Positions 1 through 64,000 of a stretch of 64,000 bases of DNA are shown piece after piece (positions within the stretch are counted from its first letter, which is position 1; each line of letters opens with the position of its first letter). The position numbers and the translations under genes are program-made. The DNA comes from an uncultured archaeon. Lineage in GTDB: Archaea; Iainarchaeota; Iainarchaeia; Iainarchaeales; GCA-2688035. The notes beneath the pieces were generated by a model, which made no database searches, was not told where the DNA came from, and saw only the letters and a list, made by a program, of their open reading frames with translations. The stretch covers positions 28,246-92,245 of the forward strand of contig CAYHBD010000028.1 of NCBI GenBank assembly GCA_964354805.1, in the 5' to 3' direction.

Positions 1-249
1 GAAAAGCACGCATTCAAGTTTATGGCAAAAGAAACAGCGACAAATGCGGCAATGGACGAAGGCGGCAAACTTGTATTAAACGGGAAATTCAGCAGCCAGC
101 AGATAAACGACCTAGTTGCAAGCTACATTAACCAGTTTGTTTTATGCCCAGAATGCAAAAGGCCGGACACCGAGGTGGTTGAAAAACAGGGCGTCAGAAT
201 GCTGCACTGCGAGGCATGCGGCGCAATCAGGCCGGTAAAAGGATTGTAA
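1..249 (+). CDS. eif2b: Translation initiation factor aIF-2 beta, C-terminal part (5' end outside window)
   Basis: Frame open from base 1; C-terminal zinc ribbon CPECKRPDT...CEACGA typical of aIF-2beta. Confidence 0.93.
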   Translation, partial: EKHAFKFMAKETATNAAMDEGGKLVLNGKFSSQQINDLVASYINQFVLCPECKRPDTEVVEKQGVRMLHCEACGAIRPVKGL

Positions 250-305
250 TTTTTGGGAAAATGCGGTGAAAAGAAAAAGAGGGCAATGAAAGGATTGTAA
301 TTTTT
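238..305 (+). repeat. Gene-end echo of aIF-2beta
   Basis: AAAGGATTGTAATTTTT exact at 238-254 and 289-305; ATGCGG also at 216 and 261. Confidence 0.85.
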
Positions 306-338
306 TGAATGCAAAGGAAAGAAAAAACATTAAAGTGA

Positions 339-647
339 TTGAAGGTGGGCACTGATTTGTTTCACAAGATTCACAGCATGCAGGGAAAGCAGGTCCTGGC
401 TGTCTGCGACAAGCAAGTGGTTGGAAAGCAATTGCGGCAGGGGGAAATTGAATTCAATGTGAGCGAGCGCTTTTTCAAGGAAAAAGAACTAAGCGAAAAG
501 GAATTAAGGGAATTGCTGCATGAATTTGATAACATTAACCTTGTTGGAAACAAGGCTGTTGCAATTGCAATTGATGAAAAGATTGCATCAAAAGAAAACG
601 TAATTGAAATCCAAGGAGTAAAGCACGTTCAAATATTCAAAATCTGA
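339..647 (+). CDS. DUF424 family protein
   Basis: LAVCD..., FNVSERFF, INLVGNKAV, GVKHVQI motifs; usual neighbour of aIF-2beta. Confidence 0.85.
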   Translation: MKVGTDLFHKIHSMQGKQVLAVCDKQVVGKQLRQGEIEFNVSERFFKEKELSEKELRELLHEFDNINLVGNKAVAIAIDEKIASKENVIEIQGVKHVQIFKI

Positions 648-668
648 TTTTTTTTGGAGTTGCCCTGA

Positions 669-998
669 ATGCCCGGAAACAAAAACAGGAAGGACGGCAA
701 AGAAGAGGAGCCAATCACCAGGCTAAGGTTTCCGAGGAAGGAAGACAACGAGCAATTTGGCCTTGTAACGCAGCTTATGGGCGCAAACCAGGTTAAAGCA
801 ATTTGCCAGGATGGAAAGGAAAGAATGTGCAGGATCCCTGGCAAGCTGAGAAAAAGGGTCTGGGTAAGGGTAAACGACGTTGTCATTGTAAAAGTATGGG
901 ACTTCCAGCCAATAAAGGGAGACATAATGTGGCGCTTCTTGGGAAACCAGACAGAATGGCTGAGAAGAAAAGGAATGCTGCAAGGGCTGCCTCTGTAA
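669..998 (+). CDS. eif1a: Translation initiation factor aIF-1A
   Basis: OB fold motif C.DGKERMCRIPGKLRKRVW...WDFQ..KGDI. Confidence 0.96.
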   Translation: MPGNKNRKDGKEEEPITRLRFPRKEDNEQFGLVTQLMGANQVKAICQDGKERMCRIPGKLRKRVWVRVNDVVIVKVWDFQPIKGDIMWRFLGNQTEWLRRKGMLQGLPL

Positions 999-1122
999 AA
1001 ATTAAATTATTAGTTTTTCACCTAAGTAAAAAAAGCAATATTTAAACAGCAGTGAACACTAATTGTTTCCAGCTGAAGGCAAAATTTCCCAAGGGTTTTT
1101 TGCATCAGCAAAAAAGGCTTAG

Positions 1123-3075
1123 GTGATTTGCTTGAACAAATGGAATTTTTTTGGAACACTTGTTTTAATTGCGGTTATTGCTATTGCTGCGCTTGGAACA
1201 CAGCCCACGCCGCCAGTTGTTAACCCGCCTGTTTCATTCAAGGAAATGCCGCGCTTTGAAAGCGAGGCAGCAATGATTGCCGCTTTCGAGAAAGCGCAGG
1301 CTGAAGGCAGGCAATACGGAATGTGGGACGTGGTAAAGGGCGTTGCCGTGCCAATGGCTGCGCCAAGTATGGCAACAGGCGCTGAAAGCGCAAACGGCGG
1401 CACAGTTGATTATTCAACAACGAACATTCAGGTTGAGGGAGTTGATGAAGCAGACATTGTAAAGAGCGACGGAAAATACATTTACAATTTTTCGCAAAAC
1501 AGGCTTATTATAACCGACGCTTACCCGATTGAGAATGCAGCGATTTTGTCAAAAACAGAGCTGCAGAATGTAACCCCGCAGGAAATGTTTGTAGCAGGGG
1601 ACAAGCTGCTTTTGTTCGGATACAAGTATGAAGAACAAGATGCACAGAGTGAAGCTAAAAGCATTGCAGTTGGGGAATACTACCCTTATGGGGGAAGCAA
1701 TAAGGTCATTGCCAGGTTGTATGACATAAGCGACAGGGCAAACCCAAAGGTTGAGAAAGAAATTGAATTCGAGGGAAGTTATGTAACAAGCAGGCTGATT
1801 GGCTCCAACGCTTACTTTGTTGTAAACAGCTGGCCTCGAAACTGGGTTTGCGAAGACGGCAAGGAAGGATGCATAATTCCATTGATGGTTGAAGATGGCG
1901 TTGAGAAAAAGGTTGCGGAAGCAACGGAAATCGGCTACATTCCGCCAATGCCTGCAAGCAGCTTTGTTACAATCGCATCACTGAACCTTGAAACAGAGGA
2001 AATGCAGAAGGAAACAATTGCAGGAAGCGCGGAGACAGTGTATGCATCCCAGAACAGCATTTACCTTGCAGGCACCAGCTGGCTGCCTCCGGAAACACCA
2101 ATAGTGGGCGCGGTTGAGAGAATCATTACAGGGGACAGGGAAAAGACAGTGATAAACAAATTTGGATTGCAGGAAGGAAAAATAGGCTATGTCGGCCAGG
2201 GCGAGGTGCCAGGCCATGTCTTGAACCAGTTCTCAATGGACGAGTTTGAGGGAAATTTCAGGATTGCAACAACAGTTGGCCAGGTTTCAAGGATGGGCAG
2301 CGGAACCACAAACAACCTTTATGTGCTGGATACTGAAATGAACACCATTGGAAAGCTGGAAGACTTGGCCCCTGGCGAAAAGATTTACTCAGCGCGCTTC
2401 ATGGGAAAAAGGGCTTACATGGTTACATTCAAAAAGGTCGATCCATTGTTTGTAATTGATGTCAGCGAGCCGACTAACCCAAAGGTTTTGGGAAAGCTGA
2501 AGATTCCAGGATTCAGCGATTATTTGCACCCGATTGATGAAACGCATTTGATCGGCGTTGGAAAGGAAACAATTGAGGCAGTGAAAGGTGATTTCGCCTG
2601 GTATCAGGGGATGAAGCTGGCTGTCTTTGATGTAAGCGATGTGGCAAACCCAATTGAAATGCACAAGGTTGTGATTGGAGACAGGGGCACTGACAGCTAT
2701 GCATTGTACGACCACAAGGCATTCCTTTATGACAAGGAAAAGGAATTGCTTGTGCTGCCGATAATGTTATCAGAGATTCCGGCGGAGCAGAAGAAGCCAA
2801 TTGAAAACGAAAGCATTTCCCCAACTTATGGAGAGCCGGTTTTCCAGGGAGCATTTGTTTTTAGGCTCACTTTGGAGAACGGCTTTGAGGAGAGAGGCAG
2901 GATAACGCATGTAACAGGGGAAGACGAATTGAAAAGAGGCTATTATTACAGCGATGAATACAGCGTCAAAAGGGCATTGTACATTGGAAACGTCCTGTAC
3001 ACCTTGAGCGACAGCATGCTGAAAGCAAACGCGCTTGACACGCTTTCGGAATTGAAGGAATTTGCTTTTGAATAA
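1123..3075 (+). CDS. Secreted beta-propeller domain protein (Beta_propel family)
   Basis: N-terminal hydrophobic segment; YSTTNIQVEGVDEADIVKSDG, LNQFSMDE, GEKIYSARF, GKLKIPGFSDYLHP motifs. Confidence 0.9.
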   Translation: MICLNKWNFFGTLVLIAVIAIAALGTQPTPPVVNPPVSFKEMPRFESEAAMIAAFEKAQAEGRQYGMWDVVKGVAVPMAAPSMATGAESANGGTVDYSTTNIQVEGVDEADIVKSDGKYIYNFSQNRLIITDAYPIENAAILSKTELQNVTPQEMFVAGDKLLLFGYKYEEQDAQSEAKSIAVGEYYPYGGSNKVIARLYDISDRANPKVEKEIEFEGSYVTSRLIGSNAYFVVNSWPRNWVCEDGKEGCIIPLMVEDGVEKKVAEATEIGYIPPMPASSFVTIASLNLETEEMQKETIAGSAETVYASQNSIYLAGTSWLPPETPIVGAVERIITGDREKTVINKFGLQEGKIGYVGQGEVPGHVLNQFSMDEFEGNFRIATTVGQVSRMGSGTTNNLYVLDTEMNTIGKLEDLAPGEKIYSARFMGKRAYMVTFKKVDPLFVIDVSEPTNPKVLGKLKIPGFSDYLHPIDETHLIGVGKETIEAVKGDFAWYQGMKLAVFDVSDVANPIEMHKVVIGDRGTDSYALYDHKAFLYDKEKELLVLPIMLSEIPAEQKKPIENESISPTYGEPVFQGAFVFRLTLENGFEERGRITHVTGEDELKRGYYYSDEYSVKRALYIGNVLYTLSDSMLKANALDTLSELKEFAFE

Positions 3076-3186
3076 ATTCCTTCCCTTTTTCTTTTTATTT
3101 CCCAAAGGATTTTTTTCACGTAAGCGAAAAATGCTTTTTTCTTCCCCCAATTAATAATTTAAACCTCTTTCAGCCTAATTCCTTTC

Positions 3187-3951
3187 ATGCAGAGCGAAAG
3201 CAAGGAAGAATTTGATTTGCGGAAATTTGTTCCAAAAGAAGAGCACAGAAAGACGTTTGCAAAGGTTTTTGACCAAGAAACAATAGCCGCGGTGCACAAG
3301 CTTGCTACAAAAGGATACTTGGATGTATTAGAGCATGTTATAAGCACCGGAAAGGAAGCTCACGTTTTCAAGGCTCTGGACAGCGCCGGCAACAGCAGGG
3401 CAGTGAAAATCTACAAAACAGATACAAGCGATTTCAACAGAATGCACAGGTACCTGCAGGGAGACATAAGATTCAAGCAGGTTAGGCACACAAAGCACGA
3501 CATTGTTTTTGCCTGGACAAAAAAAGAATTCAAGAACCTTTCCTTAATGAACGAGGCCGGCGTCAGGGCACCACTGCCTGCTGCATTCCACAGAAACGTG
3601 CTGGTAATGGAATTCATCGGGGATACCGAGGGCAATCCAGCACCAACACTGAAGGATTCGCGGCCAAAGGATTTGCACCAGGCATATGAAACAATTGTCG
3701 ATTTTCTCGCAAGGTTGTTGTTCAAAGCAGAGCTTGTCTACGCCGATTTCTCGGAATACAACATTTTGAACAACGCCGGCGAACTGGTTTTAATTGACGC
3801 TGGCCAGGCTGTTTTAACAACCCACCCTGAAGCAGAAAGCTTTTTTGACAGAGACATAAAAAACACTGCCCATTATTTCTCAAAGCACGGACTGCAGAAA
3901 ACAGCGGAGCAACTGAAGGAAGACGTAAAGGCAAGAAAGGGAAAAATTTGA
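3187..3951 (+). CDS. rio1: RIO1 family Ser/Thr kinase
   Basis: ISTGKEAHVF, AVKIY, W..KEFKNL, ADFSEYNIL, ID.GQAV...HP. Confidence 0.95.
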   Translation: MQSESKEEFDLRKFVPKEEHRKTFAKVFDQETIAAVHKLATKGYLDVLEHVISTGKEAHVFKALDSAGNSRAVKIYKTDTSDFNRMHRYLQGDIRFKQVRHTKHDIVFAWTKKEFKNLSLMNEAGVRAPLPAAFHRNVLVMEFIGDTEGNPAPTLKDSRPKDLHQAYETIVDFLARLLFKAELVYADFSEYNILNNAGELVLIDAGQAVLTTHPEAESFFDRDIKNTAHYFSKHGLQKTAEQLKEDVKARKGKI

Positions 3952-3990
3952 GGTTGGGGAAGCTTAAAAAAATCAAAGAGGGGCTTTTTT

Positions 3991-4335
3991 ATGCCAAATT
4001 TTAATCGAGGAAGAATTAACCGAGGGCAAAATAAACCAAAAGGCAAACAAAAAGTAGGGCAAACAGGCAGGCCAAGAGTGGGGCAGAAAAAGGTGTTTCC
4101 AAAGGTGGAAAATTTACAAGAGCTTGTGCGACAAAAAAGTGAGCTTGGAAAACAATGGAGAGGGCTGTTGGAGCAGATCAAAAAAAGTGGAAAGGCTTGG
4201 GGAGACCAAGAAAATTTACCGCTATGGGCCGAGATTGGAGCGCTCGTTAGAAAAATTAGTAGAATAGATGGCAAAATCCGAGGCAGCAAAACCCAAGGGC
4301 CACGCTATGGAAGAAGATCGAACAAAAAGGGTTAG
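3991..4335 (+). CDS. Hypothetical Arg/Lys-rich orphan protein
   Basis: 114-aa ATG ORF in the gap between rio1 and the KH gene; TATA-like TTAAAAAA about 25 nt upstream. Confidence 0.65.
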   Translation: MPNFNRGRINRGQNKPKGKQKVGQTGRPRVGQKKVFPKVENLQELVRQKSELGKQWRGLLEQIKKSGKAWGDQENLPLWAEIGALVRKISRIDGKIRGSKTQGPRYGRRSNKKG

Positions 4336-4473
4336 CGGAAATGCATGCAAAAAAAGCGCAAAATTTTCAGCTAATCGGCAGCGCCGTAAAACCCATTATA
4401 ACCCGTTTTTAAGCCAATTTGACGCATTTTATGTGAATCGTGTTTTTCTTGGAATCAGCTTATTAAAGCTTTC

Positions 4474-4493
4474 CAATATATTATAATATATTG
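4474..4493. promoter_or_regulatory. Perfect 20-bp palindrome, candidate operator of the KH-top6B-top6A unit
   Basis: CAATATATTA|TAATATATTG directly downstream of TATA-like TTATTAAAG. Confidence 0.5.
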
Positions 4494-4517
4494 CTTATAA
4501 TAGAGCGGTGTCTTTTT

Positions 4518-5063
4518 TTGCCTTCTGAATTGGTTGAGCTTGTTAAGATTCCAAAGGAAAGAGTCGGCGCCCTAATCGGCCCTGGCGGCAAAACAAAGCA
4601 AAAGCTGCAGCAGCTGGCTGGAGTAAAAATTTCGGTTGACAGCGAAACAGGCGAGGTGGAATTGCAGGGCAAGCCAGAGAGTGCGGAGAATTTTTACAAC
4701 GCTGCCAATGTTGTCAAGGCGATTGGCAGGGGGTTTTCGCCGCAAAACGCGCTGTTGCTGCTTGAACAGGATTACTTGCTTGATGTGATAAAAGTAAGCG
4801 ACATTGTTTCAGGCGGCGAGAAAACAATTAAAACAAGAAAAGGCAGGGTAATCGGAAGGCATGGAAAGGCTCGCGAGATAATTGAAAGGGAAACAGACAG
4901 CAAGATTGTTGTTTTGGGAAAAACGGTTGCAATAATCGCAAGGCCAGAGGAAATGCAGACAGCGAGGAAAGCGGTTGAAATGCTTTTAGAGGGGGCAGAG
5001 CACAGCACAATTTACAAGCTCCTGCAACGCAAAAGGAGCGAAGAGAAAAAATTCAGCATTTAA
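4518..5063 (+). CDS. KH-domain RNA-processing protein (Dim2/Pno1-like)
   Basis: Two KH GxxG motifs (LIGPGG, VIGRHG), AIGRGFS; start placed at TTG 4518 behind GCGGTG (ORF open from 4491). Confidence 0.92.
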   Translation: MPSELVELVKIPKERVGALIGPGGKTKQKLQQLAGVKISVDSETGEVELQGKPESAENFYNAANVVKAIGRGFSPQNALLLLEQDYLLDVIKVSDIVSGGEKTIKTRKGRVIGRHGKAREIIERETDSKIVVLGKTVAIIARPEEMQTARKAVEMLLEGAEHSTIYKLLQRKRSEEKKFSI

Positions 5064-5159
5064 GGAAGCAGCAAAAAAATAATTAAAAAAACCAAAAAAT
5101 AAACAAAAAATTTGAAAAAATAAAAACAAATTGAAAAAATTCGGCTTTTGAGGTGCAGC
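5045..5159 (+). repeat. Gene-end echo of the KH gene
   Basis: GAAAAAATTCAGCATTTAAGGAAGCAGC (5045-5072) vs GAAAAAATTCGGCTTTTGAGG-TGCAGC (5133-5159). Confidence 0.7.
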
Positions 5160-5162
5160 GGT

Positions 5163-6902
5163 ATGCCTGAGCAAAAAAACAATGATGATGAACCAATTGA
5201 CGCTGAAGCGCTTGCAAAGGAGTTCAGGGACCAAAGCGTTGCAGAGTTCTTCAAAAAAAACAAGCAAATGCTCGGCCTGACAGGAAAAATCAGGACGCTT
5301 ACAACAATAGTGCATGAATATACAACCAATGCCCTGGACGCCTGCGAGGAAGCAAAGATTCTGCCTGAAATCGAAGTGAAAATCTCAGAGCTTGGAGAAG
5401 AGCATTACGAGGTAATGGTTAAGGATAACGGCCCTGGCCTGACAGAGCAGACAATAGGAAAAGCATTTGCACAGATGCTGAGCGGCACGAAATTCCACAG
5501 GCTGATGCAGAGCAGGGGGCAGCAGGGGATAGGCGCTTCAGGCTGCACAATGCTTTCCCTGATGACAACAGGCAAGCAAATTGAGGTCATTACAGGAAGC
5601 GGAAAAAAAACCCTGATGGCAGAGCTGACAATTGACCCAAAGAAAAACGAACCGAAGATAATCAAAATAGAGGAAATAAAGAAAGAATTCAGGGGCACTG
5701 CAGTAAAAGCGCAATTCAAGGGGATAAAATACCAGAAAAGCGACCAGGGGGCATTTGAATATCTGCGAAGAACGGCGATTGCAAACCCGCACGCAAAAAT
5801 AATTTTCATTGAGCCTGACGGCACAAAAACCGTTTTTGAAAGAACCTCAAAGGTGATTCCGCCGCGTAGCATTGAAGTAAAACCGCACCCCAAGGGCGTT
5901 ACAGTTGACGAAATTCTGACAATGGCAAAATCAAGCGAGGCAAGAAAGGTTTCTTCTTTCCTGAAAAATGATTTCGACAGGATGGGCGACAAGGCAGTAG
6001 AGGACATATCAAAGCACATCACTTTCGACTTAAACAAGGACCCAAAAAGATTGGAGTGGCACGAGGCAGAGGAAATAGTCAAGGCAATAAAAAGCATACA
6101 GTTCATTGCCCCAAGAACGGATTCGTTAAGGCCGATTGGAAAAGAGAGGGTTGAGGCAGCCCTTAAAGAAATAGTGCAGCCGGAATTCTTGAGCGTTGTG
6201 GAAAGAAAGCCGCAGGTGCACAGCGGTGGCTATGCTTTTCAGGTTGAAGCAGCTGTTGCATTCGGAGGCAATGCAGGCAGAAGCAGCGGCGAAGTAATAG
6301 AGAACAGTGACGGGACGAAAAGCGAGATCAGGAGAGTTGAAATAATGCGCTTTGCAAACCGCGTTCCCCTGTTGTTTGACGGCGGCGGATGCGCTCTGAC
6401 AAAGGCAGTCCAAAGCATTGAATGGAAACGCTATGGAATCAGGGACATGGATAACGCGCCATTGACTGTTTTTGCGCACATTCTTTCAGTGCACATTCCT
6501 TACACAGGCGCAGGAAAGCAGGCTGTAACAGACGAAGAAGCAATAATGGAAGAATTGCGCCTGGCAATAATGGACACAGGCAGGAGAATTTACCATTTCG
6601 TTGCAGGAAAGAGAAGGGAAGCCGAAAAGCAGGCAAAGAGAAAGCTGTTCATGAAATACGCTACAGAGGTTGCAATCGCACTGAATGTTTTAACCGGAAA
6701 AAGCGTAAAGCTGATTGAGGAAAAGCTGCACGACATTGTGCTCAAGAGGCTGAAACTTGAGGAAAAACACGAAAAGGAATTGGAAGAAGAAATGAGCGAA
6801 GAGGATTTGAAAAAAGAAGCGAAAAAGACAGCAAAGGAAAAAAAGAAAGCAAAGAAAGGAAAAAGGAAAAGCGCTCTTGCGGAAAAAGGCAGCGAAGAGT
6901 AA
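5163..6902 (+). CDS. top6B: DNA topoisomerase VI subunit B
   Basis: GHKL motifs E...NALDACEE, DNGPG, QSRGQQGIG; RFANRVPLL; ATG 5163 behind GAGGTG. Confidence 0.97.
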   Translation: MPEQKNNDDEPIDAEALAKEFRDQSVAEFFKKNKQMLGLTGKIRTLTTIVHEYTTNALDACEEAKILPEIEVKISELGEEHYEVMVKDNGPGLTEQTIGKAFAQMLSGTKFHRLMQSRGQQGIGASGCTMLSLMTTGKQIEVITGSGKKTLMAELTIDPKKNEPKIIKIEEIKKEFRGTAVKAQFKGIKYQKSDQGAFEYLRRTAIANPHAKIIFIEPDGTKTVFERTSKVIPPRSIEVKPHPKGVTVDEILTMAKSSEARKVSSFLKNDFDRMGDKAVEDISKHITFDLNKDPKRLEWHEAEEIVKAIKSIQFIAPRTDSLRPIGKERVEAALKEIVQPEFLSVVERKPQVHSGGYAFQVEAAVAFGGNAGRSSGEVIENSDGTKSEIRRVEIMRFANRVPLLFDGGGCALTKAVQSIEWKRYGIRDMDNAPLTVFAHILSVHIPYTGAGKQAVTDEEAIMEELRLAIMDTGRRIYHFVAGKRREAEKQAKRKLFMKYATEVAIALNVLTGKSVKLIEEKLHDIVLKRLKLEEKHEKELEEEMSEEDLKKEAKKTAKEKKKAKKGKRKSALAEKGSEE

Positions 6903-6955
6903 AAGATGGGGGAAAGAAAAAAATTTAAAGTTGCAGAAAAAACAACGAAGAATAA
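6877..6955 (+). repeat. Gene-end echo of top6B
   Basis: TTGCGGAAAAAGGCAGCGAAGAGTAA (6877-6902) vs TTGCAGAAAAA-ACAACGAAGAATAA (6931-6955). Confidence 0.65.
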
Positions 6956-7013
6956 AAAATTAATGAAAGCTGAAAAGGCAAAAAAAAACGCTTTAAAAAA
7001 CGGGTGATGGAGA

Positions 7014-8102
7014 ATGAAGGACAGCGAAGTAATAAAAAAGCTTGAAAACGCAGGCGACGGCATACTGAAGCAGATAAACAAGGGGGAAAACCCATCCTAT
7101 GAGCTGCCTGTCAGGACATTGAACAACATTTACTTCGACCAGAAAAGCAGGACAATAAAGCTTGGCGACAAAACAAGCGAAAGGCAGTTCCTTAACGTTG
7201 CCCACACGAGGAAATTCATGCAGACAATGCTGATTGCAGCTGAAATAAAAAAAGTAATAGGTGAAAAAGCAACAATAAGCATCAGGGACCTGTATTATGC
7301 GCTGAAGCACACAATCGCTGACACAAACGAGAACACGTTTGACGAACAAAGCGAAAGTGATCCGCTTATAGAAGACATTGAGGCATCGCTTGACCTTTTA
7401 AGGGAAGAGCTGCACCTTGCCGCAAGCAGCAAGGGCGTTATTGTCGGAGACATGGTGATAAAGGACGGCAAGGACAAGATTGATTTGACCAGAATGGGCA
7501 GTGGCGGCTGGGGAGTTCCAAGCAATGTTGAGCCAGACAGGATTGAAATAAAGGATGTTGCCGCTGAATACGTTTTGTTCATTGAAAAAGATGCTGTCTG
7601 GAAGCGCTTCAACGAGGACTTGTTCTGGAAGAAGCACAAATGCATTTTGATTACTGGAAGAGGGCAGCCGAGCAGGGCTGAAAGGCGCTTGGTTCAGCGC
7701 TTGAACCATGAGTTTAAGCTGCCGGTTCTTGCTTTAATGGATGCCGACCCTTGGGGAATGTACATTTACAGCGTAATAAAGCAGGGCAGCATCAGCCTTT
7801 CCTACAGCGAGGAAAAGCTTGCAACACCCGAAACAAAATACATTGGCCTGACAGTCAAGGATGTTGAAACATTCAAGATTCCAAAAGAAGTGACAATCAA
7901 GCTGAACCATCTGGACATAAAGAGGCTGAATGAAATGAAAAACTACGAGTGGTTCAAGAACAAGCCATGGCAGGAGGAATTCCAGTTAATGAAAGACAAG
8001 GCAATCAAGTTGGAGCTGGAAGCACTGAGCAAAAAGGGAATTCGCTTCATCACAGAGGAATATTTGCCGCAAAAAATCAAAACCAAGGACTTTTTGCCGT
8101 AA
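7014..8102 (+). CDS. top6A: DNA topoisomerase VI subunit A
   Basis: SIRDLYY catalytic Tyr region, TOPRIM IEKDA and DADPWG, KLELEAL. Confidence 0.97.
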   Translation: MKDSEVIKKLENAGDGILKQINKGENPSYELPVRTLNNIYFDQKSRTIKLGDKTSERQFLNVAHTRKFMQTMLIAAEIKKVIGEKATISIRDLYYALKHTIADTNENTFDEQSESDPLIEDIEASLDLLREELHLAASSKGVIVGDMVIKDGKDKIDLTRMGSGGWGVPSNVEPDRIEIKDVAAEYVLFIEKDAVWKRFNEDLFWKKHKCILITGRGQPSRAERRLVQRLNHEFKLPVLALMDADPWGMYIYSVIKQGSISLSYSEEKLATPETKYIGLTVKDVETFKIPKEVTIKLNHLDIKRLNEMKNYEWFKNKPWQEEFQLMKDKAIKLELEALSKKGIRFITEEYLPQKIKTKDFLP

Positions 8103-8106
8103 AGAG

Positions 8107-9624
8107 CTAACCTATTTTCTTTACTATTCCTTTCTCCGCATCCACTTCCACCAAGTCATCATCCTTAAGCACCTGTGTTGCAATCCTTGTTCCAACAATG
8201 CAGGGGATTCTGAATTCCCTTGCAACAATTGCAGCATGGCATGTAAGGCCACCGATGTCCGTTACTATGGCAGCAGCCATGTCCATTGCAGGCAACAGGT
8301 TGGGATTCGTTGCATGTGAAACAAGCACATCGCCCTTATTCATTTTGAATATTTCATTCGGGTGGTTGATTACTTTTACCCTGCCTTTGACAAAACCCTG
8401 GAATGCCGGCGTTCCCTTTAATTCTTTTGCCTTGCTTACTGCTTCAACTTTTACATTAGCCTTATACCATTTCCTCGCATCTTCCCCGACAAGGAAAGTT
8501 CTTTTGCCATTAACTGCAAAGAACACGCTGTACTTGATTCTTTCCTTTAACACCGAAAAGTCTTTGAATTTTCCCTGCAAGGCATCAATCAATTCCTGCC
8601 TCCGCATGTAACGCACCTCATCAAGCGTTATGCCAAGCCTTTTCGCTATTTCATTGAACAGCTTTTCAAGCACAAAGCAGCCGAAATACATTGCATCTTT
8701 CCTGTAAGCCTTTGTCTCAACCAGCCTTCTTGGAAAAGAAAAAATAATTCTCTCTGCTTCACTATCACAAATTCTCTGCAGCAACTTTTCCTGCAAAGGC
8801 AGAAGCCTCTTGTTCTGCTCAAGCTCTTCCCTAACTGAGTCAGTGGCTGTCATGTTCTCCTTAATCCGCTGCACAAAATATGCTTTTTGCAATACTGGGC
8901 CTTCGTACATGAAAAAAATCCACAAAAAATTTTTGTAATGTTCTTCAAGCAGCTTATCAAATTCCGGGAATTGCTTTGGCAGTGCCTGCAAAATTTCATC
9001 CACGCTCTTTTCGCTGAATAACTGCTTCAGCGCTTCATCACTTAAAACTTTTTCAATCAGCGCCAGCTGCTTTCCCCTTTCCTCCGCAAGAATGCTTTCA
9101 GTATGCATCTGGCTGAGCAAGGCAAATGCATTCGGCAGATTTATTTCACTCTTTTTTTGCTTTAGTTTCTCTGCAAGCAGCAGCCTGATTTTTGAGGAAA
9201 TGAATTCCTCACTGAATTCCCCAATTAAAGTAAACATTCCAACTATGTGGGCTTCAATGTAAGCAGAGTGAATCCTCTCGAATATTTCCCGCAATTCCTG
9301 CTTTGATTTCTTTTCAAAATCAATTGAAAGCGTTTGCCTTGCAATAGCAAAATAAGTATCCGCATTTTTATCTATTTCCTGCAAATTTCTCTCAAGCCAT
9401 TTTGGGTCAGCAATCGCCTTTTCCGCAACCCTCTTGCCTGCTTCAAGGAATTCGCTTTCAACCGCAAGCAACTCAATTGTCTTGTTCTCAAACTTCACGC
9501 CTGCACCAATCGGCACAGCGGGCTCAGGCAAAACGCTTAAATAAGTAAGAAAATCAGTTGTTTTCATCGGGTAAATTCTCCTAATCGTTTCCCAAACAAA
9601 CCATCGCTTTTCTTTTCCAGCCAT
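8107..9624 (-). CDS. PEP-utilising mobile (phospho-His) domain protein with large helical N-terminal region and no ATP-grasp domain
   Basis: C-terminal GDVLVSHATNP...TDIGGLTCHAAIVAREFRIPCIVG; no nucleotide-binding motifs N-terminally. Confidence 0.88.
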   Translation of the reverse strand: MAGKEKRWFVWETIRRIYPMKTTDFLTYLSVLPEPAVPIGAGVKFENKTIELLAVESEFLEAGKRVAEKAIADPKWLERNLQEIDKNADTYFAIARQTLSIDFEKKSKQELREIFERIHSAYIEAHIVGMFTLIGEFSEEFISSKIRLLLAEKLKQKKSEINLPNAFALLSQMHTESILAEERGKQLALIEKVLSDEALKQLFSEKSVDEILQALPKQFPEFDKLLEEHYKNFLWIFFMYEGPVLQKAYFVQRIKENMTATDSVREELEQNKRLLPLQEKLLQRICDSEAERIIFSFPRRLVETKAYRKDAMYFGCFVLEKLFNEIAKRLGITLDEVRYMRRQELIDALQGKFKDFSVLKERIKYSVFFAVNGKRTFLVGEDARKWYKANVKVEAVSKAKELKGTPAFQGFVKGRVKVINHPNEIFKMNKGDVLVSHATNPNLLPAMDMAAAIVTDIGGLTCHAAIVAREFRIPCIVGTRIATQVLKDDDLVEVDAEKGIVKKIG

Positions 9625-9629
9625 TTTTC

Positions 9630-10133
9630 CTACACCTTTACCCCTGCTTTTCTGAGATCGCCGAGCATCTGGCTGAGTGAAACAAACTGTATGCCTTTGA
9701 TGCCCGCCTTTTTTGCTGCATCAACGTTTCCGGCATCGTCATCAATGAAAATTGTTTTCTCCGGCCTTGCATTAAAAGAGCGCAAAAGTAAATTAAAAAT
9801 CTTTGTATCAGGCTTTTTCACCCCAACCCTGCCGCTAACTATCTGCTCATCAAAAAGCTTTGGCAAGCCCAATTTTTTCTCCACAACAGTGTGAAAATCA
9901 CTGTTTTGGTTGCTGAGCAAAACAACCTTATAGTTCCGCTTCAACTGCTTAATTGTTTCCCTCATACCCTCTCTTTCCTCTATCGGGCCAACCAGGTAAT
10001 CGCCCTTTGTAAGAACGCCGCCCAAATCAAAAGCAATAATGCCCTTTTTGCTTGCAAAAAGCAGCCTTTTCAATAAATAAACCAATGCAGCAATTGCAAT
10101 AATTGAAATCAACGCATCCTCCATTTGCATCAC
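9630..10133 (-). CDS. HAD-family phosphatase with N-terminal membrane anchor
   Basis: FDLGGVL motif I, LSN motif II, KKPD, FIDD...N. Confidence 0.85.
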   Translation of the reverse strand: MMQMEDALISIIAIAALVYLLKRLLFASKKGIIAFDLGGVLTKGDYLVGPIEEREGMRETIKQLKRNYKVVLLSNQNSDFHTVVEKKLGLPKLFDEQIVSGRVGVKKPDTKIFNLLLRSFNARPEKTIFIDDDAGNVDAAKKAGIKGIQFVSLSQMLGDLRKAGVKV

Positions 10134-10460
10134 CTACTTGTCAATCCTGACCATTATCTTGCTCTCCCAGTCGTCAATGATTCCCTTCTGGTAGCCGTAA
10201 TCGAAAAACGCTTTCAATGCAAAAGCCCCGAGAACAAAAGCAAGGAATATAAAGAAGCTCGCAAACTTGATGCCTGTAATGAATGAAACAGCTGATGCAG
10301 TAGCCAAGGCTGTACCAGACAAGAACATTCTCGCTTTCTGCGCCTGCTTTGAAAGATAAAGCTGGCCCCACTGGCGCCTGTTTTTTGCCTCAAGCTGCTT
10401 TGGATCCAGGCGTATCTGGATCTGGTCGCCGTAAAGTAACTTATTCGGCATAGAATTCAC
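10134..10460 (-). CDS. Hypothetical 2-TM membrane protein
   Basis: Two hydrophobic segments; abuts the HAD gene. Confidence 0.7.
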   Translation of the reverse strand: MNSMPNKLLYGDQIQIRLDPKQLEAKNRRQWGQLYLSKQAQKARMFLSGTALATASAVSFITGIKFASFFIFLAFVLGAFALKAFFDYGYQKGIIDDWESKIMVRIDK

Positions 10461-10541
10461 TTTGCTCCGTTAATAGAATAGTGTTTGCTAGATATTTTAA
10501 TAGGTTTACCCGTTGTGCAACGGTAGCAATTATCCCTGTTT

Positions 10542-10614
10542 TGGCGTTTATTTCGCGCTTATTACGTTTTCCGAAACCAGAACTGGCCTTTATTCCGCTC
10601 TCATTATGTTTTCC
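10542..10614 (-). repeat. Gene-end echo of the HTH-10 regulator
   Basis: 10584-10614 vs 10542-10572, 26/31 identical, period 42. Confidence 0.85.
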
Positions 10615-11258
10615 AGGAAGAACGGAATCAGCCTTTTCTCTGCCTTTCTCAGGTGCTCTTGAAAGGTGCTCGGGCTTAGGCCGGCTTTTTTTGCAAGGCT
10701 TTGTATGTCAATCTTTTTTGGAAAAGAGTAATAACCGTTCTTGTAGGCAAGATTTATTGCCTCTTTCTGCTTTTCAGTCAGGTCAGGCATTACGTGCGGC
10801 ACATAAAAGTCCCTTATCTTCCCCTCTGCAATCTTCTGCATATCTACACGCCCCCATTTTTGGGCTATTTTAAGGAAATTGGTCAGAACGCTTTTCTGCA
10901 AGGCAGCGACTTCCAGATACTCAAAGCCGTCTGGCTTTACAACAGTAGGCTTTACGAAAATAAGCTCTGGGCTCAAGTACATCTGCAGGTGGGTTGCGCT
11001 CTTTTTTGCTTTAAGCGTGTAAATAACAAGGTTGCCTTCGCACTCCAGGTTTTCATATCTTGGGTTTTTTGCAATTTCATTCAAGTAAGCCTTTACATTA
11101 TTTTGCTCCCCTAAAACAATGTGGGCGCTTGTAAGGTGAATCCTGCTTCCCTTGCTGAACCTGTTAAGCGGAAAACAAAGCACAGTGAGCTTGTACTTCT
11201 GCGCAAGCGGGATAACAGCGCTGCCCTCGTGCCAGAAACGCATTTTCAATGTCCACAT
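10590..11258 (-). CDS. Bacterio-opsin activator-like HTH-10 transcription regulator
   Basis: LTEKQKEAINLAYKNGYYSFPKK...STFQEHLRKAEKR. Confidence 0.92.
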   Translation of the reverse strand: MWTLKMRFWHEGSAVIPLAQKYKLTVLCFPLNRFSKGSRIHLTSAHIVLGEQNNVKAYLNEIAKNPRYENLECEGNLVIYTLKAKKSATHLQMYLSPELIFVKPTVVKPDGFEYLEVAALQKSVLTNFLKIAQKWGRVDMQKIAEGKIRDFYVPHVMPDLTEKQKEAINLAYKNGYYSFPKKIDIQSLAKKAGLSPSTFQEHLRKAEKRLIPFFLENIMRAE

Positions 11259-11314
11259 GGCAAAAACACTATATGCATTAATGCTTTTCCATTAATAAAT
11301 TTAGTTGATTGAAA

Positions 11315-11629
11315 ATGGGAACAGTTACCGGCTTCATAACATGCGCTAATGCAAAGGAAGCGCAAAAAATCGCCCAAGCCCTGTTGCGCAAGCGTCTGGT
11401 TGCCTGCGCAAACATTGTGCCAAAAATTGAATCGCATTACTGGTGGAAAGGAAAGATTGCGAAAAGCAGCGAGGCGCTTTTGATTATTAAATCAAGAAAA
11501 AATTTGTTGAAGAAAATAATTAAAGAAATTAAAGCACTGCACAGCTATGAGCTGCCTGTGGTTGAATTCTTTGATTCAACGCTGAACAAGGAAGCTGCTG
11601 CCTGGATTGAGAAAGAAACCAGGGCTTGA
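11315..11629 (+). CDS. cutA: Divalent cation tolerance protein CutA
   Basis: LVACANI...S.YWWKG, HSYELP. Confidence 0.93.
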   Translation: MGTVTGFITCANAKEAQKIAQALLRKRLVACANIVPKIESHYWWKGKIAKSSEALLIIKSRKNLLKKIIKEIKALHSYELPVVEFFDSTLNKEAAAWIEKETRA

Positions 11630-11640
11630 TTTCATTTTTT

Positions 11641-12666
11641 TCAGGATTGCAAAATAATTCTGTTGAGCATCTGCGCTTTTGCCGGATCCCTAAAACCAAT
11701 TTGTTTCCTGAATTTTTCAAGGTCTGCCCTTGGAATGAATAATCCGTAACTTTTGCTTTTTTGAAACAGCTTGCCTTTCTTGAATTCTGCCCATGCCTCT
11801 TTTTTTGAAAGAATCGGCCCGGACCTTGGATTGTTTTTTATTCTGAATTCTGAAAGAAGCTTTGAAAGATAGTCTCTCAGGTTTCTGTTTCTTGTTTGGA
11901 AAATGATTCCAGTCTCTTGCTTTTTTCTGCTTGACCTGTTTCTTTGGAGTGGAAAAGCGTTTGCATCAATTAGCGCCATTGCAAACTGCCTTCTTGCCCC
12001 CTTATTTTTAAGGAATTCAAAAGGAATCTGTTCGCCAAAAAAGGTTGCCTTGTTGAGAAAACCGGCCACCTCAACAGAGCTCGCCCTCACAATACCGGCA
12101 AGCGAGACAGCAACACCGTTTCTTCTCAATACCCTTGTTTTTGATTTGAGCCTGTAGCCGAATATTTCGCTTTGGGCTTTTCTCAGCTCATGTTCAATAG
12201 TGCCCTTTTTTGAAGAAGAAACTATCGATGCTCCACCCCTCTTATCAACCTGCACTGAAAGATGCCCTGACATTCTTGCGCCAAGAACATACCCAATTCT
12301 TGGGTTACGGAACGCAGCTCCCTTCAAATGGTTAAAGCGCTTTTGAACGCTGAATTGAATAAATGCAGGGGAAATAAGTCTTGGAAGAGCTCTGCCTCTA
12401 TGCCATTTTTCCAAAGCTTCAGCTGAAACGCCTGCGCTTGCAGCAACCTTCTTTATTTGCTCCCCTGAATCAATTCTGCCAAACAATCCATTAAGCCGCT
12501 GGAACTTTCCCTGCATACTTTCAAGCCTTTCCCTCTGCATTCCTGTTGGAACTGCTGTCCACCCATGGGCTTGAAGATAAAACTCCCTAACCTGCGAAAA
12601 GCTGAGCGGCGCTCTGCTTCCAGAGAAGCGAAGTTGTATGTCTCTGGCAAGAGGTTTTCTGCGCAT
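11641..12666 (-). CDS. Degenerate LAGLIDADG-fold protein with N-terminal HTH-like segment, very basic
   Basis: IGYVLGARMSG and QFAMALIDANA occupy the two LAGLIDADG helix positions; C-terminal KFRKQIGFRDPAK typical of intein-type endonucleases. Confidence 0.7.
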   Translation of the reverse strand: MRRKPLARDIQLRFSGSRAPLSFSQVREFYLQAHGWTAVPTGMQRERLESMQGKFQRLNGLFGRIDSGEQIKKVAASAGVSAEALEKWHRGRALPRLISPAFIQFSVQKRFNHLKGAAFRNPRIGYVLGARMSGHLSVQVDKRGGASIVSSSKKGTIEHELRKAQSEIFGYRLKSKTRVLRRNGVAVSLAGIVRASSVEVAGFLNKATFFGEQIPFEFLKNKGARRQFAMALIDANAFPLQRNRSSRKKQETGIIFQTRNRNLRDYLSKLLSEFRIKNNPRSGPILSKKEAWAEFKKGKLFQKSKSYGLFIPRADLEKFRKQIGFRDPAKAQMLNRIILQS

Positions 12667-12708
12667 AATGAAAATTAAAGGAGAACCTATTAAAATTACG
12701 AGCGATTC

Positions 12709-14670
12709 CTATTTTTCCTTGTATCCTACAACTTTTTTGAGGTAATCGATTGCTTCCGGGTTCTGCAGCGTGGTTGCATCCCCAAGTTTTTCGCCTGCAA
12801 GCATGCCCCTCAAAAAGCGCCTCATTATTTTGCCACTCCTTGTTTTAGGCAGGGCATCAACAAAGAAGATTTTGGCCGGCTTTGCTGTTGGCCCAATGTA
12901 CTTTGCAATGTGCTGGATTATTGACTGCTCTGTTTCTGGCGAAGCCTTTGCTGCCGGCTTCAGGATAGCGAAAACAACGGGCACCTGGCCCTTGATTTCA
13001 TCTGGCATTGGAACAACAGCTGATTCAACAACATCACCATGCGATGTTATTGCATCTTCAACCTCAGCGCTGCTCAGTCTGTGCCCGGCAACCTTCATCA
13101 CATCATCAACCCTGCCGGTAACCCTGATATTATCTTTATCAAACCATTTTGCCCCATCGCTGGTGAAATAATTTTTGTTCCCGTATTCGCTCCAATAGGT
13201 TTCAATGTATTTCTCTTCATTTTTCCAGACTCCTCGCAGCAAGCCGGGTGAAAAAGGCGATTTGAGGACAAGGAAGCCAGATTCATCCTTTCCAACAGGC
13301 TTTCCCCTGTCATCCAAAATATCCGCATTTGTGCCTGGAAAAACTCTCCCGGCAACAGTTGGAATGAACGGCCCAATGCCAGGCAGGGCATTTATCAGAG
13401 TTCCGCCTGTTTCAGTCTGCCACCAGGTGTCAATTACCGGGCACCTGCCCTGGCCGACAACATTGAAGTACCACATCCATGCCTCTTCGTCAATCGGCTC
13501 GCCGACTGTTGCAATCAACCTCAGCGAGCTCAAATCCTTTTTCTTAACAAATTCATCGCCCATTTTTTTGAACATCCTGATTGCTGTTGGCGCAGTGTAG
13601 AAAACAGTTACCTTGTGCTCCTGCACTATGTCCCAGATTCTGCTCCAATCTGGAAAATCAGGCGAGCCCTCGTAAATCAGCATTGTTGTTCCAACGGCAA
13701 GAGGGCCATAGCAGGCATAAGTGTGCCCTGTTATCCAGCCAATGTCAGCAGTGCACCAGAAAATGTCGTTGTCATGCAAATCAAAGTCCCACAAGGTTGT
13801 CCAATATGCTTGCACTAAATAACCTCCAGTGCTATGCACTACTCCCTTTGGTTTTCCTGTTGTTCCGCTTGTGTAAAGCAAGAACATTGTTTCGTTTGCC
13901 TCTATTTCCTCTGGCTTGCATTCAGCATCCGCACCAGCAACCAATTCGTGGTACCATAAATCCCTGCCTTCTTGCATTGCAACCTTTCCATCCAGCCTTT
14001 TCACTACAATTACTTTTTCAACGCACGGCACTGCAGCTGCAATGTCAGCCTGCTCTTTCAGGTTAACCTGCTTTCCTCTCCTCCAATAGCCATCACAGGT
14101 AATCAGCACTTTTGCCTCGCTGTCTTCCACCCTTGTTTTAAGGCTCTCTCCGCTGAAAGCGCTGAAGACAACGCTGTGCACTGCCCCAATCCGCGCGCAG
14201 GCAAGCATTGCAATCTGCACTTCAGGAATCATCGGCAGATAAATAGTGACCCTGTCGCCCTTTTGCACGCCAAGAGAGCGCAAAACATTTGCAAATTTTT
14301 TCACGGCAGCTGCAAGCTGACCATATGTTATGAGCCTGCTTTCCTCTTCCATTGGCTCTGGTTCCCAGATTATTGCAACCTTGTCTTTTTTTTCAGGCAG
14401 GTGCCTGTCAAGGCAGTTATAGCTCACATTTAGGGTTCCGCCAATGAACCATTTGAAGTAGGGCGGCTTTTCCTCGTAAGCCTTTTTCCATTGCTTGAAC
14501 CAGTGCAGGCCCTCTTTCGCTTTTTGCTCCCAGAATTTAATCGGGTCCTTTGCCGCTTCCTTGTAAACGGCTTCGCCTTTAACGTTTGCAATCTTCTTCA
14601 ACTGCTCTGACGGCCAGAACAGGTTTTTGCGCTTCTTATCCTTTACAACCCAGTTTATTGCTTTCACCAA
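12709..14670 (-). CDS. acs: Acetyl-CoA synthetase (AMP-forming)
   Basis: YTSGTTGKPKG, WWQTETGG, GRVDDV, LPKTRSGKIMRR. Confidence 0.97.
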   Translation of the reverse strand: MVKAINWVVKDKKRKNLFWPSEQLKKIANVKGEAVYKEAAKDPIKFWEQKAKEGLHWFKQWKKAYEEKPPYFKWFIGGTLNVSYNCLDRHLPEKKDKVAIIWEPEPMEEESRLITYGQLAAAVKKFANVLRSLGVQKGDRVTIYLPMIPEVQIAMLACARIGAVHSVVFSAFSGESLKTRVEDSEAKVLITCDGYWRRGKQVNLKEQADIAAAVPCVEKVIVVKRLDGKVAMQEGRDLWYHELVAGADAECKPEEIEANETMFLLYTSGTTGKPKGVVHSTGGYLVQAYWTTLWDFDLHDNDIFWCTADIGWITGHTYACYGPLAVGTTMLIYEGSPDFPDWSRIWDIVQEHKVTVFYTAPTAIRMFKKMGDEFVKKKDLSSLRLIATVGEPIDEEAWMWYFNVVGQGRCPVIDTWWQTETGGTLINALPGIGPFIPTVAGRVFPGTNADILDDRGKPVGKDESGFLVLKSPFSPGLLRGVWKNEEKYIETYWSEYGNKNYFTSDGAKWFDKDNIRVTGRVDDVMKVAGHRLSSAEVEDAITSHGDVVESAVVPMPDEIKGQVPVVFAILKPAAKASPETEQSIIQHIAKYIGPTAKPAKIFFVDALPKTRSGKIMRRFLRGMLAGEKLGDATTLQNPEAIDYLKKVVGYKEK

Positions 14671-14776
14671 AAAGACTCACCTTGTTAAGAAAAAAATTGT
14701 AAAATTTTAAATAAATAATTACAATCGAAATACCTTTTACTGCAATGTCCTAATTAAAAAAAATTAAAATAAACCT

Positions 14777-16771
14777 TTAAATTAGTAACGGCAGCGCCAG
14801 AAGGCTGACAATTGTCATCAGTTTTATTAAAATGTTTAGGCTTGGACCCGCAGTGTCTTTGCAGGGATCTCCGACAGTGTCTCCGACAACAGCCGCCTTG
14901 TGGGCATCGCTTCCCTTGCCACCGAAATTTCCTGCTTCAATGAATTTCTTTGCATTGTCCCAGGCTGCCCCACTGTTCGCCATGAAAACAGCCATAAGGA
15001 AGCCTGTTGCTGTTGCGCCTGCAAGAAATCCGCCCAGTGCCTCAACACCCAAAATAAGGCCTAATGCAATCGGCGCAAGAATTGCAAGCAAGCCAGGGAC
15101 AATCATTTCATGCAGGGAAGCTGCAGTGCTTATTGCAATGCACCTCTCATATTTCGGCTTTGCTTTCCCAGCCATCAGCCCCTTTATTTCCTTGAATTGC
15201 TTTCTCACCTCTTCAACCATTGCCATTGCAGCATGGCCAACGCTGTTCATTGTGAAAGCGCTGAAAACAAAAGGCATCAATGCGCCGAGGAAAAGCCCTG
15301 ACATCACAATAGGGCTGTTTAAATCAATTGCCTTCAGGCCAGTTATCTGAATGAATGAAGCGAACAATGCAAGCGTTGTGAGCGCAGCGCTGCTTATTGC
15401 AAATCCTTTTCCTATTGCAGCAGTGCTGTTCCCGACAGCATCAAGCTGCTCTGTCCTTGCCCTCACCTTGCTGCCCAGGCCAGCCATTTCGGCAATTCCT
15501 GCAGCGTTGTCCGAAACGCTTCCGTAAGTTTCCGCGCTCAGGGTTATTGCAAGGGTGCTGAGCATTGCAACAGCTGCAATTGCAATTCCAAACAAGCCGC
15601 TGAAATGATAGGAAAGGATTATCGCAATGCACACTGTTACAATGTAAATCGCTGTTGAAAGCATTCCGACACTCATGCCTGTTATTATGTTTGTTCCGGC
15701 GCCTGTTTTTGCCGCGGCGGCAATGGTCTGCGTAGGGCTGTGGTATGGTGAAGTGATATACTCTGTAAAGTAGCCGATTATGATTGCGACAACCAGGCCA
15801 ACCAAAATACAGTAAAAAATCCCGTAAAACCCAAAAAATACATCAATGAAAATGAACGAAAGCACAGCTGTTGCAACCGCTGCAAGCAATATCCCCTTGT
15901 CAATCGCAGAAAAAATCTTCTCTTTTTTTGGCATGACAACAAGCGCCCCCAGGATTGAGGCAATTATTCCAATGCCGCTGATAGCAAGCGGAATAATCAC
16001 GCCGGCTTTGCCCATGGCCACCATGCCCAAAACCATTGCGGCAACTATTGCGCCGACATAGCTCTCAAACAAGTCAGCGCCCATTCCTGCAACATCACCG
16101 ACATTGTCGCCAACCAAGTCTGCGATTACAGCAGGATTTCTCGGATCGTCTTCCGGAATGCCTTTCTCTATTTTTCCAACCAGGTCAGCTCCAACATCCG
16201 CCCCCTTGGTGAAAATGCCTCCGCCAACCCTCGCAAACAATGCAATGCTGCTTGCGCCAAAGCCAAAGCCGAAAAGTATTTCCGGGTCGCCAAATGCAAG
16301 ATAAACAATTGTTATGCCAAGCAGGCCCAAGCCAACGACGGCAAAGCCTGTTACCAGGCCGCTTGAGAAAGCAATCTCAAATCCCTTGCCCAAGCTCTTG
16401 ATGCTTGCCTGTGTCACCCTGCTGTTTGCAACTGTTGCTGTCCGCATTCCAATGTTTCCAGCTGCAATTGAAAGAATTGCGCCGAAAACAAAGCAGCCTG
16501 CTGTTATCGGGCCGAGCGCCAGAAAAAGAATTATTGCAACAATAATGATGAAAATCAGAAGTGTTTCATACTGCTTGCGCAAATAAGCCATTGCGCCGTG
16601 GTGAATCAAATCGCTGAGCTCTTTCATTTTCGCGTTGCCCCTCGGCTTTGAAAGAATAAAGCGCCTTTTCCGCAGGGCGAACAGTATTGCAACCAGCGAA
16701 AAAGCCACCACAATCAAAAAGGCTTCCTTTCCGGAAACCAATTCAAGCACTTGCGAAACAAAGTCAGCCAT
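14777..16771 (-). CDS. hppA: Membrane ion-translocating pyrophosphatase, K+-dependent type (likely Na+-PPase)
   Basis: [32 protein letters not shown]; GNSTAA (Ala form) is the K+-dependent signature. Confidence 0.95.
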
Positions 16772-16798
16772 TTGCTAAAATAAGGCAAAAGGTATATT

Positions 16799-18043
16799 TT
16801 AAGCTTTTGCATGGGCTTTTTCCTCGCCCAGAAGCTCGACAACTTTGTCCATTTCGCCTGCAGCAAGCAAATCAAAAACCCTTTTTACATCAAAGGCGTT
16901 GTTGAATTCTGTTTCCTGCAAATTCTTTTCCAGCAGCTCGAAGCCCATTGCAGCAATGCTTTTCTTTCCAAGCTGCGCGTCCCGCAGCTGCTGCAGCTTT
17001 TGCTTGAAGCCTGCTTCCTCAAAAGAGCAATCGATCGCAATGATTGCCTTTTCCTTGAATTTTCCGCTCAGCTGCCTTAAATCAATGTCGGATCCTGCAA
17101 GGCCCTTTGCAAGGGTTCCACGCAGCTTTAATTTTATTAATGGTTTTCCGCTTTTTGAGCCTGCAATCAGGGCGGCAATCTTTTTTTCAACTTCTTCTTT
17201 TATTTGCTCATTGCCTGCTTCCCTGAATTCAATTTGGGCAAAAAGAAACTGCCTTTGATTTGGCAATGGAATGAATTTCAAATTGTTTTCCTTTGTTTCA
17301 AAAAAGCAAACGCCCTTTGGCTTCTCTGCCTCAAGCCTCTTCAATTGGGTTATTACAGTGCTGCCTGGAACAATGAAGCGCTTTTTCTGCAGGTTTTCCT
17401 CGCTCCTCCAGTGCAAATGCCCGTCAACAACCAAATCAAAGCCCTGGGGCAAATCATCCAAAGAAATTGACGCAATCATTTCGTCATCAAAAGGCAGGAA
17501 CTCCTTGATGCTCTGGTGCAGCAAAACAATATTGCAGGCGCCATTCTCGGGCAGGGGATTCCACAGTTTCAAAGCATCAAGCGCTTTCTTTTCAGGCACT
17601 CCGCTCAATCCTTGCACCACAACTTTCTCGCTGCCAATCAGCAACTCCGCTTTCGCCGCATGCAGGTAAACAAGGCAGCCTGCCTCCTGCAGAACCTCCA
17701 AAGCGTTCCTGAAATCTTTTGAACGAAACTCATGCGTTCCCGCTATGGCGATAACTGGAATTGAATCAAAAATAAATTCTTTTGTTTCGCCTTTCTTTTC
17801 ATACTTTACTTTTTCTGGCTGCCTCTTCTCTTTCCGCAGAACACTGAAAAGCCGGAACATCTCAAGCCATGCTTCCTGCGCTGGAACATCAGAATCAAAC
17901 AAATCCCCCGCGAGCAAAAGCAGGTCAGCCTTTTCTTTGAGGGCAAGCTCGAGCGCCTGTTTAGCCTGCTCAAAGGCTTCCAGCTCCCTCTCAGTTCCCT
18001 TGCCAAAGCCAATGTGAAAATCCGAGGCAATTGCGATTCTCAT
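16799..18043 (-). CDS. mre11: Mre11/SbcD-family DNA repair nuclease
   Basis: SDFHIG, AGDLFD, AGTHE, LHQ, GHLH, PGS phosphoesterase motifs. Confidence 0.9.
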   Translation of the reverse strand: MRIAIASDFHIGFGKGTERELEAFEQAKQALELALKEKADLLLLAGDLFDSDVPAQEAWLEMFRLFSVLRKEKRQPEKVKYEKKGETKEFIFDSIPVIAIAGTHEFRSKDFRNALEVLQEAGCLVYLHAAKAELLIGSEKVVVQGLSGVPEKKALDALKLWNPLPENGACNIVLLHQSIKEFLPFDDEMIASISLDDLPQGFDLVVDGHLHWRSEENLQKKRFIVPGSTVITQLKRLEAEKPKGVCFFETKENNLKFIPLPNQRQFLFAQIEFREAGNEQIKEEVEKKIAALIAGSKSGKPLIKLKLRGTLAKGLAGSDIDLRQLSGKFKEKAIIAIDCSFEEAGFKQKLQQLRDAQLGKKSIAAMGFELLEKNLQETEFNNAFDVKRVFDLLAAGEMDKVVELLGEEKAHAKA

Positions 18044-18087
18044 TCAAAACCCCAATATTATTAAACAGTGGAAAGCATAAATAGATT

Positions 18088-18750
18088 ATGGCAAAGATTT
18101 TATTCATTGTGAATGATCATCCAAACGAGGCTTTTGCAATTTCCGTTGCAAGGGAAGCAGCAAAAAGGCTCAGGGCAGATGGCCACGAAATAGTCTGGAA
18201 GATGACAAACCCAAAGGACACTGTGCTTGGCAAGGTTCTGAAAAACCCAAACATGGAAGTTAAAGCCAAAACTTTCATTGACGCACAGCGAGGAACCTAT
18301 GACAGAATGGGAAGATTGATCCAAAAGCACAATCCGAAAGTTACCTCCAATTTTCACGCCACCCCACATGACGACCCTCTTTGGACTGACCCGAGAAAAC
18401 CAGCAGCAGACTTTGAGATCTCGTATTCAAAGTTGCATGGAAGAACAGTGATGTTTATTGAAGTCAAAGCTCGTTACACAAAGCTTCCAAAAAGGCATTT
18501 GGAAAAGGGGAGGATTGCAATCCCAGCACATTCACCTTATCATGGAGCCGGCCATTATTTAAGGGAAGGAACCTCACAGCAGCTTACAAGAGAAATGGGC
18601 TTGACTCCGGAAATTTTGGGAACGGTGATTGCCAAAAGGATAGAAAACCGTGCAAGAAGACCAAAAACATTCCCGCAAAATGAAAGAGGCACAGTCCCAA
18701 GAGTTTTCAAAAGTTTTAGAAGAAATAATATCAGAAGAAGGCCAAGATAG
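18088..18750 (+). CDS. Hypothetical basic orphan protein, possible M14-like zinc hydrolase motifs
   Basis: 220-aa ORF; HPNE, NFH, FIE; C-terminus RRNNIRRRPR. Confidence 0.7.
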   Translation: MAKILFIVNDHPNEAFAISVAREAAKRLRADGHEIVWKMTNPKDTVLGKVLKNPNMEVKAKTFIDAQRGTYDRMGRLIQKHNPKVTSNFHATPHDDPLWTDPRKPAADFEISYSKLHGRTVMFIEVKARYTKLPKRHLEKGRIAIPAHSPYHGAGHYLREGTSQQLTREMGLTPEILGTVIAKRIENRARRPKTFPQNERGTVPRVFKSFRRNNIRRRPR

Positions 18751-18810
18751 GGCTTAATCAACCAAACTAATTTATAGAAAGTTGGTATTTTAATTATTAG
18801 TGAAGAAGCC

Positions 18811-18942
18811 ATGGCGAAATACTTTGGTGGCGGAAGAAGAGGGCATGCCCTTAGAGAGTTGCAGAAGGAGCAAAAGCGGCTTCGAAAGATGATGCGGCAC
18901 CGGCAAAAGGGAAAGCCACCACAGGGAAACCGGCGACAATAA
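18811..18942 (+). CDS. Small 43-aa basic ORF absent from the ORF track
   Basis: Translated by hand: MAKYFGGGRRGHALRELQKEQKRLRKMMRHRQKGKPPQGNRRQ*; AT-rich TATA-like upstream region. Confidence 0.55.
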   Translation: MAKYFGGGRRGHALRELQKEQKRLRKMMRHRQKGKPPQGNRRQ

Positions 18943-18976
18943 GCGAAACAGCCACACAGCCTTTTCCTGAATGCCC

Positions 18977-19297
18977 TTATCCAACCATCCGCAGCGTGCT
19001 CTGCAGTTCCCTCTTTGCCCCTTTCAGGAGGGTTTTGCCTTCTGCAGTGATGCTGTAAACCTGCCTGTTGCCATCCTGCTTGACGCTTACAAAGCCCCTT
19101 GCCTGCAGCTTGTACAATACAACGTAAGCAGAGACATTGCCTGGCAGGAAGCCGAACTTTTTTTCAATTTCACTCCGCAAAGCATAAGCGTGCGAGGGCT
19201 TTTTTTTAAGCAGCGAGAGAACGTAAATCCACAGCAGTTCAACACCGAGCTTGCGCTGCAATCTCAGCAATTCCCTGCTTTTTTCAACAGCCGGCAT
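18977..19297 (-). CDS. PadR-family transcription regulator
   Basis: L.LLKKKPSHAY.L, Y.VLYKL...GFV, RQVYSITAEG. Confidence 0.9.
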   Translation of the reverse strand: MPAVEKSRELLRLQRKLGVELLWIYVLSLLKKKPSHAYALRSEIEKKFGFLPGNVSAYVVLYKLQARGFVSVKQDGNRQVYSITAEGKTLLKGAKRELQSTLRMVG

Positions 19298-19319
19298 TGC
19301 TACATAAGAGAAGCGAAAG

Positions 19320-19373
19320 TTTTATATTCATAAAATACGTTAAATAATAGCAATATTTTATGCTCATAAAATA
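19320..19373. promoter_or_regulatory. Two related palindromic boxes between divergent PadR and ino1
   Basis: TATTTTATG-CT-CATAAAATA at 19354-19373; near-copy TTTTATA-TT-CATAAAATA at 19320-19337. Confidence 0.55.
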
Positions 19374-19418
19374 GTTTATGGCTGTAAATTAAATTGGAAA
19401 AATAGGAGGTTAGCGAAA

Positions 19419-20528
19419 ATGGCTGGAAAAATTAAGGTTGCGATTGCGGGAGTCGGGAACTGCGCGAGCAGTTTGATCCAGGGAGTTGAATACTATAAGG
19501 ATGTTGGCGCAGGAGACAAGCTTGTACCCGGCTTGATGCACAATGTTTTGGGCGGGTATAAGATTTCCGATATTGAGTTTGTTGCAGCTTTTGATGTTGA
19601 CAAGAGAAAAGTTGGAAAGCCATTGAACAAGGCGATTTACGAGAAGCCGAACAACACTTACGAGATTGTGAGCAAGGTGCCAAAGTGGGGCGATGTTATA
19701 GTGCAAAAGGGCCCTGTTTTGGACGGGATTGCACCGCACATGCTCGAATACCCGGAGGATGTTTCATTCAGGGTTGATGAGCGACAGAAGCCAGTGGATG
19801 CCACAAAAGTACTGCGAGATTCAGGCGCGGAGATTCTGATGAATTATATGCCTGTTGGCTCTGAAAAGGCTACGCAATATTATGCCCAGGCTGCTTTGGA
19901 TGCCGGATGCGCTTTCATCAACTGCATTCCCTCTTTCATTGCCTCAGAGCCTTCTTGGGAGAAAAAATTTAGGGAGAAGGGCTTGCCTTGTACGGGCGAT
20001 GACATAAAAGCAGAGGTGGGTGCAACAATTGTACATAGAACGCTTGCAAAGCTGTTTGACGACAGGGGCGTTAAAATAACAGGCACATACCAGCTGAATG
20101 TCGGCGGAAACACTGACTTTCTGAACATGACCAGGCATGAAAGGCTGAAATTCAAGAGGATTTCGAAGACAGAGGCAGTGCAAAGCAACCTGCAAGTGCC
20201 ATTGGAGCCTGACAAGGTTCACATTGGGCCAAGCGATTATGTTCCATGGTTGCTTGACAGGAAAATCTGCTTCTGCAGGATTGAAGGAGAAAAGTTCGGC
20301 AGGGCGCCTGTAAACATTGAGTTAAGGCTGCAGGTTGAGGACTCGGCAGACAGCGCCGGCTGCACAATTGACGGCTTGAGATGCCTGAAGCTTGCTTTGG
20401 ACAGGAAAATTGCAGGGGATTTGAGTTCAATTTCCGCATACATTATGAAACACCCCGCACACCAGCTCCCTGATCCGATTGCGAGGGAAATGATGGAAGA
20501 ATTCATTAAGGGAACAAGGGAGCGCTAG
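19419..20528 (+). CDS. ino1: myo-Inositol-1-phosphate synthase
   Basis: GVGNCASSL, YMPVGS, GDDIK, YQLNVGGNTDFLNM, HIGPSDY; SD GGAGG. Confidence 0.97.
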   Translation: MAGKIKVAIAGVGNCASSLIQGVEYYKDVGAGDKLVPGLMHNVLGGYKISDIEFVAAFDVDKRKVGKPLNKAIYEKPNNTYEIVSKVPKWGDVIVQKGPVLDGIAPHMLEYPEDVSFRVDERQKPVDATKVLRDSGAEILMNYMPVGSEKATQYYAQAALDAGCAFINCIPSFIASEPSWEKKFREKGLPCTGDDIKAEVGATIVHRTLAKLFDDRGVKITGTYQLNVGGNTDFLNMTRHERLKFKRISKTEAVQSNLQVPLEPDKVHIGPSDYVPWLLDRKICFCRIEGEKFGRAPVNIELRLQVEDSADSAGCTIDGLRCLKLALDRKIAGDLSSISAYIMKHPAHQLPDPIAREMMEEFIKGTRER

Positions 20529-21588
20529 AATTCAATTCATACAGAAATTGCACGTGCTCCGGCAATTCTTTAAGAATTGCCTCATCTTTCTTTATTTTTA
20601 TTAGGGCGAACAGAAGCTCTAAAGGCACTTTTGTTTCATTTCTTCTGAAATGTTCCATCTGCCTGTTTGAATACTTTTTTTTGGTAAATTTGTTTATTTC
20701 GTTTGCGAGACTTCTGTCGGTTCCGAACACACATTTTAATTCGCTAATCAAAGCGCAAAGTTGGTTGGACCGAATTCTGCCAAAGGCGGAAATTTTAATC
20801 ACCACATCGGTTAAGAGTTTTTGTTTTTCACCGCCAAAATATCCAACATGCCTGTAAAAATTAACTATTGACTTTTGCCGCATTATGGAGAAATTGAATA
20901 TATACTTGTAATCTTTAGGGCAATCCCTCTTTTGGAAATAAATTATTCTAGTGGATTTTACCCCAAACTCCAGTAACAGTCGCTTAATCTGTTCAAAAAA
21001 ACAGAGTGCGCTTTCAAGATAAGGTTTACTTTTTACCATAGTTAAATCTATTTGAAAAGAAAACTGCCTGTTTGTTTTTAACATTGGCTTGCTTCCTTCA
21101 AAAGAAAAGAAAGCCCTCAAAAACTCACTTTTAATTTCCCTGCTTCCGCCCATTATCCACCCAGGGATAAGAAACTCTTTCTCAGTTTTGTTGCCAGCCG
21201 GCGCGCCAGCAAGAATCAGGATTCTTGCGACAGCAGCATTCCAAACAATCGCCTTATAGGGTTGCTTCCTCCAGTTATTGTGATTTGGAGTGTACGCTTG
21301 CACCTTCCCAGTTACCCCAAAAACATTCTTGACAAGGGAAAGAAACCATTTACACTCAAACTCATTGCTCGAGTAAAGAATTATCTTCCTAGTTCTTGGG
21401 CTGCCGTCACTTGTATACCATTCAACATGCCCATCGCTCATCAGCGCAGCAACAAGCGCAGCAAGCTCACCCGAAGCGCGCAGCGGCAAAACCTTCTTCG
21501 CAAACAGCTTGCTCCTGTTCGTTATCCTCGGAAAAGCTGCCATAAGCTGCTCAAAGGTTACAACCGCATCGCCCATGCCCCACACCAA
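20506..21588 (-). mobile_element. Free-standing double-motif LAGLIDADG homing endonuclease gene
   Basis: LAALVAALMSDG and FLRAFFSFEG motifs with acidic catalytic residues; overlaps the ino1 3' end convergently by 23 nt; AT-richer than flanks. Confidence 0.88.
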
Positions 21589-21644
21589 TAAAACCTGCGC
21601 TTTTGCTTCTTAAAGCGGTTTCGGAAGAGAGCACTGTTCCACTG

Positions 21645-21765
21645 CTATTTTGAATAGCGGGGCTTCCGCTGATATTAAAAACATTTTGGGCTCAAAGTAT
21701 TACAATGCAGCCTGATTCAGGCAAAAGCTTCAGGCGGAAAGTGCATTGAGAAGGCGCGGGGGTAG
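21645..21765 (+). pseudogene. Possible decayed, displaced 3' end of ino1
   Basis: Colinear anchors with ino1 20420-20528 (TTTGA, TTCCGC..ATTA..AAACA, CCTGAT, CATT.AG, TAG); low overall identity. Confidence 0.35.
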
Positions 21766-21769
21766 TTTA

Positions 21770-22396
21770 ATGCCATACCAAGAAAACAAGAGAAAATTTT
21801 TTCAAAACTTTTCTGTAAAGTTAGGCATACTTTTCAGCAAGATTCCTTTGACGCCAAACCAGTGGACTTTGATTAGCCTGCTGCCTGCGGTTGTTGCGGT
21901 TTATTATTTAACAAAAAACCAGTTCATAGAAGCAGGCGCTCTGTTTTTTGTTGCCTTGTTCATTGACTGGATTGATGGCAGCGTTGCAAGAGTGGTCGGG
22001 CAAGCAAGCGCAAAAGGGGCATACATTGACACAATTGTTGACAGATATGTTGAAACAATAGTTATCTTTGGTTTATTGTTTTGCACTCTGCCGAATTTTT
22101 TTGTTCCAATTCAGGCTTGGATACTGTTAATGCTGTTTGGCTTTTTCATGACAACCTATGCTAAAGCGGCTTCAAGTGAGAAAAAGGTAATGAGCGAAGA
22201 GCACACGGGAAGCTTTTTGAACAGAGCCGAACGAACCATAATCTTGGACGCAGGAATACTGATTGCAGTTCTTGAACCAATTTATTTAACCTATGTAATC
22301 GCTGCCTTGGCTGTTCTTACAAACTTGGCTGCAATCCAAAGAATTTATATTGCATTAAAGACGTACAACGCAGAGCTGGCGCGGAATAAAAAATAA
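21770..22396 (+). CDS. CDP-alcohol phosphatidyltransferase (probable archaetidylinositol phosphate synthase)
   Basis: TPN.WT, DWIDGSVAR...GAYIDTIVDR, RAER; linked to ino1. Confidence 0.92.
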   Translation: MPYQENKRKFFQNFSVKLGILFSKIPLTPNQWTLISLLPAVVAVYYLTKNQFIEAGALFFVALFIDWIDGSVARVVGQASAKGAYIDTIVDRYVETIVIFGLLFCTLPNFFVPIQAWILLMLFGFFMTTYAKAASSEKKVMSEEHTGSFLNRAERTIILDAGILIAVLEPIYLTYVIAALAVLTNLAAIQRIYIALKTYNAELARNKK

Positions 22397-22398
22397 AC

Positions 22399-23061
22399 TC
22401 ACAGCTTTTTAATCAACCCGAGCTTTGCGATTGGCGAAAACAAGTGCACCAATGGCAGGGCGATTTTTCCCTGCACTTTTGTTTTTCCACCGGCAATCGC
22501 TTTCCTCAGCTCTTCTTCGTTTCCTGCATTGCACTCAGTGAACGCGTTCCCAATCTCCCGGGGAGCGTGCCCATCGCTTCCGGCAATTGCGCTTAAGCCA
22601 TGCTTTTTTGCAAAAGCAGCTGCTTTTCTGTTCGGGCCATTTGTTAAGCACCTGCTGTTGAATGTTTCAATTACTTTAACTCTCTTGATTGCATTGTCCA
22701 AATCGAGGAAAGCGTTCCTGAAAGAGTCAAAAGGGTGCGCAATGGCAACAAGAGCATCCTGCGAATCAAGCGCATCCATCACTTCACCAAATGACCCCGG
22801 CTTGACCTCCTTGTTCATAAAATAGCCGAGCACTTCTCCAACTGTTCTGCCTTGCCTTTTCACTTTTATTTCCTCGCCTTTTACAATCAGAACATTTTCT
22901 TTTTTTCCTAGCGGGATTAATTCCTTCCAGGCATTACAGTTGTTGTGGTCTGTTATCGCAATTCCGGTCAATTGCTTTTCTTTTATTTTTTTAATTATAC
23001 TTGAAGGGCTGCTCAAGCCGTCTTCGCTGTAGCAGCTGTGGATGTGCATGTCAATGCGCAA
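22399..23061 (-). CDS. PHP-domain metal-dependent phosphoesterase
   Basis: DMHIHS, AITDHN, GEE, AHP, GSDGH. Confidence 0.9.
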   Translation of the reverse strand: MRIDMHIHSCYSEDGLSSPSSIIKKIKEKQLTGIAITDHNNCNAWKELIPLGKKENVLIVKGEEIKVKRQGRTVGEVLGYFMNKEVKPGSFGEVMDALDSQDALVAIAHPFDSFRNAFLDLDNAIKRVKVIETFNSRCLTNGPNRKAAAFAKKHGLSAIAGSDGHAPREIGNAFTECNAGNEEELRKAIAGGKTKVQGKIALPLVHLFSPIAKLGLIKKL

Positions 23062-23190
23062 TCGGCAACACCAATTACATTTAAATTGCTGTTAAGTTAA
23101 TAAATCGTGCTGAATGCCTGAAAACTTTAAAGGCATAATTCAGGCAAAGTTATTTATTTGCCCAAAACATTATAGATAAAGCTGATTGCA

Positions 23191-23619
23191 ATGGAAACAT
23201 GGATTATTTTCGCAGTGCTGGCTGCCCTCAGCTGGGGAACCTACATTGTGTTGAACAAGGTTGCAATAAGCAGGGGCGTGAGCCCTTTTCTTGTGCTTGC
23301 CCTGATGGCAGTGGGCATAGTTGGGTTGTTTGCAGCTGTTTTCTTTGTTTCAAAGCCAAGCATTTCAACTGATTCAACAGGCCTGGCTCTTGCGGTAATT
23401 GCAGGCGGGCTTTGGGGAGTTGGACAATTGTTTGCTGTGCTTGCCTTGGCAAACAAGGCGCCTGTTGCAAAGCTTGCGCCGATTTATAACACGAACACGC
23501 TTGTCGCGGTTTTGCTTGGAATAATTTTGCTAAAAGAGCTGCCTGCGGGCACAGAGAAAATAAAAGTTCTAATCGGTGCTGTGCTGATTGTGGTTGGCGG
23601 CGTGCTGGTAAGCAGTTAG
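23191..23619 (+). CDS. EamA/DMT-family small membrane transporter
   Basis: Five hydrophobic helices; LLGIILLKE motif. Confidence 0.85.
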   Translation: METWIIFAVLAALSWGTYIVLNKVAISRGVSPFLVLALMAVGIVGLFAAVFFVSKPSISTDSTGLALAVIAGGLWGVGQLFAVLALANKAPVAKLAPIYNTNTLVAVLLGIILLKELPAGTEKIKVLIGAVLIVVGGVLVSS

Positions 23620-23700
23620 GCTTTCGCGAAGCATTTTTCCCACATTGTAAAGCGAAGCTTGCGAAGCGGTTTTCCCCAAGCTTTTGCGAAGCAAAAGGCT
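23620..23700. repeat. Cluster of four GCGAAGC motifs including hairpin CTTTTGC-GAA-GCAAAAG
   Basis: GCGAAGC at 23626, 23652, 23661 and 23686. Confidence 0.75.
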
Positions 23701-23708
23701 GTTACGAT

Positions 23709-23747
23709 GCCTCGCAAAACCAATGGTTTTGCAAGGAGGCTTTTTTT
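23709..23747 (+). terminator. Hairpin plus T7 tract between convergent genes
   Basis: GCCTC-GCAAAACC-AAT-GGTTTTGC-aag-GAGGC followed by TTTTTTT. Confidence 0.6.
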
Positions 23748-23769
23748 GAATTAGCGGTATCCTTGTTAG

Positions 23770-24420
23770 TCAAATGTTTTGTTGCTTTGTGCAGCTTAGC
23801 ACTGTTTTTTCGTTTGTCCTTGTGTCAGTGTAGCTTTCGAATGTGATTGTAAAGCCAAGCATTACAAGCATCATTTCTGGTTTTGCCGCATCCTCCGCTG
23901 CTGCAATGCCTTCGGTAATAAAAGGTGCCGGAATCGCGCAGGTTTTCTCTTCGCTTGTTGACGCGCTGTAAAGGGAAATTGAGCAATTTTCGTCCGCTTT
24001 TCCTTTAACAGAATAAGTTCCGCCGTTCTGCCCAGTCAATTCAATGTTGCCAGCGCTGCATGCCAACATTTTTTCATTGAAGCAAACAATTGCTGCCTTT
24101 TCAGCAGCAGTCTGCTCATCCGGATTCACCAGGAGATGCGTGTTGTCCACGCTGCCGCAGTTTTCCTCTCCATCAGGGGGCAGTGCTCCGCCAGGGCAAT
24201 TGCTCAAATCAGCAATCCAGGTGCCGTCAGCGCATTTATACCACCATTGGAGCTGGTCGCCAGGTGCCGGCTGCCCGCCAATCAGCTGCTGTAGAGTTGG
24301 AAGAAACTGGAGAGTAAACAATCCGGTGAAATGTAATATTAACAAAACTGCAAGCGCAACAAGCGTAAATACAGGGCCCAAAAATTTTTTCTGCATCAGC
24401 TTATTATAAAGCTCAACCAC
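23770..24420 (-). CDS. Membrane-anchored Cys-rich extracellular protein
   Basis: N-terminal TM segment and eight spaced Cys residues. Confidence 0.75.
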   Translation of the reverse strand: MVELYNKLMQKKFLGPVFTLVALAVLLILHFTGLFTLQFLPTLQQLIGGQPAPGDQLQWWYKCADGTWIADLSNCPGGALPPDGEENCGSVDNTHLLVNPDEQTAAEKAAIVCFNEKMLACSAGNIELTGQNGGTYSVKGKADENCSISLYSASTSEEKTCAIPAPFITEGIAAAEDAAKPEMMLVMLGFTITFESYTDTRTNEKTVLSCTKQQNI

Positions 24421-24503
24421 TTATTTAACCTTTTCTTTTAATGCGGCTTTAAATGCAAAGAAATAAATAGTGAAATCGGGATTATTTTAACGGTGATTAA
24501 TTA

Positions 24504-25034
24504 ATGGTCTTTGGTTTCGGCGAGGGAAGCATTGATTTAATGCTTGACAAAACAAATTTCACATTCGGAGAAACAATGCATGGCTTTGTAAACCTGCGGC
24601 TCAAAAAAACAAAGCAGGCAAAGCAGCTAAAAGTAATGGTAACAGCGGTTAGGTATATCTCGCGATATGGCGGTGGCACAATAAGAATTGGCTCTGCAGG
24701 CGGGAGAAGCAGTGGCTCAAGCACTGAAGCGGAATACGTTTTTTCAACAGAGAAAATCCTTGATGGCGAAAAGGAGTACGCTCCACCAGGCACAAGATAC
24801 GAGTTTCAAATCCAGTTGCCGCCTAGAAGCGCGCTGCCCAGTGAATCAACGCAGCCTGAAATTGGAGGAAAGCTTGGGGCAGTAATAGGGGTAGCCCAAA
24901 GGTTTTCATCAGTTAAAACCAGCATTCAAACAACATGGTATGTTGAAGCAAAACTTGATATTCCAGGCGGAAGAGACATAACAAAAGAAATTCAGGTAAC
25001 AGTCAGCGAAATAAGTCCTCAACCAGGGCTCTAA
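24504..25034 (+). CDS. Arrestin-N/SpoOM-like beta-sandwich protein
   Basis: IDLMLDK..FTFGETMHGFV.L, YEFQIQLP, WYVEAKLDIP pattern. Confidence 0.65.
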   Translation: MVFGFGEGSIDLMLDKTNFTFGETMHGFVNLRLKKTKQAKQLKVMVTAVRYISRYGGGTIRIGSAGGRSSGSSTEAEYVFSTEKILDGEKEYAPPGTRYEFQIQLPPRSALPSESTQPEIGGKLGAVIGVAQRFSSVKTSIQTTWYVEAKLDIPGGRDITKEIQVTVSEISPQPGL

Positions 25035-25914
25035 AATCCTTTGGATAAAGCAGCAGCGGCCTCAAAACAACAAGCTGCTGCTTTGCGTCAAATCGCTTGT
25101 AAGCTGAAAGCGATTTTGCGTCTGTTTTGCTGTCGGGTGCAACAATTGCCTGAATGTTCCTCTCAGCAACCAGTTTCTGCAAATCCTTTTCCTCTGTTAA
25201 AACGAATTTCCTGTAACCATTCAATGGAACCAGCTTTGCAATCGCCTTTCGCATGCGCGCATTCGCTTTTTTCACAACGGGAAAAACATTGCAGCCCCGC
25301 CTCAGCATCAAAAAGCCTGCAAGCAAATCACCCTTTTTTCCTGAAAACAAAAGCGCAACGCTGCCCTCTGCACCCAAAGGCAGGCCGCCCAGGCCAAGCG
25401 CCTGTTGCCTGTAAATGAAGAAATCCTTTTTCCTTATTTCAATGCAAATCTCTTTCTCCGGGTTTTTCAATTTCACTTTAAGACCCTCAATTTCTTTTTG
25501 AACCACAGCACCCAGTCTTCTTTCCAAATCCCTTCCGGAAAATTCTTTGTTGTTTGCAACATTCACATCCAAAGCAAAAGTGTCGCCTTTTTTGAGCAAC
25601 TTTTCCGCAAACGCAACAGTTTGCTTTTCAATTTCACTATAATCTGCTCCCTGAAAATACAGGGCTATTGCTGTTGCGTGAATTCCGCTAACCGTTGAAA
25701 GAACCCTCTGCGCTTTTTTGCAATCTGAGCAGAACAAGAAAAGCCTGCCACCGCCCCGAATTATTTCTTTGCAGGCAATTTTGTTTCTCTTCAAAGCAAA
25801 GCGAATGCTCTGCACAAGCTTTTTCGTGAAAAAGCGCCTGACAAAAACGCTCTTCAAAGCAATCTCCGAGGCTGTTTTAACAAGCAGGCACTGGTTTGTT
25901 TTTGCCGCTATCAT
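25003..25914 (-). CDS. THUMP-domain ThiI-like protein with degenerate PP-loop
   Basis: NFLD/THUMP region, GLGGLPLG, RPL; SGGxDS replaced by SGKKGD. Confidence 0.8.
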   Translation of the reverse strand: MIAAKTNQCLLVKTASEIALKSVFVRRFFTKKLVQSIRFALKRNKIACKEIIRGGGRLFLFCSDCKKAQRVLSTVSGIHATAIALYFQGADYSEIEKQTVAFAEKLLKKGDTFALDVNVANNKEFSGRDLERRLGAVVQKEIEGLKVKLKNPEKEICIEIRKKDFFIYRQQALGLGGLPLGAEGSVALLFSGKKGDLLAGFLMLRRGCNVFPVVKKANARMRKAIAKLVPLNGYRKFVLTEEKDLQKLVAERNIQAIVAPDSKTDAKSLSAYKRFDAKQQLVVLRPLLLYPKDFRALVEDLFR

Positions 25915-25963
25915 AAGCTATTTAAAGAAAAGCAATCATTAAATTGTATTATGGCTGAAAAAA

Positions 25964-26179
25964 GTGAGCGACTTTGCTAAGTCAAGCAAGCTGATTCTGT
26001 CCGTTTTAAACAGCCATGGGGCCCTCAGCCAGTTTCAAATTGTGCATTGCAGCAGGATTCCAAAAAGAACAGTCAGGCACAATCTGCGAAAAATGCGAGA
26101 AGCCAATCTGGTCAGGGAAAAAATAGCCTGGAACGATTTGAGGCAAAAGCTGTATGAGCCAACTGGTGTTAAAAGATGA
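25964..26179 (+). CDS. Small winged-HTH regulator
   Basis: L...GALSQ..I...SRIPKRTVRHNL..M...LV...DLRQKLY; overlaps the cysK start. Confidence 0.75.
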   Translation: MSDFAKSSKLILSVLNSHGALSQFQIVHCSRIPKRTVRHNLRKMREANLVREKIAWNDLRQKLYEPTGVKR

Positions 26180-27018
26180 GAAACGCACTGCAATTAGTTG
26201 GAAACACGCCTTTGGTTGAATTGGATAACGGAATCTTTGCAAAGCTTGAGTCAGCGAACCCAAGCGGCTCGATAAAGGACAGGATGGTCAAATTCATGAT
26301 TGAACAGGCTGAGAAAAGAGGCGAACTGAAAAAGGGGTTCACAATTGTTGAGGCAACAAGCGGCAACACAGGCATTGCCCTTTCAATGATTGGGAAATTG
26401 AAAGGATACAAGGTGAAGATTTTTATGCCCAAGCACATGAGTGATGAGAGGAAAAGGATGATGAAATACTTTGGGGCAACACTTGTTCTCACAGGCTCAA
26501 TGGAGGAGGCAATGGAGAAAGCTGGGAAAGAAGCGAGAAAACAGGGGGCCTTTCTGCTGAACCAGTTCAAGAACAAAGACAACATTGAAGCACATTTCCA
26601 GACAACGGGCCAAGAGATATTGAAACAAGTTGGCAGGAAAATAGATTACTTCGTTGCAGGCATTGGAACAGGCGGAACCATTATGGGAGCTGGAAGAGCC
26701 ATTAAAGAAAAACACCCGAACGCAAGAATTATCGGGGTTCTGCCCAAAGACAAAGAAGACAACAAAATTGAGGGAATAGGCTGGTATTACAAAAAGGAAA
26801 TAGTTGACCAAAGTTTTTTTGACAAAATTTTGATGATCCCAAACAGCGAAGCAATCGAGGCGGCAAAAAGCCTTGCAAAGCGCTTTGGGCTCTTTGTCGG
26901 GATAAGCAGCGGCGCAAACTACGCGGCGGCAAAAAAGTTCAAAGGAACAATTGCAATAATTCTGCCGGATTCGGCAAACAGGTATTTGAGCACTGAATTG
27001 CTCAAAGGGAATAAATAA
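26176..27018 (+). CDS. cysK: Cysteine synthase (PLP-dependent CysK/CysM family)
   Basis: GNTPLV, NPSGSIKDR, ATSGNTG, GIGTGGT, GISSGAN, PD...RYLST. Confidence 0.92.
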   Translation: MRNALQLVGNTPLVELDNGIFAKLESANPSGSIKDRMVKFMIEQAEKRGELKKGFTIVEATSGNTGIALSMIGKLKGYKVKIFMPKHMSDERKRMMKYFGATLVLTGSMEEAMEKAGKEARKQGAFLLNQFKNKDNIEAHFQTTGQEILKQVGRKIDYFVAGIGTGGTIMGAGRAIKEKHPNARIIGVLPKDKEDNKIEGIGWYYKKEIVDQSFFDKILMIPNSEAIEAAKSLAKRFGLFVGISSGANYAAAKKFKGTIAIILPDSANRYLSTELLKGNK

Positions 27019-27043
27019 AAATAATTCATTAAAGGATATTATT

Positions 27044-27124
27044 GCAAAGCGCAAGCTTTGCTCCCTTGCGAAGCAAGGGGGTTTTTCTTTGATACAACTT
27101 TCTTTTTTCCAAAAAGAAAGTTGT
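27044..27124. repeat. Three consecutive perfect hairpins immediately 5' of tRNA-Cys
   Basis: GCAAAGC-GCAA-GCTTTGC; CCCTTGC-GAA-GCAAGGG; ACAACTTTCTTTTT-TCC-AAAAAGAAAGTTGT. Confidence 0.8.
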
Positions 27125-27125
27125 C

Positions 27126-27264
27126 GCGGGGTTGGCAGAGTGGTCATGCGCCGGCCTGCAGAAACCTTTTCTTAGAAAGAAAAGGTTTGCGAAAAGAAGG
27201 GTTGCTTCGCAACCCAAATGCCTGCGGCTAGCCGAGGAAGAGGGTTCGATTCCCTCACCCCGCT
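27126..27264 (+). tRNA. tRNA-Cys(GCA) with 68-nt intron at 37/38 (27162-27229); CCA not encoded
   Basis: Acceptor GCGGGGT/ACCCCGC, U73 discriminator, T arm GAGGG-TTCGATT-CCCTC, anticodon GCA at 27158-27160; BHB with bulges AG^A and CT^A around the helix CTGC/GCGG. Confidence 0.92.
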
Positions 27265-27305
27265 TTAATTGTTTAGTAACGCTTTTTTCCAAAAAGCAAA
27301 GTTTA

Positions 27306-27333
27306 TATACCTATAGCTATAACTATAGGTATA
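27306..27333. promoter_or_regulatory. Inverted repeat, probable vapBC autoregulatory operator
   Basis: TATACCTATAG-N6-CTATAGGTATA between TATA box TTTATATA and SD AGGTGA. Confidence 0.7.
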
Positions 27334-27345
27334 GGTGATGATTGT

Positions 27346-27543
27346 ATGCAGACAACTATTCCTTTGGAAAAGGAAACCGTGCAGGTTTTGGAGAAATTGA
27401 AAAGCAAGTATAATGTGAGCTCTTACGATAAGCTCATCAAGCAAATGCTGCAAAAGGAAACGCAGACACCAAAAAGCCTTTTTGGCGCACACCAGAAAAT
27501 GAAACCATTCAAGAGGGACAAGGCTGATTTCCATGAGCTTTAA
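27346..27543 (+). CDS. VapB-type antitoxin
   Basis: TTI.L..ET...L..LK...SYD.LI..L pattern; overlaps the PIN gene. Confidence 0.8.
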   Translation: MQTTIPLEKETVQVLEKLKSKYNVSSYDKLIKQMLQKETQTPKSLFGAHQKMKPFKRDKADFHEL

Positions 27544-27922
27544 ATATGTGCTTGACAGCTTTGCCTGGGTTGAATACTTCAGGGGGTCAAAGAGGGGCGA
27601 AATAGCCAGGGACTGCCTTGCTGAGGGCGGCTGCATTACGCCGACAATAGTTTTGGCAGAGCTTTCGGATGTTTATGAAAGAGAGAAAAACAGCCATTGG
27701 GAAAGGGACTTGGATTTTATAATATCCAAGACAACAATTGTTGATTTGGACCAAGAGATCGCTGCTGATGCAGGAAAAATCAAAAACGAAATTAGAAAAA
27801 AATACGAGTCAGAATTTGGATTGGCTGACGGCATAGTTCTCGCTACCGCGAGAAAATTCGAAGCAAAAGTAGTGACAGGCGATTTGCACTTTCAAAAAAT
27901 AAACAATGTAATACTGATATAA
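27533..27922 (+). CDS. vapC: VapC PIN-domain toxin
   Basis: VLDSFAWVEY, LAEL, GLADG.VLATA, VTGDLHF. Confidence 0.92.
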   Translation: MSFKYVLDSFAWVEYFRGSKRGEIARDCLAEGGCITPTIVLAELSDVYEREKNSHWERDLDFIISKTTIVDLDQEIAADAGKIKNEIRKKYESEFGLADGIVLATARKFEAKVVTGDLHFQKINNVILI

Positions 27923-27960
27923 CCGCACCGATTCCCTGAACCCAGCTTTTTGTTCTGATT

Positions 27961-28626
27961 CTAGGCAAAGTTCGCCAGAAAAATCATTTCGGCGTGGATT
28001 GCCCAGTGGATGAAGAAAGCTGGCAGGAAGCTTTTTGCTTTTAATGCAATCTGGCCAAGCAGCAGTGCAGCGAAAAATGATGCAATAACCTCTGCGCCAG
28101 GTTTTCCCATGTGGAACAATGCAAATGGGATTGCGTGCACTGGCAGGGCTGTTGGCCCTATTTTTTTAGCCAAGCCGAACAGAATGAAGCCCCTGAAGAA
28201 GAATTCCCAGAAGAACAAGAGCGCGCCGTGAAACGCTTCAAAATAGAGAAAGTCTGTGGCGGTTGCAATTGTTTTGATCGAATAATATGCCCGAACATCG
28301 GGCAGAGCGTAAGCGATTGCGATTGCAGGCGCCAGCAGAAGGGAGAAGACAATTGAATAAATTATTACTTTCTTTTTTATCCCGAAAGAAATCCCGAAAT
28401 TTTTAATGGGCGCCCTGAAAACAACCAGGATTATTGCAAGGGGAATTGCCCCATAAAAAACCGCTGAATTAACCAAAGTTGGCAATTGGCTGAATCCTAT
28501 GGCGAACGGAAGGAAGAAGGAAAGGAAGAGCAGCAGCCACAGGCGCCAGTCAATTCCTTGGAAATCAAAAATTTCCCTGATTGCTTTGAAAAGCATTTTG
28601 GCGCCAAGGGTTAAGTAATTTGGCAA
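27961..28626 (-). CDS. CPBP (CAAX/Abi) intramembrane metalloprotease
   Basis: WEFFFRG, FALFH, H motif 4; multiple TM segments. Confidence 0.88.
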   Translation of the reverse strand: MPNYLTLGAKMLFKAIREIFDFQGIDWRLWLLLFLSFFLPFAIGFSQLPTLVNSAVFYGAIPLAIILVVFRAPIKNFGISFGIKKKVIIYSIVFSLLLAPAIAIAYALPDVRAYYSIKTIATATDFLYFEAFHGALLFFWEFFFRGFILFGLAKKIGPTALPVHAIPFALFHMGKPGAEVIASFFAALLLGQIALKAKSFLPAFFIHWAIHAEMIFLANFA

Positions 28627-28729
28627 GCTTTAAAAAGCCTTTCTTCAAAGAATTTTCTATAAAAGGGCTTAAAGCAAATAACTGCTTTTTTTAAATGAAT
28701 TTTTTGATTGCAATTTAGAGTGGTTTTGT

Positions 28730-29464
28730 ATGGGTTTGAGGCCAGGGCACTGCTACGCCAGCAAAAAGGACAGGGCTTTCACGCGTTTTGCCCAGACAGT
28801 GCCGGACAAAAACTATATGGGCGCTATGCCAGGCCTTAAAACAAGGCAGTTTAACATGGGCAACTCAAAAAAGCAGTTCTCGCACATTCTTGACCTCATT
28901 GTTGAAGAGCACGTTCAGATCAGGGACAACGCAATCGAGAGCGCGAGAATAACAATTAACAGGTTCCTGCAGAGAAAGCTTGGCGTGGAAGGCTATTTCA
29001 TGAGGATAAGGGTTTACCCTTTCCACGTGCTCAGGGAGAACAGGCAGGCGCAGGGAGCAGGCGCTGACCGTGTTTCCCAGGGAATGAGCCTTTCTTTTGG
29101 CACATCAATCGGAAGGGCGGTAAGAACCAGGCCAGGCCAAAAAATAATCAGTGTTCTTGTTGACGAGCAAAATATTCCAATAGCAAAGCAGGCTTTGCTC
29201 AGGGCAAACGCAAGGATTGCGGCAAAACTGCACGTTCAAATCGGGACAGATGTTGAGAGCATTGGGACAAGGCCAAAGGAAATAAAGGAAATTGTCGAAG
29301 AAAAGCCAAAGGAAGCAGCGGAGAAAGAAGCGGCAAAAGAAGGCAAAAAGCCAGCTGAAGGAGAAAAGGCGGCTGAAGGCAAAAAGCCAGCCACAGCAAA
29401 AGGACAGGAAGCAAAGAAACCAGAGGAAAAAAAAGAAGCCGCCCCAAAAGCAAAAAAGAAATAA
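28730..29464 (+). CDS. rpl10e: 50S ribosomal protein L10e (uL16) with long K/E/A-rich C-terminal tail
   Basis: LRPGHCY, QIRDNAIESARI, YPFHVLREN, GADRVSQGM. Confidence 0.96.
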   Translation: MGLRPGHCYASKKDRAFTRFAQTVPDKNYMGAMPGLKTRQFNMGNSKKQFSHILDLIVEEHVQIRDNAIESARITINRFLQRKLGVEGYFMRIRVYPFHVLRENRQAQGAGADRVSQGMSLSFGTSIGRAVRTRPGQKIISVLVDEQNIPIAKQALLRANARIAAKLHVQIGTDVESIGTRPKEIKEIVEEKPKEAAEKEAAKEGKKPAEGEKAAEGKKPATAKGQEAKKPEEKKEAAPKAKKK

Positions 29465-29510
29465 AAAAAATTAAACTTAAAAAAAAGAAAGCCTTGTGAA
29501 AGAAAAAGCC

Positions 29511-29532
29511 TTTTTTCCCTTTTGGGAAAAAA
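29511..29532. terminator. T/A-tract hairpin between convergent genes
   Basis: TTTTTTCCC-TTTT-GGGAAAAAA. Confidence 0.5.
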
Positions 29533-29557
29533 AGTGAAGCGAGCCTGTAACCTGGGT

Positions 29558-30202
29558 TCAAATAAGAGAAATAATATCGGTTGGAAAGTAGGTATTAAAA
29601 CCCAGAGTGGGGTAAATTAAATCTTGTATATGGATGGTTGTCGTTTCACGACTTGCTTTTGTTCTTTTTCCTACCACTAAACATGTTTCTGTTGTGCAAA
29701 AATAAAATGGCGCGTATTTATTTTTTTGCAGCAGATAGGTGGCGTCAGCTAAAATCTTTATATCATTATCACTCCATCTTTTGTCCATTGGAATTTTGTT
29801 TTCACTTATGAGAGTTGTATGTAAGGGTATGACTTTTTCTTTTTTTATTTTGTCCCGTTGTTCCACGTCGATAGGGGGCTTGTCAACCATTTCCAAAAAA
29901 TCTTTTAATCGCTTTCGAGCCTTGTTTCTAATCAATGAAATAAAATCCAAATAGCCTTCGGTGGCATTTCTGGTTTTTTCAATAGAGTCTTCAACTACTT
30001 TATCAATTTTGTTTTCGCATTCATCAAAAACAGTCAAAGACTCAATGACTCGGGCGCCCCCCTTTTGTATGGCTTGAATTAATACTCTAAAAAAGGGCTC
30101 AAGTCTTTGGTAATGCGGGTGTTCAATCACTTTGCCATCAGGGTAATCTATTTTAACCGAATAAATAAGTATGACATTAGAATCTAAAAAAATGTAGGTC
30201 AT
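29558..30202 (-). CDS. Divergent PIN-domain protein
   Basis: IFLDSNV, TVFDE, DIKILA, FCTTE. Confidence 0.7.
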   Translation of the reverse strand: MTYIFLDSNVILIYSVKIDYPDGKVIEHPHYQRLEPFFRVLIQAIQKGGARVIESLTVFDECENKIDKVVEDSIEKTRNATEGYLDFISLIRNKARKRLKDFLEMVDKPPIDVEQRDKIKKEKVIPLHTTLISENKIPMDKRWSDNDIKILADATYLLQKNKYAPFYFCTTETCLVVGKRTKASRETTTIHIQDLIYPTLGFNTYFPTDIISLI

Positions 30203-30696
30203 TAAAATTCTTGTCCAATTTCTTCGTTCAAAATAGCAACCGCTTTGGAGATAATGTCTTTCGGAATTTTTTTGACGACGGCATCAAACTCGGTTAAATA
30301 ATTTTTCCCGCTTTCTTGCAATTGTATTGAGCAATTTTTTGATTTGATTTTAAAGTTGTCAATATTAAAACTTTTTTTACTCATACTTGAATCAATTTCG
30401 TTTACCAGATTTACAGCATCTTCAACGGCTTGCAAAGTTGGCAAAGCGTAGTCAATTACTTTTGGGTTATCGCTGGGTGAAGCGCTTGCCACAATCCTTG
30501 CATAATTCTCCAAAATATCTGCACTCAATCGAAGGCAATCATAGGTATCCAGTAACTTTGGTTCTTTAATAACACGATTAACCAATGCTCTCTTTTTTTG
30601 CTTAACACAATCTCTAAAAGACCCTATTGCCGATAAATAATTTTTGTCGATTTTTCTTGTTTTTTTTGAAATTTCAACAAAGCTAAATTTTTCCAT
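30202..30696 (-). CDS. Hypothetical helical protein, coupled to the PIN gene
   Basis: ATG 30696 downstream of TTTTTATA box; stop overlaps the PIN start (TAATG). Confidence 0.7.
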   Translation of the reverse strand: MEKFSFVEISKKTRKIDKNYLSAIGSFRDCVKQKKRALVNRVIKEPKLLDTYDCLRLSADILENYARIVASASPSDNPKVIDYALPTLQAVEDAVNLVNEIDSSMSKKSFNIDNFKIKSKNCSIQLQESGKNYLTEFDAVVKKIPKDIISKAVAILNEEIGQEF

Positions 30697-30822
30697 TCTT
30701 CCACCCAATTTCAATTTAAATAACACAGCCCACATATAAAAACTTTTGCACAGGGTTAAAAAAACAACCACCCGTAACGACAATTAGCGAATAAAGAGTT
30801 TTTATGCTTTAACGGCAGGACA

Positions 30823-33351
30823 ATTCAAATCACTTCTGCCACAATTCCTTGAGCGAGTTAAACTAAACAAAGCATCAGCTAGCTTTAATTCCATACTTAT
30901 ACGCCAAGCGTCTCCAGATATTATATTGAAATTCAGGTAACACGTTCCCTCTTTCTTCTGCCATTTCATTGATTTCAACCCATTTCTGCGCATCATTATA
31001 TTCTTCTTCAATGCTATCAAAAGATTCGCCTTCAGAAATCTCAATTATTTTTGGAACCGACACCAATTTTCCACTTGTGGCATAATCCCCTTGGTCATCT
31101 GTTGGAATTGAAGGCACTGTTGTTTCAATAAAACAATATCCGCTTGGTTTTGAAATGTATGGGGGCGGGCATAGAGTAGAAATTTCATTTATTCCTACAG
31201 AACTGCATGACCCTTTCCAGAGGTTTAAACTGTAGGCGTCTGGGCATTTTATGCCAACTGCAAGGTGGTTATCCGCTTCATATTCTAGAACTGCTGCACC
31301 AAAACCTAACTCCCTTAACAAAAGAGCCAATAACCTCGACTTCTCAGCGCAAACCCCCTGCTTTTCATAAAGCACTTCATATGGATATCGATTATTCAAA
31401 GTGTCTGTTTCAACACCTATTGTGTCATAGGGTATATTCTGCACTAAGCTTATTGCAATCCTGGCTTGCTCATCTCTTTCTTCTGTTTTGCCACGTATAA
31501 GTTCCACTAATTTACCTACTTCACCTATTTGATGTTCTTCATCGAGGAATCTTAATTCGAGTGATTCATCTGTAGGATAATCATCGGGATAATAGCTTCT
31601 GAGTTTTGCTGCTAAATAATCACTTAGCCCCTTATAAACAGTAAATATTATGTCATCAGTATTTCCTCTAACAGTATATTCAAACTCTCTTTCAGTTTGC
31701 CCTTTAAGATAAATTGATATGCATTCATCTCTGATAGGTTCTTCTTCTTCGGAGCAACCGCAAATGCTTGCTTTTGGCAATAAATTCCCGTCTTCACAAT
31801 AGAGTGGTTTGTTAGAGTTACATTCATCGTATTCGGTTCCATCAGAGCATCTTCTTATTTTTACGCAAAGGTTATTTTTATTTTTGTAGTCAGGAGGACA
31901 ACTGAAAATAGATGCATCAATGGAAATTTCGTCACTTGGTCTTCTGAATTCAAACTGGGGCATTTCAATTGGAACGCATTTGGGTGAAATTAAAAAATTC
32001 TCAAATTCCACGCAAAGAGTGTATGTCTGCTTTTCAATTGAATACTTATATTGAGAATCTGCCTCTTCAACCAACTTAAAAGCCCCGATTGCAAACTCTG
32101 GTTTTTCAACACAGTCTCCAACTTTTTTACAAGTGAGGTCAGCCACTTTTTTTCCGCTCTGATTCTTGAGATAAACTTCTTTTGCCTCATCTCTTAATGT
32201 ATACTCAATTCTAGCCGCTACTTTGAGTGGTGATTCGCTTGTTACTTTATACATCTGCCCTTTCGTTGCTTCAATATGAGGGGCTAAAATAAAACTGAGC
32301 AAAAAAGCAATTGCCACAAGAAACACAAGAAGAATAACTGGAACTATAACTTTTTTTGACCCAAATCGGTTTAGAACTGTGCTTTTATCCCTTTTTACTG
32401 GTTCATGTTTACCGGGCTTTTGTTTAAGTATTTCTTTTTCAGTTGAAGCCCATTCGCGGGTGTGCTGTGGTTGGACTGCTGGCGGTTCGTGTCGTTCCCT
32501 TTTGCGTTCTTCTTCTAAATGTTCTTTGTATTCTTTTATTTTTTTGCGCTCGATTTCTTTTGTTTCAGCTAGTCTTGCTTTTGCCTCTTCGCTGTCTACT
32601 TCTTCGCAGTATTCTTCGTCAGCTTCTTGTTCTTCTTTTGGGTAGTATCTTTGCCATAAACCCAGTTCTTTCAATCTTTCTTCTTTTTCTTTTTTAGTTC
32701 TGTATTCATCTGAATATTCAATGCATGGGTGGCCCCCTTCTTTGTGATAGGATTCATCTAAAATTCTATCTTTGGGAGAATATAATACTAAACTTAACAT
32801 TGCAGGCGCTTTTGGTTCTCGATGCTTTAAGCAGTATGCTTGTTTACATAACTTACATGGTTTGAGCCCTTTCTTTTTTTCACAAGGATAATAACTACAC
32901 TCTTTTTTGTTGGCTTTGTGTTTTGGTATCTCTTTGGTTTTTTCAATCCAGGCATTGCCATTAATTACCGCTACACCTGAAGGAGGCCGCCAGTGCTTTT
33001 GCATTATTGAATCTATTGTTAAATATAACACGGAATTATGTTCAGGGTTTCTTACATGGGCCACTTCGTGTATTGCTGTGTTTTCAACCCCCTCCATCGG
33101 CAGCCATTTCAGAGTCTTTAGTGAAATACAAATTATCGGTGGTTCTTCATCCAAGTGAATGTGCGCTATTTCTTGCCCTGTGTCTGCAGGGCAATATGCT
33201 TTCCAGAAACGGATTCTGACAGAATAAATGCCGAGGTCTGCCATTGCCCTTTCAACAAATTCTTTAAATTTTTGCTCTTTTTCCTTAAGCAATTTCTCAT
33301 TAAGCCTGTCATAAGCGTCAACCATTCAAATCACTTCTTCGGCATTTCTTT
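30823..33351. repeat. 28-bp imperfect direct repeats (30823-30850 and 33324-33351) flanking the 816-aa gene
   Basis: ATTCAAATCACTTCT exact for 15 bp, 23/28 overall. Confidence 0.6.
30875..33325 (-). CDS. Membrane protein: HExxH metalloprotease-like domain, AN1-like Zn finger, coiled coil, TM, Cys-rich region and transglutaminase-like domain
   Basis: IHEVAH...H; C..C...C..C...YC.KH; single TM; RYPYEVL...GVCAEKS, NHLAVG, FIETT. Confidence 0.8.
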   Translation of the reverse strand: MVDAYDRLNEKLLKEKEQKFKEFVERAMADLGIYSVRIRFWKAYCPADTGQEIAHIHLDEEPPIICISLKTLKWLPMEGVENTAIHEVAHVRNPEHNSVLYLTIDSIMQKHWRPPSGVAVINGNAWIEKTKEIPKHKANKKECSYYPCEKKKGLKPCKLCKQAYCLKHREPKAPAMLSLVLYSPKDRILDESYHKEGGHPCIEYSDEYRTKKEKEERLKELGLWQRYYPKEEQEADEEYCEEVDSEEAKARLAETKEIERKKIKEYKEHLEEERKRERHEPPAVQPQHTREWASTEKEILKQKPGKHEPVKRDKSTVLNRFGSKKVIVPVILLVFLVAIAFLLSFILAPHIEATKGQMYKVTSESPLKVAARIEYTLRDEAKEVYLKNQSGKKVADLTCKKVGDCVEKPEFAIGAFKLVEEADSQYKYSIEKQTYTLCVEFENFLISPKCVPIEMPQFEFRRPSDEISIDASIFSCPPDYKNKNNLCVKIRRCSDGTEYDECNSNKPLYCEDGNLLPKASICGCSEEEEPIRDECISIYLKGQTEREFEYTVRGNTDDIIFTVYKGLSDYLAAKLRSYYPDDYPTDESLELRFLDEEHQIGEVGKLVELIRGKTEERDEQARIAISLVQNIPYDTIGVETDTLNNRYPYEVLYEKQGVCAEKSRLLALLLRELGFGAAVLEYEADNHLAVGIKCPDAYSLNLWKGSCSSVGINEISTLCPPPYISKPSGYCFIETTVPSIPTDDQGDYATSGKLVSVPKIIEISEGESFDSIEEEYNDAQKWVEINEMAEERGNVLPEFQYNIWRRLAYKYGIKAS

Positions 33352-33861
33352 AATATCTTCATTCGTTTGAGGTTTATTCCAGGATATTGGAATTAGTTTG
33401 CCTTTTGCATCCCAAGCTTCTGGAGCTCTAAAATGAGCCCTTACCACATTATCATTTGCTTTAAATTTCGAATCAATTGTGTGAACTTCACGAAAGAGAT
33501 AATAGCAAATGCCAAAAAAGAAAATACATACTAGACCATAGATTAACGCACTGTCAAAGTCAACAATGAAAAACCCGCGTTCAGGATTCCAGTTCAAAAT
33601 TCTGCTTTTGAAATCCCACACCCCACTTGCAAGAACATTGCCAACAACACCAAGAAGGATTCCCAAAATTAGAAAAAAATACTCTCTTCGCAAATTGAAC
33701 CATTTTTTTGCTTCATTCTCTGCTTTCTCAATTTCTGGCGGAATCCGGTTCATTAACAAATTACTTCCTTTTAGGCATTTCTTTAATCCGCAATTGCCTT
33801 TCGCCGCTTGGGCAAACAATGAGCTTCTGTCCTTTTCCAACCGTTTTATTTTTTTTAACAT
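33331..33861 (-). CDS. Hypothetical 2-TM membrane protein
   Basis: Two hydrophobic helices; start may be further downstream. Confidence 0.65.
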   Translation of the reverse strand: MLKKIKRLEKDRSSLFAQAAKGNCGLKKCLKGSNLLMNRIPPEIEKAENEAKKWFNLRREYFFLILGILLGVVGNVLASGVWDFKSRILNWNPERGFFIVDFDSALIYGLVCIFFFGICYYLFREVHTIDSKFKANDNVVRAHFRAPEAWDAKGKLIPISWNKPQTNEDIKEMPKK

Positions 33862-33901
33862 TTCCTTTCTACTATAATCTTTTGATTCGTAATCTTTTTA
33901 A

Positions 33902-34594
33902 CTACTTTTTCTTGGCAGGCTTTCGCTTCTGCTTTCCAGCAGGTTCTTTAAATTCCTCGGGCTCTGGCTCGGGCTCTTCCTCAAAATCATCTTCGCCCCC
34001 AATTTCTTCTTCACTGTCTTCCTCTTCAGATTCCTCAAGCTCTTTCTTCCCTTTGCCATCTTCTAAATCTTCCTCTTCGGCTTCCTCTTCTAAATCTTCC
34101 TCTTCAGGCTCTTCCCCAGATTCTTCTTCCCCCTCTTCAAATTCCTCTTCCTGCTCTTCCTCTGCGCTCTCTTCTTCGGGCTCTTCTTCAACAACGCGCT
34201 TTTTCTTTTTCACAACAGCAGGAACTTTTCTTTTAACAACATTTGGCTTTTGGGGCACCACGCGCTTTTTAATCGGTGCTTCTTCCTCGACTTCCTCTTC
34301 CAGTTCTTCCTCAATCGGCTCTTCGCCCTCTTCTTCAAATTCCTCTTCTTCCTTAAGCGGCTCTTCCTCTGCGCCCTCTTCTTCAATTTCTTGCGCAACC
34401 GCTGCTTTTTTCCTCAGTTTCCTGAAAACGTAAAAGAACAGGATTGCGAGCGCTGCAACGATTATGATTGTGTCAGGGCTAGGCCACCACTCAAGCACAA
34501 ACAAAACATACAGTATCAGGAAAACAGGAATGAAAACAAACAAAATAGCCATTCCTGCCAAACGCTTTTCAGGCGTGCTTTTGTGCTCCCTCAT
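33902..34594 (-). CDS. 2-TM protein with extremely acidic low-complexity tail
   Basis: Two TM segments, then Glu-rich tracts around a central Lys/Arg/Val patch. Confidence 0.75.
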   Translation of the reverse strand: MREHKSTPEKRLAGMAILFVFIPVFLILYVLFVLEWWPSPDTIIIVAALAILFFYVFRKLRKKAAVAQEIEEEGAEEEPLKEEEEFEEEGEEPIEEELEEEVEEEAPIKKRVVPQKPNVVKRKVPAVVKKKKRVVEEEPEEESAEEEQEEEFEEGEEESGEEPEEEDLEEEAEEEDLEDGKGKKELEESEEEDSEEEIGGEDDFEEEPEPEPEEFKEPAGKQKRKPAKKK

Positions 34595-34698
34595 GCGAAA
34601 ATAAAGAGCAGCAAACTGTATTTAATTTTTCCTTTTTTGTTAAGGGGCATTAAAAGTTAATTTATTAAACAAAAAAGCCATCTAATTATGGGTTTGTT

Positions 34699-37600
34699 AT
34701 GCTTGGCGTTGATTCAAAGGAAGCAAATATCCTGTGGTTCAGGCAGATTGGGAAAGAGGACATTCCCGTTGTTGGGGGAAAGGGCGCGAATCTGGGCGAA
34801 ATGGCGAACAACAATTTTCCTGTTCCGCCTGGCTTTGTTGTAACTGCAAAGGCATACTTCCGCTATTTGCTTGAAACAGGCATCAAGGACAAGGTAATCA
34901 AAACAGCTGACGCAATTGATATTGAAAACAACGAGCAGCTGCAGGCTGAAAGCGAAAAAATAAGGGAACTGATCAAGAGAACAAAAATGGGCATCCCCCT
35001 TGCAAACGAAATAAAGAAGGCATACACGCAATTGTGCGAGAAAAGGCTTGCATGGCTTACAAGCAGCGAGGAAGAGTTTGTTGCAGTGAGAAGCAGCGCA
35101 ACGGCAGAGGATCTGCCAAGCATTAGTGAAAATGAACAGGTGCTGGTAAAGGTTAATGGAAAGCCAATGTATGACAGGATCGGCAGTGTGTACGAAAAAA
35201 TTGCAAGCAGCACAAATCCCAAAATAGAAGTCCCTGGCATGGAAGGCAATAAAGTCGAATGGCTGAGGGCAAAGAGCTTGTTCAGGCACAAGGCAAATAA
35301 TGGCACGTTGTTTAAAATAACCACTGCAACAGGCAGACAAATCGTGGTTTCGCCAAATCATTCGCTGATTGCTTTGGATGAAGACAGGCTTGAACCAAAA
35401 ACAGTGAATATTTCTGAAATAGGCAAAGGAACAAGGTTGCCGGTGATTGGCCTCATTCCTTCACTGAATTGCGAAGAGACAATTAGGGCATTGGATTTTG
35501 TGAAAGGCACTGATGTAACTGAATGGCAAGGCAGGGTGATGATTAAAAACCGCTCTTCCAATTGGAAGATTCAAAATGGCTTGCCAAAAGAAATAAAGGT
35601 CACGAAAGGGTTTGCTTATTTTTTGGGGCACTATGCAGCCGAAGGCAGCACCTACAAAAATAATGGCATTTCAATAACAAACAGCAATTTCAAAATATTG
35701 GAGAAGATTGAAAGCGTATTAAGAAAACTGGGAATTTACAACAAGTCAAAGATCAACAAGTATTCGGTCCGGGCTTATTGCCCTTCAATGGTTAGATTTT
35801 TGCATGAAACAAGCGGAAAGCCGATTGAAGGAAAAAAAGGCAAAGGAAAATTGTGTGCAACGAAAAGAGTCCCGGATTTCGCGTTTGGGTGGAGTAAAAA
35901 AAATATTGCTGCATTCTTGAGAGGCTGCTTTGACGGCGATGGAACGGTTGGCAAGGGTGGCGTTTCATATTGCACTACCTCGGAGATGTTGGCAGGTGGC
36001 ATGTTTAAATTGCTGGAAATTCTCGGGTTTGGCTTTTATGTAACCAAAAAGAAAAACTTTTTTGTTATAAGCATTCCACTGCATGAAACCGAAAAATTCA
36101 ACAACTTGGTTGGCTTTGAAGATGAGGGCAAAAAAAACAAAATAAAACAATTAATAAAAGACTACAGGGCAAGGGAAAAACACCCTGAATTCAAGTATGG
36201 CATAACTATTTCAGAGAAGTTAGCGGAAAAGATAATGGAAGCTATTGGAAAAAAACTGCAAAAACAAGATGTTGAAATAGCCGTATGCAAAAAATGCGGT
36301 CAAAACGCTGAGCAGTCAAGCTATTACAAAAACAAAAAGCGGTACTATTGCATAAACTGCAAAAAAACCATGTACCAAGAAGGCGTACAACTCATTAAAA
36401 CAAAGAAATATGTCTACTTCAATGAAAAAGGGCAATTCAAAAAGAGCATGATTCCTTGGAATTACGGGCACATGCAGGGAAAGCATAGCTTGAATGCGTT
36501 AAAAAGAAAAACAAAAAGATATGGGTTGGAAAACCTATTCGAAATATTTGAAGGAACGGTAAAATGGGATGAGATAAAAGAAATTACCCCAATAAAATAT
36601 GACGGATTTGTTTACGATTTTGTTGTGCCAAGCACTGAAAACTTTGCAGCTGGCTTTGGGGGCATCATAACCCACAACTCTGCTTCTTTTGCGGGCCAAC
36701 AGGAAACCTTTTTGAACATCAAGGGGCAGAATGCGGTTGTTGATGCAGTGCAGAGATGCTGGGCTTCTTTGTTCACAGCAAGGGCAATCTATTACAGGAA
36801 AAGGAACAATTTTGAAACAGAAAAGGTCGGCATTGCGGTTGTTGTGCAGAAAATGGTTGACAGCAAAATAAGCGGGGTAATGTTCACTGCCAACCCCATA
36901 GGAGACGAAACAATGATGGTTATTGAGGCTGTTTTTGGATTGGGGGAAACTATTGTAAGCGGCAGCGTTACTCCGGACAATTACATTGTTGACAAAGGGA
37001 GTATGAGGCTGCTGCAGAAGCAGATTCACTCGCAGGAATTCAAGCTTGTCAGGGAGGGAAAAGAAAATGTGCGGGAAAAGCTGCCTCCCGCCATTGCAAG
37101 AAAGCAGAAGCTGCCTGACAAAACAATAATTGAATTGGCAAAGCTTGGGAAGCAGATTGAATCGCATTACAAGCAGCCGCAGGATATTGAGTGGGCGATT
37201 GAGGAAAAGCAGTTGCTGATTGTGCAAAGCAGGCCGATTACAACCCTTGGATTGAAGGAAAAGGTTGTTGCCGCAGAGAAAAGAAAAAAGCAAATGCACG
37301 AACTGGAAGACAAGATTATTTTGAGGGGCCTTGCGGCTTCCCCCGGAACTGGAACAGGGAAAGCGAGGATTGTTTTGAATGCAAGCCAGATCGGCAAAAT
37401 AAGCAAGGGCGATGTTCTGGTTGCAAAAATGACTACTCCTGATTGGGTTCCGGCAATGCGAAAAAGCAGCGCAATTATTACTGACGAAGGCGGAGTAACA
37501 TGCCATGCCGCAATAGTCAGCAGGGAGCTTGGAATTCCCTGTGTTGTTGGAACAGAGAAGGCAACCGGCATAATTGAGGATAACGAAATTGTCACAGTGA

Positions 37601-38850
37601 ACGGCTTTGATGGCGTGGTTTACAAGGGCATTATTGAAATAGAGAAGCCTATTGAGGAAAAGGCAGCAGTTATTGAGAAAGAGGATGTTGACAAATTGGA
37701 GAAAGCGCTTGAAAGGGAGCTAAAAGAGGGAGAAAAGCACCTGCCTGGAAAAGCCGCTGTTGCTGTTGAAGAGATTGCTGAAAGAGTGAAAGAGGAAAAA
37801 GACTGGGAGCAGAGGGTTGCAGAGGAAAGGGCTGAAGTGCGGGAAAAAGTTGCTGCTGAAGCACAGGAACTGGTGGAGGAATACGGCGCTGTCAGGGCAG
37901 AGGAAATGCCTGCCGCTGAATTGCTGCAGGAAGAGGAAAAGCTGGTGGATTTGCTGCGCACTATTGCTGTAAAGGTCAAGGTAAATGTTGCCTTGCCTGA
38001 TGCTGCAGAGCAGGCTGCCGCAACAGGCGCTGATGGCGTTGGATTGTTGAGGGCTGAGCACATGATTACTGCTGCGGGAAAGCACCCTGCTGAATTCATC
38101 AGGGAGGGCGAAGAAGAGGAACTGGTTAAAGCAGTGCATGATGGAATAAAGCAGGTTGCTGAACGATTCAAGGGAAAACCGGTTTGGTACAGGACATTTG
38201 ATGCACGCTCAGATGAATTTAGGGAGCTGAAAGGCGGTGAAAAGGAACCGCACGAGGACAACCCAATGCTCGGATGGCATGGGATAAGAAGAGATTTGGA
38301 TGAGCCTGCTTTGCTCAGGGCGCAGTTTAAGGCAATAAGAGAACTGGTTGAAGAAGGCTTTGACAATCTTGGGGTAATGCTGCCGTTTGTTCAAAGCGTT
38401 GAGGAACTGAGAAAAGCCAAGGAAATTGCTGCTGAAAGTGGTTTAGAGAGGGAAAAAGTGCGCTTTGGAGTAATGATTGAAACACCTGCAGCGGTCTGGT
38501 CAATTGACGAATTAATAAAAGAAGGAATTGATTTCGTCAGCTTTGGAACAAACGATTTGACACAACTCACACTTGGAATTGACAGGAACAACGAAAAAAT
38601 CCAGAAACTCTTCAGCGAGCTGCACCCTGCAATTCTGCGGCAGCTGCGCTATGTCATAAAAAAATGCAAGAAGGCAGGCGTGCAGACAAGCATCTGCGGG
38701 CAGGCAGGGAGCAACAAAGAAATGGTCAGGCAGCTGGTGCGCTATGGCATTGACAGCGTTTCAGCAAACATTGACGCAGTCGAAGAAATAAGGCGAACTG
38801 TCCTGATTGAGGAAAAAAAGCTGATTCTGGACAAGGAGCATAAAAAATAG
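34699..38850 (+). CDS. ppsA: Phosphoenolpyruvate synthase, intein-containing (about 863 aa after splicing)
   Basis: GGKGANLGE, RSSATAEDLP/SASFAGQ, QSRP, TCHAAIVSRE, GTNDLTQ. Confidence 0.96.
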   Translation: MLGVDSKEANILWFRQIGKEDIPVVGGKGANLGEMANNNFPVPPGFVVTAKAYFRYLLETGIKDKVIKTADAIDIENNEQLQAESEKIRELIKRTKMGIPLANEIKKAYTQLCEKRLAWLTSSEEEFVAVRSSATAEDLPSISENEQVLVKVNGKPMYDRIGSVYEKIASSTNPKIEVPGMEGNKVEWLRAKSLFRHKANNGTLFKITTATGRQIVVSPNHSLIALDEDRLEPKTVNISEIGKGTRLPVIGLIPSLNCEETIRALDFVKGTDVTEWQGRVMIKNRSSNWKIQNGLPKEIKVTKGFAYFLGHYAAEGSTYKNNGISITNSNFKILEKIESVLRKLGIYNKSKINKYSVRAYCPSMVRFLHETSGKPIEGKKGKGKLCATKRVPDFAFGWSKKNIAAFLRGCFDGDGTVGKGGVSYCTTSEMLAGGMFKLLEILGFGFYVTKKKNFFVISIPLHETEKFNNLVGFEDEGKKNKIKQLIKDYRAREKHPEFKYGITISEKLAEKIMEAIGKKLQKQDVEIAVCKKCGQNAEQSSYYKNKKRYYCINCKKTMYQEGVQLIKTKKYVYFNEKGQFKKSMIPWNYGHMQGKHSLNALKRKTKRYGLENLFEIFEGTVKWDEIKEITPIKYDGFVYDFVVPSTENFAAGFGGIITHNSASFAGQQETFLNIKGQNAVVDAVQRCWASLFTARAIYYRKRNNFETEKVGIAVVVQKMVDSKISGVMFTANPIGDETMMVIEAVFGLGETIVSGSVTPDNYIVDKGSMRLLQKQIHSQEFKLVREGKENVREKLPPAIARKQKLPDKTIIELAKLGKQIESHYKQPQDIEWAIEEKQLLIVQSRPITTLGLKEKVVAAEKRKKQMHELEDKIILRGLAASPGTGTGKARIVLNASQIGKISKGDVLVAKMTTPDWVPAMRKSSAIITDEGGVTCHAAIVSRELGIPCVVGTEKATGIIEDNEIVTVNGFDGVVYKGIIEIEKPIEEKAAVIEKEDVDKLEKALERELKEGEKHLPGKAAVAVEEIAERVKEEKDWEQRVAEERAEVREKVAAEAQELVEEYGAVRAEEMPAAELLQEEEKLVDLLRTIAVKVKVNVALPDAAEQAAATGADGVGLLRAEHMITAAGKHPAEFIREGEEEELVKAVHDGIKQVAERFKGKPVWYRTFDARSDEFRELKGGEKEPHEDNPMLGWHGIRRDLDEPALLRAQFKAIRELVEEGFDNLGVMLPFVQSVEELRKAKEIAAESGLEREKVRFGVMIETPAAVWSIDELIKEGIDFVSFGTNDLTQLTLGIDRNNEKIQKLFSELHPAILRQLRYVIKKCKKAGVQTSICGQAGSNKEMVRQLVRYGIDSVSANIDAVEEIRRTVLIEEKKLILDKEHKK
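35119..36678 (+). mobile_element. Intein (520 aa) with LAGLIDADG endonuclease
   Basis: Interrupts AEDLP|SASFAGQ; begins Ser, block B SPNHS, block F VYDFVV, ends THN followed by Ser+1; FLGHYAAEG and FLRGCFDGDG. Confidence 0.95.
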
Positions 38851-38882
38851 TTAAATAACCTTTTTGGCGAAAATTGTTTCTT

Positions 38883-39884
38883 ATGCTGCAACTGGATTTG
38901 GGCAAAGCCGTTGAAGAAATAAAGAAAAGGAAAGCAAAAACCGTTGCATTGCAGGTTCCGGAAGGATTGAAAACAAGGCTGGCGGAAATTGCAAGGGAAA
39001 TTGAAGGGAAAAGCGGCGCAACTGTTTTTTCTTTCATTGACCCATGCTTTGGCGCATGCGATGCTGCGGATGAAAGAGCGAAAGCGCTTGGCGCTGACCT
39101 GCTGCTGCACTTTGGGCACAGCCCTTTTCTCTCAAAGCACGCTGTTGAAACAGTTTTTCTGCCCCTAAGCTATGAGTTGGACAAAAAAAAGATGCATTTT
39201 TTGGTTAAAAAATTATCTGATTTGCTGCGAAAAGAAAACGCGAAAAAAATTGTGTTGGCTACGACAATCCAATATCTCCCTTATCTGGAATTTCTGAAAA
39301 AAAAATTGCGGAAAAACAAATTTGCAGTATTCATCGGAAAGGGCAGAAACATAAGCAACGGGCAGCTGCTCGGATGCAATTACAGCGCGGTGAAAAACGT
39401 TGCTGAAAAAGCCGATGCAATTGTTTTTCTCGGCGACGGCCTGTTCCATCCCCTTGGGATTTCATTCTGCTGCAGCAAGCCTGTTTTCATCCTGAACCCG
39501 CTGCAAGAGGAAGTTAAGCTGCTGCTCAAAGAACATGACTTGTTTCTGCGCAAGCGCATTGCAATGATTGAGAAAGCAAAGCAAGCAAAGAGCATTGCAA
39601 TCTGGGTCAGCAGCAAAAGAGGACAGCAGAGAATGCAGCTGGCAATTGAACTGCGCAAAAAGATTGAAGCAAAAGGAAAAAAGGCACTTGTTTTTGTTTC
39701 AGACCTGCTGCTCCCTGATTATTTGCTCGGAGTGCAGATTGAAGCAATTGTAAGCACAGCCTGCCCGCGCATTGCATTGGATGACAGCAGCCTGTTCAAG
39801 CAGCCGATTGTGAATCCAAGCGAAATGCTGGTTGCGCTTGGCGAGAAAAAGCTGCTACAATACTGCTTTGAAGAGCTGCTGTAA
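38883..39884 (+). CDS. dph2: Diphthamide biosynthesis enzyme Dph2
   Basis: QVPEGLK, CFGACD, HFGH, GQLLGC, TACPRI. Confidence 0.93.
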   Translation: MLQLDLGKAVEEIKKRKAKTVALQVPEGLKTRLAEIAREIEGKSGATVFSFIDPCFGACDAADERAKALGADLLLHFGHSPFLSKHAVETVFLPLSYELDKKKMHFLVKKLSDLLRKENAKKIVLATTIQYLPYLEFLKKKLRKNKFAVFIGKGRNISNGQLLGCNYSAVKNVAEKADAIVFLGDGLFHPLGISFCCSKPVFILNPLQEEVKLLLKEHDLFLRKRIAMIEKAKQAKSIAIWVSSKRGQQRMQLAIELRKKIEAKGKKALVFVSDLLLPDYLLGVQIEAIVSTACPRIALDDSSLFKQPIVNPSEMLVALGEKKLLQYCFEELL

Positions 39885-39932
39885 GGAAAAAAAATTGCAA
39901 TAAAATTTAATCGGAAAATTATTACAAAAAAA

Positions 39933-40877
39933 TTATATGTCAATTTCTTCCGGATTTATTTCGTCTTCTTCCTCATCAAGGATTTGCCGCTTCTTGTCCG
40001 CAGCGCTGCGCTTTCTTCTGGTAATCTTGCGCCTTTGCTGCGCTTCCTCTTCCTCTTCTTCTGCTTCAACTGATTCAACAGGGATTCTTTCCCCCTCAAC
40101 GGATTCCCTTACAACAGTTCCCCTGAATTCCTGCCCCCTGATTGCTGATTTAAAGTTTTCCAAATCTTTTCCGTTCAGGAAAAACGCCGGGATTTTGCTT
40201 CTCCTAAGAATCATTGCCGCAGGCAGGTCAACAACAAGGTTCTGCCCTGGCTGCATTGCGCTAAGCTTCACAATGCTCAAAAGCCTGTCGTAAGAAAGTT
40301 CCGGGTAAAAGCGCGCGCCTGGGTTTGTTGCAGGGTCAGCACTGTACACACCATCAACATTGCTCAGGTTAACGAATGTTGCATGCAGGAACTCTGCAAT
40401 CAAAGCGGCAACAGCATCGGTTGTCAGGCCAGGCAGCAGGCCGCCAAAAACAGGGGTCTTGCCTCTTTCAAGAACAGCAGCTGCTTCCTTCACATCGGTT
40501 AGAATGCGCTGTTCCGCGTTCTCAATTGAAACAGCAAGCAATGCAGCGTTTGCCCTTGTAATATCAATTCCCAAAAGGTCCTGCTGGAACATGCTTGCCC
40601 CAAGGGTTTTTGCGGCAGAAATGTATTCCCTTGCAACCTTGCCTCCGCCTACAACCACAACAAAGTGGCTACCATCCCTGATCAAATCATTCAGGCATTC
40701 AGAGAACTTTGCAATTGCCGTAACAGAGGGCTTTCCGTCAATTAAAATGCTGCCGCCGACGCTTAAAACAAAAACATTGCCGAATGGAACAGCAGCCGTT
40801 GGCTGGGTCTGCGCTGCGCCCTCCCGCTGCTTTTCTTCATTGAAGATTTGGAACATGTCTGGAAACATTTCTTTCAC
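39933..40877 (-). CDS. pyrH: Uridylate kinase with N- and C-terminal extensions
   Basis: SVGGS, VVGGG..AR.YI, D.LGI, PG.TTDAVAA, NVDGVY..DP. Confidence 0.92.
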   Translation of the reverse strand: MKEMFPDMFQIFNEEKQREGAAQTQPTAAVPFGNVFVLSVGGSILIDGKPSVTAIAKFSECLNDLIRDGSHFVVVVGGGKVAREYISAAKTLGASMFQQDLLGIDITRANAALLAVSIENAEQRILTDVKEAAAVLERGKTPVFGGLLPGLTTDAVAALIAEFLHATFVNLSNVDGVYSADPATNPGARFYPELSYDRLLSIVKLSAMQPGQNLVVDLPAAMILRRSKIPAFFLNGKDLENFKSAIRGQEFRGTVVRESVEGERIPVESVEAEEEEEEAQQRRKITRRKRSAADKKRQILDEEEDEINPEEIDI

Positions 40878-40972
40878 TTTTTTACAAGCAGTAATTTTAA
40901 TTGCATTTATTTTATTAATGTTGTTAGGCTTTATTTACTTATTGGTTCAAATCGAATTTTTGGTGCAGCAAC

Positions 40973-42226
40973 ATGCCAAAAGCAAGGATTGAGGAAATAA
41001 GTGAGGCAGAGCTGGCGGTATTCAAAAAGAAACTGCGAAAGCTTGCCCAGTTTAAGGGCAGGGGAACTGAAATGATTTCGCTTTATCTGCCGCCTGATGT
41101 AGACAGGAGTACAGTCACAGGCCAGCTTACAGAGGAAATGTCGCAGAGCAGCAACATAAAGAGCCCCACCACAAGAAAGAACGTGCAGGGCGCGCTGAGA
41201 AGGATCCAGAATTTTCTGAAAGTGATTGACTTCAAGCTGCCTGCTTATGGCCTGGTTGTATTCTGCGGAAACATAAGCGAAAAAGAGGGCAGAAGCGACA
41301 TACAGCTGTTTACATTGAAGCCTATAAAACAGTTGAAAGTGAAATTGTACTGGTGCGATGACGAATTCCATCTTGCCCCATTGCAGGAAATGGCTGCGCC
41401 AAGCGACATTTTCGGCATTCTTGCAATCGACAAAAACGAGGCAACAATCGCAATGCTGATCGGAAAGAAATACGAAATACTGGGAAAATTCACTTCAGGC
41501 ATAAGCGGAAAACACCATGCAGGAGGTCAGAGTGCTGCCCGTTTCGAGCGCCTGCATGAAGAGGCAGTGCACGAATTCTATAAGAGAATTGCTGAAAAAA
41601 TGAACGAAATATTTTTGCCGCACGAAAGCAAGATAAAGGGAATTCTGGTTTCAGGACCTGGCATTACAAAAAACTATTTCCTGAACCAGAAATTGCTCGA
41701 CCACAGGATTGAAGCAAAAGTCATTGGAACAGTTGATACAAGTTATACCGACGAGAGCGGCATCAGGGAAACGGTGAACAAAAGCGATGAATTGCTTAAG
41801 GATGCGGAAATCACAAAGGAAAGAAGCATTGTGAACAATTTTCTGGGCGAAATAGTGAAGCCAGGCGGCCTGGCTGCCTACGGCCAGAAAGAGGTTGAGG
41901 AAGCGCTTGCAGTCGGCAAGGTTTCAGTGCTTCTGCTGAGCGAGGCAATCGAGTGGCAGGTTTTCAAATTCAAATGCAACAAGTGCGGCAACGAGGAAGA
42001 GGTATTTGTAAAAGAGCCGCTGCGCTTTGACGAAGGCAGCTACAAGTGCAGCAAATGCAAAAGCGGCCAGATTGAATTGCTTGAGCAGGTTGACTACATT
42101 GACTGGGCAATGGAGAAAGCAGAAAACATTGCAGCGGAAACAAGAGTAATCAGCACTGACACAGCCGAAGGCGAACAATTCTACAAGGGCTTCGGCGGAA
42201 TCGGCGCAATACTGCGATACAGGTAA
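40973..42226 (+). CDS. prf1: Peptide chain release factor aRF1
   Basis: NIKS, YWCDD.F, GGQS, GFGGIGAILRY. Confidence 0.97.
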   Translation: MPKARIEEISEAELAVFKKKLRKLAQFKGRGTEMISLYLPPDVDRSTVTGQLTEEMSQSSNIKSPTTRKNVQGALRRIQNFLKVIDFKLPAYGLVVFCGNISEKEGRSDIQLFTLKPIKQLKVKLYWCDDEFHLAPLQEMAAPSDIFGILAIDKNEATIAMLIGKKYEILGKFTSGISGKHHAGGQSAARFERLHEEAVHEFYKRIAEKMNEIFLPHESKIKGILVSGPGITKNYFLNQKLLDHRIEAKVIGTVDTSYTDESGIRETVNKSDELLKDAEITKERSIVNNFLGEIVKPGGLAAYGQKEVEEALAVGKVSVLLLSEAIEWQVFKFKCNKCGNEEEVFVKEPLRFDEGSYKCSKCKSGQIELLEQVDYIDWAMEKAENIAAETRVISTDTAEGEQFYKGFGGIGAILRYR

Positions 42227-42282
42227 TGAAACTGGCGGCTTTGTGACAGGTTAGGCATAAAACCAATTTTATATGGGTTTTA

Positions 42283-42873
42283 CTAGTAGTGCGGAAAGAT
42301 GCTGTCCCCATTAATTCCAAACCTTTTTGTATCTGAAAGGAGTATTTTCAAAAGACTGGTTGCAATCAGCTTTTTTTTTCCTTCAGGCATTGCACGTATT
42401 TTCTCCCTCAACTTTTTGAGGGATATTTGTGCTATTTCAAAAAAAACAGGGGTCTTTTTTCGAAAACCAATGTTCATTGCCTTGAGGTTTGCTGTAATCC
42501 CGCTTTCCTTTTCTATTTTTTCCAAAATAGGCAGTGCTTTCAAACGAACTCTTGTAGCATGGTTAACATATGCTGTTGAATAACCGCTCCGATGATAGTA
42601 CAATTTTATTGCTTTTTGGCTTGGTCTGTCAACCTTAACCCACTCTGAAAAAGTGGTTTTTTTGTCAAGCCCGCTTGTTATTATTCTTGGAAAATTTTTT
42701 GGATACAGCAAATTTGCCAGACAAATGGCTGCAGAATAAGATTTTGGAAGCGGTTCCCAAGCTTTTCTTTGCACGACGCTGCGTGCCCTGAAACCAAGTT
42801 TTTTTGTTTCGCGCCTTCCAAGAACTTTGACAACAGCATGGTCTGCCTCAAACTTGAATTTCCTGCCCGGCAT
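42283..42873 (-). CDS. Hypothetical Arg/Lys-rich orphan protein
   Basis: 196-aa ATG ORF; TTTAATAGGT about 27 nt upstream. Confidence 0.7.
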   Translation of the reverse strand: MPGRKFKFEADHAVVKVLGRRETKKLGFRARSVVQRKAWEPLPKSYSAAICLANLLYPKNFPRIITSGLDKKTTFSEWVKVDRPSQKAIKLYYHRSGYSTAYVNHATRVRLKALPILEKIEKESGITANLKAMNIGFRKKTPVFFEIAQISLKKLREKIRAMPEGKKKLIATSLLKILLSDTKRFGINGDSIFPHY

Positions 42874-42927
42874 AATAAACTAATAAAACTATACCTATTA
42901 AATTAATTGTTTTGGGCAAGTGTTGTT

Positions 42928-44166
42928 ATGGCAGTTTACTCTACTTCTTGCGCTGGCATCGGCGGTCAGATAAAGCGGCGTTACAGCGATTTTATTGTGG
43001 AAGAGGTGCAGAGAAACGGAACTGTCTGCAAGGTGGAGAGATTTGCGGACGGGGGAACGCATTTGGAAGAGAGGCTTATTGTGCCGGAAAACAAGAAGGG
43101 GGAAGAGCAGCTGTTGTTGGATTTGGAGAAAATCAATTGCGATTTGAATTTCTGCATAAGCAAAATCACGCGCTTCCTGCAGTGCAGCAGGAAAAGGATT
43201 GGCTATGCCGGAATGAAGGACAAGAGGGCAGTAACCAGCCAGAGAATCAGCATCTTCAGCCCGGATTTGGAAAGGCTGCAGCAGTTCGGAAGCAGGGGAA
43301 TGCAGCTCAGGAACCCGGAGTGGAGCAATGAAAGGATTGACCTGGGAATGCTCAAGGGAAACAGGTTCCTGATTACAATCAGGGACATTGCACTTGAAGA
43401 AAAAGAAGTGAAGAAGAGAATCAATGCCTGCTTTAAGGAAATGAAAACAGGGATTGCAAACTATTTTGGCGAGCAGCGCTTTGGCGGCATAAGGGAGATA
43501 ACGCATCTGGTTGGAAGGGAATTCGCAAAAGGAAATGCAAAGGGAGCTGTAATGCTTTACCTTGCCAAGGCTGATGAAAGGGAGGAAGAGGATGTAAAGA
43601 GCGCAAGGAAGCAGCTGGCTGCCACAGGCGATTTCAGCGAGGCAACCAAATTGTTTCCGGTGAAATACAGGTATGAGAGGGCAATCATCCACCATTTGTG
43701 CAAATACCCGAACGATTTTGTAGGCGCTTTTGGAAAGCTGCCAAAGCAATTGCGTTATCTTTTCACGCACGCGTACCAGAGTTATCTGTTCAACAAGGTG
43801 ATTGATGAAAGGTTCAGGCAGGGAATCGGTTTAAAAAAGGTTAAAGGCGATATTCTAATTGAAAAACAGCCAAGCGCGGCTTTGTTTGGCTTTGAAAGCG
43901 TTCTTGCCGAAGGGAAAGCGGGAGAAATTGAAAAGAAGGTTTTGCAGGAAGAGGGAATTGAACTGCAGAATTTCAAGGTAAGGCAGATGCCAGAGTTGTC
44001 AAGCAAGGGAGCAAGGAGAAGCATTGTCATGCAGCCGAAAAAAATGAAACTGCTTAAAATCGGGCAGGATGAATTCTATCCGGGAAAGATTTGCGCTGCT
44101 GTTTCATTCGAGCTGCCGAAGGGAACATACGCAACAACAGTTTTAAGGGAATTGATGAAGGTGTAA
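42928..44166 (+). CDS. truD: tRNA pseudouridine(13) synthase TruD
   Basis: DFIVEE, YAGMKDKRAVTSQ, GNRF, NYFGEQRFG, AYQSYLFN, LPKGTYAT. Confidence 0.96.
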   Translation: MAVYSTSCAGIGGQIKRRYSDFIVEEVQRNGTVCKVERFADGGTHLEERLIVPENKKGEEQLLLDLEKINCDLNFCISKITRFLQCSRKRIGYAGMKDKRAVTSQRISIFSPDLERLQQFGSRGMQLRNPEWSNERIDLGMLKGNRFLITIRDIALEEKEVKKRINACFKEMKTGIANYFGEQRFGGIREITHLVGREFAKGNAKGAVMLYLAKADEREEEDVKSARKQLAATGDFSEATKLFPVKYRYERAIIHHLCKYPNDFVGAFGKLPKQLRYLFTHAYQSYLFNKVIDERFRQGIGLKKVKGDILIEKQPSAALFGFESVLAEGKAGEIEKKVLQEEGIELQNFKVRQMPELSSKGARRSIVMQPKKMKLLKIGQDEFYPGKICAAVSFELPKGTYATTVLRELMKV

Positions 44167-44226
44167 GAGCAGGGAATGAAAGCAATAGAATTATTATTGG
44201 TTTTAAGGGAGCTAATGAAGGTGTAA
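44140..44226 (+). repeat. Gene-end echo of truD
   Basis: 44140-44166 vs 44200-44226, 24/27 identical; both encode VLRELMKV*. Confidence 0.9.
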
Positions 44227-44228
44227 AA

Positions 44229-45194
44229 ATGTCTTTGCTGCTGGCCACATTTTTTTCAATCTCGTTCATTATTTCAATCTCAGCTGTTGCAATTGTTGCA
44301 AAAGAAAACAGGAAAAGGGGCATTGCCGGAATTGATGTAAACAAGGCCGACAAAAGAGAGCTGCCTGAAAGCGCCGGCATTGCACTGCTCGCTCCCCTAT
44401 GGACAGCAATTATAATGTTTAATTGGTTTATTGCCGAAAACACGGGCTTCATAGCGTTTGGCTTGGCTATTTCGGTTTTGTCCATAATCGGATTATTGGA
44501 CGACAGAAAGCACAAGTTTAAGGTAAGGCCTGTTGGCCTGGCAAGCAGGGCGGTTCTTGTAGGGCTTCTCTGCATAATGTTCGCAATGTTTTTCGCGCCC
44601 AGCATTTTTTGGCTGCTGCCCTTTGCTTTGTTCATTGGAGGGCTTGCTGCCTTTGAAAACACTTTCGCAGGCCTGAACGGCTGGGAAGTGGGCAGCGGAT
44701 TCATAATAGCCTGCTTTGTTGCAGCGCTGCTTTCGCCAATAGGACCAATGCCGATTGGCATTGCATTGGTCGGCGCAATAGCAGGCTTGCTTGTTTTCAA
44801 CATTTTTCCGGCAAAGGTTTTTCCAGGGGACAGCGGCACAATGCTGATTGGAGCAAGCATTGCCTGCCTGGTTATACTGAACCAGAGCATTCCACTGATG
44901 TTTCTGACTGCATTGTTTTTTTTGCCGCATGCGATTGATTTCTTTTTGCTCAAGCTGCTGACAAATCCGCATGATGTGAGCCAGAGCAAGCAACTGCCTT
45001 ATGCTTTAGGGGCTGACAAAAGGCTGCGCATTCCGGCGAAAAAAGGCGAGAAAGCAGGATACGATTTCGCGAAAATGCTTTTGCGCCTGCTTGGCCCAAT
45101 GCAGGAATGGAAGGTTGTTGCACTTATCTGGGCAATTGTTGCAGCAAACTGCCTTTTTTGGGTTATTGTGTTCCAATTTCTTAAATTGATTTGA
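44229..45194 (+). CDS. Polyprenyl-phosphate GlcNAc-1-P transferase (MraY/GPT family, AglH-like)
   Basis: GIDVNK...LPESAG, GLLDD, N.FAGLNG.E, FPAKVFPGDSGT. Confidence 0.88.
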   Translation: MSLLLATFFSISFIISISAVAIVAKENRKRGIAGIDVNKADKRELPESAGIALLAPLWTAIIMFNWFIAENTGFIAFGLAISVLSIIGLLDDRKHKFKVRPVGLASRAVLVGLLCIMFAMFFAPSIFWLLPFALFIGGLAAFENTFAGLNGWEVGSGFIIACFVAALLSPIGPMPIGIALVGAIAGLLVFNIFPAKVFPGDSGTMLIGASIACLVILNQSIPLMFLTALFFLPHAIDFFLLKLLTNPHDVSQSKQLPYALGADKRLRIPAKKGEKAGYDFAKMLLRLLGPMQEWKVVALIWAIVAANCLFWVIVFQFLKLI

Positions 45195-45259
45195 TTTTAA
45201 GCCCGTTGGTTATTTTTAAAACATATATTTAAAAAAATCAACAGAACAACAATTAGCTT

Positions 45260-45610
45260 ATGGCAGGGTCAAGGTTCCACAGAAAAGGGGGAGCACCAGG
45301 CGCTTTTGGAGAATTTGTTCAAGGCGGAAAAGGCATACAACGCAAACCGATTCGCATAGAACCAACGAGACAGAATAGCTCTCTTCCTGATTTAAACCAA
45401 GCCGAAAAAAAATTGAAAGAATTGGCTGCCCTGGCACAAACAAACCCCCTGGCTTTCAGGGCAAGATACAAAGACTCGCTAAGAAAAAACATTAAATTAT
45501 TAAGAGAAAGAATAAGGACAGACATATCAATGCATGATGGCAAGGAATATCACGTAACCAGATTGAGAAGATATGAAAGCCAGCTGCAAGAAGAAGAACA
45601 GAAAGGCTGA
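45260..45610 (+). CDS. Hypothetical basic orphan protein
   Basis: 116-aa ATG ORF; TTTAAAAA about 27 nt upstream. Confidence 0.65.
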   Translation: MAGSRFHRKGGAPGAFGEFVQGGKGIQRKPIRIEPTRQNSSLPDLNQAEKKLKELAALAQTNPLAFRARYKDSLRKNIKLLRERIRTDISMHDGKEYHVTRLRRYESQLQEEEQKG

Positions 45611-45670
45611 AACCCATTTGCAAAAAACAAGCTTACAATTATCGGGACAGCCAGCCCAATTGAACTATAA

Positions 45671-46639
45671 CTATTTTTTCGCAAACAGCATGCCGTAAAC
45701 AGCCATGCTTGCGATTGTTGGAATAATCAGGCGAACCGAATCAAAGAGGATTATAATTGCCGCAATCTGGCTTAGGCTCAATTGTGCTGCTGTAAAGGAC
45801 TGCATGCTCAGGAATGCAAAACCCACTGCTTCAACAGCCCCAATGCCCTGCGGAAGAAAAGGCGTTCTCTCAAGAATAATCAGCAGGCTGAACAGCAGTG
45901 TTGCGCTGTATAAAGGAATCATTGTGTTTGCTGAGAGAAAACAGGAAAGGAATGCGGCGAATTCCAGCAGCAATGACACAAGGGAAAGCAAAGCGATTAA
46001 GGCAATTGTGCTTTTTTTCTGTTTTTGCAGATAGATGCTGTATTTCTGGAAATAATCAGCTAACCTGCCGAACATATGCAGTTTTTTTGCCACTGCCCTG
46101 AACATGCCGGCAATCATTAACCCGATTTTTTTGTGCAGTGGCAGCAGGAACAGCAATGTTGCAATTGCAACAACGGCAAATCCGCTCAGCATTGCTGCCT
46201 TAATCCAGGCGCTTAAAGCAGGATTGAACAAGGCTGAAAAGAAAGCAAAGGAAGCAAGCAATGCAATGAAAAAAAACTTTAGCCCCTTTACAACCATTGA
46301 AGCTGAGATTGTTTCACTGTATGGAACAGCCGCAACCTCTTTCAATTTAATTGAACGCAATGCATCAGCACCAATTTGAACCGGTGTCAATGAAGCGAAA
46401 AAGCAGCTGAACCCAATCGGCATTGACCTGCTGCTGCTGACTCCGCTGCTTTTCAGCAGCATTGCCCATCCAACAAGCCAGATTAGGATGCTCAAAAGGA
46501 AAAAAGCTGCTGCGAGCGCAAAGAAAACAGGGTTTGCCTGGCTCAATGCGCTTGCAGCATCAGTAAGCGATGCAAGCACTGCCAAGAGCGCTGCAACAGC
46601 GAAAAGCAGAACAAGCGCGTTTTTAACCTGCCCCTGCAT
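45671..46639 (-). CDS. Flippase-like membrane protein (lysylphosphatidylglycerol synthase TM / UPF0104 family)
   Basis: TP.QIGAD.LR, PFLPQGIGAVE, multiple TM segments. Confidence 0.82.
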   Translation of the reverse strand: MQGQVKNALVLLFAVAALLAVLASLTDAASALSQANPVFFALAAAFFLLSILIWLVGWAMLLKSSGVSSSRSMPIGFSCFFASLTPVQIGADALRSIKLKEVAAVPYSETISASMVVKGLKFFFIALLASFAFFSALFNPALSAWIKAAMLSGFAVVAIATLLFLLPLHKKIGLMIAGMFRAVAKKLHMFGRLADYFQKYSIYLQKQKKSTIALIALLSLVSLLLEFAAFLSCFLSANTMIPLYSATLLFSLLIILERTPFLPQGIGAVEAVGFAFLSMQSFTAAQLSLSQIAAIIILFDSVRLIIPTIASMAVYGMLFAKK

Positions 46640-46655
46640 AAAAAATCAAACTCAG

Positions 46656-46717
46656 TTATTGCGTTTTGCCGAAAACATCCTGCCTGTCATTGCGTTTTGC
46701 CAAGAACATCCCGCCTG
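46656..46717 (-). repeat. Gene-end echo, adjacent tandem with 31-bp period
   Basis: 46687-46717 vs 46656-46686, 27/31 identical; TGA vs TAA. Confidence 0.92.
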
Positions 46718-49017
46718 ACCCTGTGCACGAATATGAATCCATTGCTGTAAATTTTGTCCAACTGGTCGAATTCAATTATTCCGTAATCTGTTTTTCCGCC
46801 AATCGCTTGCGTGTGAATGTAGTCAACCTGGTTTACTGTGTATGTTATGCCGTATTTTTTCAGAATGCCGTAATCCTTTGTTTCAAGGAAGCTGTAGGCA
46901 TCTGCAAGCTTTTCTGCATCAGCGTATTCAACCCGCAGATCAGCCAAAACAGCCCTGTCAGCAACAGAAACAACATTGTGCCCGAACATAGGATCGGACA
47001 GAATGCTTGCTTTGGTGCTTGTGTGCTGGGCAAGGAAAGCCATCGGTGTTGTAACAACCTCGTGCACGTTGAGGAAGCTCATTCCATACAAAAGGAAGCC
47101 GAAGCCTACAAGCAAAAGGATTGACAGCATCCTCACACTAATGTTGTCCCGCAGCTTTTTCTCCGGGAACATCACTGCAACCAGCAATGCAAGCGTTGTT
47201 GTTGTGAGAATGTTCCACCTGTAAATGATTGTCAATTGGATTATTGTTCCCAAAGCAAAGCCGGCAAAAAGCTTTTTCGAGTAACTGTCCCTGCCTGCAT
47301 TGCCCTTAAAGAAATCAACCGAGCTGAAGAAAACAAAGAATACAAGGATTGCGGTCAGGTCAATGAACCAATAGTAAAAATTGTATGTTATAAGATAGCC
47401 CCATTCTTCGGCGTTTGCCTGCCTTGGCATGCCATAAAGCAAAAGGGATGGTGCGAAAAGCAAGGCAGTAAAGACTGCCGCAAAAATTATGGCTGCAACC
47501 AATTGCCTCCACTTGATTTTTTTTGCAATAATTATATAAAAGAGCGGGAAAAATGCAAGCAAAGGCGACTGGATGAAAGCCATTACGGCAAGCAACAGCC
47601 CTGCCACAGCAGGCTTGTTGTGCCTTATCAGGAAAGCAAGGGACAAAAGGAAGAAGGCAAAGGCAAGCGCATGCCTGGGCGAATAGCTCATAGCGCTGAG
47701 CAGGAAACCGCTCATTGCAGCGAACAACGAAAAAAGCGCTGTTTTCAAATCGCTTAATTCAAGCGCTTTCCCCAGATAGAATAATGCAAAGAAAAGGAAG
47801 GCATTGCTTAATACAAGCATTAAAGCAAAAAGCGCTGTCCCGCTTGTGCCGCTCACCCATGCAATGCCTGCTTCAAGAATGAAATAGCCGGGGGAGAAAC
47901 TGTATGTTCTGCCCAGGTAGCTGAGCTCATCCCATGTCGGTATTGAATTGCTTTCAACAATCATTGCGCTCTGCCTTTCATAGAACTGGTTCCAGTAAGT
48001 GATCTCGGTGAAAGAGAAAAAATGGAAGAAAACAGGCACTATGAAAAACAAGCAGAGTGAAATGGCAAGTATCGGCAAAGCATTTGTAATCTTTATTGTT
48101 GCAGTTGTTTGCTTGAAATTTTTTCTAAAGAAAAATGCCGTAAAGAGGATGATTGCAGTAAAGCATCCGACAACAGAATAAAAGGAGAGCATGCCTAGGT
48201 AATTCAAAGTGAAAACAAGCGTTATCAGAATAGTAAAGCTCAATGCAATGCTTAATGCAATTTTCTCAATAGTATCATAGTTTGAAAAAACAAAGCAGCT
48301 GAAAACAAAGAACGAAAGCAGCAGCAATGCCAATCCAATCGGAAAAGGCAGCGAGGGAGCAGGCTGCTTTTCAAACTCAGTTTCAATTGTTTTCCCGGCA
48401 AAAGAAATAACTATTTTGTTCAGCCCGTTTTGCATTTTGATTTTTTCGTCAAAAAGCTGGCTTTCGCTCTCTGGGTAAACAGCATGGTCAAATGCGCCGT
48501 TGACATACAATTCAATCGGCTTGTAGAAAGCAGTGCCAAAATTTTTTACGCTGAATCGGATTCTGTCTTTGCTCGCGGAAATGATAGCAATTGTTGTTTC
48601 AGGCTGAGCCGGCTTTGGCGCATCAATCTTCTGCAGATGGAAGAACAGATTGTTGCCTTTTGCAAGCACATCGATTTTGTTATCGCCGCTGCGCAATTGC
48701 CCTGAATCAAAACACGCTGTTTTAATGAAATCCTTTTCATTGGCTAAAAAAGAGTCAAAAAACAATGCCGAGCTGCCGCTGAAAACCCTCAGCGTTATTG
48801 TTTCAGCCGCAATGTTTTTCGGAACAAGAAAATGCAGTTTAACGCAGGCCTGCTCATTGCCGTAAATCCTCTGCGGAAATTCCTGCAAAAAAACACTGGT
48901 GCTTGAAAATACCACAATAGGCGAAACATGCCAGAAATGAATTACAGCAATTGCAGCAATAAACAAAAAGAACATTGCAGCAAAAGCAGCAAACTCCAAC
49001 TGAAAACGCCCTGCCAT
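46687..49017 (-). CDS. Large polytopic membrane protein, probable GT-C-type glycosyltransferase
   Basis: Extracellular N-terminal domain, many TM segments, DELSYLGR.Y..SPG loop, soluble C-terminal domain; lies in a glycosylation/S-layer cluster. Confidence 0.65.
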   Translation of the reverse strand: MAGRFQLEFAAFAAMFFLFIAAIAVIHFWHVSPIVVFSSTSVFLQEFPQRIYGNEQACVKLHFLVPKNIAAETITLRVFSGSSALFFDSFLANEKDFIKTACFDSGQLRSGDNKIDVLAKGNNLFFHLQKIDAPKPAQPETTIAIISASKDRIRFSVKNFGTAFYKPIELYVNGAFDHAVYPESESQLFDEKIKMQNGLNKIVISFAGKTIETEFEKQPAPSLPFPIGLALLLLSFFVFSCFVFSNYDTIEKIALSIALSFTILITLVFTLNYLGMLSFYSVVGCFTAIILFTAFFFRKNFKQTTATIKITNALPILAISLCLFFIVPVFFHFFSFTEITYWNQFYERQSAMIVESNSIPTWDELSYLGRTYSFSPGYFILEAGIAWVSGTSGTALFALMLVLSNAFLFFALFYLGKALELSDLKTALFSLFAAMSGFLLSAMSYSPRHALAFAFFLLSLAFLIRHNKPAVAGLLLAVMAFIQSPLLAFFPLFYIIIAKKIKWRQLVAAIIFAAVFTALLFAPSLLLYGMPRQANAEEWGYLITYNFYYWFIDLTAILVFFVFFSSVDFFKGNAGRDSYSKKLFAGFALGTIIQLTIIYRWNILTTTTLALLVAVMFPEKKLRDNISVRMLSILLLVGFGFLLYGMSFLNVHEVVTTPMAFLAQHTSTKASILSDPMFGHNVVSVADRAVLADLRVEYADAEKLADAYSFLETKDYGILKKYGITYTVNQVDYIHTQAIGGKTDYGIIEFDQLDKIYSNGFIFVHRVRRDVLGKTQ

Positions 49018-49297
49018 AAAAACCCCAGTTTTACAAAGAACACAAAATCAACAAAGCTTTAAAAAATTAACAAAAAAACCATATTTTAAATTTAATCAAA
49101 AAACCAAAAGTTAAACCCCTTCCAAGGCTGGAGGGAAGAGCCAATAAGGCAAAATCACCATATATATTATATAATAGGGGCACAAAAAGCGAAGTGCAAG
49201 CCGAAAAAATGCAAAAAACCCAGTCCCAATGCAAAAATATGCAATACCCTGGTTCTTTTGCGCAGTTTAAGAAAAAACCGTCCCATTCCTTCTGCTC

Positions 49298-49336
49298 CCG
49301 CTGTGTGCCCAATTTCACCCTCACCGCACACAGCGG
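49298..49336. other. GC-rich 11-bp inverted repeat
   Basis: CCGCTGTGTGC-N17-GCACACAGCGG, 13 nt past the stop of the 49350 gene. Confidence 0.6.
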
Positions 49337-49349
49337 TCTAGGCCACTGC

Positions 49350-50000
49350 TCAGCCTTTGTTTGCGTCAGTTCCATTTGGCGCTGTGCCCTGATTCATTCT
49401 TCCAACAATAAGGTTGCTTGCATTAATAATATCCCCGGCATTCGTATACATAATTCTTAGTGCAAGGAAGCAGGTGCTGCCAATGTCCTCGTAACTTCGC
49501 GGCTTTATGGTTATCTTTTTTCCATCCAATTCAATTATGGGCTGCCATTGGCTGTTGTCGGGAAACTGGATCAAAACAACTGTTTTTCCCTCACTACCCA
49601 GCAAATCATTGCATTCCTGCACATCAATTCTTTCTCCTCGTGTTTCAACCCCATAATTTGTGAAACAATAAATCATTTCATTTTGAGGATTAAATACCCT
49701 GACAATTTGCATAACTTCTTTTTTATTTCCTTTCAAAACCACGATAAACAAGTTTGACCCATTAACCATATACTGCTCAAGCGAACCAATAGACTCGTGT
49801 GATTGGGGGCTGACGATAAAAGAACTGCTTTCACCAAGCAAAGCAAAAGTCTTTTCAGGGGCAACACTTTTACTTGTTATTAGAACCCCTTCAACCCTAA
49901 CATTGTTCAAATTACTGTTATAAAAGAAAGCAGCCAAGGCTACAGCAACGATTGCAAAAACAATCAAGAAGATATAAACTCTTGCCATTTTTTTCGCCAT
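49350..50000 (-). CDS. Hypothetical membrane-anchored exported protein
   Basis: N-terminal TM segment followed by a soluble domain. Confidence 0.8.
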   Translation of the reverse strand: MAKKMARVYIFLIVFAIVAVALAAFFYNSNLNNVRVEGVLITSKSVAPEKTFALLGESSSFIVSPQSHESIGSLEQYMVNGSNLFIVVLKGNKKEVMQIVRVFNPQNEMIYCFTNYGVETRGERIDVQECNDLLGSEGKTVVLIQFPDNSQWQPIIELDGKKITIKPRSYEDIGSTCFLALRIMYTNAGDIINASNLIVGRMNQGTAPNGTDANKG

Positions 50001-50160
50001 TAATCAAGAAAGGGAAGCAAAAAAAATAAAAAGCTAAGGAAATGCTAATGCCGTTTTCGGCCCCAAAAATCAGAAAAGGCAATCCTGATTCGCAATAAAA
50101 ATCCAAAAGCGACTTTAACTTATACATAACTATATTTCTGCCTACTGTTTAAGCGCACTG

Positions 50161-50204
50161 TAAAAATAAAAAAGAAAAAGGAAAAAAAAGGGGTTTTAAA
50201 CCCC
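50161..50204 (-). terminator. S-layer gene terminator
   Basis: GGGGTTT/AAACCCC hairpin followed on the minus strand by about 29 nt of T-rich tract. Confidence 0.7.
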
Positions 50205-50213
50205 AAAATTTTT

Positions 50214-53204
50214 TTACGCTATCAAGTCGTCCAAGGCGTCAATCAGCTCTATTGCCGCAGTCTCTGTGTCAGCTGCTGTATAACCGGCAACAACAATGTC
50301 GCCGCTACTCAGCAACTCAACAACCGTATCGCCACTGCCTATCAAAGCTTCCTGCAAGGTTGAACCATCACCAAGGGTAACGTCTTCAGCCAACTTGTTT
50401 ACCAAGTAGCCTCCGACAATGATGTGGTTTCCAGCTGGCTCAGGCGAATCCGGATAGACCAGTTCCCTTCCAACTGACACAACCTTAGCGGCAGTTGTAT
50501 CGGCAATAGTGCAGCTTCCAGCAGTTGCATTGATTTTGTCAACTGTTATCTTAGTTGAGCCGAATGTCACTGTCTCTTTCTCCTTAACACCTGGCTTGGC
50601 ATCTCCGCCACTGACTGTCTGCGTAGCGCCTTTTCCCAATGCAGTCAAACTCAGGTTAATCTGAGTCTGCGGAATCACAATGGTAACTGTCTTCTTATCG
50701 TCAGTTATTTGGACAGTTGTACCATAGTCAATCCACAATGCATCATAGTACTGCGCTGCATCTGTTCTGACATTCAACAAACGATCCATTGACGTAACAG
50801 CGGGCGCTGGGAAGTTGACATCATGCAGATAGAAACTAAGCTGGTCATTTGGATATGTAACCAGGTTGCCTGTTGCAGTGTCAATGTAAGAGATTACATT
50901 GGCATCGCTTGTATTCGCGTCAACCTTGAACACAGCCACGATGTAGTCATTGTCACCTGTTGAGTTAGCGGTTCCTGCAAAGGTACTGAACTCAGGCGCA
51001 TCAGGCCAATAATATGGCCTATAGTTCGTGTACTCACTTGGAGTGAAGTCCGCAACTCCGGCCTCACCAACATCCGTTCCCCAGAAGCTAGGCCCTTTGA
51101 AGCTAGTGAACTCGCTTGAAAAGTCAGTGAGGTTATCCAACAACAGGTATGCCCTGATGTTTGATGCGATATACATCCTGTACTTGTATGTGTCCTGCAT
51201 TGTGCTGTTGGTCACGTAGAGTGGAATATCCAATGGAGTTCTGCTTGCGTTGTCGTCATCGTAGTAAACTGTCTTTGTTGTGACAGCAGCCGCGGTTTCA
51301 CTTGCGCTTGTTGCGGTATAGTTTTCTGCTCCGCCAAGCTGTAGGTATTCTGGGTTTGAGAATGATGTTCTGCTGAATTGGCAGTTTCCGTCAACTGATA
51401 GGTTTATTGCGTTTTCGTCTGTGCCAACAACCATTGCTGCTACGACTTGCACTCCGTTTAGGTCAATTGTTGTTGTGTTTGTGTCACCACCAACCGACCT
51501 ACAACCAACGTCTGTTCGTACAGCGTTTACATCCACAGAACAGACTCCTGCGCCGACAGTATTGAGGCTGACTCTTTCTCCATTGAAATAGTTGCCGTCG
51601 TTGATTCTTAATGTGGTCCCGTTAGTGGCAGCTGCTGCCTTACAAAGGTAGTAGAATGTTTGGCCGCTTATGCTGAATGTGTCCTCGGTGCCGAATGTTG
51701 CCAACTTGATGTAGAACGGAACAGTCCTACTTCTCCTTGCTGCATCAACGTATGCTATTTCATTGTTTCCAATCTTTATTGTCGATTGAGCCTGGTCCAC
51801 TTTGAAACCGTCGAACTTCAATTGAACAAAGTCATAGCCAAGAGTCCCTTCCTTCGTTCCCTGCAGGAAATGAGCATAGTTACCGCCTGCTGCGGCAGCA
51901 TCTTTACCCGCCTGAGTGAGCGAATCGTCAGTACTCCACAATGGCTTGGTTGTTGTTGAAGGCCTGTCCCATACAGTTACAGCGTTTTTGATTGTTATCT
52001 TGTTCAATGTTGTAACAGCCGGGCTAGTGTTTGCAGTGGTGTTGAAATCAAGAGCGCTCTTCCAGTAGTCGTTCTTAGGGTCAACATCGGTTGAATCATA
52101 CGGATATGTTTTCTCCGCAGCCAAGGTTACAACGTCTTTTCCAACAATGACAGTGATTGCTGCCTTGCTCGTTGTCTCGGCATACCTAATTGTTGAAACA
52201 TAAACAACAGTGTCCAACACAAAGTTTCCGCTGCTGTCAACAAATGTTTCATTCAGGTAAGTTCCCTCTGCCACTGGGTCCGGAGCATGAACCAGATTGC
52301 CGTTTGAATCATATATGGCAAAGCTGCCGCTGTATGCACCAGTTCCGCTTTGTTTAGTCAATGCCCCTACTTTGATTGACATCTCTTCGCCAGTGTATTT
52401 GCCTCTTCCGCTCAAACCGCTTATTGTGTCCCCTTCAGTATAGCTTGTTTTAGCTGATTCTTTGATCAACTTAATCTGTTTTGTCGCGGAAAAAGGGTCA
52501 CACTCTTGAACAGTGTATTCTCCGCCGAGGAAAGGGATTGTCACGCTGTCATTCTCTCCGTCAGTGAACTTCGTTGCAGCTGAACTAGTGGCATCCCAGC
52601 AAGGGATTCCTGTTCCCAGGTCAAGGACATAGTTAAAGTCACCGGTGTCTTTCATATAGACAACCAGGTCTTTAACATCCTGATCTTTGTCAAACTTTGC
52701 ATCTGCCTCTATTCCGATAGTTTCTTTAACCACTATTTCATAGGTTGAGGCATTATACCTATAGCTCTTTGTCGTATTTGTCAAGAACTGCAATTGCCCT
52801 GAACCAAGAGACTTCCTGAACTCCACTGCATCAGCAAAGCTATTCATCTTATAGTCAGTGCCATAATAGGTGTAGCTGTATTCTGTGGTATATGTTACTT
52901 CACCGCCGCTTGCCAAATCGACGCTTAAATTAGTTGGTACCGCTGTTCCAGTGCCGCCCGAAACAGGCTCTTCCACTGTTGCCAGCTGAGCAACCTTTGC
53001 AGCAATATTTCCTGCCCAAACAAAGTCGCTTACAGCCGCGCCCTGCGTGCCAACCACAACATTGACAATCGGTTTACCAGTTTCGGTATTAACAATCTTC
53101 GACTTGTCCAATGTTATAGCCGCTGCTAATGGCGCTAAGGCTGAACCAACTAAAGCACCGCCGACTGCTATTGCGGCTAGCTTTCTTACGTTCAAACCTT
53201 TCAT
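50214..53204 (-). CDS. S-layer protein (S_layer_N/S_layer_C type)
   Basis: Signal MKGLNVRKLAAIAVGGAL; VVVG..AAVSD.V.A..IAA; C-terminal IIVGG..VNKL...IVVAGYTAADT; Thr/Ser/Asp-rich with many NxT/S sequons; SD GAGGTG. Confidence 0.9.
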   Translation of the reverse strand: MKGLNVRKLAAIAVGGALVGSALAPLAAAITLDKSKIVNTETGKPIVNVVVGTQGAAVSDFVWAGNIAAKVAQLATVEEPVSGGTGTAVPTNLSVDLASGGEVTYTTEYSYTYYGTDYKMNSFADAVEFRKSLGSGQLQFLTNTTKSYRYNASTYEIVVKETIGIEADAKFDKDQDVKDLVVYMKDTGDFNYVLDLGTGIPCWDATSSAATKFTDGENDSVTIPFLGGEYTVQECDPFSATKQIKLIKESAKTSYTEGDTISGLSGRGKYTGEEMSIKVGALTKQSGTGAYSGSFAIYDSNGNLVHAPDPVAEGTYLNETFVDSSGNFVLDTVVYVSTIRYAETTSKAAITVIVGKDVVTLAAEKTYPYDSTDVDPKNDYWKSALDFNTTANTSPAVTTLNKITIKNAVTVWDRPSTTTKPLWSTDDSLTQAGKDAAAAGGNYAHFLQGTKEGTLGYDFVQLKFDGFKVDQAQSTIKIGNNEIAYVDAARRSRTVPFYIKLATFGTEDTFSISGQTFYYLCKAAAATNGTTLRINDGNYFNGERVSLNTVGAGVCSVDVNAVRTDVGCRSVGGDTNTTTIDLNGVQVVAAMVVGTDENAINLSVDGNCQFSRTSFSNPEYLQLGGAENYTATSASETAAAVTTKTVYYDDDNASRTPLDIPLYVTNSTMQDTYKYRMYIASNIRAYLLLDNLTDFSSEFTSFKGPSFWGTDVGEAGVADFTPSEYTNYRPYYWPDAPEFSTFAGTANSTGDNDYIVAVFKVDANTSDANVISYIDTATGNLVTYPNDQLSFYLHDVNFPAPAVTSMDRLLNVRTDAAQYYDALWIDYGTTVQITDDKKTVTIVIPQTQINLSLTALGKGATQTVSGGDAKPGVKEKETVTFGSTKITVDKINATAGSCTIADTTAAKVVSVGRELVYPDSPEPAGNHIIVGGYLVNKLAEDVTLGDGSTLQEALIGSGDTVVELLSSGDIVVAGYTAADTETAAIELIDALDDLIA

Positions 53205-53255
53205 GTTTTGTTTCACCTCACAATTTTCAACTTATAGGTTTATTCACAAAAAATA

Positions 53256-53350
53256 AGTCTAGTCTTATGCCTCACACACGTGAATAAATATGTGAAGGCA
53301 TATTCTAGCTAGCTAGACTCAGTATGCTAATTGCACAAGCCTATTTAAAT
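53256..53350 (-). promoter_or_regulatory. S-layer promoter and structured 5' UTR
   Basis: TTTAAATA box near 53342-53349; long hairpin 53256-53319 (AGTCTAG/CTAGACT and TATGCC-TCACA/TGTGA-A-GGCATA). Confidence 0.65.
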
Positions 53351-53469
53351 AACTATCCTTTAAAAGGAGGCTAAAAAAAGGTTTTTAAGGCAAACAAGGG
53401 CGCTTTTTCTGCTTTTGTTGAATGCACGCAAGGCAATTGACGAATATGTTTGTATCTTTTGGTTGGTCT

Positions 53470-53584
53470 TTGTCCCAATACCCTTATTTGTACAGGCAAG
53501 GGCAGAGTTTCTCTTGCCCCAACAACCCCCTTTGCACAGGCCAGAGCAGGGTTTCTCTTGCCCCAATACCCTCATTTGTACAGG
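53470..53584 (-). repeat. 2.6 copies of a 44-bp tandem repeat starting in the last codons of the upstream gene
   Basis: Units at 53470, 53514 and 53558; first and third are 25/27 identical. Confidence 0.9.
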
Positions 53585-54207
53585 TCTTGGTGGAATTTTT
53601 CCAGCTCTTGCTTGTTTAGCAGCCTTTGGATGTAGTTGCTGTATTTTTGGGCCATTTCGGCTATTTCAATTAAGCCATCCTGCAAATCCCTGGCAGGGAA
53701 CTCTATTTTTGGCGGCTTTACCACTTCCACGCTGCTTGGCCCGAAAAAGAACATAAAGCGTACAAGTGAAGCAAAATCTTTGACGCTGAAGTTCAATTCA
53801 AGGTATGTGCTATAATATTCAGCAGTTTTTTCAATTGGCGCCTTTTCAAGGCTATAAACAGTGAAATTTTTGTCGCTTTTTATTACTTCCTCCAGTTTCT
53901 TTGCCTGTTTTTCCAGCAACCCTTGCTCTATTGCCTGCATTTCAATAAAAGCCCTGATTCTAAGCTTGTTGGGGTCTGTTTCAGCAATCTGCTTTCTTTT
54001 GACAATTTCCTCATATATTTTCTTCTTTAATTTATATTTCGTCGGATAGCCGTCTTTTTCAATTACGCCTACCTGCAGCATGCTCCTTATCTCATCCATC
54101 ATTTTGTTGAAAGGGAGATTCAGCTGTTTGGTTAAATCTTCAACTGTCCTGGGGCCATGCATTAAAACCATGGCAATCATTTTCTGCTCTTCACTGAACT
54201 GGGTCAT
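53572..54207 (-). CDS. Conserved archaeal hypothetical protein with N-terminal wHTH-like domain
   Basis: HGP.TVE.L...L.L helix pattern; FFGPSSVEV..P motif. Confidence 0.75.
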   Translation of the reverse strand: MTQFSEEQKMIAMVLMHGPRTVEDLTKQLNLPFNKMMDEIRSMLQVGVIEKDGYPTKYKLKKKIYEEIVKRKQIAETDPNKLRIRAFIEMQAIEQGLLEKQAKKLEEVIKSDKNFTVYSLEKAPIEKTAEYYSTYLELNFSVKDFASLVRFMFFFGPSSVEVVKPPKIEFPARDLQDGLIEIAEMAQKYSNYIQRLLNKQELEKFHQDLYK

Positions 54208-54317
54208 ATTAAAAAGGACTAATTGAAAAAATTTTTAAACCCGCCTAAAAGGCGATTTTTGCTGAAAAACCAAAAAACAACGGGTTAAAATTTTTTTTGG
54301 CATTTAATTTGATAGCT

Positions 54318-54665
54318 ATGACAGCGCTCCCATTGCTCGCAATCGACTTGCCCACTGAGGCATTGCAAGGCTTAGGGGAACAAGCTGGAAACACTGCTGG
54401 AAAGGCTGCTGAAACAGCAATGCAGTTCGCAGGCAACCCGGCAGTTCTATTGGGCGGCATTGGCTTAGTGGTTGCTGCAGTGCTGATTTTCCTTTTCCTG
54501 AAAAAAATAGTTGTAAACACAATTTTGGGCGTAATAGGCTGGGCAATAGTTTTATTTGTCCTAAAAATTGAACTGCCCCTTCTCCCATCGCTTGCGGTAA
54601 GCGTAATATTCGGGCTTGCCGGAATAGGGGTAATGTTGGTGCTGCGGTTCTTTGGAATGATTTAG
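54318..54665 (+). CDS. BofA-like small membrane protein
   Basis: KKIVVNTILG...IFGLAGIG pattern, three TM segments. Confidence 0.65.
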   Translation: MTALPLLAIDLPTEALQGLGEQAGNTAGKAAETAMQFAGNPAVLLGGIGLVVAAVLIFLFLKKIVVNTILGVIGWAIVLFVLKIELPLLPSLAVSVIFGLAGIGVMLVLRFFGMI

Positions 54666-54669
54666 GAGA

Positions 54670-55698
54670 TTAAACAATTATCCCGCTCTTCGCCCCGCAC
54701 TTTTTGCACTTCCCGCTTTTATCCAATCCAACTGCTTCGCCTGCCAGGCCAAAGCGCCTTACAAGAACAGCGCCGCACTTTGGGCAAAAAGTGTTTTCCT
54801 CCGCAGCAACATTTCCAACATAAACATACTTCAAGCCTGCTTTCAATGCAATCTCTTTTGCCCTGTGCAGCTTTCCTTCATCAGTTGGAGGCAGGTGCTG
54901 CATTTTGTGCTGGGGCCAGAAGCGCGTGAAATGCAACGGCATTTCCTTGTCGATTGATGCAATGAATTCACTCACACCCTTGAAATCCTTTTCATTGTCA
55001 TTATAGCCAGGCACCACAAGGTTTGTTATTTCCTGGTGCACTTTCTTTTTATGCAGCAATTCAATGTTTTCTTTGATGAATTCAATTTTCACGTTGCCGC
55101 ACACTTCTTTGTAAAAACGCTCGTTTCCCTTCAAATCCACATTAATTGCATCCAGGAAAGGCGCGATTGCATCAATGCACTCTTTGCTCATGTAGCCGTT
55201 GCTAACCCAAACATTGTACAAGCCCTTCTTCTTCGCAATCTTCATTGTGTCAAGCGCGAATTCCGCAAAGATGCTTGGTTCTGTGTAAGTGCAAGCAATG
55301 CCCTCAACATTTGAGGCAAGCGCGTTCTCCACTATTTCCTCTGGCGAAATGAAAGGAACGCGCGCAATTGCCTCTTCGCTTCTCTCTTGTGAAATCTGCC
55401 AGTTCTGGCAGTGAAGGCAAAACAAGTTGCACCCGTAGGTTGAGATGCCCATGCACTGCGAGCCTGGCTTGAAGTGGAAAAGAGGCTTTTTTTCAATCGG
55501 ATCAATGCTCATTGTCAGCGTTCTTCCATAAACAAGGCTGTACAATTTGCCTCCAATGTTTTTCCTGACACCGCATTGTCCCCTGCCGCCTTCCTGAATC
55601 AGGCAGTTTCGCCTGCACAGATTGCACTGGACAGCCTTGTCCTTCAGCTTCTTGTAAAAAGAAGCCTCTTGCAGCTCTCTTCCGCCAAATTCGGGCAT
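54670..55698 (-). CDS. AmmeMemoRadiSam-type radical SAM enzyme (PFL-activating-like)
   Basis: CNLC..NC, DPIEKKPLFHF.PG, CxxxCxxC-QNWQISQ, TYTEP, YVGN...CPKCG. Confidence 0.92.
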   Translation of the reverse strand: MPEFGGRELQEASFYKKLKDKAVQCNLCRRNCLIQEGGRGQCGVRKNIGGKLYSLVYGRTLTMSIDPIEKKPLFHFKPGSQCMGISTYGCNLFCLHCQNWQISQERSEEAIARVPFISPEEIVENALASNVEGIACTYTEPSIFAEFALDTMKIAKKKGLYNVWVSNGYMSKECIDAIAPFLDAINVDLKGNERFYKEVCGNVKIEFIKENIELLHKKKVHQEITNLVVPGYNDNEKDFKGVSEFIASIDKEMPLHFTRFWPQHKMQHLPPTDEGKLHRAKEIALKAGLKYVYVGNVAAEENTFCPKCGAVLVRRFGLAGEAVGLDKSGKCKKCGAKSGIIV

Positions 55699-55761
55699 AT
55701 TAAATTATTTTCTTTAATAAAATAGATAATAATATTGTATGCACGCAAAGGAGTAATTCGC

Positions 55762-56325
55762 ATGAGAAAAAGGATTTGGAAAAAAGAGGGCAGCCCTGCT
55801 TGGAGAAAAGCGCTTGAAAAAAGCGCGAGCAGGATGGCCCGTAGCCTGATGAGAATGGCCGATGCTGATGAAGAAAGGATAAAGTTTGCCCTTGCACGCT
55901 ATATGAAAAACAAGCCAAAAGAGCGAAGAGGTGAAATCCGTGAAATGATTATAAAAGCCCACTCAAGAAGGTGGGAAATGTACAAAGATTTTGAGGGAGA
56001 GATTAAGCATCTGGAGGGGCAGTGGCAGGCAATGTGCGAAGGCAGCATCAAAAGATTTATAGATAAGGGAGCAGAGGCAATGGCAGCGCGGACAAAAGTC
56101 CCCCCTGCGGAAGTTAAGAAACTGATGAACGGATTTGAAACAATGAATAACAGCATGCAACTTGCCCTGAAAAAGCTGGCAATCATGCGCAAAATGGCTC
56201 CGAAAGGAAAAGACCCTTGGTTTAAAGAAACAGAAAAAACTGTTAGGGAACGGATTGCTTCATCTGCAGACTTGGTTTCCCTGTTAAAGCAAGAGCTCAG
56301 AAATAGGGGCGAGGAAGTTGACTGA
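55762..56325 (+). CDS. Hypothetical basic, Met-rich helical orphan protein
   Basis: ATG 55762 behind AGGAG (ORF open from 55735); overlaps the next gene. Confidence 0.7.
   Translation: MRKRIWKKEGSPAWRKALEKSASRMARSLMRMADADEERIKFALARYMKNKPKERRGEIREMIIKAHSRRWEMYKDFEGEIKHLEGQWQAMCEGSIKRFIDKGAEAMAARTKVPPAEVKKLMNGFETMNNSMQLALKKLAIMRKMAPKGKDPWFKETEKTVRERIASSADLVSLLKQELRNRGEEVD

Positions 56326-64000: not shown

What the first reader, a model, noticed from the sequence alone, without database searches (positions are those of the whole stretch)
20420..21772. Free-standing LAGLIDADG gene splits ino1 from the phosphatidyltransferase, with a possible displaced ino1 3' end on its far side
Seen: an intact endonuclease gene lies antisense to ino1 and overlaps its last 23 nt. 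Beyond it, 21645-21765 has colinear anchors to ino1's last ~100 nt. TTCCGCATACATTATGAAACAC aligns with TTCCGCTGATATTA-AAAACAT (16/22; LSSISAYIMKH vs LNSGASADI-KH), followed by CCTGAT, then FIKGTRER* vs CIEKARG*. That TAG ends 4 nt before the next gene's ATG. Overall identity is low, roughly half, with indels. Inference: an intron-less, intein-less homing element that cuts the ino1 3' region and brings a resistant replacement end. This would be the cargo-loaded state of the echo pattern.
Basis: partly seen in the sequence, partly recalled or inferred. Interest (0 to 1): 0.78.

Follow-up and report, generated by a model that had tools for sequence, protein, structure and literature searches.

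The report
Endonuclease that swaps ino1's gene end
A selfish DNA-cutting gene sits tail-to-tail with the inositol-synthase gene of a tiny (DPANN) archaeon and of about 20 relatives, probably spreading together with a spare end for that gene, but the 'leftover gene end' reported in this window is really a DNA-repair-type promoter plus the wreck of an unrelated small gene.

Summary
Gene layout confirmed: an intact double-motif LAGLIDADG gene lies antisense to ino1 and overlaps it by 23 nt. The reported ino1 'echo' at 21645-21765 is not ino1: it scores within shuffles pairwise (p 0.08-0.86) and by profile (no hit). Its first anchor is half of a promoter box that also precedes radA, rad50, nurA, hel308 and both primase genes. 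The other two anchors are the start and end of a decayed zinc-ribbon gene. The element reading mostly holds at family level. All 20 loci whose contig reaches far enough have the gene at ino1's 3' end, including records labelled Aenigmarchaeota and Nanoarchaeota; empty alleles occur in the same genus. ino1 codons 326-362 follow the endonuclease tree, not the ino1 tree (AU p 0.002). Real echoes exist in 3-5 relatives. It works like yeast WHO elements and fungal mitochondrial mORFs but is not a member. Cleavage is untested. I found no paper on an archaeal case. This scan found both patterns (tail swap, repair box) before on other DNA; ino1 as host gene looks new.

The parts
19419..20528 (+). ino1, myo-inositol-1-phosphate synthase, 369 aa, intact host gene
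   Evidence: PF01658, E 4e-34
20394..20528 (+). ino1 tail (codons 326-369), inferred to travel with the endonuclease; left junction about codons 319-326 (20373-20394); cut site predicted within about 20394-20490
   Evidence: Identity to empty allele L005 is 0.91 at codons 281-310, 0.82 at 311-325, 0.62 at 326-340 (match line). Family AU tests. Cut site is inference.
20506..21576 (-). Free-standing double-motif LAGLIDADG endonuclease gene (356 aa from the ATG, 360 from TTG 21588) with a C-terminal helical, HTH-like domain; stop lies inside ino1
   Evidence: PF14528; model pLDDT 89.5; best folds are intein endonucleases, I-Tsp061I and I-DmoI; D52 invariant, position 164 Glu/Asp in all 25 homologues; dN/dS 0.14 versus L111
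21609..21614 (-). TATA-like box of the endonuclease gene
   Evidence: Same position in most family loci
21627..21646 (-). Promoter box, copy 1 (imperfect palindrome AGCGG-N4-CCGCT), 12 nt before the TATA; shared with host DNA-repair genes
   Evidence: 18.6 bits with a matrix built from 7 non-LAGLIDADG host genes; rank 26 of 28 genome sites above 18 bits, 26 of which precede a TATA; genes identified
21654..21673 (-).
   Evidence: 11.1 bits; tandem copies at the same 27-nt spacing in L002, L017, L039
21705..21765 (+).
   Evidence: 18/21 and 23/36 to L005; intact gene in L015, just after ino1; 25-codon form with one CxxC in L111
21770..22396 (+). CDP-alcohol phosphatidyltransferase (pgsA-like, probable archaetidylinositol-phosphate synthase)
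   Evidence: PF01066; follows ino1 within 5-120 nt in most empty alleles
18977..19297 (-). PadR-family regulator divergent from ino1, conserved neighbour in empty and filled alleles
   Evidence: PF03551

Best explanation
The gene is a free-standing homing endonuclease that targets the last ~45 codons of ino1 and moves with a replacement ino1 tail. Shown: the enzyme's fold and catalytic acids, its fixed position, empty and filled alleles in one genus, tail/enzyme co-phylogeny, stranded native tails in some relatives, and the promoter box. Inferred: the enzyme is expressed with the host's recombination genes and cuts an empty ino1 allele near its end. Repair from the carrier crosses over on the left at about codons 319-326 and copies tail, enzyme gene and promoter, so ino1 stays whole. 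On the right it joins wherever homology exists. Joining near the break strands 30-60 nt of the old tail (relatives). In this window no old tail survives; it was bypassed or has decayed, possibly because the zinc-ribbon relic served as the right-hand crossover (about 35% likely).
For: 20 of 20 family loci with enough contig have the gene tail-to-tail at ino1; the overlap is 23-67 nt in the 17 measured. Patchy in genus g5: 3 filled, 4 empty. Enzyme and ino1-body trees reject each other (AU p below 1e-4). Codons 326-362 reject the body tree in favour of the enzyme tree (AU p 0.0024; 0.013 without L003), while none of 8 equal-length body windows does. Tail-versus-body rank correlation is 0.57 in empty alleles and 0.20 in carriers; partial correlation of tail with enzyme 0.43, permutation p 0.003. 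Echoes: L003 20.6 bits and L066 11.8 bits against shuffle maxima near 4.4; the L001 echo runs on into an empty-type spacer and pgsA (score 113 versus 19 to its own tail); L075 and L068 marginal. Endonuclease GC 41% versus ino1 49%.
Against: No echo in this window, and none in about 20 of 25 carrier loci. The tail is only 111 nt and taxa are not independent; enzyme and ino1 body also correlate (0.79), so much inheritance is vertical. The window's own tail peptide is ordinary for its family, and at codons 349 and 352 it matches the empty consensus, so resistance is not evident from sequence. No nearly identical empty/filled pair was found. No cleavage data. How two alleles meet in one DPANN cell is unknown.
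Confidence: 0.68

Rival explanations
1. One reading: 21645-21765 is the displaced, decayed native ino1 3' end.
For: Right position; a 16/21 anchor exists; relatives do carry echoes there.
Against: Within shuffles in all tests. The anchors belong to the promoter box and the zinc-ribbon relic. Only 21674-21704 is unassigned, and its short resemblance to an ino1 end is absent in the closest relative L111.
Confidence: 0.05
2. Domesticated protein: a vertically inherited repair nuclease, or a WhiA-like regulator (LAGLIDADG plus HTH), kept in the host's DNA-repair regulon; its place beside ino1 is historical.
For: Purifying selection (dN/dS 0.14); repair-type promoter box; C-terminal helical domain and WhiA among fold hits; enzyme and ino1-body distances correlate.
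Against: Catalytic acids kept. Absent from this locus in 4 of 7 genomes of one genus. Tree conflict with ino1. Insertion scars in relatives. At least six unrelated LAGLIDADG genes of this genome use the same box.
Confidence: 0.12
3. Mobile intergenic endonuclease without obligatory cargo: it cuts nearby (ino1 end or pgsA), and the odd tail signal comes from chance co-conversion, selection to escape cutting, and the overlapping reading frame.
For: Most carriers have no echo. The overlap alone explains the last-codon shift (CGN in 15 of 17 carriers, 1 of 21 empties). The tail is variable in empty alleles too.
Against: The AU test left out the overlap codons and still favoured the enzyme tree. 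Downstream genes vary among carriers while ino1 never does, so pgsA is not the anchor. Echoes require a duplicated tail.
Confidence: 0.15

Closest known systems
WHO elements of Torulaspora and Lachancea yeasts (PMC7282813; bioRxiv 10.64898/2026.08.13.744650)
   Same: LAGLIDADG gene just downstream of a housekeeping gene; no splicing; host 3' end with discordant phylogeny; old 3' fragment pushed beyond the endonuclease gene and free to decay.
   Different: Archaeal chromosome; host gene ino1, not FBA1; about 45 codons replaced, not half the gene; no intein-derived or zinc-finger part seen in the enzyme; antisense overlap; no tandem clusters found; fragment absent in most carriers; cleavage not shown.
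Fungal mitochondrial mobile ORFs (mORFs) forming gene hybrids: Allomyces atp6; Glomus atp6, atp9, cox2, nad3 (PMC3630166)
   Same: Inserted C-terminus in phase with the host gene, endonuclease ORF, native C-terminus left behind or wholly replaced.
   Different: Glomus mORFs are part of the host gene's transcript; here the gene is antisense with its own promoter, in an archaeon.
Free-standing phage homing endonucleases, 'intronless homing' (T4 mobE, PMC2790892; F-CphI, PMC6083498; abstracts only)
   Same: Intergenic endonuclease gene that spreads by gene conversion with flanking DNA.
   Different: HNH or EndoVII-type enzymes in phages; a duplicated host-gene end is, from my own knowledge, not their hallmark.
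Monomeric archaeal LAGLIDADG enzymes I-DmoI, I-Tsp061I, PI-PfuI, TliVMA intein endonuclease
   Same: Two-domain fold, Foldseek E 4e-8 to 1e-6; acidic residue at the end of both motif helices.
   Different: Those are intron- or intein-encoded; 12-15% identity; this protein has an extra ~90-residue C-terminal helical domain.
Sulfolobales DNA-damage regulon under Orc1-2 (PMC6061795, abstract only)
   Same: An archaeal DNA-damage network exists; by analogy, a shared upstream element marks repair genes.
   Different: Different motif (ANTTTC per the scan's notes, not checked in the paper); binding protein and inducibility unknown here.

Membership tests
Double-motif LAGLIDADG homing endonucleases | Two LAGLIDADG domains in one chain | tested here: met
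   PF14528; model and fold hits
Double-motif LAGLIDADG homing endonucleases | Catalytic Asp/Glu at the end of both motif helices | tested here: met
   D52 invariant; position 164 Glu or Asp in all 25 sequences
Double-motif LAGLIDADG homing endonucleases | Site-specific cleavage of the empty allele | not testable with these tools
   Needs an assay
Free-standing homing endonuclease genes | Outside any intron or intein, own promoter, filled and empty alleles at one site | tested here: met
WHO elements | Host gene 3' part has a history discordant with its 5' part | tested here: met
   Family level: AU p 0.0024 and 0.013
WHO elements | Displaced host 3' fragment beyond the endonuclease gene | tested here: not met
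   Absent in this window; clear in 3 and marginal in 2 of about 25 carrier loci
WHO elements | Intein-related protein with a zinc-finger domain; host gene FBA1 | tested here: not met
   No intein or zinc-finger Pfam hit; C-terminus all helical; host is ino1
WHO elements | Tandem clusters from repeated homing | tested here: not met
   One gene per locus; a suspected older relic in L003 scored p 0.48
WHO elements | Allele-specific cleavage, resistant resident allele | not testable with these tools
   Needs an assay
Fungal mitochondrial mORFs | mORF within the host gene's transcript, in mitochondrial DNA | tested here: not met
   Antisense gene with its own TATA and box in an archaeal genome
WhiA-like domesticated LAGLIDADG regulators | Catalytic acids lost; conserved presence (feature recalled from my own knowledge) | tested here: not met
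   Acids kept; patchy presence at the locus

The most novel reading that the evidence does not exclude
DPANN archaea carry a non-splicing class of homing elements that swap the 3' ends of housekeeping genes (here ino1, across several lineages) and time their cutting by borrowing the operator of an undescribed, SOS-like host repair regulon, so that they cut when RadA, Rad50 and NurA are induced.
Probability: 0.35. Interest if true: 0.8.

Novelty: new variant of a known kind. Interest (0 to 1): 0.57.

Why it matters
It extends tail-replacing homing, published for yeasts and fungal mitochondria, to an archaeal lipid-precursor gene, with empty and filled alleles at hand for a direct cleavage test. 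It implies homologous gene conversion between DPANN lineages. The promoter box gives a handle on an uncharacterised DNA-repair regulon. For the scan it is a warning: short 'echo' anchors next to such genes can be the promoter box or debris of a neighbouring gene.

Tried and rejected
Echo in this window: rejected by pairwise, multi-allele and profile tests. A 15-nt resemblance to an ino1 end just before 21705: rejected, not kept in L111. The idea that the promoter region is itself an old copy of ino1 codons 323-333: dropped, since the same box precedes host repair genes. A relic of an older endonuclease behind the L003 echo: p 0.48. The 289-325 AU row was a stale duplicate and was rerun. The Mann-Whitney p treats kin as independent and is not relied on. 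Per-site empty/filled differences all lie in codons 334-369, but only the last codon clearly survives correction. No family member in viral contigs. No RNA holder listed. No contig showed a joint skipping the element; low depth, no evidence either way. The zinc-ribbon protein has no Pfam match and was found in only 2 of 196 genomes. Paper searches for archaeal or DPANN cases found none; the library lacks most subscription papers.

Full report
VERDICT. The endonuclease gene and its position are real. The ino1 'echo' in this window is not.

1. Layout. ino1 (19419-20528, +), a LAGLIDADG gene (20506-21588, -; ATG at 21576) and a CDP-alcohol phosphatidyltransferase (21770-22396, +) are intact. The overlap is 23 nt. 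Same-family genomes carry the title Candidatus Iainarchaeum, so the host is most likely an Iainarchaeota (DPANN) archaeon. Contigs of unrelated runs cover the ino1 junction and the 21565-21745 spacer at 95-100% identity.

2. The echo fails. Against the resident ino1 end, six scoring schemes give shuffle p from 0.08 to 0.86. Against 40 ino1 tails the best score is matched by 57% of shuffles. A DNA profile of the tails finds nothing. Anchored at the stop, identity is 12/36 against a mean of 11.

3. What the anchors are. Two empty alleles (L005, L015) have a 64-codon zinc-ribbon ORF right after ino1. Window 21705-21725 matches its start at 18/21, and 21734-21769 matches its end at 23/36, in register with the pgsA ATG. 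The closest endonuclease relative (L111, 84% identity) has almost the same spacer, with a 25-codon form that still has one CxxC; the window lost 17 more nt between short repeats. That accounts for the second and third anchors. The first anchor (21664-21671) lies in the second of two copies of an imperfect palindrome found upstream of the endonuclease in 16 of 22 loci.

4. The box is a host promoter element. The perfect palindrome occurs 8 times with a 4-nt spacer and 0-3 times with other spacers. A matrix built from 7 non-LAGLIDADG host genes finds 28 sites above 18 bits; 26 sit just before a TATA, against 1 of 59 in the next band. The genes include radA, rad50, nurA, a Hel308-type helicase, both primase subunits, two radical-SAM repair-type genes, a Cas4-like nuclease, a Bro-N gene and at least six LAGLIDADG genes. 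This gene's first copy scores 18.6 bits at the usual spacing; the second scores 11.1. That the box is an inducible operator is inference. I found it before looking at the scan's notes; it had been noted in this genome and in other DPANN genomes.

5. The enzyme. The model (pLDDT 89.5) has two LAGLIDADG domains and a C-terminal helical domain. Best folds are archaeal intein and intron endonucleases. Both catalytic acids are kept in 25 homologues, and dN/dS against L111 is 0.14.

6. The family. Every one of 20 loci whose contig reaches far enough has the gene tail-to-tail at ino1, including records labelled Aenigmarchaeota and Nanoarchaeota, while the gene on the far side varies. In genus g5, three genomes are filled and four empty. 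Enzyme and ino1-body trees reject each other. A second, 29%-identical LAGLIDADG occupies the same spot in two genomes.

7. The tail travels with the enzyme. Among carriers, ino1 codons 326-362 (overlap excluded) reject the ino1-body tree in favour of the enzyme tree: AU p 0.0024, and 0.013 without L003. None of eight body windows does so. Tail distance tracks body distance in empty alleles (0.57) but hardly in carriers (0.20). In the window, identity to L005 falls from 0.91 (codons 281-310) to 0.62 (326-340). Limits: 111 nt, 15 related taxa, and much vertical inheritance.

8. Real echoes. L003 and L066 carry 34-35 nt of ino1 end just beyond the promoter (20.6 and 11.8 bits; shuffle maxima near 4.4). 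In L001 the echo continues into an empty-type spacer and pgsA, and resembles empty alleles far more than its own tail (113 versus 19). L075 and L068 are marginal.

9. Mechanism. Inferred: expression together with the repair genes, a cut in the last ~45 codons of an empty ino1, and repair from the carrier with a left crossover near codons 319-326. The right join decides whether an echo is left. Here none is left. The window and L111 share the truncated zinc-ribbon gene but continue into different genes, each matching an empty arrangement (L005, L015). The relic may thus act as the right-hand homology, as the FBA1 fragment does for WHO elements; gene shuffling after vertical descent explains this equally well.

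10. Comparison. It works like WHO elements (PMC7282813) and mORF gene hybrids (PMC3630166), but fails defining features of both, so it is not filed as a member. I found no paper on an archaeal case. The scan has reported the same design at ahcY, sod, nre, iolM, tyrS and ychF; those notes are leads, not support.

11. Score. Interest 0.57: a well-supported family-level case with a ready assay and a regulatory link, but the headline observation for this window is wrong and activity is untested.

Noticed in passing
G000 genome-wide; in the window 61739-61758(-) and 63767-63786(-): The promoter box precedes about 26 genes, mostly DNA repair, replication and mobile nucleases; in the window it also precedes both primase subunit genes (60460-61698, 62716-63726).
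   Followed up: partly
L003:4886-4900 (ino1 orientation; G006): ino1 lacks about 44 codons (282-325) with a frameshift, at a short repeat next to the inferred junction: a broken allele or a misassembly.
   Followed up: no
L017 (G003) and L010 (G011), just after ino1: A second, 28-29% identical LAGLIDADG gene sits at the same site, truncated in G011, with a similar promoter box; no ino1 echo found.
   Followed up: partly
L015:2612-2803 and L005:2615-2803: 64-aa basic zinc-ribbon protein with no Pfam match, found in 2 of 196 genomes, with an internal stop in G012.
   Followed up: partly
L001, L112, between endonuclease promoter and next gene: Both share a ~150-nt stretch (possibly a small minus-strand ORF) absent from other carriers; in L001 it lies between the promoter and the echo.
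   Followed up: no
L096 (G000:C18:13069-15312): radA carries a LAGLIDADG intein.
   Followed up: no
window 16799-18043 and 18088-18750: Mre11-like nuclease gene next to an orphan 220-aa ORF with a basic tail; different orphan ORFs fill the same slot beside padR in relatives.
   Followed up: no
P0010: A family member with an in-frame deletion of about 36 residues in the C-terminal helical domain.
   Followed up: no
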